Shown here in pieces: positions 1-64,000 of a DNA stretch of 64,000 bases. The position numbers were made by a program, and so were the translations under genes. Within the stretch, counting starts at the first letter, position 1. Every line of letters starts with the position of its first letter. The DNA comes from Heterodontus francisci (taxonomy: Eukaryota): positions 8,308,001-8,372,000 of the forward strand of contig NC_090404.1 in assembly GCF_036365525.1 (NCBI RefSeq), written 5' to 3'. The notes beneath the pieces were generated by a model. That model was given only the letters and a program-made list of their open reading frames with translations, searched no databases and was not told the origin of the DNA.

Positions 1-138
1 ATATAGGGACAGGTGGGGATGTGGTAGGAATATGGGATTAGTGTCGGATTAGTATAAAATGGGTGGTTGATGGTCGGCACAGACTCGGTGGGCCGAAGGG
101 CCTGTTTCAGTGCTGTATCACTAAACTAAACTAAACTA
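1..138 (+). mobile_element. HE1-type shark SINE, 3' end
   Basis: Matches the reverse complement of the full copies at 1016-1361 and 45783-46131; ends in a (CTAAA)n tail. Confidence 0.8.
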
Positions 139-289
139 GTTTATTCATCTTAACAGGCTGTGAAATCAGGTCCTGGATTCTAAAATACAGAAACAATAGA
201 ATCTCTCCTGGACAAAAAAGTCATTTGTTCACCAAAGCTCATGACAAAATCAGATAAACACAATTACAAATAAAATGGGCACTTCAGTT

Positions 290-940
290 CCTGCAATAAA
301 GTGATTCTCTTACAACTTTACAGGGCATTGGTGAGACTGCACCTAGAGTACTGCATACAGTTTTGGTCTCCTTACTTAAGGAGGGATGTACTTACATTGG
401 AAGCAGTTCAAAGAGGTTTCACATGGCTGATTCCTGGGATGAAATGATTGTCTTATGCGGAAAGGTTGATCAGGTTGGGTCGATACTCAATGGAGTTTAG
501 AAGAGTGAGAGGTGATCTTATAAAAACATATAACATTCTGAGGGGGTTTGAAAGGGTAGATGCTGAGAGGATGTTCCCCTCATGAGGGAATCAAGAACTA
601 GGGGGCACAGTTTCAAAATAAGGCGTCTCCCATTTAAGACAGGGGTGAAGAGGAATTTCTTCTCTCAGAGGGTTGTTGGTGTTTGGTATTATTTCCCCCA
701 GGGGGCAGTGGAAGCTGCGTCATTGAATATATTCAAAGCTGAGTTCGACAAATTTTTGATCTAAAAGACAAACAAGGGTTATGGGGGGGGGTGGTCGGGG
801 GGGGGGGGGTGGGCAGGGGTTGGGGTAGGTAGGAAAGTGGAGTTAAGGCCACGCTCAGATCAGCCATAATCTTATTGAATGGCAGTGCAGGCTCAAGGGG
901 CTCAATGACCTTCTCCTACTTCTGTTTCTTATGTTCTGAT
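290..940 (+). mobile_element. CR1-clade (HER1-like) LINE 3' fragment
   Basis: RT C-terminal motifs RTRGHSFKI / RNFFSQRVV in ORF 582-764. Confidence 0.8.
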
Positions 941-1015
941 AGATCGATAGACAGACAGACAGATAAATGAATTGTGAGACAGACAAATAGATAGATAGAA
1001 AGTGAGAGTCATATT

Positions 1016-1361
1016 AGTTTAGAGATACAGCACTGAAACTGGCCCTTCAGCCCACCGAGTCTGTGCCGACCATCAACCACCCATTTATACTAATCCTACA
1101 CTAATTCCATATTCCTACCACATCCCCACCTGTTACTATATTTCCCTACCACCTACTTATACTAGGGGCAATTTATAATGGCCAATTTACCTATCAACCT
1201 GCAAGTCTTTGACATGTGGGAGGAAATCAGAGCACCCGGAGGAAACCCACGCAGACACAGGGAGAACTTGCAAACTCCACACAAGCAGTACCCAGAATTG
1301 AACCCGGGTCGCTGGAGCTGTGAGGCTGCGGTGCTAACCACTGCGCCACTGTGCCGTCCCA
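1016..1361 (-). mobile_element. Full-length HE1-type tRNA-derived SINE
   Basis: Minus strand has a tRNA-like head (GGCGCAGTGGTTAGC...GGGTTCAATTC) and a CR1-like tail; near-identical to 45783-46131. Confidence 0.85.
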
Positions 1362-1445
1362 TATAGAAACATAGAAAATAGGAGCATGAGTCGGCCCTTC
1401 GACCTGCTCCGCCATTCAAATAAGATCATGGCTGATCATCTAATT

Positions 1446-2802
1446 CATAGAGTCATAGAGTAAAACAGCACAAAAACAGGCTCTTTGGCCCGTCATGCAC
1501 CTATCTATTCTAATCCCATTTTCCAGCACTTGGCCCGTTGCCTTGTATGTTACGGTGTTTCAAATCTAAATACTCATCTAAATACTTCTTAAATGTTGTG
1601 AGGGTTCCTGCCTCTACCACCTCTTCAAGCAGTGTGTTCCAGATTTCAATCACCATCTGGGTGAAATTTTTTTTCCTCAAATACCCTCTAAACCTCCTGC
1701 CCCTTACCTTAAATCTATTCCCCCTGGTTATTGATCGCTCTGCTAAGGGAAGAAGTTTCTTCCTATCTACCCTATCAATGCCCCTCATAAATTTGTATAC
1801 CTCAGTCAGGTCCCCCCTCACATCTTCTCTGCTCTAAGGAAAACAACCCTAAGCTATCCAGTCTCTCTTCATAGCTGAAATACTCCAGCCCAGGCAACAT
1901 CCAGGTGAATCTCCTCTGCACCCTTTCCAGTGCAATCACATCCTTCCTATAGTGTGGTGACCAGAACTGTACACAGTACTCCAGCGGTGGCCTAACTAGC
2001 ATTTGATACAGCTCTGTCATGACCTCCCTACTCTTATATTCTAAGCCTCAGCTAATAAAGGCAAATATCCCAAATGCCTTCCTAACTACCTTATCTACCT
2101 GTGCTGCTGCCTTCAGTGATCTATGGACAAGTACACCAAGGTCCCTCTGACCCTCTGTACTTCTTATGGTCCTACCATCCATTGTATATTCCCTCACCTT
2201 GTTAGTCCTCCCAAAATGCATCACCTCACACTGCTCAGGATTAAACTCCATTTGCCACTGCTCCGTCCGTCTTACCAGCCCATCTATTTCGTCCTGTAAC
2301 CGAAGGCTTTCCTCCTCACTATTTACGACACCACAAATTTTTGTGTCATCTGTGAATTCAGTACCCTGTTCCCACTTTCTCCCCATATCCCTTGATCCCT
2401 TTGGCATTAAGAAACATATCTATCTCCTTCTTGAATATATTTAATGACTTGACCTCCACTGCCCTCTGCGTTAGAGAATTCCACAGGTTCACCACTCTCT
2501 GAGTGAAGAAATTTCTCCTCATCTTGGTTCTAAATGGCATACCCCGTATCCTGAGACTGCGACTCCTGGTTCTGAACTCCCCAGCCATCGGGAACATCCT
2601 CCCTGCATCTAGCCTGTCTCGTCCTGTTAGAATTTTATAGGTTTCTATGAGATCCCCTCTCATTCTTCTAAACTCTAGTGAATGTAGGTGTCGTCGACCA
2701 AATTTCTCCTCCTACGTGAATTCTGCCATCCCAGGAATCAGCCGAGTAAATCTTCTTTGCACTCCCTCCATGGAAAGAACATCCTTCCTCAGACAAGGAG
2801 AC
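1446..2802 (-). mobile_element. Two adjacent CR1-clade LINE 3' fragments
   Basis: ORFs with FTDDTK, WQMEFN, LEYCVQFWSP and RGDLIETYKI motifs. Confidence 0.85.
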
Positions 2803-3334
2803 CATATCAATAGAAGTAAAGATAAACATTTATGTGTGAGGATTTAATTACTTTTGGTTGGAAGAGTACATTTCGTCTTGTGGATAGCTATCAGCAGCTG
2901 TATGCAATTTCTAATTGCTCTGGTACTTTGTGGGTAATATTTATTGAAAGGATGGGGTGAATCTTGAAACAATCTCCTAGAGATAAACTAGGCAAGGGGG
3001 ACAGGACTGAAGGTGAGCAATAGTGCACTACACTTTACACTACTGAGTGACAAAATCTGTTTTGTTAAAGTTTATTAATTCATCATTGTGTTGTGCTGTG
3101 TCCATTGCTGATAGGTTTATTTTAATGTTAAGGATTTTTTGGGGCAGGATTTTCTATTTAACTTTCATCTGACCCACTGATTGTTTTGGACAGAGTCTGC
3201 AACCGTGTCCTCACAGCACCACCACTTGGGCTGCCGTGGGTCCTACTGTCCACCCGATTATATATCTTTCAACTGGTTAAGTGGTGCCACTGAAACCAGC
3301 TCACACAAAATGATGTGTGTGTGTGTGTGGGTGT

Positions 3335-6040
3335 GTTATTTTTATTCATTCATGGGATGTGGCCATCACTGGCTAGGCCAGCATTTATTGCCTATCCCTA
3401 ATTGCCCTTGAGAAGGCGGTGGTGAGCTGCCTTCTTGAATCGCTGCAGTCCATGTAAGGTAGGTACATCCACAGTGCTGTTAGGAAGGGAGTTCCAGGAT
3501 TTTGACTCAGCGACAGTGAAGGAATGGCGATATAGTTTCAAGTCAGGATGGTATGTGACTTGGAGGGGAACTTGCAGGTGGTGGTGTTCCCATGTATTTG
3601 ATGCCTTGTCCTTCCAGTTGGTAGAGGTCGCGGGTTTGCAAGGTGCTGTCTAAGGAGCCTTGGTGCGTTGCTGCAGTGCATCTTGTACATGGTACACACT
3701 GCTGCCACTGTGCATCGGTGGTGGAGGGAGTGAATGTTTGTAGATGGGGTTCCAATCAAGCGGGCTGCTTTGTTCTGGATGGTGTCGAGCTTCTTGAGTG
3801 TTGTTGGAACTGCACCCATCCAGGCAAGTGGAGAGTATTCCATCACACTCCTGACTTGTGCCTTGTAGATGGTGGACAGGCTTTGGGGAGTCAGGAGGTG
3901 AGTGACTTGCCGCAGGATTCCTAGCCTCTGATCTGCTCTTGAAGCCATGATATTTATATGGCTACTCCAGTTCAGTTTCTGGTCAATGGTAGCCCCTAGA
4001 ATATTGATAGTGGGGGATTCAGCGATTGCAATGCCATTGAATGTCAAAGGGAGATGATTAGATTCTCTCTTGTTGGAGATGGTCTTTGCCTGGCACTTGT
4101 GTGGCGTGATTGTTACTTGTCACTTTTCAGCCCAAGCCTGGATATTGTCCAAGTCTTGCTGCATTTCTACACGGACTGCTTCAGTATCTGAGGAGTCACG
4201 AATGGTGCTGAACTTTGTGCAATCATGAGCAAACATCCCCACTTCTGACCTTATGATTGAAGGAAGGTCATTGATGAAGCAGCTGAAGATGGGTGGACCT
4301 AGAACATTACCCTGAGGAACTCCTGCAGTGATGTCCTGGAGTTCAGATGATTGACCTCCAACAACCACAACCATCTTCCTTTGCATTAGGTATGACTCCA
4401 ACCAGCGGAGAGTTTTCACCCTGATGCCCATTGACTCCAGTTTTGCTCGGGCTCCTTGATGCCATACTCAGTCAAATGCTGCCTTGATGTCAAGGGCAGT
4501 CACTCTCACCTCACCTCTAGAGTTTAGCTCTTTTGTACATGTTTGAACCAAGGCTGTAATGAAGTCAGGAGCTGAGTGGCCCTGGCGGAACCCAAACTGA
4601 GCGTCACTGAGCAGGTTATTGCTAAGCAAGTGCTTCTTGATAGCACTGTCGATGACATCTTCCATCACTTTACTGATGATTGAGAGTAGACTGATGGGGC
4701 GGTAATTGGCCGGGTTGGACTTGTCCTGCTTTTTGTGTACTGGACATACCTGGGCAATTTTCCACATTGCCGGGTAGATGCCAGTGTTGTAGCTGTACAG
4801 GAACAGCTTGGCTCGGGGCACGGCAAGTTCTGGATCACAGGTCTTCAGTAGTATTTCCGGAATATTGTCAGGACCCACAGCCTTTGCAGTATCCAGTGCC
4901 TTCAGTCATTTCTTGCTATCACGCGGACTGAATTGAATTGGCTGAAGTCTGGCATCTGTGATGCTGGGGACTTCAGGAGGAGGCCGAGATGGATCATCAA
5001 CTCGGCACTTCTGGCTGAAGATTGTTGCAAATGCTTCAGCCTTATCTTTCGCACTGATCTGCTGGGCTCCCCCATCATTGAGGATGGGGATATTTGTGGA
5101 GCCACCTCCTCCAGTTAGTTGTTTAATTGTCCACCACCATTCACGGCTGGATGTGGCAGGACTGCAGTGTTTAGATGTGATCCGTTGGCTATGGGATCGC
5201 TAAGCTCTGTCTATTGCATGCTGCTTATGCAGTTTGGCATGCAAGTAGTCCTGTGTTGTAGCTTCACCAGGTTGACACCTCATTTTGAGCTATGCCTGGT
5301 GCTGCTCCTGGTATGCCCTCCTGCACTTTTCATTGAACCAGGGTTGGTCTCCTGGCTTAATGGTGATGGCAGAGTAGGGAATATGCCAGGCCATGAGGTT
5401 ACAGATTGTGGTTGAGTATAATTCTGCTGCTGCTGATGGCCCACAGCGCCTTATGGATGCCCAGTTTTGCATTGCTAGATCTGTTTGAAATCTAAACCAT
5501 TTAGCACGGTGATAGTGCCACACAACACGATGGAAGATATCCTCAATGTGAAGGCGGGACTTCGTCTCCACAAGGAAAGTGCGGTGGTCACTCCTACCAA
5601 TACTGTCATGGACAGATGCATCTGTGGCAGGCAGATTGGTGAAGACGAGGTCAAGTATGTCTTTCCCTCTTGTTGGTTCCCTCACCACCTGCTGCATACC
5701 CAGTCTAAGACATGGCCAGTGCGGTCAAGAGTGCGAGCCAGTCTTGGTGATGGACATTGAAGTCCCCCACCCAGAGTACATTCTGCATCCTTGCCACCCT
5801 CAGTGCTTCCTCCAAGTGGTGTTCAACATAGAGGAGTACTGACTCATCAGCTGAGGGAGGGCGGTAGGTGGTAATCAGCAGGTGATTTCCTTGCCCATGT
5901 TTGACCTGATGCCATGAGACTTCATGGGGTCCAGAGTCGATGTTGAGGACTCCCAGGCGACACCCTGCTGACTGTATGCCACTGTGCTGCCACCTCTGCT
6001 GGGTCTGTGGGACGGGACATACCCATGGATGGTGATGGCA
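3335..6040 (-). mobile_element. Decayed CR1/L2-type LINE ORF2 (endonuclease end plus RT)
   Basis: ORFs with PTRGKDILDL, SDH, NYRPISLLS, QFGFR, LDIKAAFD and GVPQG motifs; frameshifted. Confidence 0.85.
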
Positions 6041-7769
6041 GTGTCTGGGACATTGTGTGTGGATGTGGATGTGTGGGTGGCTTTGTTTTGGGGATTTATT
6101 TGTGTTTGTGTGTGTGTGTTTGCTGTGTGGGTGGCTCTGTGTGTAGGGTAGATGTGTGTGTGTACATAATGTGTATATGTGGTGTATGTGTGCTTGTGTA
6201 TGGGTGCGATGTCATTCTTAATTCTTGCAATGTATTGCACCAAAATTAGTGATTATATCAATCAAGTGTTTTTCAGCATTTTATTCAATTTTGATTTATT
6301 CATAATGTCATAAAAGTGCAAATCATTTAATAAAAATAACAATTATTTATCTGTTGTATGCTTTTGTTTAGAAAGCGATCTCACACTGACCATTCCATTA
6401 CCAAGGCGAGCACGTATGTCACCGAACTCACTGCATCTCTCTCCTCTCTCAGGCACCACCAAACTAACTGAACCTCTCTCCTCTCTATCTCTCTCTCTCT
6501 CCGCTCTCTCTGTCTCTCACAGACAGAGCCTAACTCACTTAAAATCTCCTATTTTCTAAAAATTCTCTTTGCGGAAAATTCATTTTGTTAATTTCCCCTC
6601 ATTTCTGCCAGTGATTATCCTCAACCCATCTCCCCCCTTCAGTGAATACATTAAAACCCAAATAAACTCATGTGTTTTATTCTTTAAATAAGAATGGAGG
6701 TGAATGTAATGTTGAGACCAGAAGCAATCTGTGTGCTGGTTCTTGGTGCTGTCAGAGTGAATCCACCCTCACAGGCAGGAAGACTGTTCATGATGATAAC
6801 ATGAAACTGACACCTGCTATTTCATTCTCAGGCAAAACAACTTCCTGTTTCTCTGCTGCCGGTTCCAAACCGCGCATCTCACTTCTGAGCAGAAAATAAA
6901 TCCAGGGGCCACAATCTGATGGAAACATCTGCCAAGGCGGCCTATATCTGTCCACAGAGTCGGTGCAGAGTCACACAGATCACATTGTGGTGACATTTAC
7001 AAATGAACCTGTTGTTTCTGATTTGAGTCTCTATTTCTGGACATAACTGGCAGTGTCTTGTGGATCAGTGACTGAGCTCGCTCTGCTCTCTGAAACCGGG
7101 AGCTGGCAGTTTGCTCCCTTTCATTTTATATCATTCTCTCTGTGTGTTCCTTGTTTCCTCTATTACTCAGCTTTTATCTCTCACCACCTCGTGTTTCTGC
7201 CTTTTTTAGAGTCTCTCTCGGTCTTTCTCTTTCTCGTTCTTTCGCATCTCTCTCCATCTGTGTGTTCCTATTTAATAGAGATTTTCAAAATAATGAGGGG
7301 GTTTTAATAGATTATTTAAGGAGAAACAGGGGTTGTCCTCCTTTGAGCAGAGAAGATTAAGTGGAGATTTCATAGCAGTGTGCAAAATCAGGAAGGATTT
7401 TTGATAGGATAGGAAGAAACTGGTTCCAATAGCAGGACGGTTTGTAACTAGAGGGCACAGAGGGGGAGATGAGATTTTTTAAACACAGCAATTTGTTGTG
7501 ATCTGGAATGCAGAGCCTGAAAGGGTGCTTGAAGCAGACTGAATACTGAATAACTTTCAAAAGAAATTGGATAAATACCTGAAGGGGAAAAAATTGGCAG
7601 CTTAATGGAGAATGGGACTAATTGGACATTGAATATTCCTCTGGGAAAGTTCAGTCTTTTCAGTCGTAACGTGCCTCAAATAGAAGATTTAAAACATTGG
7701 TTTCTACGAACTCTCAGATCGGGGCCCCAGGTTTCTGTGTAACACGGGGGTACTGCAAAATAGAAAAAA

Positions 7770-8190
7770 GAGTGCAGTTCTATCATGATTTTCACACCAC
7801 CGGACGTCTCAAAACGCTTTATAGCTAATGAAGTAATTTTGATGTGGAGTCACTGTTGTAACGTCGGAAACATGGCAGCCAATATATGCACAGCAAGCTC
7901 CCACAAGCATCAACGTGATAATGACAAGATAATCTTTTATTGTGATGTTCATTAAGGGATAAACATTGGCCAGAACACCAGGGATAGCTTCTTCCAAACA
8001 GTAGTCTGGGATCTTTGACATCCACCTGAGCAAGCAGACGGGGCCTCGGTTTAACACCTCATCTGAGAGAGGGCACCTCCAGCAATGCAGCGCTCCCTCA
8101 CTGCTACACTACAATGTCAGTCTTGATTTTTGTGCTCAAGCTCTGGAGTGGGTCTTGAACTCAGACGCTTGTGACTCTGAGGCACAGCTG
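7770..8190 (-). mobile_element. Old SINE, probably DeuSINE (SacSINE1-like)
   Basis: Resembles the Deu-domain SINE consensus as recalled from memory; not database-checked. Confidence 0.45.
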
Positions 8191-9924
8191 CAGAAGGATG
8201 AGACGAACCAGATACTTTTCAGTTCCTCTGAGAGAGGCACCATTGTCACCTCAGATAGCAGAAATCTCTGGAGTCTGTCATGGTTACCCCCTTTGATGTA
8301 TCAGCTCTTAGTCAGGTGGAATCAGTCACACAAGAACACAAGAACACACAATAACACAAGAAGTAGGGGCAGGAGTAGGCCATTCAGCCCCTCGATCCTG
8401 CCCTGCCATTCAATAAGATCCGTCCCAGGCCTCAACTCCTCTTTCAGGCCTGCTCCACATAACCCTCAACTCCCTGAGAATTCATTATGTTTCCACTCCA
8501 ATTATTTTTTCCCATTAAAAGTTGATCTTGCTCCTGTTAGTGTTGCACTATGACAACATAGAGGGGAAAAGTTTAGGGGGGATATGCGTGGAAAGTTCTT
8601 TACGCAGAGGGTTGTGGGTGCCTGGAACGCGTTGCCAGTGGAGGTGGTAGACGCGGGCACGATAGCGTCTTTTAAGATGTATCTAGACAGATACATGAAT
8701 GGGCAGGAAGCAAAGAGATACAGACCCTTAGAAAATAGGCGACAGGTTTAGATAGAGGATCTGGATCGGCACAGGCTTGGAGGGCCGAAGGGCCTGTTCC
8801 TGTGCTGTAATTTTCTTTGTTCTTTGTTCTTTGTTCTATATCACACAAATCGCTGCGTCGCTCACCATAACACAGAAGCCTGCACTAGGCCCAAAACATC
8901 ATTGCTTCCCTGCAGCTTGTCTTCCTGTTGCAATCAGATGTTTATTAGACCCCCTGCCTTCCTCAGTGTAAGACTACCTGCAGCAAGAGCAGCCTCTGTT
9001 ACTGATACACTGGAGCTGGCTGCTCTAATTATTATTATACCGGATCCCAGTCTGCCTCGGGCTCTGCAGTCCCTTCACAAATCCAAGGGGGAAGAAATTG
9101 TTTTTCAGGAGTGGGTGGGCACGTCATACCTTCAATGATGTCCCAGGAAGCCCTGCCTCTCTGGATGGAGAAAGTGGCCAGAGTCCTCTCTCTTCCATTC
9201 CCCTCCGTCTAAGAAAATAGTAGGTAAAAGAACAGAAAGACTAACATTTATACCAGTATGATGAGCATCAGGCTAGATAATGTGGTCGAGTCTCTGGACT
9301 GGGTTTTAAACCCACAACCTTCTGACTCAGGGTTAGCAGTGTCACCGATTAGACCATGCTGACATAATCTGCTCCCAGTTCAAATTACACTGGACCGTAC
9401 CTGTGTTATTACACTAACCCCATCCCATTCCGATTGCAGTGGTCCTTGACTCTATTATAAGGCATGAGGCAAAGCATTTGCTGTTATATCAATCGGCCCT
9501 GACTCACACACACTATTATATGATATACAAACTTTGCTTTCAGTGCAATAATACTGCCTGTGTTATCATCACACTGGATCCAGTGATGTGTTCAGCAATA
9601 CACTGCAACCTGCCTCTGTTATTATTGGAGCAAACACTATCTTTTTCAGACTCAAAGTAAGCCAAGTCTTTGTTATTATTACTCTAGGCCAGTCTCCACT
9701 CTTATCGTATAAGACCCTGTCTGTGTAATTGTTAAACTTAAGACAGTTTCTAGAAAATAACCTGTTTATTATTCCAATTCAAGGGCATGCCTCTATTATT
9801 ATTGGAAACCTGTCCCTGTAAGTTTTTAATAGGAACGTGTTTCTGCTACCATTAAAGTTGATCTTGCTCCTGTTAGTGTTGCACGATGACAACTTAGAGT
9901 TATTATTGCACAAAATATTGTTTC

Positions 9925-10198
9925 AATTCTTTTTTTTTCTTTTTCTTTTGGGCCTCCTTATCTCGAGAGACAATGGATATGCGCCTGGAGGTGGTCAGTG
10001 GTTTGTGAAGCAGCGCCTGGAGTGGCTATAAAGGCCAATTCGAGAGTGACAGGCTCTTCCACAGGTGCTGCAGTGAAATTTGTTTGTCGGGGCTGTTGCA
10101 CAGTTGGCTCTCCCCTTGCACCTCTGTCTTTTTTCCTGCCAACTGCTAAGTCTCTGCGACTCGCCACAATTTAGCCCTGTCTTTATGGCTGCCCGCCA
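9925..10198 (-). mobile_element. RTE-clade LINE 3' end
   Basis: Near-identical to 19577-19790. Confidence 0.75.
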
Positions 10199-10332
10199 TA
10201 TTAAATATTATTTATTATTAAATAAAGACATGCTTCTTCTAGTTCCACCTTAGGACCTGTCTCTGTTATTGCTGCAATTGCCCATATCTCTGTTTATATT
10301 ACACCAGGTCCTGCTCCATTTATACTTCAGGA

Positions 10333-13300
10333 GTCCAAATCTCAGATTCTATTGCACCAGATCCTATCTCTGTTATTACTGAAGTAGTCCACATCTCTGA
10401 TTCTATTACACCAGGTCCCGTCTCTATTATTACTGAAGTAGTCCACATCTCTGATTCTATTAAACCAGGTCCTGTCTCTCTTATTACTGAAGTAGTCCAC
10501 ATCTCTGATTCAATTACACCAGGTCCTGTCTCTGTTATTACAGAAGTAGTCCACATCTCTGATTCTATTACACCAGATCCTATCTCTGTTATTACTGAAG
10601 TAGTCCACATCTCTGATTCTATTACACCAGGTCCTGTCTCTGTTATTACTGAAGTGATCCACATCTCTGATTCTATTACACCAGGTCTTATCTCTGTTAT
10701 TACTGAAGTGATCCACATCTCTGATTCTATTACACCAGGTCCTGTCTCTGTTATTACTGAAGTGATCCACATCTCTGATTCTATTACACCAGGTCCTGTC
10801 TCTGTTATTACTGAAGTGATCCACATCTCTGATTCTATTACACCAGGTCCTGTCTCTGTTATTACTGAAGTAGTCCACATCTCTGATTCTATTACACCAG
10901 GTCCTGTCTCTGTTATTACTGAAGTAGTCCACATCTCTGATTCTATTACACCAGGTCCTATCTCTGTTATTACTGAAGTAGTCCAAATCTCTGATTCTAT
11001 TACACCAGGTCCCGTCTCTATTATTACTGAAGTAGTCCACATCTCTGATTCTATTAAACCAGGTCCTGTCTCTCTTATTACTGAAGTAGTCCACATCTCT
11101 GATTCTATTACACCAGGTCCTGTCTCTGTTATTACTGAAGTAGTCCACATCTCTGATTCTATTACACCAGGTCCCGTCTCTATTATTACTGAAGTAGTCC
11201 ACATCTCTGATTCTATTAAACCAGGTCCTGTCTCTCTTATTACTGAAGTAGTCCACATCTCTGATTCTATTACACCAGGTCCTGTCTCTGTTATTACTGA
11301 AGTAGTCCACATCTCTGATTCTATTACACCAGGTCCTATCTCTGTTATTACTGAAGTGATCCACATCTCTGATTCTATTACACCAGGTCCTGTCTCTATT
11401 ATTACTGAAGTAGTCCACATCTCTGATTCTATTACACCAGGTCCTGTCTCTGTTATTCCTGAAGTAGTCCACATATCTGATTCTATTACACCAGATCCTA
11501 TCTCTGTTATTACTGAAGTAGTCCAAATCTCTGATTCTATTACACCAGGTCCCGTCTCTATTATTACTGAAGTAGTCCACATCTCTGATTCTATTAAACC
11601 AGGTCCTGTCTCTCTTATTACTGAAGTAGTCCACATCTCTGATTCAATTACACCAGGTCCTGTCTCTGTTATTACAGAAGTAGTCCACATCTCTGATTCT
11701 ATTACACCAGATCCTATCTCTGTTATTACTGAAGTAGTCCACATCTCTGATTCTATTACACCAGGTCCTGTCTCTGTTATTACTGAAGTAGTCCACATCT
11801 CTGATTCTATTACACCAGGTCCTGTCTCTGTTATTACTGAAGTGATCCACATCTCTGATTCTATTACACCAGGTCTTATCTCTGTTATTACTGAAGTGAT
11901 CCACATCTCTGATTCTATTACACCAGGTCCTGTCTCTGTTATTACTGAAGTGATCCACATCTCTGATTCTATTACACCAGGTCCCGTCTCTGTTATTACT
12001 GAAGTAGTCCACATCTCTGATTCTATTACACCAGGTCCTGTCTCTGTTATTACTGAAGTAGTCCACATCTCTGATTCTATTACACCAGGTCCTGTCTCTG
12101 TTATTACTGAAGTGATCCACATCTCTGATTCTATTACACCAGGTCTTATCTCTGTTATTACTGAAGTGATCCACATCTCTGATTCTATTACACCAGGTCC
12201 TGTCTCTGTTATTACTGAAGTGATCCACATCTCTGATTCTATTACACCAGGTCCTGTCTCTGTTATTACTGAAGTAGTCCACATCTCTGATTCTATTACA
12301 CCAGATCCTATCTCTGTTATTACTGAAGTAGTCCACATCTCTGATTCTATTACACCAGGTCCTGTCTCTGTTATTACTGAAGTGATCCACATCTCTGATT
12401 CTATTACACCAGGTCCTGTCTCTGTTATTACTGAAGTAGTCCACATCTCTGATTCTATTACACCAGGTCCTGTCTCTGTTATTCCTGAAGTAGTCCACAT
12501 ATCTGATTCTATTACACCGGATCCTATCTCTGTTATTACTGAAGTAGTCCACATATCGGATTCTATTACACCAGATCCTGTCTCTGTTATTACTGAAGTG
12601 ATCCACATCTCTGATTCTATTACACCAGATCCTATCTCTGTTATTACTGAAGTAGTCCACATCTCTGATTCTATTACACCAGGTCCCGTCTCTGTTATTA
12701 CTGAAGTGATCCACATCTCTGATTCTATTACACCAGGTCCTGTCTCTGTTATTACTGAAGTGATCCACATCTCTGATTCTATTACACCAGGTCCTGTCTC
12801 TGTTATTACTGAAGTAGTCCACATCTCTGATTCTATTACACCAGGTCCTGTCTCTGTTATTACTGAAGTAGTCCACATCTCTGATTCTATTACACCAGGT
12901 CCTGTCTCTGTTATTACTGAAGTGATCCACATCTCTGATTCTATTACACCAGGTCTTATCTCTGTTATTACTGAAGTGATCCACATCTCTGATTCTATTA
13001 CACCAGGTCCTGTCTCTGTTATTACTGAAGTGATCCACATCTCTGATTCTATTACACCAGGTCCCGTCTCTGTTATTACTGAAGTAGTCCACATCTCTGA
13101 TTCTATTACACCAGGTCCTGTCTCTGTTATTACTGAAGTAGTCCACATCTCTGATTCTATTACACCAGGTCCTGTCTCTGTTATTACTGAAGTGATCCAC
13201 ATCTCTGATTCTATTACACCAGGTCTTATCTCTGTTATTACTGAAGTGATCCACATCTCTGATTCTATTACACCAGGTCCTGTCTCTGTTATTACTGAAG

Positions 13301-16266
13301 TGATCCACATCTCTGATTCTATTACACCAGGTCCTGTCTCTGTTATTACTGAAGTAGTCCACATCTCTGATTCTATTACACCAGATCCTATCTCTGTTAT
13401 TACTGAAGTAGTCCACATCTCTGATTCTATTACACCAGGTCCTGTCTCTGTTATTACTGAAGTAGTCCAAATCTCTGATTCTATTACACCAGGTCCTATC
13501 TCTGTTATTACTGAAGTGATCCACATCTCTGATTCTATTACACCAGGTCCTGTCTCTGTTATTACTGAAGTAGTCCACATCTCTGATTCTATTACACCAG
13601 GTCCTGTCTCTGTTATTCCTGAAGTAGTCCACATATCTGATTCTATTACACCAGATCCTATCTCTGTTATTACTGAAGTAGTCCACATATCGGATTCTAT
13701 TACACCAGATCCTGTCTCTGTTATTACTGAAGTAGTCCACATCTCTGATTCTATTACACCAGATCCTGTCTCTGTTATTACTGAAGTGATCCACATCTCT
13801 GATTCTATTACACCAGGTCCTGTCTCTGTTATTACTGAAGTAGTCCACATCTCGGATTCTATTACACCAGGTCCTGTCTCTGTTATTACTGAAGTGATCC
13901 ACATCTCTGATTCTATTACACCAGGTCCTGTCTCTGTTATTACTGAAGTAGTCCACATCTCTGATTCTATTACACCAGGTCCTGTCTCTGTTATTCCTGA
14001 AGTAGTCCACATCTCTGATTCTATTACACCAGATCCTATCTCTGTTATTACTGAAGTAGTCCACATCTCTGATTCTATTACACCAGATCCTATCTCTGTT
14101 ATTCCTGAAGTAGTCCAAATCTCTGATTCTATTACACCAGATCCTATCTCTCTTATTCCTGAAGTAGTCCAAATCTCTGATTCTATTACACCAGATCCTA
14201 TCTCTGTTATTCCTGAAGTAGTCCAAATCTCTGATTCTATTACACCAGATCCTATCTCTGTTATTCCTGAAGTAGTCCACATCTCTGATTCTATTACACC
14301 AGATCCTGTCTCTGTTATTACTGAAGTGATCCAAATCTCTGATTCTATTACACCAGATCCTATCTCTCTTATTCCTGAAGTAGTCCAAATCTCTGATTCT
14401 ATTACACCAGATCCTATCTCTGTTATTCCTGAAGTAGTCCAAATCTCTGATTCTATTACACCAGATCCTATCTCTGTTATTCCTGAAGTAGTCCAAATCT
14501 CTGATTCTATTACACCAGATCCTATCTCTGTTATTCCTGAAGTAGTCCACATCTCTGATTCTATTACACCAGATCCTGTCCCTGTTATTACTGAAGTAGT
14601 CCACATCTCTGATTCTATTACACCAGATCCTATCTCTCTTATTCCTGAAGTAGTCCAAATCTCTGATTCTATTACACCAGATCCTATCTCTGTTATTCCT
14701 GAAGTAGTCCACATCTCTGATTCTATTACACCAGATCCTGTCTCTGTTATTACTGAAGTGATCCAAATCTCTGATTCTATTACACCAGATCCTATCTCTC
14801 TTATTCCTGAAGTAGTCCAAATCTCTGATTCTATTACACCAGATCCTATCTCTGTTATTCCTGAAGTAGTCCAAATCTCTGATTCTATTACACCAGATCC
14901 TATCTCTGTTATTCCTGAAGTAGTCCAAATCTCTGATTCTATTACACCAGATCCTATCTCTGTTATTCCTGAAGTAGTCCACATCTCTGATTCTATTACA
15001 CCAGATCCTATCTCTGTTATTCCTGAAGTAGTCCACATCTCTGATTCTATTACACCAGATCCTGTCTCTGTTATTACTGAAGTGATCCAAATCTCTGATT
15101 CTATTACACCAGATCCTATCTCTCTTATTCCTGAAGTAGTCCAAATCTCTGATTCTATTACACCAGATCCTATCTCTGTTATTCCTGAAGTAGTCCAAAT
15201 CTCTGATTCTATTACACCAGATCCTATCTCTGTTATTCCTGAAGTAGTCCACATCTCTGATTCTATTACACCAGATCCTATCTCTGTTATTCCTGAAGTA
15301 GTCCAAATCTCTGATTCTATTACACCAGGTCCTGTCTCTATTATTACTGAAGTAGTCCACATCTCTGATTCTATTACACCAGGTCCTGTCTCTCTTATTA
15401 CTGAAGTAGTCCACATCTCTGATTCTATTACACCAGGTCCTATCTCTGTTATTACTGAAGTAGTCCACATCTCTGATTCTATTACACCAGGTCCTGTCTC
15501 TCTTATTACTGAAGTAGTCCACATCTCTGATTCTATTACACCACGTCCTGTCTCTGTTATTACTGAAGTAGTCCACATCTCTGATTCTATTACACCAGGT
15601 GCTGTCTCTCTTATTACTGAAGTAGTCCACATCTCTGATTCTATTGCACCAGGTCCTGTCTCTGTTATTACTGAAGTAGTCCGCATCTCTGATTCTATTA
15701 CACCAGGTCCCGTCTCTGTTATTACTGAAGTAGTCCACATCTCTGATTCTATTACACCAGGTCCCGTCTCTGTTATTACTGAAGTAGTCCACATCTCTGA
15801 TTCTATTACACCAGGTCCTGTCTCTCTTATTACTGAAGTAGTCCACATCTCTGATTCTATTACACCAGGTCCTGTCTCTCTTATTACTGAAGTAGTCCAC
15901 ATCTCTGATTCTATTACACCAGGTCCTGTCTCTCTTATTACTGAAGTAGTCCACATCTCTGATTCTATTACACCAGGTCCTGTCTCTCTTATTACTGAAG
16001 TAGTCCACATCTCTGATTCTATTACACCAGGTCCTGTCTCTCTTATTACTGAAGTAGTCCACATCTCTGATTCTATTACACCAGGTCCCGTCTCTGTTAT
16101 TACTGAAGTAGTCCACATCTCTGATTCTATTACACCAGGTCCTGTCTCTCTTATTACTGAAGTAGTCCACATCTCTGATTCTATTACACCAGGTCCTGTC
16201 TCTCTTATTACTGAAGTAGTCCACATCTCTGATTCTATTGCACCAGGTCCTGTCTCTGTTATTACT
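10333..16266. repeat. 54-bp minisatellite, about 110 copies (GAAGTAGTCCACATCTCTGATTCTATTACACCAGGTCCTGTCTCTGTTATTACT)
   Basis: Direct tandem repeat; 18-aa periodicity in three long ORFs. Confidence 0.97.
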
Positions 16267-16419
16267 ATCAGTTGAGATCCTGTCTCTGCTTATTACTGTA
16301 CCTGCCCATTTATCTGTTCCTATAACACCAGGTCCTGTCGCTGCATTAGTCCCTAACTTTGTATTACAACAGGTCCTTTTTCTGTAATCACTACACTTGA
16401 CCATATCTCTCTCCACAGC

Positions 16420-16730
16420 AGTTTCCAAGCCCCCAGCCTCTACCAGCTAGAAGGACAAGAGCAGCAGCTGTATGGGAAACCACAACCTGCAAGTTCTGGT
16501 CCAAGACAGACTCCATCCTGACTTGGAACTATATCGCCATTCCTTTACTGTCGCTGGGTCAAAATCCTGGAACTCCCTTCCTAACAGCACAGTGGGAGTA
16601 CCTACCCCACATACACTGCAGCGGTTCAAGAAGGCTGCTCACCACCACCGCCTCCTCAATGTCAGTCAGGGATGTATTAGAAATGCTGTCTTAGCCAGAG
16701 ATGCTCACATTCCCATGCATGAATAAAAGA
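16420..16730 (+). mobile_element. LINE 3' end, same family as 3335-6040
   Basis: SFTVAGSKSWNSLP...LQRFKKAAHHH motif. Confidence 0.75.
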
Positions 16731-17656
16731 AGGTGGACATTAGGACTCGGTGGCTGCCCATTTTCTGCTGATGTGAGGTTATTGTTCCAGGCTCTAACTC
16801 AGTTCCTAGGTCAGGTGAAAGCTAAATTGGAAAATCCTGCAGGGAAATAAATCCTTAACATTAAAAACTGAGCAATTGTCACAGTCCAACAAAAGTGTGA
16901 ATTAGTACACTTTACACAACACAGTTTGTCACTAAGTAATGTAAAGTGCAGTGCACTACTGCTCGACTTTAGTCCTGTTCCTCAATCCCAGTTTATCGCT
17001 GGGAGATTGTTACAAGATTCACACCATCCATGCAACACAAATATTACCCACATAATCTTAGAGCAATTAGAAATTGGACACATCTGCAGATAGGTATTAA
17101 CAAGACTAAACATATTCTTCCATACAGGAAATGATTATACCTTCCCCCACACATGAATATATGAGTTGGAAATTGGTCTCAGGCAGTGGTACAGGATGGT
17201 ACAGTATTGGACTGATCGCCTGGTATAGGCAGCACCTGATGATTAATTCCGTTGACTGAAATGAAACTGAATATCAGGGGTTGGGTCGAACGGGCGGCCG
17301 ATCAGCCTGTTTTGAGCCGATGCCCGAGACCAATTTCCAGCCTAACATTTATTTATGATAATATCTCATCATCTCATAGGGACATGGCCTAATTCAGTGA
17401 TAACCCGACAGATTCTAGGCAATAGGTCTAATAGGATGTGGAGACTGGGTCTCGGGTAATATAAATAGAGGCAGGGTCTAGTGCAATATAAACAGACATA
17501 GTCTAGTTTAATATGAATAGAAACAGGGTCTAGTTTAATAGGTCTAATTGGGTCTAGAGACTGGACCTAGAGTAATATAAACAGAGACAGGATCTAGCAT
17601 ATTATAAATAGAGGCATGGTCTCGTTTAATAACAGAAATAGGGTCTCATGTATTAG

Positions 17657-18585
17657 AAACAGACACAGGGTCTAGTGTAAGATAAACAGAGACAGGGTCC
17701 AGTGTAATATAAACAGACACAGGGTCTAGTGTAATATAAACAGAGACAGGGTCCAGTGTAATATAAACAGAGACAGGGTCTAGTGTGATATAAACAGAGA
17801 CAGGGTCTAGTGTAATATAAACAGAGACAGGGTCCAGTGTAATATAAACAGAGACAGGGTCCAGTGTGATATAAACAGAGACAGGGTCTAGCGTGATATA
17901 AACAGAGACAGGGTCTAGTGTGATATAAACAGAGACAGGGTCTAGTGTGATATAAACAGAGACAGTGTCTAGTGTAATATAAACAGAGACAGGGTCTAGT
18001 GTGATATAAACAGAGACAGGGTCTAGTGTAATATAAACAGAGACAGGGTCCAGTGTAATATAAACAGAGACAGGGTCTAGTGTAATATAAACAGAGACAG
18101 GGTCTAGTGTGATATAAACAGAGACAGGGTCTAGTGTAATATAAACAGAGACAGGGTCCAGTGTAATATAAACAGAGACAGGGTCCAGTGTAATATAAAC
18201 AGAGACAGGGTCTAGTGTAATATAAACAGAGACAGGGTCTAGTGTGATATAAACAGAGACAGGGTCTAGTGTAATATAAACAGAGACAGGGTCCAGTGTA
18301 ATATAAACAGAGACAGGGTCCAGTGTAATATAAACAGAGACTGGGTCTAGTGTAATATAAACAGAGACAGGGTCCAGTGTAATATAAACAGAGACAGGGC
18401 CTAGTGTAATATAAACAGAGACAGGGTCCAGTGTAATATAAACAGAGACAGGGTCCAGTGTGATATAAACAGAGACAGGGTCTAGTGTGATATAAACAGA
18501 GACAGGGTCTAGTGTAATATAAACAGAGACAGGGTCTAGTGTAATATAAACAGAGACAGGGTCCAGTGTAATATAAACAGAGACA
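17657..18585. repeat. 27-bp minisatellite, about 34 copies (AGAGACAGGGTCTAGTGTAATATAAAC)
   Basis: Direct tandem repeat; 9-aa periodicity CLCLYYTRP in the ORF track. Confidence 0.95.
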
Positions 18586-18977
18586 CAACGATGTACAGTG
18601 ACAACTGAAACAAGGTCTAGTATAATATGAACAGAGGCAGTCTCTCGCGCAAAATAAACTGAGACATTATCTGGTGCAGTAATAGCAGAGGCAGGGCAGA
18701 GTCATAGACTAGTCCATCATTAATTGATACTGAGTTTATTGTAGTATAAACAGACACAGGGTGTGGTGCAGTAATAACTGAGACAGGGCATTGTGTGATA
18801 CAAGCAGAAACATTGTCCAGTATATTAACACCTGAGTTTGGGCCAATGTGGAAATAAGTGAGGCATGGGCTGCTTTAATATGATCAGGGACAATGTTTGT
18901 TCCAATACAAATCAGAAAATTTCTTAGTGCAATATAAACAGACAGCATCTAATGCAATATAGACTAAAGTAGGTTCT

Positions 18978-19376
18978 AATGTAATATAAACAGAGACGGG
19001 GCCTAGTGCAGTAGTAACTGAGACAGAGCCTTGTGTAATATAAACAGAGACAGGGCCTAGTGCAGTAGTAACCAAGACAGGGCCTTGTGTAATATAAACA
19101 GAGACAGGGCCTAGTGCAGTAGTAACCAAAACAGGGCCTTGTGTAATATAAACAGAGACAGGGCCTAGTGCAGTAGTAACTGAGACAGGGCCTTGTGTAA
19201 TATAAACAGAGACAGGGCCTAGTGCAGTAGTAACTGAGACAGAGCCTTGTGTAATATAAACAGAGACAGGGCCTAGTGCAGTAGTAACTGAGACAGAGCC
19301 TTGTGTAATATAAACAGAGACATGGCCTAGTGCAGTAGTAACCGAGACAGAGCCTAGTGTAATATAAACAGAGACA
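18978..19376. repeat. Second 54-bp (2x27) minisatellite, about 7 copies
   Basis: Tandem repeat whose reverse complement aligns with the 10.3-16.3 kb unit. Confidence 0.9.
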
Positions 19377-19576
19377 CTTGAGATTAGACCATGTCGGAAT
19401 AATTGAGGCATGGACTATTTTAATATGATCAGACACAACATTTGTTATAATACAAATAGGAAAATGACCTAGTGCAACATAAACAGAGTGAGCATCTAGT
19501 GTAATATAACCAGAGACATGGCCTAGAGCAGTAATCACTGAGACAAGGCCTAGTGTAATATAAACAGAGACAAGGT

Positions 19577-20381
19577 CTCTTCTTTGGCCTCCGTGTCTCG
19601 AGAGACAATGGGTAAGCGCCTGGAGGTGGTCAGTGGTTTGTGAAGCAGTGCCTGGAGTGGCAATAAAGGCCAATTCTAGAGTGACAGACTCTTCCACAGC
19701 CTCTCCCCTTGCACTTCTGTCTTTTTTCCTGCCAACAGCTAAGTCTCTTTGACTCGCAACTCTTTAGCCCCGCCTTTATGGCTGCCCGCCAGCTCTGGCG
19801 ATCACTGGCAACTGACTCCCACGACTTGTGATCAATGTCACAGGACTTCATGTCGCGTTTGCAGACGTCTTTAAAGCGTAGACATGGACAGCCGGTGGGT
19901 CTGATACCAGTAACGAGCTCGCTGTACAATGTGACTTTGGGGATCCTGCCATCTTCCATGCAGCTCACATGGCCAAGCCATCTCAAGCGCCGCTGACTCA
20001 GTAGGGTGTATAGGCTGGGGATGTCAGCTGCCCCGAGGATTTCTGTGTTGGAGATACGGTCCTGCCACCTGATGCCAAGGATTCTCCGGAGGTAGCGAAG
20101 ATGGAATGAATTGAGACGTCGCTCTTGGCTGACATACGTTGTCAAGGCCTCGCTGCTGTAGAGCAAGGTACTGAGGACACAGGCTTGAAACACTCGGACT
20201 TTTGTGTTCCGTGTCAGTGCGCCATTTTCCAACACCCTCTTGGCCAGTCTGGACATAGCAGTGGAAGCCTTTCCCATGCGCTTGTTGATTTCTGCATCGA
20301 GAGACAGGTTACTGGTGATAGTTGAGCCTAGGTAGGTGAACTCTCGAACCACTTCCAGAGCGTGGTCGCCAATATTGATGG
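19577..20381 (-). mobile_element. RTE-clade LINE, 5'-truncated
   Basis: ORF 19630-20391 with FTYLGS, TKVRVFQACVLSTLLY and RRLRWLGHV motifs. Confidence 0.85.
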
Positions 20382-21717
20382 ACAAGAGCATTAATAATTC
20401 AGGCAGCGCCTGTTTCGTGCAATGTGAACAATCGGGCTTTTACTGACACCTGGTGGCTGTGTTTGACCATTACTCCTATTGTGAAAATGTCGATGTTAAT
20501 TCCTGACATGAATACATCAAGAAACAGCTTGCATTGATGTAACACCTAATCACCTTCTCTGGGAGGTCCCAAAATTTGAGGTGCAACTAATTCCAGATGA
20601 ACGTGGCCGATTTCTGTGCAGAAACATCAGTAATAGAGTAAAGTGTGTTTTTGTTGATCTTGGTTCAAGGAGGAATGTTGACCAGGACACGGTGTGGGGA
20701 CCATGGGAGCTTTAATGTCTACATCAACAGACAAGGGGGAGAGGAGAGATTATTGGTTCATGATGTGATCTGAAAGACAGTGGGGACCGTTTCCCAGATA
20801 CTTTAAGTGCCACTAAGCCTCCAATGGAGCCAAGGTGGGATATTAAGCTGAAGCATTGATTTCGCCTGCGTTTAACGGAAGATACCATCTTGGTAAAAGA
20901 GTTGACACTTGGGCTAGGATCATCTACCCGGAGGATCAGTCAGCAGCTGATTGTCACTGAAATCGTCTGCTAACACTCATTCAATAGGCTGCACACCATT
21001 TTGATAATTAGCTCTTGACCGACCCTCTCTCTGAACAGCTTCTTGGGAGTAAACAAGTTGCTGCAGAGGTTTTCTGCGATACTTAAAGGTACATCGCCTT
21101 TTCCTGTCCACTTTCTGCTGAAGGTTTGAAGAGGACTTTCGAAACCCATCGGGAGAATTTCTGGGACACATTTTCCACTTCGCCAACACCTTGTCGACAT
21201 TTATTCCTGGAAATTCTCTGAGTGCCTCACTCAAAAAGGGTAAGAGCTGTGCGACTTAGCCTTATAGGAGTCAACAGGAGAAAGGGAGTGCTTGGTCATC
21301 AGCATCTTGCTGGTTGGCTGAATGGGGGGAGGACATGAGGCCAGGCAGAGCAGCACCCGCTGCTGTAGGATAGTGAGACAGGAGGGTGAGGTGGTGTCCT
21401 GCCCCAGTGCGGGTACAGGACATCCTTCCTCCTCTGGATCTCCTCCACCACCACCTATAATGCTGCATCTGAGAATCTGTGCACACACTCAGTTGGTTCC
21501 TGAGCCATCCTGAAAGATATCACTGTGTGTCAGCCAGGCCACCCCACACTTATAGTGGAAGTGGGTGCATGAAACCCACATATACTACTGCAAGAAAATT
21601 GTGGTTAATCAGCCACTTGAATTCAGAACCTGCAGGGTCTCTGGTTTAGCACCTCCAGGCAAGTTCAATTATGGTAATCAACAATTAGATCAAAATTGGG
21701 TGCTAAATCCAGGCATT

Positions 21718-22512
21718 CATAGAAACATAGAAAATAGGAGGAGGAGTAGGCCATTCGGCCTTTCGAGCCTGCTCCACCATTCATTATGATCATGGCTGAT
21801 CATCCAACTCAGTCGCCTGTTCCCGCTTTTGCCCCATATCCTTTGATCCCTTTAGACCCAAGAGCTATATCTAACTCCTTCTTGAAAACATACAATGTTT
21901 TGGCCTCAACTGCTTTCTGTGGTGGCGAATTCCACAGGCTCACCACTCTCTGGGTGAAGAAATTTCTCATCATCTCAGTCCTGAAAGGTTTACCCCATAT
22001 CCTTAGACTATGACCCCTGGTTCTGGACTCCCCCACCATCGGGAACATCCTTCCTGCATCTACCCTGTCAAGTCCTGTTAGAATTTTATAGGTTTCTATG
22101 AGATTCCCCCTCACTCTTCTGAATTCCAGTGAATATAATCCTAACCGACTCAATCTCTCCTCATACGTCAGTCCCACCATCCCAGGAATCAGTCTGGTGA
22201 ACCTTTGCTGCACTCCCTCTATAGCAAGAACATCCTCCCTCAGATAAGGAGACCAAAACTGCACACAATATTCCAGGTGTGGCCTCACCAAGGCCCTGTA
22301 TAATTGCAGCAAGATATCCCTGCTCCTGTACTCGAATCCTCTCGCTATGAAGGCCAACATACCATTTGCCTTTTTTTTAACCGCCTGTTGCACCTGCATG
22401 CTTACCTTCAGCGACTGATGTACGAGAACACCCAGGTCTCGTTGCATATTCCCCTCTCTCAGTTTATAGCCGTTCAGATAATAATCTGCCTTCCTGTTTT
22501 TGCTACCAAAGT
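21718..22512 (-). mobile_element. CR1-clade LINE 3' fragment
   Basis: ORF 21809-22555 with RDLGVLV, LEYCVQFWSP and RNFFTQRVV motifs. Confidence 0.9.
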
Positions 22513-23014
22513 GGGGTGTTTCATTAGAACAGTGGCCATTAGCCTCTGGTTTCACCCTTTAACCAAAATAACCCCCAAATTGTTCATTATATATGCGTTG
22601 TGTAAACACCATTTTGTTTGCCATTCCACAAATATAAATAATTATCTTCACCAATTTTTTTTTAGCATTTTTAAAAATTCAACATGTTCGAGGGTAATGA
22701 GCAGCTACCCGCCAGTCTCTGTGTTTTATTGTTAAGTAATCACCTCCCCTTAACATAGTAGCTGCTGGTATGTACCTCGCATGTGTGAAGCTTTGTGCAA
22801 GTGATGGTAAAACTGAAACTACCTGTACCTGATGTGAAGTTAATAAATCTGTAAATGACTGGTTTGTTATTTTACTTGTTTGCACAGGAATGAAACACTT
22901 GATGCTTTCCAGTGAATTTCGCACCATTTCTCTTTCGACACACTTTGTTTTTAGCCTGTTACCTTCACTATTTCCTCCCGACGTCTTCAAATATTTTTAT
23001 GGTTTAGTTCATTA

Positions 23015-23840
23015 ATAACTGAGACAGAAACTAACATATTATAAGTGACATTATTTAATGGTATGAATAGAGATATGGCCTAGTGCAGCAATAACTGAGA
23101 CACGGCCTAGCATAATATAAAAAGCAACATGGTCTAGTGTAATATATATGGGACATGAGTTTGGGTAATATAAGTGGGACATGATCTAGTGCAGTAATAA
23201 CTGAGCAAGGGCGAATGGATTATAAACAGAGAAATGGTCTCCTGCACTAATAACAGCACATGATCTAATTTAGTAGAGACAGAGCCTAGTGTAATAGAAA
23301 CAAATATATCGTCCACAGCAATAATAAGTGAGACAGATCCTCGTGTAATCTGAGCAGAAACATGGTCTACTTCAGTAATAACCTAGAATGTGTTGTATAA
23401 AATATAAACAAAGCGATGGTCTAATGCAGTGTCAACTGAGACAATGTCTAGTGTAATATGAACAGAGACATGGTCTATTGAGTAATAAAGGAGGCAGGTC
23501 TAGTGTAACATAAACAGAGACAGGGTCTAGTGAAACTAATGAAATGTCAGCAAAGGCTTGATTTATTCGAGTAATAACTGGGGCAGGATCTAGTGCAATG
23601 GAAATAGAAACATGGTTTAGTAACTGAGGGAAGAGAAGGTGCAATATAAACAGAGAGAAAGAGAGAGAGATGGTCGAGTGCACTAATAACTGTGACAGAA
23701 TCTTGTATAATATACAAAGAGGCACACTCCTCTGCATGTAAAACTGAGACATGACCATCGCAACATCAGCAGAAATAGGGTCGACTGTAATGTAAACAGG
23801 GTCGAGTGTATAATACAGGACCATTTATATGTTTATATTA
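23015..23840. repeat. Degenerate 27-bp satellite domain
   Basis: Diverged AGAGACA-GGTCTAGTGTAATA-like units. Confidence 0.7.
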
Positions 23841-24260
23841 CATAAGAAATAAGAGCAGGAGTAGGCCATTCAGCTCTTGGAGTCCGCTCCGCAATTCAAT
23901 GAGATTATGGCTGATCTTTTACTTCAGCACCAATTTCCCGCACTATCCCTGTATCCCTTGTCATTTTCAAACTGCAGAAATCTATTGATCTCCATCATGA
24001 ACGTACTCAACAGCTGAGCCTCTTCAGCCCTCTGGGGCAGAGAATTCCTAAGATTTACCAAGTGAATTAATTCCTCCTCATCTCAGTTCTAAATGGCCTG
24101 CCCCTTATTCTGAGACTCTGCCCCCTGGTTCTAGACTCCCTCATCCAGGGGAAACATCCTTCCTGCATCTACCCTGTCAAGTCCTGTAAGAATTTTGTTC
24201 GTTTGATTGAGAGCACCTCTCATTCTTCTAAAGTCCAGAGAATAAAACCCAGTCTATTTC
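23840..24260 (-). mobile_element. CR1-clade LINE 3' fragment
   Basis: Homologous to 21718-22130. Confidence 0.75.
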
Positions 24261-25086
24261 ATGCAGCCTTGTCTGAGTTCTCATTGAACTAGGCCATAGA
24301 CTACTCGAGTAGAAAAATAATGATTGTGTTAATCTTTTACAAAAAAACGGTAGGCCTCAGAGATGAACTGGGACTGAAGGACAGGAGTAAGTGTGAGCAA
24401 CAGTGCATTTCATTTTTCACGACAAACTTCGTAACAATCTTGTGTTAAAGTTTACTGATTCACACATATCGTACTGTGATAATTGCTCATAGTTTCTTTT
24501 TATTGCTAAGTGATTCCCTTCAGTTCCTCCCTCTCATTAAGCTCTGTGTTCCCCAACAATTCTAGTATGATATTTGTGTCCTCAGAACCAAAATATGCAT
24601 TTAGTTGGTCAGCCATTTCTTTGTTCCCCATAATAAATTCCCCAGTTTCTGACTGTAAGGGACCTACATTTGTCTTCACTAATCTTTTTCTCTTTAGAAA
24701 CTTTTACAGTCAGTTTTTATGTTTCTCGCAAGCTTACTCTGGTACTCTTATTTTCCCCTTCTTAATCAATCCCTTGGTCCTCCTTTGCTGAATTCTAAAC
24801 TGCTCCCAATCCTCAGGTCTGTTGTTTTTTCTGGCGAATTTATTCCTTCTATCTAATGCTATCTCTAATTTTCCTTGTAAGACATGGTTTGGCTACCTTT
24901 CCTGCTTTACTTTTGTGCCAGATTGCATCCGCCTCTGCTCCGGGCTGGAAAACAGGACAGGCCGCAGAGGGGAAAAGGAAAACCTTTAAAATTCAGCAAA
25001 AATTACATTCCTCTCACATCTAACCACCGGTTTCATTGTATCTGGAATTCTCCTTTTTATTGATATTTATTTTAATTTTTCTGCAG

Positions 25087-25476
25087 TTAAAGATTTGCGG
25101 GAACCGTTCGTGTCTGTCCTCCTGCCCCCGGCAGACGATGTCTCCGCTCAGAGGTTCCTCTCCCTCACCTGCTTAGTGAGCGGTTTCTCCCCCCGAGAGA
25201 TCTTCGTCAAGTGGACCATCAATGACAAGTCGGTGAATCCCGGCAACTACAAGAACACCGAGGTGATGACGGAGAACGACAATAGGTCCTTCTTCATCTA
25301 CAGCCTGTTATCCATTGCAGCGGAGGAGTGGGTCAGCGGCGCTTCTTACTCCTGTGTGGTGGGACATGAAGCGATCCCCTTGAAGATCATCAACAGAACA
25401 GTTAATAAATCCAGCGGTAACCCGAGTTTTGTGAACATTTCCCTTGCTCTGTTGGACACTCAATTCATGTCAATGA
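25087..25476 (+). CDS. IgNAR: IgNAR heavy chain last constant exon (C5) plus secretory tail (tail frameshifted)
   Basis: Phase-1 acceptor ttttctgcag|; C1-set domain [19 protein letters not shown]...[23 protein letters not shown], recognised as IgNAR C5; internal donor G|GTAA at 25416/25417; tail [15 protein letters not shown] with out-of-frame NSCQ*. Confidence 0.93.
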
Positions 25477-25513
25477 GAATCTCTCGATTGCATTTCAATC
25501 TTAAATACAAACG

Positions 25514-25519
25514 AATAAA
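25514..25519 (+). terminator. Poly(A) signal of the secreted IgNAR form
   Basis: AATAAA about 40 nt after the ancestral stop codon. Confidence 0.7.
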
Positions 25520-27224
25520 GATCTGTTCTTCCAATCGCGATTTAAATACATAACCACTCAATTATTTTTGCTTGCCACATTTGCTAAGTGTAGGTCAATT
25601 CATCTAAAGTAGGATATTTGCAGGTCTCGGGTCAAGTCTTGTAGAATCAGTGCTCCCAGCTCAGATACAGCACAGGTTAGCGACAGAAGAAAGCTGATCC
25701 ATTAGAGGATTCTGTAGAGTAACTGCAGCAACTTTCCTCCCGTTGGGGCGGTGGTGGGTGTGGGGAGCAGTGGGGGTGTGGGTGGGGGGTGGGTGGGCAG
25801 TGAGGGTGGGCAGTGGGGGAGGGGGGGTGGTGGGTGGGCAGTGGGGGGTGGGTGGGCGGGGGCGCAGAAGCTGAAATTTTCCAAGTGCATTTAGATCTCG
25901 GTGTTCCTGCTTCTCGTGTTGTCCATCCCTTCAGAATTAGGGTCAGTTTTAAATTGCAGCATAGGAGCCACTAGGAGCTGAAATGAGGTCCACACAGGAA
26001 TACGAACTATACACAAAATCCCCCATCAGAAAGAGGGGAAAGGATAATTTATTAACCCACTGTACCGCCGCTTCCTAAGCAGAGGGAGGGAAAGGGCAAT
26101 TGTTAACCCACTGTAACTCCACTTCTCCAATAGAGAGAGGGCAAAGGCAATTGTGAACCATCTGTAGCCCCTCCCCCCCAATTCCTCCAACAGATAAAGC
26201 AGCAAGGACATTTAATAACCCACTGTACTTCCACTACTCGGTCAGAGAGATTGGCAGGCAACTGCTCTCTATTGTAGTCTCAGCAGCCATCAGTACAAAG
26301 TCGGCTTCTAGCTCACTGTGCAAAGGATTTAAACTTTCTACATGGGAATCATATTGCAAAGTATGCAACATCATGTCTTTAAACCTTTTCCTGTTAATCT
26401 TATGCGACCAGATTGAATTCTAATAGTCCAAATCTAATTGGTGATAGAATATTTCTCTGTTTTTTTTTCCACTGATGTTTCTGAGGCCCAACATTTGTAT
26501 TGCTGCGTGCATTCAGCTGATGTTATATTGTATCTCACACAGAACACGTTTATACATAGAACAGTGAAAAACATTCTCTACAATGCACACGGTCAAGGAC
26601 AGACCCAGTTATTGGTTCTCTGTGGAACATTGAAAAATAACAAAAATGCACAGGCACACACATAAACACACTCACATGCAGAAACACACACATACACCGA
26701 CACACACAAACATAATCATAAACACTCACCTTAGTACAGTCTCACGTACACAGAAATATAGACATAAAAGCACACACTAGGATACACATTAACACACATG
26801 CATGGACGCACATACTCACACATTAACAGAGTTACACACGTACACACAAACACATAAATAAATAGAGACATTAGCCCATTCACTCACGCACAAATAAACA
26901 TCAACAGTAATATACTGGCACACATGGATACACAAACCCGCACATAAACACATATGTACACATAATCACACATTAACACACGTATTAATACATAAATGTA
27001 GAAATCAACATATCAACACACATTATCACATTTTTAGGGGCACAAGAAGACATAAAGAAGCAGATTAACACACCCCTTAAAAACATTGACACATGAACAC
27101 ACATAAACTTACAGGGAAACAAACACATCCACCAACACAGAAAGACAGATTAACAAACTCATGGGGAACACAAACACACATATAAATAAATGTGAAGGCG
27201 CTCACACACAGAGATGGATAGATA

Positions 27225-27229
<5 letters not shown>

Positions 27230-27256
<27 letters not shown>

Positions 27257-27394
27257 CTGGTCGGTCACTTGAATACATACTTCAATGCACATTGGCATAT
27301 TAACTCATATTAACACACACACACACACACACACACACACCTGGTCGGTCACTTGAATACACACTTCAATGCACATTGGCATATTAACTCATAT

Positions 27395-27436
<42 letters not shown>

Positions 27437-27680
27437 GGTCGGTCACTTGAATACATACTTCAATGCACATTGGCATATTAACTCATATTAACACACACAC
27501 ACACACACGCACACACACCTGGTCGGTCACTTGAATACATACTTCAATGCACATTGGCATATTAACTCATATTAACACACACACACACACACACACACAC
27601 ACCTGGTCGGTCACTTGAATACACACTTCAATGCACATTGGCATATTAACTCATATTAACGCACACACACACACACACAC
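27230..27680. repeat. Compound repeat: (CA)n plus a ~57-bp unit, x5, in the C5-TM1 intron
   Basis: CTGGTCGGTCACTTGAATAC...CATATTAA repeated five times. Confidence 0.9.
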
Positions 27681-28443
27681 AGCCATCAACGTATAAACAA
27701 GCACATTAATACACTCGCTTTTGGGTACACAAACAAACAAATAAACACACTCATTAACACTTGCATAATCGCACACATGGATACACAAACACAGAGTAAT
27801 GCAAAACAAGAGATACTCATACACACATACACAAATACTGAAGGACACAAACAAAAAGGTCAGTCTATAGAGAAAAGCAGAATTCAAATGCACTATTTGA
27901 ACAGACACCGTCTCCAACAATTTCCCGATTATATGTTGGACCTGCAATCATAATGAAACAATGTTCTCATTTAGAAACTGAGATCAGTTAATGATTTACC
28001 AACCACTTTCATCACAAATAAACAAACAAGATTGGAACTCGCATCCGATCCCTTACCCAGCACCACAGACAATCTCCAAATAAATAGCTATCTGAACCTA
28101 TCTTCAAAATAATTGTTATCGATCAGTAAACCTCCCTCGATAGCTCGCCATAACAATCTCTAATGATAGAACGAAATTGATCTGAAACAAAATAGCGCCA
28201 GAGACGGAAAAAAACCTGACATATTTTCCCAAGGCCTGCACGAGGATCATAAAGGAAGAACAGCGGTGGAGTTTGCAAAAGAAATAGATTACTGAGAGTG
28301 ATTAGCTTAAAAGACATACATTGAAAATTAAATTAGAGAAAAAAATAATAGTTTAAGGAAAAGAACTGCAAATGCAAAATAATTATTTTATATCCTGGAT
28401 TAATAAACGATTTAAATATATTTTCTCCCCTACATCCGCGTAG

Positions 28444-28571
28444 ATTCCTCAGATCACATCTGGATTGAAGACAATGAGGAAGAGAGCGGCAACATCTGGA
28501 CAACCGCTTCCACATTCATCATCCTGTTCTTCCTGAGTATTTTCTACAGTGCTGCCGTCACTCTGGTGAAG
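28444..28571 (+). CDS. IgNAR: IgNAR transmembrane exon TM1
   Basis: Phase-1 AG| acceptor; (D)SSDHIWIEDNEEESGNIWTTASTFIILFFLSIFYSAAVTLVK with the conserved antigen-receptor TM (CART) motif; GTGAG donor. Confidence 0.93.
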
Positions 28572-28716
28572 GTGAGAAGATTCGATCCACTCACACTTCA
28601 ATTTGACTGAAGCTGTTTAACAAATCTCGAAAAGTTTCATAGATTAAACAAAACCTCTGAGACAAATTTCCTGGACCACGAAACCTCTGCTTCACTCTTT
28701 TATCCCTCTTTTACAG

Positions 28717-28725
28717 GTCAAGTGA
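28717..28725 (+). CDS. IgNAR: IgNAR TM2 exon (VK*), completing the KVK cytoplasmic tail
   Basis: ttttacag|GTC AAG TGA. Confidence 0.9.
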   Translation, partial: VK

Positions 28726-29140
28726 TCGATTGAATTTCGGCCGCCCTGGATTTTCCTCAATTTTGAACATCTCTGTGTTACCAAAAAACTGTAAAAGTAA
28801 AATTCCTTCAGTTTATGGTTCCGAATCTGTCGTTGAGAAAACCATAAACATTATTTTCGTTTTTCTGTTTGAAATGTTTGAGATAATCGTGGTTATAATG
28901 TAAATGTATCTTCGAGTTTCACCGTTGTTTGAACTTCGTGTGTAAATAAGTAACTATTCCATATTCACAATTGTTTCTTCTCTTTATATTGAGCCCCTCT
29001 TTTCTCTCACTGGTCTGTTACATTTTTACAGACAGCTCAGACCACATGTGTTCTGTTCTCAATGTGATGTGCAGTTGTTGTATTCATTTTGGATCCATTT
29101 TTTAAAGTCTTCTATGTAAAATATTCCTTTTGCAATTGTT

Positions 29141-29146
29141 AATAAA
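29141..29146 (+). terminator. Probable poly(A) signal of membrane IgNAR
   Basis: AATAAA about 420 nt downstream of the TM2 stop. Confidence 0.55.
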
Positions 29147-29629
29147 TCTTGACTAACAAATACACTAACATGGGCTTGGCTAAATTCCTTGCCCCAAGGC
29201 CCCTCCACACCGCTCCATTTTCCCTATTACACGTTTCCCCCCCTTTCCTGACAGCTATCTTTCACCAGTCCTGCATGGGTTGTGTTTGAACCCAAGGCCT
29301 TCCGGTGAAGGAGCCGCTGCGCCATCCAGAGTCCAATTAGAGTAAAGACACCTTTCCCTCTGCCTCTTGATGCCACTCCCCATAGGCAGAATGACCGCAC
29401 AGCGACCTGGAGCATCTCGCTGACTTCTCTCATCCTACTGACTGTCGCAGTCACATGCCAGGTTACAGTAAAGAGCATCGCTCTGCTCCAACACAACCTG
29501 ATACAGTACTGTGTATGCAAGAATACTGTTCCGTTACACTTTTGTAGGACAGGCACGACACAGGCTAGATAGAGTAAAGCTCCCTCTTCACCGTCCCATC
29601 AAACACTCCCAGGACAGGTACAGCACGGG

Positions 29630-32600
29630 ATTGGCTGGGCAATTTGTGGCACTTCCTGCCTACAATCAGGGGGAGCAGCTGCACCTGTGCTGTTGCAACT
29701 GTAGAGTGGAGAGAGGAGACTGGAGTCATTGGAGAAACTGGAGAGAAGTGAATGCAGAGTGGAGAGACGAGACTGCAGAGTGGATTGAAACCATCAAGGA
29801 AGGCTGCAATTGTTTTGGAGAGGTGGGTGTCAGAGCACCTGAAGGACTCTAAGTTTGAACTGTTTGGGGGAGGGAGAACAGGCCGGAAGACTCGGGTAGG
29901 ACTGCCAAATCCGGTAGCGGGCCCCTGTATTTGTATTGGTGCTTGCACACAGGGAGCTCCCTCCCCACCCCAAGTGCCTGCTCAGGACTGCTCAAGCTGC
30001 CCGGGTGAAGACTTTTTTTTTTGAAAATCAGAAGAGGAGAATACCAGGCGGCTCCAGCCGTCCCGGGCGAAGAAGTCTCCCCCAAGTGGAAGGCAACAAA
30101 TAGTTTAAAACTAATTGTTATAAAGGTGCTCCAACTGGCAGTTGGAAGAAACATCCTTTTCAGCCTTTCTCTCCCTTCCTCCACTCAATCACCTATCCTT
30201 CCCTTTCCCTTTACCTTCCTCCTCAAATCCCACACCACTTTGTTTAAACTGTGTAAATTTGCTTTGTTTCTTGGGGGTGGACGTGGCTCTTAGACCCCAT
30301 GGCGAGCCATCCTTCGCCGGTGGTGGGTCCCTCCCATACATATGCTGCTGCAGATGCTGCAGCTGCACCTGTTGCCCCGTCACCGTTTGCACTAATAACA
30401 TCGAAGCAAGGGGTCAAGAGCTACATCCACCCAAACATGACGATAGAGGCGTGCGCGTAAGCAATGGCCGAGGTTGTCGGCCCTTCGGCCATTGTTGCAG
30501 CCTCTAAAATGCACGGGAAGACAGTGTTATTCCTGAAGACCGAACAGGAGGTGTCCCTGGCTCTGAACAAGGGGCTCACCATGGGCGGGACCTTTCTGCC
30601 AGTGGACCCCCTGGAGGCCACTGCGCAAAGGGTCATTTTATCTAATGTCCCACCCTTCATTCCTGGTGAGCTCCTCCTTCCCCACCTGCACCATCTGGGG
30701 TAAGTAAAGACAGGGCTCACTCCAGTCCTGCTTGGTCTTCGGGACAACAACCTCCGGCATGTGTACTCCTTTCGTCGCCAGCTATTCATGCGCATTTCAA
30801 TGTAGAGTTCCAGAGGATGGCCTACCACATCTTCTGGACCTTGGACGGGGCATGGTGTCATGTCTGCAAGGGGGTGGGGCATGTTCGTAAGAACTGCCCC
30901 AACCTCCCGGCTGCCAACTCCATCTCAGCAGCCCAGGGTAGCGCCACTGCACCTCCTCCCACTCCCCCCCCCCCCCACCCCCACACCTCCACCAGATACC
31001 ATTCAGTTGGTGCCAGAGGCTGTGGTTTTCATGGCCTCCAGCGGGGAGTGGGGTGCCCGTCCAAGTGGAAGGAAGGCGCAGAGGAAAAATAAACATGGAG
31101 AGGCTCGTCCCCTGGACACCATGACACAACCCGAGTCTGAGCTCAGCCCAAGGCCCGATCTCGGGGAGCCGACTTGCCCCAGGGCTGGGCTCAGGCCCAG
31201 GGTGAATGAAAAAAAAGACAGTGTGGAGGTGGAGACCTCTGATGGCATGGAGGTCTCTGAGCCTCTGCGCCCAACTGGTAAAAAGAGGAGAAGGCACCCC
31301 TCCACAGATGTAACACAGGGCCCTGAGGTGCAGGGTCCATCTATTGGAGGGGAGCTGTCTCCTGTTTCGGGTCCCGAGGTTTCCCCTACCACCACCATCA
31401 TCAAGGCTACAAAGTCTGGGCAGGAGCTCCCTACCCCTCAGGATGGAGGGGAGGGGGATGCCCCTGTACATGAGGCCCCTCCTGAAGGAATAGGTGGGGC
31501 CCTGCTTGTGGTGGGGAGCCTGCAGACGCCACCCATTCTGCCACTGTCACTGGGTCGGGTGCCCTGAGTGGAGGGGAGGGCGAGGCCCAGAAGGGTCGGG
31601 CCTCCCAGCCAGAATCCACTCCCAACCAGGAGACACCCGACCAAGTTATAACTGAACATGCTGCCCCAGCTGCTGGACCTGTGGGCGTGGGTGGAGCGGA
31701 AGATGGCCTCCTCTCTCCACCTCCGGTCTCAGCTCCAGCTGGATTTCCAGAGTCGGGAGCTTCCATCTCCCCTGGACCGCTCATTGGCCTGGGGACAGAG
31801 GTGGAGGAGGTCCTGAACCACTGGCGCCCAAAGGCTCCAGTTTCACAGTAGAACCCAGAGAGGATACCTCCGCCATCGATCCTGGGGGTGGGATCATGAT
31901 GGAGGCGGGACCAGCTGGAGCGGCTGGGACGTCTGCCCCACAGTGTGTGGTGGGTGTGTGGGCCGCTGGCGGTGATGACCCGGAGGAGGATGGGGATTTG
32001 GTGTGGGTCATGGAGGATGACCTTGATTCCATCGCCAGTGAGGTGCTGGAGTGCCTCGTGCCTCCCATCGAGTCTCCTCTCATCCCCATAGCAGAACTCC
32101 GGGATTTCCTCGTGGCTTGCAGGGGTTGCCACAATAAAGTTCAGCTGGCCCTCGACCGTTGGTCGAGTCTGGTGCTGATCATCTAGTCCGTCCGTGCTGC
32201 CCTCGGGAAAGCGGGCAAGGGTGCGGGCGTGAAACTGGTTGAGAGGTGCCGTTTTAATGCGTTCTTCAATGGGTTGTTGGGGAGTGTAAGGCCAAGTGCA
32301 GTTCTGCCCTCCTCACAGTGAGGTGTTGGTGTTGGCGTTGGTTGCCAGCCTCAACATCAACGGCAGCAGGGGGTCTCACCATAGATTTCACAATATCTCA
32401 GTCCTCAGGGAAGGGAGATATGTGGTGAGCTTTCTGCAGGAAACCCACACCGTTCCGGGAGACGAAGCCACCTGGCTCCTAGAGTGGCAGGGTGGGATCT
32501 ACATGAGGTACCTCACCCCTATTTCTAGTGGGGTGGCTATCTTGTTAGCCCCGACTTCTCAGCCGGAGATCTTGGGGGTCAAGGAGCTAGTGCCGGGCCG

Positions 32601-35600
32601 CTCACTCCACCTCGCCGTTCGCCTGGGTAGTGTGCCGCTCCACTTTGTGAACGTGTATGCGCCCACCCCGGTATGTTGCAAGCGTGCTTCTTTAAAGAAG
32701 TGTCCGCTCTCTTGAGCTCCATTGATAGCGGTGAGTGCATCATCATCATCCTTGGGGGGGGGGGTGGGGGGAGCGGATTTTAACCGTACCCTCGAGGTGG
32801 GGGATCGCTGCAGTCCCCAGTGCGGCCAAGCATCGGTGGAGAGGTTGAGGTGACTGATCAGCTCTCTCAACTTGGTGGACGTCTGGCAGAATCTCCATCC
32901 CGACTCCAGCGTCTTCACGTGGAGGTCTGGAGGAGGAGGGTCCCGAATCAACCACCTCTACCTTTTGCAGGCGTAAGTCTCCCGCGTCTCGGCGGCCTCC
33001 ATGCGGCTGGTGCCATGCTTGGACCAGTACCTGGTGTGGGCGGAGTAAACTCCGCTCCACTCCGTACTGGCACTTTAACAAATAGCTGCTGGAGGACGAG
33101 CGATTCCAGGACTCGTTCCATCGATTCTGGGCCAACTGAGAAGGAAGCGGGGGCTTCTCCTCCTTGAGGGTATATTGGGATGTTGGCAAGACTAACATCC
33201 GCGTCTTCTGTCAGGAGTACGCCAAGGGGTCGACCAAAAGGCGGGAAGCCGAGATCGGGTGCCTAGAGAGGGAGGTGCTCAACTTGGAGTCCCACTTCGG
33301 TCATGCTGTTGCAGACTCGGCCTTGTGGCAGGCGTACAAAGGGAAGAGGCGGGTGGGGTTAAGGGATCTGCAGCTCATAGAGTCCTGAGGCGCATACGTG
33401 AGGTTGTGGATCCAGATCCTGGAAGATTTGGACTGTGCCTCACCCTTCTTCTACTCGCTGGAAAAATGGCGGGGGGTCCATAAGCAGCTCGTTGAGCTGC
33501 TGGCCGACGATGGATCCTCTATCACGGATCTGGAGGGAATGGGCCTCCTGGTCTGTACTTATTACAGTGTGTTGTTCTTTCCGGATCCATCCAGTGCAGA
33601 GTTTTGTGGGAGGACCTGTTGCAGGTCAGCCCGGAGGGTGCTGAAGGATTAGAGGGTCCACTCACATTGGCGGATCTGACTAGCGCCCTCCACCAGCTCT
33701 TGAGGAGCAAATCCCCGGGGAAGGATGGGCTGACCGTGGAGTTCCTCAGGGCGTTCTAGGGTGCCCTGGGGGACGATTACGTGCGGGTCCTGGGGGAAAG
33801 CCTGGCAACAGGGGAGATGCCCCTCCATTGGTGGAGAGCAGTCATTGTCCTGCTGCCGAAGAGGGGCGATCTCCACCTGCTTAAAAACTGGCGACCGGTC
33901 TCCATCCTCAGCATGAATTATAAGATCTTTCCCTGGGCTATGTCTACCCGCCTGGGTTCCCTGCTGGTCCACATGACCCAGCCCGAACAGTCCTACACGG
34001 TCCCGGGCTGGTCCATTCAGGACAACATCCACCTGGTCCGGGACCTAATCCTTTCTCTCCCTCAATCAGGAGAAGGCGTTCGACAGGGTGGACTCTGTGC
34101 ACTTTCGAACTCAGGCCACATTTTGTGACCTGGGTCCAACTTTTATATGCTGCTGCAAAGTGTCTGGTCAGAGTTAACGGTTCCTTGACGGCGCCCCTTC
34201 GCTTTGGGAGAGGAGTGCATCAGGGATGCCCCATGTCCAGCCAATTGTACACCATCTGCGTAGAGCCGTTCTTGTGCCTGCTTCGCAGAAGGTTGACGGG
34301 ATTGGCTCTGCGCGAGCCGGCCATGTGGGTCATCCTCTCGGCTTACGCCAATGATGTGCTCATCGCGGTATCAGATCCTGTTGACTTGCAGAGGATGTGC
34401 GACTGCCAGCAGACCTTTTCTGCCACGTCTTCCGCAAAGATCAATTGGGAGAAATGTTTCGGGCTCCTGGTGGATCAGTGGCGGGTGGGCTCCCTGCCGA
34501 AGGAATTGACACCTTTTGCGTGGAGCACCATGCACCTGCTCTATCTGGGAGTCCACCTGAGCCCCACTGAGGAAGCCTGGCCGGCAAACTGGCAGCAGTT
34601 GGAGGCAGAAGTCACCACTCGGCTGGGGCGCTGCACAGGACTGCTCCGAGTGCTTTCCTACAGAGGCCGAGCGCTGGTCATAAACCAACTGATGTCCTCG
34701 ATGCTGTAGTACTGTTTGGTCACTTTGGCCCCGCCCCCTGCATTCACCACCAAGATCCAGAAGAAACTCGTCGATTTCTTCTGGGGCAAAAGAAAACACT
34801 GGTTCTGTGCCACGGTCCTGCGTCTCCTGATCGAGGAGGGCGGCCAGTCACTGGTGTGCGTCCGCACACAGGCTGCGACTCTCCACCTTCGGAACCCTGC
34901 AGAGATACCTGTACGTCGAGCTGGCGACGTATTTTTTCGGCCAGTGTCACTGCCTTCAAGACGACATGCAGCTCCTGACGGAAACCATTAGCTGCGCTTC
35001 TCTGAGGGAGTTGCCTGTCTTTTACTCTGATCTATTCCGAGTCTGGAACATGGTCGCCTCCAGTCAGGGCACTCCACCGCAGGTGGAGGAGAGTGCCTCG
35101 GCTATTCGGGCAGCCGACTCCGGGGACGGACCGGTGGGTGGAGGGGTAGCCGAAGCCCCCGGGATGCCCCTCACTGCGGGTGGCAAGGGGGCTCGGGAGA
35201 GAGGAGCGCTCCCGGCCGAGCTGACACCTGCTCGGCCAGAACTGCTGATTGGACCCAGGCCCCGAAACCCTCCTCGGGAGCCAGTCCTGCACAACCCGAG
35301 CAGCCTCTTGGAAATGCCCTCTGTACCATTCCAATTGGCGCGGAGGGGTTTTCTGTACGGACTGCTCCTGCACACTCTCCACTTCCTCGCCCTTGTCAGC
35401 CGGCCGGACACACCCTGGTGGTCCACGTTGCCATCTGGCGGCGAGGGGAAGCCCCGATGGAGGTCTCTCTAGATGGGAGTCCTCCCCCTTTCCATCGGGG
35501 ACCTGGGGTGGAGGGTGTTGCACAGGGCAGTCCCGTGCAATAGACTTTTAAGCAGGTTCATGGACTCCCAGGCTGCCTGTTCCTTCTGCGGCCTGGACGA

Positions 35601-36053
35601 GTCCGTGTTCCATGTATATATGGAGTGTGTGAGGTTGCAGCCCCTGTTTGAGTATTTGAAGGGGCTGCTCCTCAAGTTTTGGCTGCACTTCAGTCCCACG
35701 CACCTGATCTTTGGGCACCCGGTGAGAAGGGGCATGGGCTGGGAGGAGGATCTCCTCATCGGTCTGCCAATGGGGCAATTCACAGGTCCAGGTTGCGGGC
35801 CGTCGGGAAGTCCGTCCTCCCTGATTGCCTGCCCCTCTTCTGCGGTTACGTTCGCGCCTGGGTGTCCCTGGAGAAGGAGCATGCGGTCACCTCCGGTACG
35901 CTTGAGGCCTTCCGCGACCGGCGGGCACCGCAGGGACTGGAGTGCATGTCGACGTCAAGAATGGCATTTTAATTTGAGTTTTTGGTTTATTTATCTGTTT
36001 TTAATAAAGTCATTTTTAAAAAGTATATAAAGGGGGCCTGAGGAATAAAAAGA
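29630..36053 (+). mobile_element. Near full-length decayed Tx1-type (L1 clade) non-LTR retrotransposon
   Basis: ORF1 remnants (LSNVPPFI, zinc knuckle CHVCKGVGHVRKNC); ORF2 APE (SLNING, FLQETH, VNVYAP), RT (NWRPVSIL, QGCP, AYANDV) and C-terminal CSFCG...H...C; many stops and frameshifts; A-rich 3' end. Confidence 0.88.
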
Positions 36054-36604
36054 ACGTGTCAGATATAGCGCAGACCCATGAGGGAGCCCAAGCCCTGGGG
36101 ATGATTCCTATCGACTGGTGCAGACCTGACACAACGTACAAATGCTGGGAAATATTCCAAGAGCCTGGGATCCAACTGACACAACAGGGAGCACAAGCCC
36201 CAGGAATGATCCCCACAGCCTCAGGCCTATCCAATACACCAGACAGGACAACCGCTGGGAATGGTTTCCAAAACCTGAAGCCAATGTAACAAACACGGAG
36301 GCAAAATTCCCGGATTGATTCTCAGAGCCTGGGTCCTATCTGACACAAAAGAGAACAATAAATTGTGGGAATAATTCCCGGTCTCTGAGGACTATCTGAT
36401 CCAGTGACTCTATTTTTGCATTTCCTGTTACACATACAACCCACACTCTCCACCTGTTCTGTTAGGCGCGCACAAGCACACACACACACACATTCTCCAC
36501 TTTTCGGTTCGGTGCATGCCGACTCTCTGCTTCCACCTTTTCTACAATACCTGTTACCCCTGCTCCTCTGTCACATGTTCCCCTGATGACCTTTCCTTCT
36601 GCTT

Positions 36605-36782
36605 TGCTCTATTCCCTCTGATACCATCTCCCTGAACTCACTGATCATCACCCAGGAACCCTCTCTCCCTGCTCCATTCCCTCTGATACCATCTCCCTAA
36701 ACTCACTGTTCATCACCCAGGAACCTTCTCTCCCTGCTCCATTCACTCTGATACCATCTCCCCGAACACACTGAACATCACT
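36605..36782. repeat. 65-bp tandem repeat, about 3 copies
   Basis: TGCTCCATTCCCTCTGATACCATCTCCC... with period 65. Confidence 0.85.
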
Positions 36783-37339
36783 CCAGGGATTTGCCAGTGA
36801 CATTCACACCTTCACTACTTTAAGTTGTTCTCCACCTCCTTCACGTTTCAGCAGATTCATTTGGCGCCTCCCGGCCACGGGAACATCTCGAGAGGTTTCT
36901 GATCAGAGCCGAGTGTCTTCCACAAATTTCCCTCTAATGCGGAGCCGCTTTTCCTCTAAACACCTGATGCTCAGGCGCGAGGTCTCCTCTGGTTGAATAC
37001 CACATCAGGTTAAGAGAAGGAAGAATTAACGGCCGCTCTGAAAGGCTTGGAATGATATTTGGGAATGGTGTGTGTTGATGCTTGAACTCTTTCTCTGCCC
37101 CCATCTCTCTCGCCCCTGATCGCCCACCACAAACATTCGGGGCCGCCCTGTTCCCTAAGCTTCAATTATCTTTAATTGCCCTCGATGTGTCTCTCAGCCC
37201 CACTGTCCTTTCCCCAGACTCGGGCAATCTCACTGGTGCACGGCCCCTTTAAGATGCGAGGACAGACCTACAGGTCGCAGCCATGAGTCAGGGATCACAG
37301 GGGCTGGAGACGGCTCGTGGTCCACTGACCCTAAATCAA

Positions 37340-37700
37340 TGGTGGAAAATAACCAATCACAGTGCGGTGATGTGGGGAAACCATTGTTCCGTCATCCACA
37401 GCTGGGCCTACTGGCGTCCGCCGTGTTGTGGTGACGTATGCTCCGCCATCTTTGCATGAGGTTCAATCGCACAGGGTTGTGTCACGTACGGTCCGACATG
37501 TTTGTGTGGCGAACGGTCGGCCATGTTTCAGTGAAGTCACACAGTGCTCATATTTGTAGTTTATTGAAAAGAACAACTCGATTGAAAGGGAACCCGACTT
37601 CAGTTTCCATCAAAATTGCTGTTCCATCTTCCTCTATGAAAGTGAAAGTTTCGTCGGCGACAGAATATAAAAGGCTGTGGTTAAAGCAGTTGTCGATGAG
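37340..37700. promoter_or_regulatory. Candidate lymphoid enhancer/promoter
   Basis: CpG-rich cluster of CCAAT, GGGGAAACC, CAGCTG, TGTGGTGACGT, CGCCATCTTTGCAT, GTCACGT, CTTCCTC and GAAAGTGAAAGT. Confidence 0.45.
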
Positions 37701-37849
37701 CGCATGTGCGCTCCGGTCTCCCAGAGTGCAGCGCGACCCTTGCCACAGATAGGGGACTTTCACAGCCACTGTGAATTGTGGAATCGGCTGCCCTCCATGG
37801 CCCAGTCATTAACTGAGTGAATCCAAACCCAACCACCTTCCAGCCGGGT

Positions 37850-39735
37850 ACAACCCGGGTTGTTGTCCCGGACAGACTTAAAATGAGGTGCCAACCTGGT
37901 GAAGCTACAACAAAGGATTACATTCACGCTAAACAGTGAAAGCAGCATGCGAGAGACAGAGTTAAATGATCCCACAACCAATGGATCAGATCAAAGCTCT
38001 GCAGACCTGCCACATGCAGTCGCCAATGGTGGTGAACATTAAACAAGTAACCCGAGGAGGAGGCTTCAAAAACATCCTCATCCTCAATGATGGGGAAGGC
38101 CAGCACCTCATTGCAAAAGACAAGACTGAAATATTTATAGCCATCTTCAGCCAGAAGTGCTGAGTGGATGATTGATTTCAGTCTCCTCCTGAGATCCCCA
38201 GCATCACGGATGCCAGTCGTCAGCTAATTCAATTAATTCCACGTGATATAAAAAAAACGGCTGAAGGCACTAGCTGCAGTCTGCAAAACTTGTGCTTCAG
38301 AACTGGCTTTACCTCGAGCCAAGTTGTTCCAGTACAGCTACAACACCTGCATCCACCCGGCAATGTGGAAAATTGTCCAGGTATGTCCTCTCCACAAAAA
38401 GCGAAACAAATCCAATCCGGCCAATTACCGCCCCATCAGCCCATTTTCAAACATCAGCAAAGTAATGGAAGGGTTCATTAGCATGCTCAGTTTGGGTTCA
38501 GCCAGGGCCACTCGGCTCCAGACCTCATTACGGCCTGGGTATAAACATGGACAAAACAGCATGATTTCCAGAGGTGAGGTGGGAGCCCTTGACATCAAGG
38601 CAGCATTTGACTGAGTGTAGTATCAAAGAACCCTAGCCAAATTGAAGTCAATGGGAATCAGGGGCAAAATACTGCACCGGTTATAGTCATACCCAGCACA
38701 ATGGTTGTGGGTTGTTAGAGGTCAATCATATCAGCCTCAGAAAATCATTGCAGGAGCTCCTCAGTGTAGTGTCCTAGGCCCGACCATCTTCAGTTGCTTC
38801 AGCAATTAATTTCTGCCCATCATAAGGTCTGAAGTGCGTATGTTCACTGATGATTACAGTGTTCAGCACCATTCATGTCTCCTCAGATATTGAAGCAGTC
38901 TGTGCCCGCATGCAGCAAGATCTAGACAACATTCAAGCTTGAGTTGATAAGTGGCAAGTAACAGTGGCGTCACACAAGTGCCAGGCAATGACCGTACCCA
39001 ACAAGAGAGAATCTAACCATCTCCCCTTGACATTCAATAACATCACCATTTCTGAATCTTCCACCATCAACATCCTGGGAGTTAACATTAACAGGAAACG
39101 TAACTGGATCAGACATATAAACATCATGGATAAAAGAGCAGGTCAGAGGCTGGGAATTCTACAGTGAGTAACTCACTTTCTGACTTCCCAAAGCCTTTCT
39201 ACAAGGTACATGTCAGGAGTTTGATGTAATACTCATTACTTTCCTGAATGAGTGCAGCTCCAAAAATCTCAAGCAGCTCGACACCATCCAGGACAAAGCA
39301 GCCTGCTCGATCAGCACCCCGTCCAGCACCTTAATCATTCACTCCTTCCACCACTGGTGCAAACTGGCAGCAGTGTGTATCATCAACAAGATGCAGTGCA
39401 GCAACTCACCTCGTCCTCTTCGCCAGGACCTTCCAAACCCGCCACCTCTGCCACCTAAAAGTACAGGGGCAGCAGACGCATGGGAAGACCACCAGCTCCA
39501 TGTTCCCCTTCATACCATACACTATCCTGACTTCGAACTATATCGCCGTTCCTTCAGTGTCTCTGGGTCAAAATCCTGGAACTCCTCTCTTAACAGCACT
39601 GTGGAGGCACCGACACCCAATGGACTGCAGCGGTTCAAGGAGGCAGCTCACCACCACCTTCTCAAGGGCGATTAGGGATGGGCAATAAATGCTGGTCTTG
39701 CCAGAGATTCTCACACCCCATGAAAGAATAAAAAG
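37850..39735 (+). mobile_element. Decayed CR1/L2-type LINE (family of 3335-6040)
   Basis: NYRPIS, LDIKAAFD and LQRFKEAAHHHLLKG motifs. Confidence 0.85.
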
Positions 39736-40520
39736 AAAGACCGCGGGTGTCCTGTTCAGCGAGAGAATCTATGAGCAGATTGGAGACGGAATGCAGAACA
39801 TCACAGGAGGTGGAGACTGGTCACCAACCATAGACGGAGTGAACCAAAGAGATGGAAAGAAGAAACTCTACTGGTCCCCGTGGAAACAGATGAACAATAA
39901 ATGTAACCCCTAGAGTGATAAACCACGATGACGAAAATGCATTTTTAAAATAGAAAGGGGGAGACCTTTATTTGGACAGCGCCTTTCACGGCCTCGGGAC
40001 ATCCAAAAGCGTCTTATAGTTAAGGAAATACGTTTTAGGTGTAGTCGCTGTTCCAAGGCTGGAAATATTATTTACACAGAGAGAGGTGAGAATATTTAAT
40101 TCTCTGAGCGAACGTTTTGTCAATCTGACTCTTGTGGATGTGAAGGGATTTGGAAATCCAGATACTTTCCAGATAATTCCAATTGATCATCAATAATAAA
40201 ACAATATCAGGTCGCAAACAATTGATACAATTGTCTGCCTGTCTGTCTGTTTATAACACATTGAAATACCGTTCCGAACGGAAGAGTTGTTATTCTTCTT
40301 CTTCAGACTATACAGTGACATTGGATTCATGAAAAACATTGATTGCAACAGTTCACTGTCTCAGTCAACCGTGCCGTAACACCTGTAATTTACTCTATCT
40401 GTAAATACACCGCCGTCTGCGGTATTACCACACAAAAGTATTGCCTGTAATCTCCAGCTGTCACCTGTGAAACCACTAAACTGACGGCTTGGTAACGTTT
40501 GGCCAAAGGTGAGGGGCTGG

Positions 40521-40535
40521 AGCGCCATCTAGTGG
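40521..40535 (-). promoter_or_regulatory. CTCF motif
   Basis: Minus strand CCACTAGATGGCGCT matches the CTCF core consensus. Confidence 0.65.
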
Positions 40536-41454
40536 CGTCAGGCGGTAAACGGAATCCGACCTCTGAAACATTTGTATTCTCAATTTTTCAGGGAAACTGA
40601 TGCAGATCAACATGAACTATTATGTTACAGTACTATAGTTGTCATTGTTTTACTTTTATTATTATTGTAACTTCTGTCATTTTATTGGTTTGCAGTTACG
40701 ACCGTTGCCATTTTATATTAATTCTGAGATTTCTTGTCTCAGATTTCTGGTCTGTTCACGTCACTAACACATTACACGCGCATTTGCAGACATTGGAAGG
40801 ACTTCGCGTTAATAATTCCTCAGTTCATATGATTGGATTTATAATTTGCTAGGCATAGAAGTCTTTCAACCTCTCGAATCATCAAGTACGAAGATCAAGC
40901 AACATTCAGTAACTCCATGACGTGAAGGTGATTCATATTTTGCCTTTGAGGTTTAATCTGTATGTTGAATCAGACTATATAATATATATATATATATATA
41001 TATATTATATAGTCTGATATATATATATAATGTATATATATAATGTAAATCAATTTGATTGCATATCAAACAATACCAGTCGGGAACATCAGCACTTGAG
41101 AAGAGAGCAAAGCTCCCTGTGCACTGTCCAATGTCACACTCCCAGGACAGGTACAGCACGGGTTAAATACAGAGTAAAGCTCCCTCTACACTGCCCCATC
41201 AAACACTCCCCCAGGGCAGGTACAGCACAACATAATATACAGAGAGCTTCTGCCTGGAGCGGGCCCGATGAGGCATAACATGGTAAAGAAATAGATGTAA
41301 TTGCAAGTAAACGGTAAATATTATTTCATTATGTTAAAATAATGACTCCGATAATATTGTTGCTCGTTTTAATTACATTATTTTGGCTTTTACTTGTATC
41401 ACACACGCGCTGGAAACCATAAACTGGTCCTCTCCTCAGTGCTCATGCCCAGTG

Positions 41455-41774
41455 AGTTATTGTACAGAGTCCTCGTTACTTTATTTCACCGTGTCTCACT
41501 GCACTGTAATACACCGCAGCGTCTGACAGCCGAGTCGTGTTTACCGTAAGAGTAGTGAAGCCCTTCTCCCTATCCACAGATATTTTAAACCTTCCCTCAA
41601 CTCTCTCATCGCCGAATGTGGAGAGGAGATACTGGGGAGCTTGATTGGAGAACTGCCGGTACCAGAATATAGAATCAGCTGTAGTGAAAGTAGCGTTGTG
41701 ATGAAGTGAAATGGTTTGTCCTTCGGTTCCTTGATGCACCGACATCTGGAATGTCTCCGAGTGACAAGGAACAG
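41455..41774 (-). pseudogene. TRAV: TCR alpha/delta-type V exon plus 23-RSS; open frame but both canonical Cys lost
   Basis: WYRQ...APQYLL...GRF...DAAVYYSAVR; RSS CACGGTG(41493-41487)-23-ACAATAACT; no intact leader found. Confidence 0.8.
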
Positions 41775-42244
41775 CTGTTAAAGCAAGATCAATAATTAAC
41801 AAAATGATAAATACAAAGAGAACTAAATACTGTGTGGTTGATACTGAGACAATGGACTAATCTACGCATTGTCTATCTATCTATCTGTCGGTCTTTCCAT
41901 CACTATATCTATTTATCTATCTAGTCACCTATCTATATCTATCTCTCTATCTATATATATTAATCTACCCCCACCTTGCGCTATTTATCTATCCATCTCA
42001 GTGTGTGTGATGCAATTCCATGACTTTCTATCTATTTACTCTGTATTTTGCCCAACCAAACACACACTATCTCAGTTAACATATTTCGATGCACTGTATC
42101 TGAAGTAACAGCGCTAGGATATTGTAACTTTATCCAGATGGAAGTTCAAACACGGGTCAATAACATTTCTGAATATCACCAACACTTCTAAATGACTTGG
42201 TTTGGGGAAAGGTGAACCGTGCATCGGAGACACGGCAGCAAACA

Positions 42245-42712
42245 AGATATTGTGCATCTGGATGTGCTCTTTGACTCACTGTGTCCCCACGGCACAGTGA
42301 TATAGTCCGGCGTCCTGGGCCTCGGTGCCATCTATAGAAATGGTGTTGGACTTCTTTACTCGGTCCAAGGACAGTGTGTAGCGTCCAGTAGTCTCAGTCC
42401 CCTGGTATATGGAGCTGATAAATGTCGGTGCCCCTGTCAGTGTTTGTCTGTACCAGCCTACTCTATCGCCAGCAGCAATGGAGAGCCGGCAGTCCAGTTC
42501 AACCCGTTCCCCTTCCCGAGAAACCACCTGCTCAGGGTGTGAACTCTGATCCTCACACTGAACGGCTGTGAACAAAAACAAAATCACTCAACAACCACAA
42601 GGTATTAAGAGATTGGTGAAACAGGGTGTCTGATCAGATAAATAAACTCACACAACATCAACAGCACCAGAACTCCAACTGGAACCAGGTTTTTGCGGAA
42701 GTTTCTGTTCAT
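42245..42712 (-). CDS. TRAV: Intact TCR alpha/delta-type V gene (leader 42712-42652, V exon 42565-42284, 23-RSS)
   Basis: Leader MNRNFRKNLVPVGVLVLLML with GTGAGT donor; ELDC...GWYRQ...DAGLYHC; RSS CACAGTG-23-ACAATATCT. Confidence 0.88.
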
Positions 42713-44796
42713 GACGGTGAAGATGGACAAAAGGCGGATCAATCAGGGTCTGATTATCCAGACTGGGTCTTGCTGCCGAGTCCCAGACTCTCAATGGTGA
42801 GGAGGGGGAGGAGCGGGGAAAGCTTTACATTCTCCTCGTACAGGGTGAGACTGATGGGCGGCATTCACCAATCGGACAGCAGGGGATGTCGTCACCCGAT
42901 GTTATTCACTGTGGCTCTCGGGGATTGGCTGTTTGTCAAACCTTAGACCTCTTGAACCATCGCTGGGAAAGAATATCACTTGTCGCTGTATAGCAACAGG
43001 TTAAATTGTTCAGGAAGATTTGATCTGAGTCGTCTTTCTAACTCAAAATGTCATTCTTGGTCTTGGAATCGTAAACATTGACACCAAAAAGAGAGAGGCC
43101 ACTCGGCCCACCACCCTTTTGCTGCCTCTGTGAAAGAGCTGTCCACACAGAAGCAATTATCCGCCTGTTCAATACATCATATGTTTAAAAAAAATATTTT
43201 CACTTTTCAAACTTTTATCCACTTGGCTCTTAAACCTTCCCATAGATTATGTTTCCATCACTGTTTCTCGTTGGGTCATCTCATCCCCTAACAAACCTTC
43301 GCTGAAAAATACAGCAATTTACTGAACTCTCTCTGCGTTCAGTTAGTGCTGATCCGAAATGTCGTTTTTCAGTTATCCACTGAACGGCCAGTCGTGCTAA
43401 CTGTGTCTAGTTTTCACCTTTTCCTCAACCTTCCTAATTGTCTGTCACACCACTTCTGCTCTGGTGAGAAGATCCTCAATTCCTTCAGTCTCCACTCAAA
43501 AATATCATCTCTCACTCCTGTTTCATCTTTTGGAATCTGTCCCGCACCCTCTCCATGAATTTCACATCTTTCTAAAGAAGGGATGGAAACCTGGATCAAA
43601 TATTCGAACTGTGGCCTCGCCAATGATGTGTACAAATTTATCATCATTTCTGCATATTTTAAAATCCCTGCTCCTCTTTATAAACTTTGGATTCTTGAAA
43701 CCCTTCGCAGCATCAGGAGCTTGTTCCCCACTTTCTGTGTCTGAACCTCGAATTCTCTGCCCTCCTTTCCTCATTTAAATTAATATTTCGTTATTCCATA
43801 TTTGTCTACATTACATTTATCATAGCGTCCGTATGGTCTTTTTGGTTTGAGACTATATTGCATGAGACAAACAGAAACATAAGTTTTGTTTATACTTTAA
43901 ACCCATTACCCCTGTTGTACTTTTGACAAAGTCTGATTGTCCTGTGCCTGCGTGAATCTTCCTAATGGGGCAGGCGCGCCGCCTAGTGCCCATTTCGGGT
44001 AAATTTTGTCCGTTGAATTTGTTGAACCCAGCCCCTGAAGTATTTGCATTTCTTCTATTTTTTACTCATGAGAGGTTGTTTACTACTGATGGAAATTCAC
44101 CTCACACGAAGTGAATATTGCAGTCAACTCCACTTTGATTTACTTGATTTGACATGACACTAAATACAAGAATGAAATGAAATGAACACGACATAAAATG
44201 TTGCATTTTAAATTAGTTCCAGAATATGGGCACCTCTGGCAAGACCGGAAATTACTGAGCATTCTTAGTTCTCCTGGCGTCTCTCTGCAACTACGTAAGT
44301 GAGTTTTTAACAAAATGGCACCAGCATATTTGATGTATAGCAGGGAAATCACGGCTGCCGGGTAACCTCAGCCACACCGGATTCATGCAAGTATATCTTG
44401 TATATATCCTGGAACTTGCTGCCAGGGGAGGTGGTGGAAGCAGATAAGATAGCGACGTTTAAGAGACATCTTGACAAATACATGAATAGGAAGGGAATAG
44501 AGGGATATGGGCCCCGGAAGTGCAGACGGTGTTAGTTTAGGCAGGCATCAAGATCGGCGCAGGCTTGGAGGGCCGAATGGCCTGTTCCTGTGCTGTACTG
44601 TTCTTTGTTACAGTCGCGACACCATTAACCTTTCCTTAACCCCTTAGGTTTTTGATGAAATGACACAAAATGCCACGACCATTCAGATTGTTTTCTAAAG
44701 GGAGAGTAAAGATGCTGATGATGAAAATCCTGAACTCGATTATTGAAGACGGCAAGTTATCCTAAAGGAGCTCTCACCATTTGTACAAATGTTAAT

Positions 44797-45064
44797 CTTC
44801 CCACAATAATGTACTCTGGAGCCTCGATTTCCTGCACATTGAAAATATTATAACCTCTCTTTCTACCAACAAATACTCCGAACCGTCCGCTCCGCAGGTT
44901 GCGTTAACCGAATATAATATAAATTCCGGTGCCTGTCCAGTAATTGCTGCTACCACATAATCCTGTTACTGCCAACTGGTGGCTGCATCGCGTCAGATTT
45001 GAACCACTTGTCCTTTCGCAGTCGACACCTGCTCAGTTTGGGATATCCCCTCCTCACCACGGAC
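44797..45064 (-). pseudogene. Decayed TCR V pseudogene (not in the ORF track)
   Basis: Fragments ISQTEQVSTAKGQVVQI / NRIMW*QQ / GQAPEFIL / GRFGVFVGRKRGYN / YCGK; resembles the 42.3-kb V. Confidence 0.6.
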
Positions 45065-45782
45065 TTAATACAAGACCAACATGCAACAATCTCAACAGCT
45101 TTATTTCCAACCCAGTATTCTTAAGTCAGAAAAGCCCCATGAGAATAAAAACGCGAATATCCCAGCTGAATTCATCATATTTCAGGAAATTGGTTGTAAA
45201 ATCACGTTGATATCAATGGTCTGAAAATCCAACTGCCTGGTTTATCAATTCAGTAAGCAGTGTTTAAATTTACCAGCGATCGCTTTCGCCAGCCGCCACT
45301 TCGTTCTTCAGCATCTAATAATCAAAGGGCTGACGTGTTTCTCACCGACACGCCCAATATTCGGAGTGGTTGGACTTTGTAAAGGTCAAAAGCGATTGGT
45401 GTCTATTCACTCTGATGGGGGAATCGGGTCTTTGTAATGGGTCTGAAGCAATCACTTGACTCTGTGGGACTCAGTGTTAAAGTCCTTTCAGGCAAAGGGG
45501 ATAAAGGCCTCCCTTTCTACTGGGGCTGACCGAGGTGAGCAGTGTCTCAAACAGATTGCCCAATTAGATACCCGGGGACACTAGGGAAAAATGAACATTA
45601 ATGGTGACGCTGGATGGGCGTTACTAGATGAGATGAGAGAATATTGTGGTGGATGAAACTTAAACCAGAGAGGTATAAGTACAAGGGATGTTCACATTGG
45701 CAGGATCAGATGGATTTGATATCTGTTGGCATTGGTTGTTTAATATCAGCATTCATCTGTACAGCGCCCGGACAATACATCT

Positions 45783-46131
45783 TTTTTTTTTAGAGATACA
45801 GCACTGAAACAGGCCCTTCGGCCCACCGAGTCTGTGCCGACCATCAACCACCCATTTATACTAATCCTACACTAATTCCATATTCCTACCACATCCCCAC
45901 CTGTCCCTATATTTCTCCACCACCTACCTATACTAGGGGCAATTTATAATAGCCAATTTACCTACCAACCTGCAAGTCTTTTGGCATGTGAGAGGAAACC
46001 GGAGCACCCGGAGGAAACCCACGCAGACACAGAGAAAACTTGCAAACTCCACACAGGCAGTACTCAGAATTGAACCCGGGTCCCTGGAGCTGTGAGGCTG
46101 CGGTGCTAAGCACTGCGCCACTGTGCCGCCC
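45783..46131 (-). mobile_element. Full-length HE1-type SINE
   Basis: Near-identical to 1016-1361. Confidence 0.85.
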
Positions 46132-46234
46132 ATCTGCGAGGAAACGATTCAATAATAACCTACCCATTGAAAATGATATAACTTCGCTTCTCCAAAAGAT
46201 CCGCATTACTTCCAGATTCGCGAAAGCATTTCAT

Positions 46235-47460
46235 AGAGTCATAGAACCATTTACAGCTTAGAAGGAGTCCATTCTGCCCATCAAGTCCATGCTAACTCTC
46301 CGTCGAGCAATCCAGTCAGGCCCACTCCCCCTCTCGATCCCGTGTCCCTGCAAGTTTATTTCCTTCAAGTGTGGAACGAATTCCCTTTTGAAATAATTGA
46401 TGGTCTCCGCTTCCACCACCCTTATGGGCAGCGAGTTCCATGTAATTACCACTCGTTAGGTAAAAATGTTTTCCCTCATATTCCCAGAGTCTCTTGCCAC
46501 AGATCTTCAATCTTTCTCCCCTAGTCCTTTTACCATCAGTTACTGAGAACAGTTTTTCCTTGTCTGACTTTTCTAAACCTTTTATAAATTTTGCACAACC
46601 CGATCAACCTCCCCCTACCCCCAAACTTCGTTGCTCCCGGGAGAACAACGCCAGATTTTTCTAACCTTGTGACTAAAATTTCCCCATTCCTGGAACCATT
46701 CTGGTAAATCTCTTTTGCACCCTCTCAAGGACCCTCAAATCCTCCAGAAATTGTAGTGACCAGAACTGGACACAATACTCTAGTTCGGGCCAGACAGAGC
46801 TTTGTAAAGGTCCAGCATAACTTCCCTGCTTTTGTACTCTATGCCTCCGTTTATGAAGCCCAAGATCCCATTTGCTTTACTAACCACACTCCTAGTGTAT
46901 CCTCCTACCTTCAAAACAGATGCACATGCACCCCCAAGCCCCGCTGTCCCTGTACACTCTTTAGAAATGCGACATTATGACTATATTGCCTCAGCCTATC
47001 CGCTCTGCCTAAATGCATCACCTCATACGTATCAGTATTAAATTCCATCTGCCACTCGTTTGCCCATTCTGCTGTTGCAGGCGTTCCGTACAATCCTCAC
47101 TCCACCAATTTTGGTATCGTCGGCAAATTTTGAAATTCTACACTGTATTCCAAGACATTGGAATCCAAGTCATTTATATCTAAGCAAAAAAGGCAGTGGT
47201 CCCAGCGCTGACCCCGAAACCATTTACCACAACTCGCTGTTTTCTGTTCCGGTGAAGGGTCACTGACCCGAAACGTTAACTCTGCTTCTCTTTCCACAGA
47301 TGCTGCCAGACCTGCTGAGTGGTTCCAGCATTTCTTGTTTTTATATTCGCTGTTTTCTGTCCTTAACCTATTTTATTTTACCCAACTGGGCCTTTTATTC
47401 CATGAGCCTCAATTTTGTTAACCAGCCTTTTATCAAACAGAGTTACTTCATTAGCCTCCA
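46235..47460 (-). mobile_element. CR1-clade LINE fragment
   Basis: WQMEFN, EVMHLGR and WNSLP motifs. Confidence 0.75.
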
Positions 47461-47934
47461 ATCTCTTCACTACTGAGCTGGCATTATACTATTGGGGTAG
47501 AGGTCGGTTTCCATAAAATCCCAACCAATTCCAAATTTTAATTATAAATAAGAAATGTATTTATTTCGAAACTGCAAACTTGATATGACAATCTCATTTA
47601 CAATTAGGTAATGTTTGAACTTGTTCAAGAATAAGCGGACAATGTTATATCAATGAGAATCAAACTGAGGTGAAAATGAAGCTTTTGTTAATTTATGCTA
47701 AAAGTAATGTCAGTTTGTATTGGTTGATGCAACGGGAGCGGCGTTGGGGAAAGCGATGTACCAGCGCCAGCCGGGAAATCACTGAATTCAAAATTACCTC
47801 TGACAGTTATTGAATAATTATGTCACAGACTGATTATTATAACTATTAATATTATACACTTTACTTCATATGGCTATATGCATGGAATTAATGCCAACTT
47901 CATTTATATCTTGGAAGTTCCTTTTATTCATTTT

Positions 47935-49520
47935 TAAAATTCATTCATGGGATGTGGACGTCACTGGCTAGGCCAGCATTTATTGCCCATCCCTAATTGC
48001 CCTTGCGAAGGTGGTGGTGAGCTGACTTCTTGAACCGCTGCAGTCCATTTGGGGTAGATACACCCACAGTGCTGTTAGGAAGGGAGTTCCAGGATTTTTC
48101 CCCGGGGACAATGAAGGGACGGCGATATAGTTCCAAGTCAGGATGGTGTGTGACTTGGAGGGGAACTTGCAGGTGTTGGTGTTCCCATGCACTTGCTGCC
48201 CTTGTCCTTCTAGTTGGTAGAGGTCGCAGGTTTGGAAAGTGCTGTCAAAGGAGCCTTGGTGAGTTGTTGCAGTGCATCTTGTAGATGGTACACACTGCTG
48301 CCACTGTGCATCGGTGGTGGAGGGAGTGAATGTTTGTAGATGGGATGCCAATCAAGCGGGCTGCTTTGTCCTGGTTGGTGTCAAGCTTCCTGAGTGTTGT
48401 TGGAGCTGCACCCATCCAGGCAAGTGGAGAGCATTCCATCATACTCCTGACTTGTGCCTTGTAGATGGTGGATAGGCTTTGGGGAGTCAGGAGGTGAGTT
48501 ACCCGCTGCAGGATTCCTGCCTCTGACCTGCTCTTGTAGCCACGGTATTTATGTGGCTACTTCAGTTCAGTTTCTGGTCAATGGTAGCCCCTAGGATGTT
48601 GATAGTGGGGGATTCAGCGATGGTAATGCCATTGAATATCAATGGGAGATGGTTAGATTCTCTCTTGTTGGAGATGGTCATTGCCTGGCAGTTGTGTGGC
48701 GCGAATGTTACTTGCCACTTATCAGCTCAAGCCTGCATATTGTCCAAGTCTTGTTGCATTTCAACATGGACTGCTTCAGTATCTGAGGAGTCACGAATGG
48801 TGCTGAACATGGTGCAATCATCAGCGAACATTCCCATTTCTGACATTACGATTGAAGGAAGGTCATTGATGAAGCAGCTGAAGATGGATGGGCCTCGGAC
48901 ACTACCTTGAGGAACTCCTGCAGTGATGTCCTGGAGCTCAGATGATTGACCTCCAACAACCACAACTATCGTCCATTGCACTTGGTATGACTCCATCCAG
49001 CGGAGGGTTTTCCCTCTGATTCCCACTGACTTCAGTTTTGCTAGGGCTCCTTGATGCCATACTCGGTCAAATGCTGCCTTGATATCAAGGGCAGTCACTC
49101 TCACCGCACCTCTTGAGTTCAGCTCTTTTGTCCATGTTTGAACCAAGGCTGTAATGAGGTCAGGAGCTGAATGGCTCTGGCGGAACCCAAACTGAGCGTC
49201 ATTGAACAGGTTATTGCTAAACAAGTGCCGCTTGATGGCACTGTTGATGACACCTTCCATCACTTTACTGATTATTGAGAGTAGGCTGTTGTGGCGGTAA
49301 TTGGCCGGGTTGGACTTGTCCTGCTTTTTGTGTACAGGACATACCTGTACACATTTCCGGGTAGATGCCAGTGTTGTAACTGTACTGGGACAGATTGGCT
49401 CGGGGCGTGGCTAGTTCTGAAGCACAAGTCTTCAGTACTATTGCCGGCATGTTGTCACGACCTTTGCAATATCCAGTGCCTTCAGCCGTTTCTTGATATC
49501 ATGTGGAGTGAATCGGATTG
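47935..49520 (-). mobile_element. CR1/L2-type LINE fragment
   Basis: QFGFR, LDIKAAFDRVWH, GVPQGS and FADDC motifs; homologous to 3335-4940. Confidence 0.85.
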
Positions 49521-49555
49521 GTGTGCTATAACAATTGTGTGGTCTAAACAAGGTT

Positions 49556-50006
49556 CTCTAAGTATTGATCTTGCTGCTCGGTGAGTCTATGTTTAAATGG
49601 TCAGCGTGTCATCCAGGGGTTAAATTTATTCACTGACTTTTGAAACATTCTACATTTGTGTTCCAGGAACGAGTAGCGGACATTCAGTATCCCAGAATCC
49701 ATTTGAATTACCAGTTCAGGAAGGATAGTGCACAATATTGGACTGTAGTTACTCGACAACCGACACTACCCCAACTCTGTTCTGGTACATTCGACATCAC
49801 CGGGAAGCTCCGAGATATTTACTGAAGAAATATAGCTCGGAAATTGAAGATAAGACTCCAGATTTCCCAGACAGGGTTTCTGCTGTTTTGCACAAAGGAA
49901 ACAGCACGGTACCCTGAAATATCGCCGGAGCTCTTCTCTCCGACACCGCTGTGTATTTCTGAATCCCACACTGCTGCAGAGATAGAACGGATCCTGGACA
50001 AAAACT
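49556..50006 (+). pseudogene. TCR V pseudogene (paralog of the 51.1-kb V); leader truncated by the LINE
   Basis: Leader remnant with GTGAGT donor; frameshifted V; Cys codon lost; RSS CACACTG(49967)-24-ACAAAAACT. Confidence 0.8.
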
Positions 50007-50030
50007 CACACTGAGATTTCCAGTTAGTGG

Positions 50031-50045
50031 TCAGCAGGGGGCGCC
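50031..50045 (+). promoter_or_regulatory. RSS-associated CTCF motif
   Basis: TCAGCAGGGGGCGCC, 24 bp after the nonamer. Confidence 0.6.
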
Positions 50046-51075
50046 CTCACAGCGATAAAGAGAAACAATAACTCCCCCTCCTCAGTGAGAGTCACAGGCA
50101 CCTTCTTAAAAGATCAAAGCAAAATTGTGCTGCATCTGTCTGTCCGTTTGGAATCTTCAGTTTGTTTTCTCGGCCCTCCTGGAAAGAATTGGGTGACAGT
50201 TTGATCCGACATTAATTCGGTTTCCTCTTGCTGTGGGTCTGAGCGCCTGACGCCTCAAATTGCTGAAAAATGTTGTTGTACAATTATGTCGCATTCTCTT
50301 TGTTCTTATTATTACAATTATTATATACTTCAATGCAGTTGAACATATGCTCGGAGTTAATATCAAATTCAGTTTAATCCTGGTGGTTCCCTTTCTATAT
50401 TTTTAATATTCCAGACATAATGGTTAAATTATACTCAATTTAGACAATATGAAAGGACAGTGCTCACGATAAGATGCAGTTTCTTAAATGACCATGCATA
50501 GAATGGATGCAAATATGACTCTTGATTCACGCCTATGCTATATCTAGTAGCATTTTAATGTAACTGCTTCTATTTTTAATTCATCTTTGTGTTTTTGTTA
50601 TTATATCCTCTATCATAGCTGTTCCTATTAATGAAACACTTTGGGGAACTCTTTGAAACAATGGAAATTGGATTTTCTACACTCTTCACTGCTCATGAAA
50701 CATGGTAGAAAGAGACTGGGCAGAGAAACGGAGAGAGAGGCTCAGAGACACAGAGAGGGGAGATAGAGATTCAGTGAGTCCGAATGATAGCGAGACAGAC
50801 AGATCCGAGACGGAGAGAAAGCTGAAGATACGGAGAAAGGCATAAGGAGAAAGAGAAGCAGTCGGAGGAAGTAACTGGTCTGTAACTGCCGCTCATTGGA
50901 GCCCAAATGTTATCAGTTCTGAGAGAGCAGCCAATCCTGTCCCTGGGAAACGCCCCTGAGATTCTCAATAAGCGAAATCTCTCTCTGATCTCAATTTACT
51001 CTTTAACATCAGACTAGAAAGGTGAACATATTTAAAACATTCTGTTATTTCCTGTGGAACTCTAAACCAGACACC

Positions 51076-51545
51076 ATGTGCTCTCCATGTTACTTACTAA
51101 TAATATTGGTCCTACTGCCCGGTGAGTCTATTTTTAAATGGTTAGTGTCTGTTCCTGGGTTATATTCACTCTCAGGTTTTTTTTTTAATGCATTCTGTGT
51201 TTTGTTACAGGAACCAATGGAGAAGACTCAGTGTCCCAGGATCCTCCTGAATTAACGGTCCTGGAAGGACGGACCGTAATACTGAACTGCAGTTACTCGA
51301 CAGCTGGTTCAACTCTGTTTTGGTACATCCAGTATCCCGGCGAAGCTCCGAGATATTTATTGAAGAAATACAGCACGGCGATGGGAGCTACAGATTTCCC
51401 ACAGAGGTTCTCTGCTGTTTTACACAAAGAAAACAAAACGGTTCCTTTAAGTATCGGCGGGGTTCTTCTCTCCGACACCGCCGTGTATTTCTGTGCCATG
51501 AACCCCACACTGCTGCAGAGATATAGCGGATCCCGTACAAAAACC
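51076..51545 (+). CDS. TRAV: Intact TCR alpha/delta V gene (leader 51076-51121, V exon 51211-51505, RSS)
   Basis: Leader MCSPCYLLIILVLLP; ILNCSY...LFWYIQYPGEAPRYLL...DTAVYFCAM; RSS CACACTG-24-ACAAAAACC. Confidence 0.9.
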
Positions 51546-51569
51546 CACATTGAGAGTTCCAGTTAGTGT

Positions 51570-51584
51570 TCACCAGAGGGCGCT
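51570..51584 (+). promoter_or_regulatory. RSS-associated CTCF motif
   Basis: TCACCAGAGGGCGCT, 24 bp after the nonamer. Confidence 0.6.
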
Positions 51585-52229
51585 CTCACATCAATAAACA
51601 GAAACAGTAATCCAGCCTCCACAGTGAGAGTCACAGAGATCTTCCGAAAATGTCATAAAACACACAACCCTCAACATGAACAGGTGAGGACCACTTGCGA
51701 AGTTATAATAGTTGATTTCACCTATACCAACAATGAACTTCATAAATTCTTTTGTGGCGTGTTCACTCACATTTGATCTTTTGATGTTCTTTCCTACCTG
51801 GTCGGAATTATTGCGCAGCCCTTTCCCCATCTCCGTTTTCAGTTTCTCGGTCCCTTTGATCACAGCCGGTCCACTGAGACCATTTCACCAGAGTACATTG
51901 TTAGTTCACAGTTTTTACAAAATGAACAAATTTCACAAGGTCGTGATTGCACTCTTTAGAACAAGGAACGAGCACAGAGTTCCCCCAATTTTCATTTTCC
52001 TTTTGAGTCTTTTTTTTTAATGATTTAATATTTTCTGTCACCATTCCGCTTTACAATAACCAGGCCATTGTTTCAATCCCACCCGCTCTCTAAATTTGTA
52101 ACCATTCCCCCTGTCTGTAGCCCAGTCGGGGTGGTTCCATTCACTAGCAGCCAGCTCGCCACATGGCAGTGTCCCAGCACGACTGCAGACACAAGGAAGT
52201 GAGGTGAGAGCATTCCTTGTTTGTTACAG

Positions 52230-52500
52230 GAATGAGAGGCGCCTACTCAATGTCCCAGGATCCGTCTCATTTCACGGTTCCAGAAGATGAGACCTTAATA
52301 TTCAGCTATAGTTACTGCACATCCGAAAGATTACTCCACCTTTATTTGTGTACCACTATTCTGGTTAAGCTCCAAGATATTTACTGAGTGAATATAACTC
52401 CTGTCGGGGAAATAAGTCTCAAAACCTCCCGCAGCAGTTCTCTGTTGAGTCAGACAAGGACAAAGGCGCAATACAACTGTTTATATAGAAACCTGTCAGT
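52230..52500 (+). pseudogene. Truncated TCR V pseudogene (51.1-kb family)
   Basis: gttacag acceptor; TCCCAGGATCC, AGTTACT and CTCCAAGATATTTACTGA homology; no RSS. Confidence 0.65.
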
Positions 52501-52587
52501 CTTTGTTATCCGTGAATTTGGGACCAATCTAATACCTCAGATAACGGCACCAAATAACACTTAATGGAACTTTAAATAGTCGTTGAG

Positions 52588-53111
52588 GTTTTTTGTCCGG
52601 ATCTTGGCTTTTATCTCACTGCACTGTAATAGGCCGCCCCGTCCTCTACACCCAGGCCGCTTATATTGAGGTAAACGTACTTTTTAGACTTCTCAGCAGC
52701 CGCGAAACATTGTCCAGAGACTTTGGCTTCCTTCAATACGACTACTTTGTTCATAATCCAGCTTGGAGGCTGTGCCGATTTCTCCCAATACATTGCATTC
52801 TCTCAATAACCTGGGCCTATATTCACAATCTAACGACACCTAACCACTTTCTGACACAGTTATTGTCACCGGAGACTGAATTACTAGGTCTGCACATAGT
52901 CCGACTGTGAAAGTAGAGGGATAAATATCAGGAGGTGAAACAGGATCGGTCCAAACTTTTGTCTACCTTTGTTAGTGTGTGTGACCTCCCATCTACCCCC
53001 AAAAATACATTAAATCCGAGTACAAACTCTTTGCATAAAGCTGCTAACCTGCCTTGATTAACGTAATCCAATACTCACTACCCAACACAGCCGCCACATT
53101 GTTAGAAACAT
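52588..53111 (-). pseudogene. TCR V pseudogene
   Basis: Leader remnant; V exon from 52904 (DLVIQSPVTITVSESG*VSLDCEY...LNISGLGVEDGAAYYSAVR); nonamer present, heptamer damaged. Confidence 0.75.
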
Positions 53112-53310
53112 GTCTGACTGAATCCCTCGCAGTGATTGAAGTGGAATGAGCCAGAGATTGAGAAGGGGGGAGAGGTAAACTCTCGCCTGTTCAACTCATT
53201 GTTCCACCCACACTGCAAGGGACGGCCCAATTGTGACCTCACTCAGGCTACGATCCCTATTGGCTTTGGCGTTGTTATCACGTGACTTCGTAATCACCAA
53301 GTTTGAATTT

Positions 53311-53325
53311 GGCGCCCTCTGCTGG
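53311..53325 (-). promoter_or_regulatory. CTCF motif upstream of the minus-strand V leader
   Basis: Minus strand CCAGCAGAGGGCGCC. Confidence 0.6.
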
Positions 53326-54359
53326 CTAATTCTATTTAACTCGGTCTAGAGTGGGGCCATTGAATGAATTTATTGTTTATTAACTTACATATCAAAACGC
53401 GAATGCCAGACAATGCCTACCAGGGATCTAAATCGGAGATTATTATACCCAGTCTTTATTGTTTCTGATGTTTATGGTAGAAATTGATGTTAAACCTTTC
53501 GAAATCACTGTTCAATTATAGTTCTGAGTCCAATTCCGGACACCACCATTGAGAAACTATTTCAAGACATTGCAGAAAGTGAGGAGGAGATACACCAGAA
53601 TAGTATCAAGGATCAAGGAATTTTATGTGTTCACATTAGAGAAACTGAGTTGTTCTCCTCGTTTCACAAATGTTAAAGGACAGACCTAATTGAGTTGCTC
53701 AAAATCAATGGTTTTGATAGAGTAGATCATATGTAACTGCTTCCACTAGCAAACAATTCGATAACCAAAGCACCCGGATTTAAGAGAATTGATGAAAGAA
53801 GTCAAGGATAGATGAGATTTAGTTATCAAACTCTTGATTTGTTAAAATCTAGAATGCACTGCCGAAAAGGGCGATGGAAGAAGATTCAAGAGGAACTTTC
53901 AAAAGGGATCTATACACAACTTGAAAAACAAAAAATGCAGGGCTTTGTGGAAAACGTGAGGAGTGAAAGATGAATTGGAGAACGCTTTCAAAGAGACACA
54001 TAAGGTTCTATTATTCTAGGCCCTTCATGTTCCTCCCACTCGATTTGTTGACAGTCAATTGAACAGTGAGCAGGTGCAGAATAGCCACAGACTATTCAAC
54101 CGTCGCTATTTCCGCTCCGAGTGCAGCTAAGTGTCGCCGCACACTTCGCTCAATTGTTTACTCTGTGGTAGTCCCGCCCACGGCTTCCTTTTGCCGCTTT
54201 ACCTCTGACCAGCAATCCCCCTGCTGTGTTAATAGAGAGATTGCTGCCGCTGTCCCATGTTTTGCATTGGTTGGCTCAGTGGCACAGTGGAACGGGGATC
54301 TTTATTTCAGCTCCCACCGAAGATCCGCGGACAACAGAGTTAGAGACTCAAGAAGTATC

Positions 54360-54898
54360 ATGTGGAACCATCTCTCACAGCTCCTCATCATTCTGTCACT
54401 TCTCAGTAAGTATTTCCTATCCTGCAAAAACCCATTCTCATCCACTAATTTCTGTAATCCAGGTGTTAGTAATTGAAGAATTATAGTGATGGTAGTGATG
54501 ATGGTTAAGTTGTTCGACGTAATGATGGTGATTCTGACATATTATTTCATATTAGACTGGAGCCACCAAGATACAGTGGAACAGCCGGTTCCAGAAATGA
54601 CGGTTGAAGAAGAAAGTAATGCCACGTTAACCTGCACGTTGAAAACAAGCGACTCTAATCCTAATGTATTCTGGTACAGTCAGCTCCCCAGACAAGCTCC
54701 ACAGTACGTGTTTTATCTCTATGGAAATATAGTAAAGCGGAACCCGGACTACACAAACCGATTCTCTTCTAAATTTGCTAAAAATAGCAAGGTTACCGAG
54801 CTGACGATCAGTAACGCCCTGATCTCCGACACCGCCGTGTATTTCTGTGCCATGAGCCCCACACTGCTGCAGAGAGAAGCGGATCCCGTACAAAAACC
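54360..54898 (+). CDS. TRAV: Intact TCR alpha/delta V gene (leader 54360-54405, V exon 54556-54859, 23-RSS)
   Basis: Leader MWNHLSQLLIILSLL with GTAAGT donor; TLTC...VFWYSQLPRQAPQY...DTAVYFCAMS; RSS CACACTG-23-ACAAAAACC. Confidence 0.9.
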
Positions 54899-54923
54899 CC
54901 ACACTGAGAGTTCCAGGTCGTGT

Positions 54924-54938
54924 TCGGCAGAGGGCGCT
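54924..54938 (+). promoter_or_regulatory. RSS-associated CTCF motif
   Basis: TCGGCAGAGGGCGCT, 25 bp after the nonamer. Confidence 0.55.
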
Positions 54939-55344
54939 CTCACAGAGTAATAATTCAGTTACAGTAAGAGAGACCTTGTTACAACCACAACAAGCACAAA
55001 CCTCATCAGGAACAGTTGAATCCCACTTGCGCAGTTATATCAGTTTGTGGTCGCATTTAATTAAAAATAACTTCACAAATAGATCTGTCATTCTTTGATT
55101 CCACTTTTGTTGTTATACGTGCGTTCCCTGCCCACCTTTTCCTATTACACCCTGTCTCCACTTTTTACACATAATTATATACATTCCCCTCTTCCAGTCT
55201 TCAGTTTAAAGATGCTACTTTGCTGTAACTTAATTCAGAACCACTCCAACCCAGCTACCCATAGATTCAGCAATAAAAAGGTCAAACAGCATCTGTGGAG
55301 AGAGAAGCAGAGTTAACGTTTCAGGTCTGTGACCTTTCATCATT

Positions 55345-55522
55345 ACCTTGAAAACAAACATGCTGTGTTGTCGTACAGTCAGCACTCGGTCGCACTCCAC
55401 AGTATGTGGAGGGGTAATAAACCAGAACTGACTCATTCATTTCTCTGTTTAATAAAATTAACAAAATTACCGAGCTAACGATCAGCACTGGCCTAATCGG
55501 CCACGCACTGCTGCAGAGATAT
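55345..55522 (+). pseudogene. V remnant (54.4-kb family) with the 5' half of its RSS
   Basis: TTGAAAACAA, TACAGTCAG, CTCCACAGTA and TTACCGAGCT-ACGATCAG homology; ends in CGCACTG-CTGCAGAGATAT. Confidence 0.65.
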
Positions 55523-55523
55523 T

Positions 55524-57110
55524 GAATCATAGAAAGTCTAAGGCACAGAAAGAAGCCACTTGGCCCATCGTGTCTGTGCTGGCTGAAAAATGATCCACCT
55601 ATTCTAATCCCACCTTCTTGCATTTGGTCCGTCGTCCTGCAGATTACGACACTTTAGGTGCATACCCAGACTCCATTTGAATGAGTTGAGGGTTTGTGCC
55701 TCAACTACCCTTTCAGACAATGGGTTCCAGACCATCACCACCCTCTGGGTGAAAAGGTCTTCCCTCAACTCTCCTCTAATTTTTCTACCAATCACTGTAA
55801 ATCTATACCTTCTCGTCACTGACCTCTCTGCTAAGGTGAATAGACCCTTCACCTCCACTTTATCCAGGCCGCTCAAAATTTTATACATTTTAATCAGATC
55901 TACCTCAGCCTTCTCTGCTCCAAGGAGAACAACCCCAGCCTATCCAATCTTTCCTCATAGCTCCATTTTTCCAGTCCCAGCAACATCCTCGTCAATCTCC
56001 TCTGTACCCTCTCTAGTGCGATTACATCCGTTCTGTAATGAGGTGACCAGAACTGCACACAGTACTCATGTTGTGGCCTAACCAATGAGTTATACAGTTC
56101 CAGCATAACCTCCCTGCTCTAATATTCTATACCTCGGCTAATTAAAGAAAAGATACCATTTGCCTTCTTAACCACCTTATCGACCTGTCTTGCTACCTTC
56201 AGGGATCTGTGGGCATTCACTCCAAGGTCCCTCACTTCCTCTACACTTCTCAGTATTTTCCCATTAATTGTGTATTCCTTTGCCTTGTTTGACCTCCGCA
56301 ATTGCATCACCTCACACTTCTTCAGGCTGAATTCCATTGGTCACTTTTCTGCCCATCTGCAGCCTACAGCTATCCTCCTCGCTATCTACCACATGGCCAA
56401 TCTTTGTGTTATCTGATCGTGTCCCCTACATTTACGCCCAAATTCTCAATATATACCACAAAAAGCAGGGGACCCAGTATTAAGCCCTGGGGAACGCCAC
56501 TGGAAACAGCCCTCCAGTCGCTAAAACAGCCATCAGCAATTACCCTTTGTTTCCTGCCACTGAACTAATTTTGTATCCACCTTGCTACATTTCCCTGGAT
56601 CTATGGGATTTTAATGTTTTGAACCAGTCTGCCAAAAGTTTTGTCTTGTCTTGTCAAAAGCCTTGCTAAAATCCATGTGGACCACATCAACTGCACTATC
56701 CTCACCTATCTTCCTAGTTATTTCTTCAAAGATTCGATCAAGTTGGTCAAACAAGATCTTCCCTTGCCGCTACCACAGAAAGCAGTTGAGGTCAAAACAT
56801 TGTATGTTTTCTAGCTCTTGGGTCGAAAGGGATCAAAGGGTATGGGGCGAAAGTGGAAACAGGCTACTGAGTTGGATGATCAGCCATGATCATAATGAAT
56901 GGCGAAACAGGCTCGAAGGGCCGAATGGCATACTCCTGCTCCTATTTTCTACGTCAATCCACGCTGACTATCCTTGATTAATCTGTGCCTTTCTAAGTGA
57001 CAGTGTATCCAGTCTCTCTGAATAGATTCCGATAATTTTCCCACGACTGAGGTTAGACTGACTGGCATGTAATTATTCGGTATATCCATCTTTTTCCCTT
57101 TTTAAACAGG
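55524..57110 (-). mobile_element. CR1-clade LINE fragment(s)
   Basis: EYCVQFWSP, CEVMQL and RDLGV motifs. Confidence 0.85.
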
Positions 57111-57129
57111 TTCCACATTAGCAGTTCTC

Positions 57130-57425
57130 GGGGGCAGTGATTTGCACCGCAGCCTCACAGCTCCAGTAACCGGGGTTCAGTTCTGGGTACTGCCTATACG
57201 GAGTTCTCCCTGTGACCGCGTGGGTTTCCGCCGGGTGCTCTGGTTTCCTCCCACAGCCAAAGACTTGCAAGTTGGCAAGTAAATTGGCCATTGTAATTTG
57301 CCCTTAGTGCAGGTAGGAGAATTGAGGGAAGGTACGGAATAATGTAGGATTAGTATAAATGGGTGGTTGATGGTCAGCACAGACTTGGTGGGCCAAGGGG
57401 CCTGTTTCAGTGTTGTATCTCTCTC
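57130..57425 (+). mobile_element. HE1-type SINE
   Basis: Homologous to the other HE1 copies. Confidence 0.8.
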
Positions 57426-57968
57426 TCAATCCTCCGGCATCACACCTGTATCCAGTGAGTACTGGAAAACGATGGTCAGACCTTCTGCTGTTTCCTGTCT
57501 TGCTTCTGTTAACAGCCTCGGGTACATTTAATCTGGCGAACCCGTCGGATCCCGGACAAAAACCCACACAGAGAATTCCAGTTAGTGCTCACCAGAGGGC
57601 ACTCTCACACCGATAAACAGAAGCAATAATTCAGCCTCCACTGTAAGAGTCACAGTTTATTGTACGACAAAATACAACACTCAACAAGTTACCGCTTCCC
57701 CCTATGTATTAACTCCTGACGACAGCGGTTGGGCGACGGAATCGTAATGACACAGACGTGAAAATCATGACAAAACTAGCAATGATCAGACCAGCCGTGT
57801 TTAAAATTCAGATTCAAGATCAGTTGGAAATGAGAGGAAACATAAATGTGGTTTATCCGGCATCATCACTCAACACCATCACTAACCATCACGAATCATT
57901 TTAACCAATAATACCAACAGGGTTATATTAGTCAGGGAGAGAATGGATTTTTCGTGGGAGAGCAACAC

Positions 57969-58155
57969 TGAGAAGTGATATAATGATGAGGAGCGATGCG
58001 AGACGGCCCCACATGATACGAATGAATCTGGAAAATACCCTGTCATAGCAGAAATACAGATTCCCGCCTCACTTCACCCGATCCAACCAATGCCAAACAG
58101 AGAACAGCAGCAGCAATTTCTCCAATAACACGGGCAAGTAACATAGATCAGAGCG
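57969..58155 (-). pseudogene. Inverted copy of the promoter and leader of the 54.4-kb V family
   Basis: Minus strand MWGRLASLLIIISLL from 58014; upstream matches 54200-54300; no V exon recognised. Confidence 0.6.
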
Positions 58156-58658
58156 AAAGCTGAAGAGAGGGCGAAGGAGAAAAAGAAGTCAGTATTCCTC
58201 TGCTACTCACTTTCTCTCGCAATGATCCCTTCCTCTGAAGCTGAATAGTGATGGACATGGACACAGGAGCTGTTTAAATCACGTGTCTGACTACACTGAC
58301 ACCAGAGGGAAAATCAGATTGTTAATGCATCAAAACACAACCCGAAACTTATTACAATTGAACTGCGGAAGTAGAAGTTAGGGAGACGGCTTTAAAGTAT
58401 AGAAGCTCACTTTCCGACTGGTATCGGAAACTCGTCACCTAGGAAAACGGTGGCGCAGTTGTAATGTTACTGCTCTAGTAAGCCAGAGACCTAGACTAAT
58501 GCACTGGCGACACAGTTCAAATCCCAGCAAATTGGCTGGTGGAATTAAGCTCAATTAATTAATAGAAATCTGGAGTTGAAAACTAATCTCAGTAGGCTAG
58601 GAGCGTCAAACTATTTAACACAGTCTGTTATTTTCTGTGGAACTCTAAACAAGACAAC

Positions 58659-59122
58659 ATGTGATCCCCATGTTCCTTACTCTTAATAATGGTCTTGCTG
58701 CTCGGTGAGTCTACGTTTAAACAGTCAGAGTGTGTGCCACTGGTTGTATATGCTAACAGACTTTTGATGCATCCTGTTCTTTATTTCAGGAACGAGTAGC
58801 AAAGGCTCAGTGTCCCAGGATCCGCCTAAATTAACGGTTCAGGAAGGACAGATGATAACACTGAAATGCAGTTACTTCACATTCGAGAGCTTTCCCTATC
58901 ACTACTGGTACATCCAGTATCCTGGGAAAGGTCCGGGATATTTACTGAGGAAATACGTCACGGGGTAGGGGGATAAATCTCCAGATTTCCCAGACAGGTC
59001 CTCTGCTGATTTGGATAACGACAAGAAAACGGTTCCTTTAAAAGTGGCCGGGACTCTGCCGTGTATCACTATGCATTGAGCTCCACACTGTTACAGAGGC
59101 CCAGTGAATCCATACAAAAACC
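58659..59122 (+). pseudogene. TCR V pseudogene (51.1-kb family) with intact 23-RSS
   Basis: ATG TGA in the leader; in-frame TAG; FR3 deletion; RSS CACACTG(59084)-23-ACAAAAACC. Confidence 0.85.
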
Positions 59123-59376
59123 AGGAAAGGACTCTCAGCTCCTCTCACTGAATCAGAGCTGGGATCTCAAACTAATTCTATGCTATACCCTTCTTTACAT
59201 CGCCTATGGGCAGTTCTAATGAGCAGTGAAGAGATTTTTAATTGAAGTCTCCGGCACTGACACTGGGACAACATTAAATATTTCCCTTCACTGCTCCGAG
59301 CTCACAAACTGACCATGTTAAAAGGCCAACATTGGGTTTAATCCCGGTCCATTTCTCTGTTCCCTTCCTCCCACTT

Positions 59377-59384
59377 TGACGTCA
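59377..59384. promoter_or_regulatory. Perfect CRE in the V promoter
   Basis: TGACGTCA about 180 bp upstream of the ATG, with nearby CCAAT/ATTGG. Confidence 0.5.
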
Positions 59385-59558
59385 TGAACCTCAGAACGGA
59401 GCTGCTGTGAACTGATTGGAGGACACCTGCTGACTCTGTCAAAAACGAACCAATCGGATGGCAGACCTGGTATTTCACACCATCTTCCCATCCATTGACT
59501 GAAAACAATTTTAGGGGCAACGAGTCCTCTTCATATCCGCCATCATCTCTCTGCAAAC

Positions 59559-60652
59559 ATGTTGGCTGTTTACTTAATCATCACAGCTGCAGCTGTCTTA
59601 ACTGGTAAGCTCACAAGTTACTCAATTCTTTGTTTCACATCTTTTTCATTTGTTCATGGGATGTGGGCGTCGTTGGCTTATACAACATTTATTGCCCATT
59701 CCTAACTGTCCTCTGTATCATACCTAAGTTAGAATCAGTCAGTTCACTATCAGTAAATTGATACGAAGCAAAGAAAACTATCCGGATGCACCCATTTTCA
59801 ACACTGAAAAGTGATTGGGAAACACGACAACTTCCCCAGTAAATGGAAGTGGAAGAGTTGAGGTGAGATTTCAGGTGATTGGCAGCAGACCCACGCCATC
59901 AGGCTCGATCCAATGATTTACTTTGACGGACACACGAATTATTACGCACAGACCGGGTGGGAGTTTCACATACACATCACAAGAGGTGAAGGTGAGGAAC
60001 TGATCCCGCTTGAAGATATTGAAGGTTCATTAAAGTAAGTTTTATTCATTGGATCCAAGTACCACCCTGTTGCAGCCGTGAGGAAAGTAATAAAAACTGG
60101 AAGTGCTGGAAATACTCAGCAAGTCTGGCAACATCTGTCGAGAGAGAAGCAGAGTTAACGATTCACGTCGCCGATCTTTTAGCAGAACTAGGATCTGTAG
60201 GGAATGTATTTGTGTTTAACTGCCCTGATTTAATTTCAGCTCGGTGTTGGCGGTGATAGACACAGTGAAGTGAATTCGTTTAATTTAATATCGCTCTGGG
60301 CTCTTACAGGATTTTGCAGAGGAGACTCCGTTTCACAGACACCGTCTGCAAATACTGTAAAGGAAGGAGATGATGTTCAGTTGCACTGTAATTATACAAG
60401 TACAAGCAACAGCCTTGACCTATTCTGGTACCGTCAGTATCCCAGTGGATCCATGGAGTATCTGCTGCAGAGAAACAGATACAGCGAGGACCGGGAGAGA
60501 TTTCCAGGGGACCGTTTTTCAGCGAAGTTCAATGCATCGAGCCGAACCGTCCCGCTGGAAGTATCTAAAACGGAACTGACAGACTCGGCGGTGTATTACT
60601 GCGCACTGAGACCCACAGAGATACAGAGCTCGGCTGAACCTGTACAAAAACT
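59559..60652 (+). CDS. TRAV: Intact TCR alpha/delta V gene (leader 59559-59604, V exon 60310-60613, 23-RSS)
   Basis: Leader MLAVYLIITAAAVLT with GTAAG donor; QLHCNY...LFWYRQYP...DSAVYYCALR; RSS CACAGAG-23-ACAAAAACT. Confidence 0.9.
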
Positions 60653-61220
60653 GTCAGAGGGTGGCTCTGCCAGTTAGGGGAAGCTTGTGATTGGGGCGAG
60701 TCTCAGTTGGTGCCCGTGTTTGCGATGCTATATGGCGCTTTCTATTCAATTAAATTTATACTTCCAATCATAAATATGCAATAAAACATGCAATAAAACA
60801 AACACGAGTGAAAGACCTTAGTGAAAGACAGAAATAATGAAACAGTATTTATAAAGGGAAATGCAGGATGGAGACATACTGACAGCCTGGAGTCTGTGCA
60901 CAAGAACCACCGGCACCCGGTACCAGTTGAACTGAAAGGAAATGAAAGTGAGTCATTGTGAATGCGGGTTTCAGCTTGTTGTTATTCATTGTTCAGATCA
61001 ACAAAGGCCTAATCTGCGAGCGGAAGCTGTGAATTTCCAAGCTTCAATTCATCTGATTAATGTTTCTATTCCTGTATGTGTTGTTTTACAAGGCTCGACA
61101 TTCACCAACAGCATCACTGCAACGCATCTCCCTATAAATTGGCGCAGGAAATGATCCCCTAGATAATCTGACTGCCTGCTTTCATCAGGTATCCGAACGA
61201 TGTACAAATTCTCATCATGT

Positions 61221-61235
61221 TCACTAGAGGGCGCC
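61221..61235 (+). promoter_or_regulatory. CTCF motif
   Basis: TCACTAGAGGGCGCC. Confidence 0.5.
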
Positions 61236-62392
61236 ATGATCACATGCTTCTCGCTGTTCCTTCCAGTCTCAGTCCCGTGTTCTTCCTGGTTTGTGGAAAC
61301 CATCAATATTTGAAATTTGTTAGTACGTGTTTCGTGTTTATGAGTTTCAGTAAAATGCTTCCACAGCCGTTTCCCCCCTTGCTCGGTCTGCTATTCATCG
61401 TCAGAATCTCTCCCTACCACACGTATACATTTTTTTTACAGATACGAAAAATCTTAAAGCAACTGCGTGTGCAAAGCTACCGTTTCACAATATATTGTAT
61501 ATTAAAGTGTACAATGAAGGACACATTCAGAGAAACAGAACTGCAACCAGACTGAGGAGTTTCTCCCGTGTCACAAACCATTATTTCCCTCTCCCTGTGA
61601 TTGATGTCAGCACAGTGGAATATAGACTCCTGTTAGTTTCACAGGTATTACTCTCACCTGTTTGTGCAGATATTTGTGGAACGGTCTCATATTCATCTCT
61701 GTTAAATTACAAAAGCAGTCTGATGACGGCGGTAAGATATTGTCTCAAAGTGACAAAATATTGGTTTGAATGTGGATAAAAATGTTCAGTTCATTTCACT
61801 CACTGTCACTGATCGGACTCACGTGTTGGTGGGGTGGGGAGAAGTGTGAGGGCTCGGGTTTGATTAACCTTCTGCTGGGGATACACAAGGGAAAAATTTC
61901 CTTTGGTCTCTGTCTGGATATCTACTTTGAAAGTTGCTTTAGCGCAATCACAAATGCATTCATTTAGCATGTGTCGGTTATTACCCCACAGTGAGGACAC
62001 TTCTGCGTAAACATGAATGTCACAGGGGATTCAAGTTAATGTTCTCGATGAGACATCACACAGCAGCATAAAATAAACAAACACACAGTAACGTGAGCAA
62101 TTCAGCACCTTTGAATATAATCCCACAACTGAGCAATGTTGAAGCTATTCTCACAGCAAAGACTACACTCACTGTGTGACTGGCTCCTCAGTCCGATACT
62201 TTATGCTGTGACCGTCAGTATCTCTGATCAAACTCGCTATCCAATGGGAATTATAGAGACAGACTTTGCAATAACACTGCCCGCGGCAGCGCCGCTCACA
62301 GCCTCCGTTTGCTGCTCTCACTCTGACCCGCCTTGCCTGCCTTGTGTTATTGGAGAGATTGCTGCCGCGGTTCCGGAATTGTACAGGAGGAA

Positions 62393-62580
62393 GGTTTTTG
62401 TGCAGTGACTGCCGCAGGGTGTGGCTCTGTCACGCAGTAATGCACCGCGGTATCCGCGCTCTCCATGTATCCAATGACCAATTGGCTGCGTTTGTCCGCT
62501 GTAGAAAGATCCAGTTCAATGTGCCAGTCGACAATCGCGTTACTACTCCCTTCCGTCTCTGACCGGATTTCGGTTTGTAC
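62393..62580 (-). pseudogene. V pseudogene 3' remnant with shortened RSS
   Basis: DKRSQLVIGYMESADTAVHYC; CACACCC-15-ACAAAAACC. Confidence 0.65.
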
Positions 62581-63679
62581 TGAAGGGGTTAAGTCGAAAC
62601 AAGTTGAGTTTAAGAAAAGCACCTCAGCAGAATTTAACAGACAGGTTGAGAAAAGAAAGAAACATGCTGCTAAGGTAAAGGGCAGGATTAGGGAGAAAAG
62701 GTTGGAGCCGGGGTCTCGAAGCCACTGTTTCCGTGGAATGTTGGTGTAAAGAGATAATAGGTATGGGTTGGAGCCATCTCGTGTGTTTATTGACAAGACT
62801 GAGCGTGTGTGTTCATTGGAATGTGCAATCAATCACCATTGTTTTATGATCAATTATATAAATTATCCGTTGTTTGAACACATTGTATGATAAGAACAGT
62901 GTATAAGTTTGTGCTCCTGAATGTAAAGACAGAGTATTACCTCGGAATACCCGAGGTGGTGTCTCTCCCTGCGTGCACTTGAATAAATCGATTGAACCTG
63001 TACCTGAGTCTCCTCGTGTGGAGATTGAGTTGTCTCACAACAGAAGCAATGCATGGTGTAAATGCTGGGCATGTCATAGCTGCAGGTTATCTTCACTACA
63101 TCCCCAGTCTATCGCCACTGAATCCCCACACTGGACTGTTTTAGCAGCGGGTGACTGGAACACTCAGTCCGATAGACATCGACCTGTAAAAGCATTTAGA
63201 TCATGAAACACAGTAGCAATGTGAATAAAACATAATCACAGCGGGTTATTGAGTTCAGCTCCGGTACCTACATGTTAGCAGCGCCAGAATTACGGGAATT
63301 GTTTCACTGGTACCGAGTAATACATCCTTGTAATTAAACTGTCAATAAGAAAATGGCATTCAGTTCACAGCAGAAGAAAACGAACTGAGTGAACACATTG
63401 ATCAGTCTGAATATAGAAGTCGCGACGTCCAGTTAAAGTCGCAGTCATGTGGGGCTGTTGCTCTTGGATTGGCTGGAGCTGGATATCTTTCACCTGACGT
63501 AAGGAGGTAATTTGTTGATCCGCTGCTCCCTTTGCCAGCGGTTCACATCCGGACCTGTCAGTTGTCCAATGATCAGTTTATTCCTCTCCTCCTTGTGGAG
63601 GGAATTGAGGGGAATCCCATCGTTTTGTGATAATGACTCTGTAAAGGGACAGAGCAGGCGCTGAGTGTTCGAATCCAGT

Positions 63680-63910
63680 AAATTCCTTTCCTTACCGAAT
63701 GAATAGAGCCTGTGGAACTGTACCGCACAAAGGAATCAACACATTCAGGAGATCTGAATAACCCGTTCCTTATAGGATAGATGGAGCCTGTGGAACTGTA
63801 TCTCGCAATGTAAACAACACATTCAGGACAGTCTGAATATCACTTTCCTGACATGATGGATGGGGCCTGTAGAACTTTGCCCAATATAAGAATCAACAGA
63901 TTCAGGACAG
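63680..63910. repeat. Degenerate tandem repeat (~78 bp x3)
   Basis: GCCTGT-GAACT and ATTCAGGA recur three times. Confidence 0.6.
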
Positions 63911-64000
63911 AAAAGTAGATGTGTAGAGATTGTCTGATAGGAACCTGCAGCAGATATTGCATTGGAGCGCTCAGTCTTTGTCTCACAGTGCCTCACTGCA

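What the first reader, a model, noticed from the sequence alone, without database searches (positions are those of the whole stretch)
49967..57603. RSS-coupled CTCF cassette on shark TCR V segments
Seen: four V units carry, 24-25 bp after the RSS nonamer and in the same orientation, a CTCF-like core: TCAGCAGGGGGCGCC (50031), TCACCAGAGGGCGCT (51570), TCGGCAGAGGGCGCT (54924) and TCACCAGAGGGCACT (57589). Each sits within a conserved 3' flank, and further sites occur at 53311 (-) and 61221 (+). Established: mouse proximal IgH V genes have CTCF elements just 3' of the RSS that promote use during cohesin loop-extrusion RAG scanning. Inference: the same design may operate in a cartilaginous-fish TCR locus, implying an ancient or convergent mechanism that I do not know to be described in sharks. 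Caveat: the copies are paralogous, not independent.
Basis: partly seen in the sequence, partly recalled or inferred. Interest (0 to 1): 0.8.

Follow-up and report, generated by a model that had tools for sequence, protein, structure and literature searches.

The report
CTCF-like site behind shark V-gene RSS
Four T-cell-receptor V gene units in a shark genome carry a strong match to the binding site of the genome-looping protein CTCF 24-25 bases behind their recombination signal, the layout that steers V-gene choice at the mouse antibody heavy-chain locus. Neither CTCF binding nor any effect on V-gene use is shown here.

Summary
Four 15-mers matching the CTCF core lie at 50031, 51570, 54924 and 57589 on the + strand. 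Each starts 24-25 bp after the nonamer of a 23-bp-spacer RSS and runs in the same direction as its V segment.

- **Units:** Two units are intact TCR alpha/delta-type V segments. Two are pseudogenes, one with its RSS split by about 2 kb of repeat DNA.
- **Shared module:** The motif sits in a module (FR3 end, RSS and about 105 bp of flank) shared by two unrelated V families. Contigs from four other coded organisms pile up on this module, and the second family's FR3 joins it at the same point in all four.
- **Conservation:** The core is no better conserved than its neighbours. However, four of its five variable positions change only to bases the CTCF consensus allows.
- **Other V segments:** Five other V-like segments in the window lack an RSS-adjacent motif.
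- **Comparison with mouse:** Position and orientation match the RSS-associated CTCF elements of mouse proximal VH genes, not the promoter-side sites of mouse TCR alpha/delta.

CTCF binding, looping and V usage are untested. The scan has already noted CTCF-motif minisatellites behind TCR-beta V RSSs on other pieces of this genome. No open paper I found describes this in sharks.

The parts
49669..49966 (+). VA: V exon of a pseudogene, same V family as VB, with three in-frame stops and the leader/promoter lost
   Evidence: Translation. Homology to VB spans 49563-50111 at 75%.
49967..50006 (+). RSS of VA (heptamer CACACTG, 24-nt spacer, nonamer ACAAAAACT)
50007..50111 (+). Conserved 3' flank of VA. 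CTCF-like core TCAGCAGGGGGCGCC at 50031-50045.
51076..51505 (+). VB: intact V segment (leader 51076-51121, intron, V exon 51211-51505). V-set domain; best solved relatives are TCR alpha chains.
51506..51545 (+). RSS of VB (CACACTG, 24-nt spacer, ACAAAAACC)
51546..51650 (+). Conserved 3' flank of VB: 24-nt linker with a conserved TTCC, CTCF-like core TCACCAGAGGGCGCT at 51570-51584, then a 66-nt post-core block. Homology to VA and VD stops at about 51650.
   Evidence: Contigs of four other organisms pile up on 51471-51650.
54360..54859 (+). VC: intact V segment of a different V family (leader 54360-54405, V exon 54556-54859). From 54823 on it carries the same FR3-end/RSS/flank module as VB.
   Evidence: VB-VC homology is limited to 51469-51713 / 54823-55045. 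By segment: FR3 end 97%, spacer 92%, linker 88%, core 87%, rest of the V exon 63%.
54860..54898 (+). RSS of VC (CACACTG, 23-nt spacer, ACAAAAACC)
54899..54946 (+). Flank of VC: 25-nt linker, CTCF-like core TCGGCAGAGGGCGCT at 54924-54938, and 8 conserved bases. The post-core block is deleted or diverged.
55435..55520 (+). VD: remnant of a VC-family V (FR3) plus the heptamer and left half of the RSS spacer
55521..57544 (.). About 2 kb of interspersed-repeat DNA inserted inside the RSS spacer of VD
   Evidence: Copies elsewhere in the window at 1021-2402, 21725-21927 and 45792-46887
57545..57655 (+). Right half of the VD RSS (spacer end, nonamer 57556-57564) and the conserved flank. CTCF-like core TCACCAGAGGGCACT at 57589-57603, with the core CpG changed to CpA.
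58792..59122 (+). VE: pseudogene of the VB family with a 23-RSS (59084-59122) but an unrelated flank and no CTCF motif. Serves as an internal control.
   Evidence: Homology to VB ends exactly at the nonamer, 51011-51545 vs 58594-59122. Translation.
60312..60652 (+). VF: intact V of a third family with an RSS (60614-60652) and no RSS-adjacent CTCF motif
61221..61235 (+). Solitary CTCF-like site TCACTAGAGGGCGCC, about 570 bp 3' of the VF RSS, same direction as the V genes
   Evidence: Single copy in the window.
53311..53325 (-). Solitary perfect CTCF-consensus site on the opposite strand, between the truncated V at 52220-52460 and VC
   Evidence: Single copy.
40521..40535 (-). Perfect CTCF-consensus site on the minus strand, near the border between the Ig constant-region gene and the V array

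Best explanation
The four motifs belong to one conserved module: the last ~37 bp of FR3, a 23-bp-spacer RSS and a flank of up to ~105 bp. Two different TCR alpha/delta-type V families share this module. I read the flank as an RSS-associated CTCF-binding element of the kind known from mouse proximal VH genes. CTCF bound 24-40 bp behind the nonamer would have its cohesin-blocking N-terminal side facing the downstream D/J/C side. It would stall cohesin-driven loop extrusion coming from a downstream recombination centre, which would hold that V segment's RSS at the centre longer and raise its chance of being cut and joined. What is shown: motif quality, position, orientation, persistence of the module in paralogues and in four other organisms, and substitutions in the core that mostly stay within the CTCF consensus. 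What is inferred: that shark CTCF binds here in thymocytes, that the recombination centre lies downstream on the + strand, and that binding affects V usage.
For: - Motif and spacing. A <=1-mismatch match to the independent 15-mer consensus is expected 0.45 times in the whole window on both strands. That is about 0.0004 in a given 105-nt flank on a given strand.
- Core variation: 4 of the 5 variable core columns change to the alternative base the consensus allows (S, R, R, Y).
- VC as a natural deletion test: this intact V keeps the linker, the core and 8 further bases, but has lost the post-core block.
- Upstream motif: a conserved TTCC (GAGTTCC in VB and VC) lies 9 nt 5' of the 15-mer. It matches the 3' half of the upstream CTCF motif 'CAGCTGTTCC' given in PMC12885311.
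- Module versus surroundings: the module is 82-100% identical where the rest of VB and VC barely align.
- Other species: in four other coded organisms the summed contig depth rises about 5-fold on 51471-51650. The VC-type FR3 joins the module at the same point, 51469. Among the 40 best-supported differences shown (181 more were not), none lies inside the core.
- Orientation: the N-terminal side of CTCF faces downstream of CCACCAG...GGC (PMC12885311). Mouse VH CBEs all point to the 3' side (PMC6439775), and 129 of 144 mouse TCR alpha/delta V-region sites point to J-C (PMC5859386).
- CTCF recognition is conserved: lamprey CTCF binds the same two-part motif (PMC5504073). Skate TAD borders carry oriented CTCF motifs (PMC10115646).
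- Function in mouse: deleting the VH5-2 RSS-associated CBE cuts its rearrangement 50-fold (PMC10293834).
Against: - There are no binding, accessibility, contact or repertoire data.
- The core is not more conserved than the linker or nonamer in raw terms (5 of 15 vs 6 of 24 vs 1 of 9 variable columns).
- The weakly constrained RSS spacer is just as well conserved between VB and VC (92%). That fits recent copying or gene conversion of the whole block as well as it fits selection.
- Two of the four copies flank dead V genes.
- Five other V-like segments in the window, including intact VF, have no RSS-adjacent motif.
- All four copies have T, not C, at consensus position 1, and VC has a second mismatch at position 3.
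- The 66-nt post-core block is as conserved as the core in VA, VB and VD, and CTCF does not explain it.
- The four other organisms are coded. They share 31-mers with this window, so they may be close relatives.
Confidence: 0.5

Rival explanations
1. Passive hitch-hiking. The CTCF-like 15-mer is a piece of a block (FR3 end, RSS, flank) that spreads and is homogenised among V segments by duplication and gene conversion. It persists because the block is young or repeatedly copied, not because CTCF binds it.
For: Conservation is about even across spacer, linker, core and post-core, at 80-92%. The core is not less variable than its neighbours. The block has sharp ends at 51469 and about 51650 and is shared between unrelated V bodies, as expected for conversion tracts. 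Pseudogenes VA and VD keep the motif.
Against: It does not explain why a near-consensus CTCF core was in the block at all (about 0.0004 expected per flank and strand). Nor does it explain the orientation that matches mouse V-region sites, why changes in the core fall on consensus-degenerate positions, or why VC kept the linker and core while losing the post-core block. Earlier notes on the same genome (untested here) report CTCF motifs right behind TCR-beta V RSSs as well.
Confidence: 0.3
2. The flank is conserved for another reason, and the likeness to CTCF is incidental. Possibilities are a site for another factor, an element of germline V transcripts, or sequence context that helps RAG use the RSS.
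For: The 66-nt post-core block and the heptamer-like CACAYTG abutting the nonamer are conserved and are not explained by CTCF. An 18-nt direct repeat brackets the core.
Against: No known RNA family matches. VC lacks the post-core block yet is intact. The best-conserved stretch common to all four copies runs from the spacer end to 8 nt past the core, which is roughly what I would expect CTCF to cover (my own estimate, not checked here). No alternative factor is indicated by any test here.
Confidence: 0.12
3. The motif was brought by a transposable element, as SINE B2 spreads CTCF sites in mouse, and happens to lie near these RSSs.
For: The window is rich in interspersed repeats, and one has inserted into the VD RSS.
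Against: The three parts of the flank occur only behind these RSSs: the linker in all four cassettes, the two post-core parts in VA, VB and VD. They are always at the same offset and are found nowhere else in 64 kb on either strand. No tRNA/SINE-type RNA family is hit. The solitary sites at 40521, 53311 and 61221 are single copy.
Confidence: 0.03

Closest known systems
RSS-associated CTCF-binding elements of mouse D-proximal VH segments (VH5-2/VH81X type)
   Same: A CTCF core just 3' of the V RSS. In mouse it is 'within 68 bp downstream of the RSSs' (PMC6439775) or 'within 100 bp of the RSS' (PMC5859386); here the core spans 25-40 bp after the nonamer. It points the same way as the V gene, towards the D/J/C side, and is family-specific rather than universal among V segments.
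   Different: The locus type is TCR alpha/delta-like V segments, not IgH. The lineage is an elasmobranch. These V segments lie at the end of the array next to an Ig gene, not next to D/J. The site is part of a module shared by two V families. There is no evidence of binding or of an effect on V usage.
CTCF sites of the mouse Tcra/Tcrd V region
   Same: The same kind of locus. Most sites point towards J-C (129 of 144; PMC5859386).
   Different: [quoted passage not shown] Here they lie behind the RSS, and no forward-oriented motif is found at the VB or VC promoters.
45-bp CTCF-motif minisatellites behind TCR-beta V RSSs in this same genome
   Same: According to those notes, CTCF motifs start about 20 bases behind a V RSS and point the same way as the V gene.
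   Different: Here there is a single copy per V and no tandem array.
Transposon-borne CTCF sites (e.g. SINE B2)
   Same: The motif is multiplied by copying a longer unit.
   Different: The unit copied is the 3' end of a V segment with its RSS, not a mobile element.

Membership tests
RSS-associated CTCF-binding element (mouse proximal VH type) | Sequence matching the CTCF core consensus | tested here: met
   1, 1, 2 and 1 mismatches to CCASYAGRKGGCRSY. The invariant CAG..GGC positions are intact in all four.
RSS-associated CTCF-binding element (mouse proximal VH type) | Lies within about 68-100 bp 3' of the V RSS | tested here: met
   The core starts 24-25 nt after the nonamer. Mouse distances are from PMC6439775 and PMC5859386.
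RSS-associated CTCF-binding element (mouse proximal VH type) | Oriented towards the D/J/C side (convergent with downstream elements) | tested here: inconclusive
The motif is on the V sense strand, so it points 3' of the V gene. The D/J/C region is not in the window.
RSS-associated CTCF-binding element (mouse proximal VH type) | Occupied by CTCF (and cohesin) in developing lymphocytes | not testable with these tools
   No ChIP, CUT&RUN or ATAC data are reachable.
RSS-associated CTCF-binding element (mouse proximal VH type) | Loss of the site lowers contact with the recombination centre and use of that V | not testable with these tools
   Needs repertoire data or mutants.
RSS-associated CTCF-binding element (mouse proximal VH type) | Motif conserved beyond neutral expectation | tested here: inconclusive
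   Raw variability of the core is not lower than that of the linker or nonamer. However, 4 of 5 variable positions stay within the consensus (p about 0.003-0.02). No difference inside the core is among the 40 best-supported differences listed for four other organisms, a list that omits 181 more.
TCR alpha/delta-type V gene segment | Leader exon, intron and V-set exon ending in YFC, followed by a 23-bp-spacer RSS; closest relatives are TCR alpha/delta V domains | tested here: met
   Pfam V-set at E 7e-15 and 2e-16. RSS. The best single-domain solved relatives are TCR alpha chains, with some delta. Only V exons were searched; the joined leader+V product was not.
CTCF-motif minisatellite (as noted at this genome's TCR-beta V segments) | Head-to-tail array of motif-bearing units | tested here: not met
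   Tandem Repeats Finder finds no such array in 38000-64000.
Transposon-borne CTCF site | Motif lies in an interspersed repeat with copies away from V segments | tested here: not met
   Flank pieces occur only behind these four RSSs. No Rfam hit.

The most novel reading that the evidence does not exclude
The FR3-end/RSS/CTCF block is a portable 'recombination-access' module. It is copied between unrelated V families, kept as a unit by selection, and present in both the TCR alpha/delta and TCR beta loci of elasmobranchs. On this reading, coupling a CTCF loop-extrusion brake to the V RSS is an ancestral design of jawed-vertebrate antigen-receptor loci. Mammals would have kept it only at proximal VH genes and moved it to promoters in TCR loci.
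Probability: 0.2. Interest if true: 0.8.

Novelty: new member of a known kind. Interest (0 to 1): 0.55.

Why it matters
RSS-associated CTCF elements are the best-proven link between cohesin loop extrusion and V-gene choice, but the open papers I read describe them only for mouse IgH. A same-layout, same-orientation element in a cartilaginous-fish TCR locus would date this design, or its repeated invention, to the base of jawed vertebrates. It would also give a simple natural test set. Within 10 kb there are V segments of one family with the site (VA, VB) and without it (VE), one copy with a decayed CpG in the core (VD), and one copy with the post-core block deleted (VC). CTCF mapping and repertoire sequencing in shark thymus could settle the question directly.

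Tried and rejected
- **A degenerate pattern of linker plus core found nothing** in metagenome contigs.
- **The earlier-findings index by sequence was blank**.
- **No tandem array and no Rfam family**, so the minisatellite and SINE readings were rejected for this window.
- **The solitary CTCF sites at 40521, 53311 and 61221 are not related to each other or to the cassette**.
- **A second RSS in the flank was considered and not pursued.** The flank holds a heptamer-like CACAYTG abutting the nonamer and a CACAGTG 74 nt on. The second heptamer is not conserved in VA or VD, and no nonamer lies at 12 or 23 nt.
- **The upstream CTCF motif matches only in its 3' half**, so I treat it as a hint.
- **The apparent 13/15 identity of VE to the core is an artefact** of forcing a global alignment. 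Local alignment ends at the nonamer, and no motif is found there.
Full report
**What is there**

The stretch 49.5-61 kb of the window holds six V units on the + strand.
- **VA** (V exon 49669-49966) is a pseudogene with three in-frame stops.
- **VB** (leader 51076-51121, V exon 51211-51505) is intact.
- **A truncated V** at 52220-52460 has no RSS.
- **VC** (leader 54360-54405, V exon 54556-54859) is intact and belongs to a different V family.
- **VD** is a VC-family remnant (55435-55520). Its RSS spacer is split by about 2 kb of interspersed repeat (55521-57544), with copies elsewhere in the window.
- **VE** (58792-59083) is a VB-family pseudogene.
- **VF** (60312-60612) is an intact V of a third family.

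The V exons are V-set domains. Their best single-domain relatives among solved structures are TCR alpha chains, with some delta.

The organism is an elasmobranch. An Ig C-domain exon at 25098-25430 is 79% identical to a Chiloscyllium punctatum protein and 80% identical to a sandbar-shark C mu 4 fragment. An Ig gene next to TCR V segments fits the reported linkage of elasmobranch IgH genes to the TCR alpha/delta locus (PMC12227049 abstract).

**The observation**

Each starts 24, 24, 25 or 24 nt after the nonamer of a 23/24-nt-spacer RSS, on the V sense strand. Against the independent consensus CCASYAGRKGGCRSY they have 1, 1, 2 and 1 mismatches. The shared mismatch is T for C at position 1.

The window as a whole has 9 sites at <=1 mismatch against 0.45 expected. 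These include perfect minus-strand sites at 40521 and 53311 and a plus-strand site at 61221.

**The unit that carries the motif**

Local alignments show a discrete module.
- VB and VA are alike from the leader to 51650 (75%) and unalignable beyond it.
- VB and VD are 88% alike over 51527-51636.
- VB and VC, whose V bodies barely align, share only 51469-51713.

By segment, VB against VC gives FR3 end 97%, heptamer 100%, spacer 92%, nonamer 100%, linker 88% and core 87%. The rest of the V exon gives 63%. So the last ~37 bp of FR3, the RSS and the flank form a block shared by two V families.

VE shares promoter, leader, V and RSS with VB at 72%, but the likeness stops exactly at the end of the nonamer. 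It has no motif. The three pieces of the flank occur nowhere else in the 64 kb on either strand. There is no tandem array and no Rfam family. This rules out the minisatellite form and argues against a transposon-borne site.

**Other species**

The index of public runs shows that the source organism holds the stretch. Six other coded organisms hold only 5-8% of its 31-mers. I laid the contigs of four of them on 51080-51760 at 80% likeness.
- In all four, summed contig depth rises about 5-fold at 51471, stays high through the core (51563-51585) and falls to nothing after about 51655.
- More contigs cover the module than the V body. For example, 27, 15, 15 and 27 contigs cover 51550, against 10, 10, 9 and 18 at 51320.
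- In all four, loose ends 'before 51469' read a VC-type FR3. The two V families therefore share the module at the same junction in these species too.
- Four well-supported differences are shown in the module: 51550, 51569, 51591 and 51593. There VB is the odd one out. None lies inside the core, but the table shows only the best-supported rows (181 more were not shown).
- A few contigs of one organism lack most of the core (loose end at 51566).

The organisms are coded, so their distance from the source is unknown. Depth of contigs is not copy number.

**Is the motif under constraint?**

In raw terms it is not distinguishable. Among the four copies, 5 of 15 core columns vary, against 6 of 24 in the linker and 1 of 9 in the nonamer. 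Pairwise identity of the core (80-93%) is like that of its neighbours (82-88%).

Two weaker signals point the other way.
- Four of the five variable core columns change to the alternative base the consensus allows (C/G at S, A/G at both R positions, C/T at Y). The tail probability is 0.003-0.02 with four paralogues.
- VC, an intact V, keeps the linker, the core and 8 further bases, but has lost the post-core block. The stretch common to all four copies therefore runs from the end of the spacer to just past the core.

Two further observations bear on this.
- The one copy with a CpG-to-CpA change in the core (VD) is the one whose RSS is destroyed.
- A conserved TTCC lies 9 nt before the 15-mer. 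It matches the 3' half of the upstream CTCF motif quoted as CAGCTGTTCC, with a variable linker, in PMC12885311. This is a hint only.

**Comparison with what is known**

[quoted passage not shown] Deleting the VH5-2 CBE lowers its rearrangement 50-fold (PMC10293834). These CBEs lie 'within 68 bp downstream of the RSSs' and point to the 3' side (PMC6439775). PMC5859386 Table 2 places bound CTCF as follows:
- IgH: 'within 100 bp of the RSS' for several VH families.
[quoted passage not shown] The shark cassettes thus look like mouse proximal VH, not like mouse TCR alpha/delta.

The N-terminal side of CTCF faces downstream of the CCACCAG...GGC strand (PMC12885311). That this side blocks cohesin is established knowledge from my own reading. 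The + strand motifs would therefore stop extrusion arriving from the downstream side, where D/J/C are expected. That region is outside the window.

Shark CTCF probably reads the same motif. Lamprey CTCF binds the mammalian two-part motif (PMC5504073). Skate TAD borders carry oriented CTCF motifs (PMC10115646).

**Novelty**

Five full-text searches combining CTCF with shark, nurse shark or elasmobranch terms and with TCR, V-segment or antigen-receptor terms found no paper describing CTCF sites at shark antigen-receptor V segments. Subscription papers are not covered.

This scan has already noted 45-bp CTCF-motif minisatellites starting about 20 bases behind TCR-beta V RSSs on other pieces of the same genome. 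I could not test those notes or compare the sequences.

**Verdict**

The best reading is a single-copy, RSS-coupled CTCF-binding element carried in a V 3'-end module (confidence 0.5). The main rival is passive persistence in a copied or converted block (0.3). Function is untested.

Noticed in passing
window 55521-57544: About 2 kb of interspersed-repeat DNA lies exactly inside the 23-bp spacer of the RSS of V remnant VD. Copies occur at 1021-2402, 21725-21927 and 45792-46887. The two RSS halves (ending ...CTGCAGAGATA and starting TCGGATCCCGG) are otherwise intact.
   Followed up: partly
window 51545-51562 and 51619-51636: An 18-nt direct repeat (83% alike, spacing 74) brackets the CTCF-like core. 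The first copy begins with a heptamer-like CACAYTG that abuts the nonamer, and the second holds CACAGTG in VB only. This may be chance or a trace of a partial tandem duplication.
   Followed up: partly
window 40521-40535 (-), 44968-44982 (-), 53311-53325 (-) versus 50031, 51570, 54924, 57589, 61221 (+): CTCF-consensus sites point leftwards near the Ig-gene side and rightwards through the V array. This is a divergent arrangement, as seen at domain borders, and it sits at the junction of an Ig constant-region gene and the TCR V array. There are 9 sites at <=1 mismatch against 0.45 expected.
   Followed up: partly
window 54174-54312, 58047-58131 (-), 62292-62368 (+): A promoter-like block upstream of VC (...GAGAGATTGCTGCCGC...) recurs twice at about 77% identity. 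One copy is in reverse orientation upstream of VE. The other abuts the RSS of a minus-strand V.
   Followed up: no
window 62393-62454 (-), 41455-41790 (-), 42255-42710 (-): Three V-like segments lie on the minus strand, so they would need inversional joining. One has a 12/13-nt-spacer RSS (62393-62421) and two have 23-nt-type RSSs. None has a CTCF motif beside its RSS.
   Followed up: partly
window 58594-59122 versus 51011-51545: VE and VB are alike from promoter to nonamer (72%), and the likeness stops exactly at the last base of the nonamer. The flank was therefore exchanged or lost at the RSS border.
   Followed up: partly
window 25095-25553 (+): An Ig C-domain exon with a secretory-tail-like end. 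Its closest named relatives are shark proteins (Chiloscyllium punctatum 79%, Carcharhinus plumbeus C mu 4 fragment 80%). Earlier notes call it IgNAR C5, which was not checked here.
   Followed up: partly
window 63706-63910: A 79-bp tandem repeat with 2.6 copies at 76% matches, at the right end of the window.
   Followed up: no
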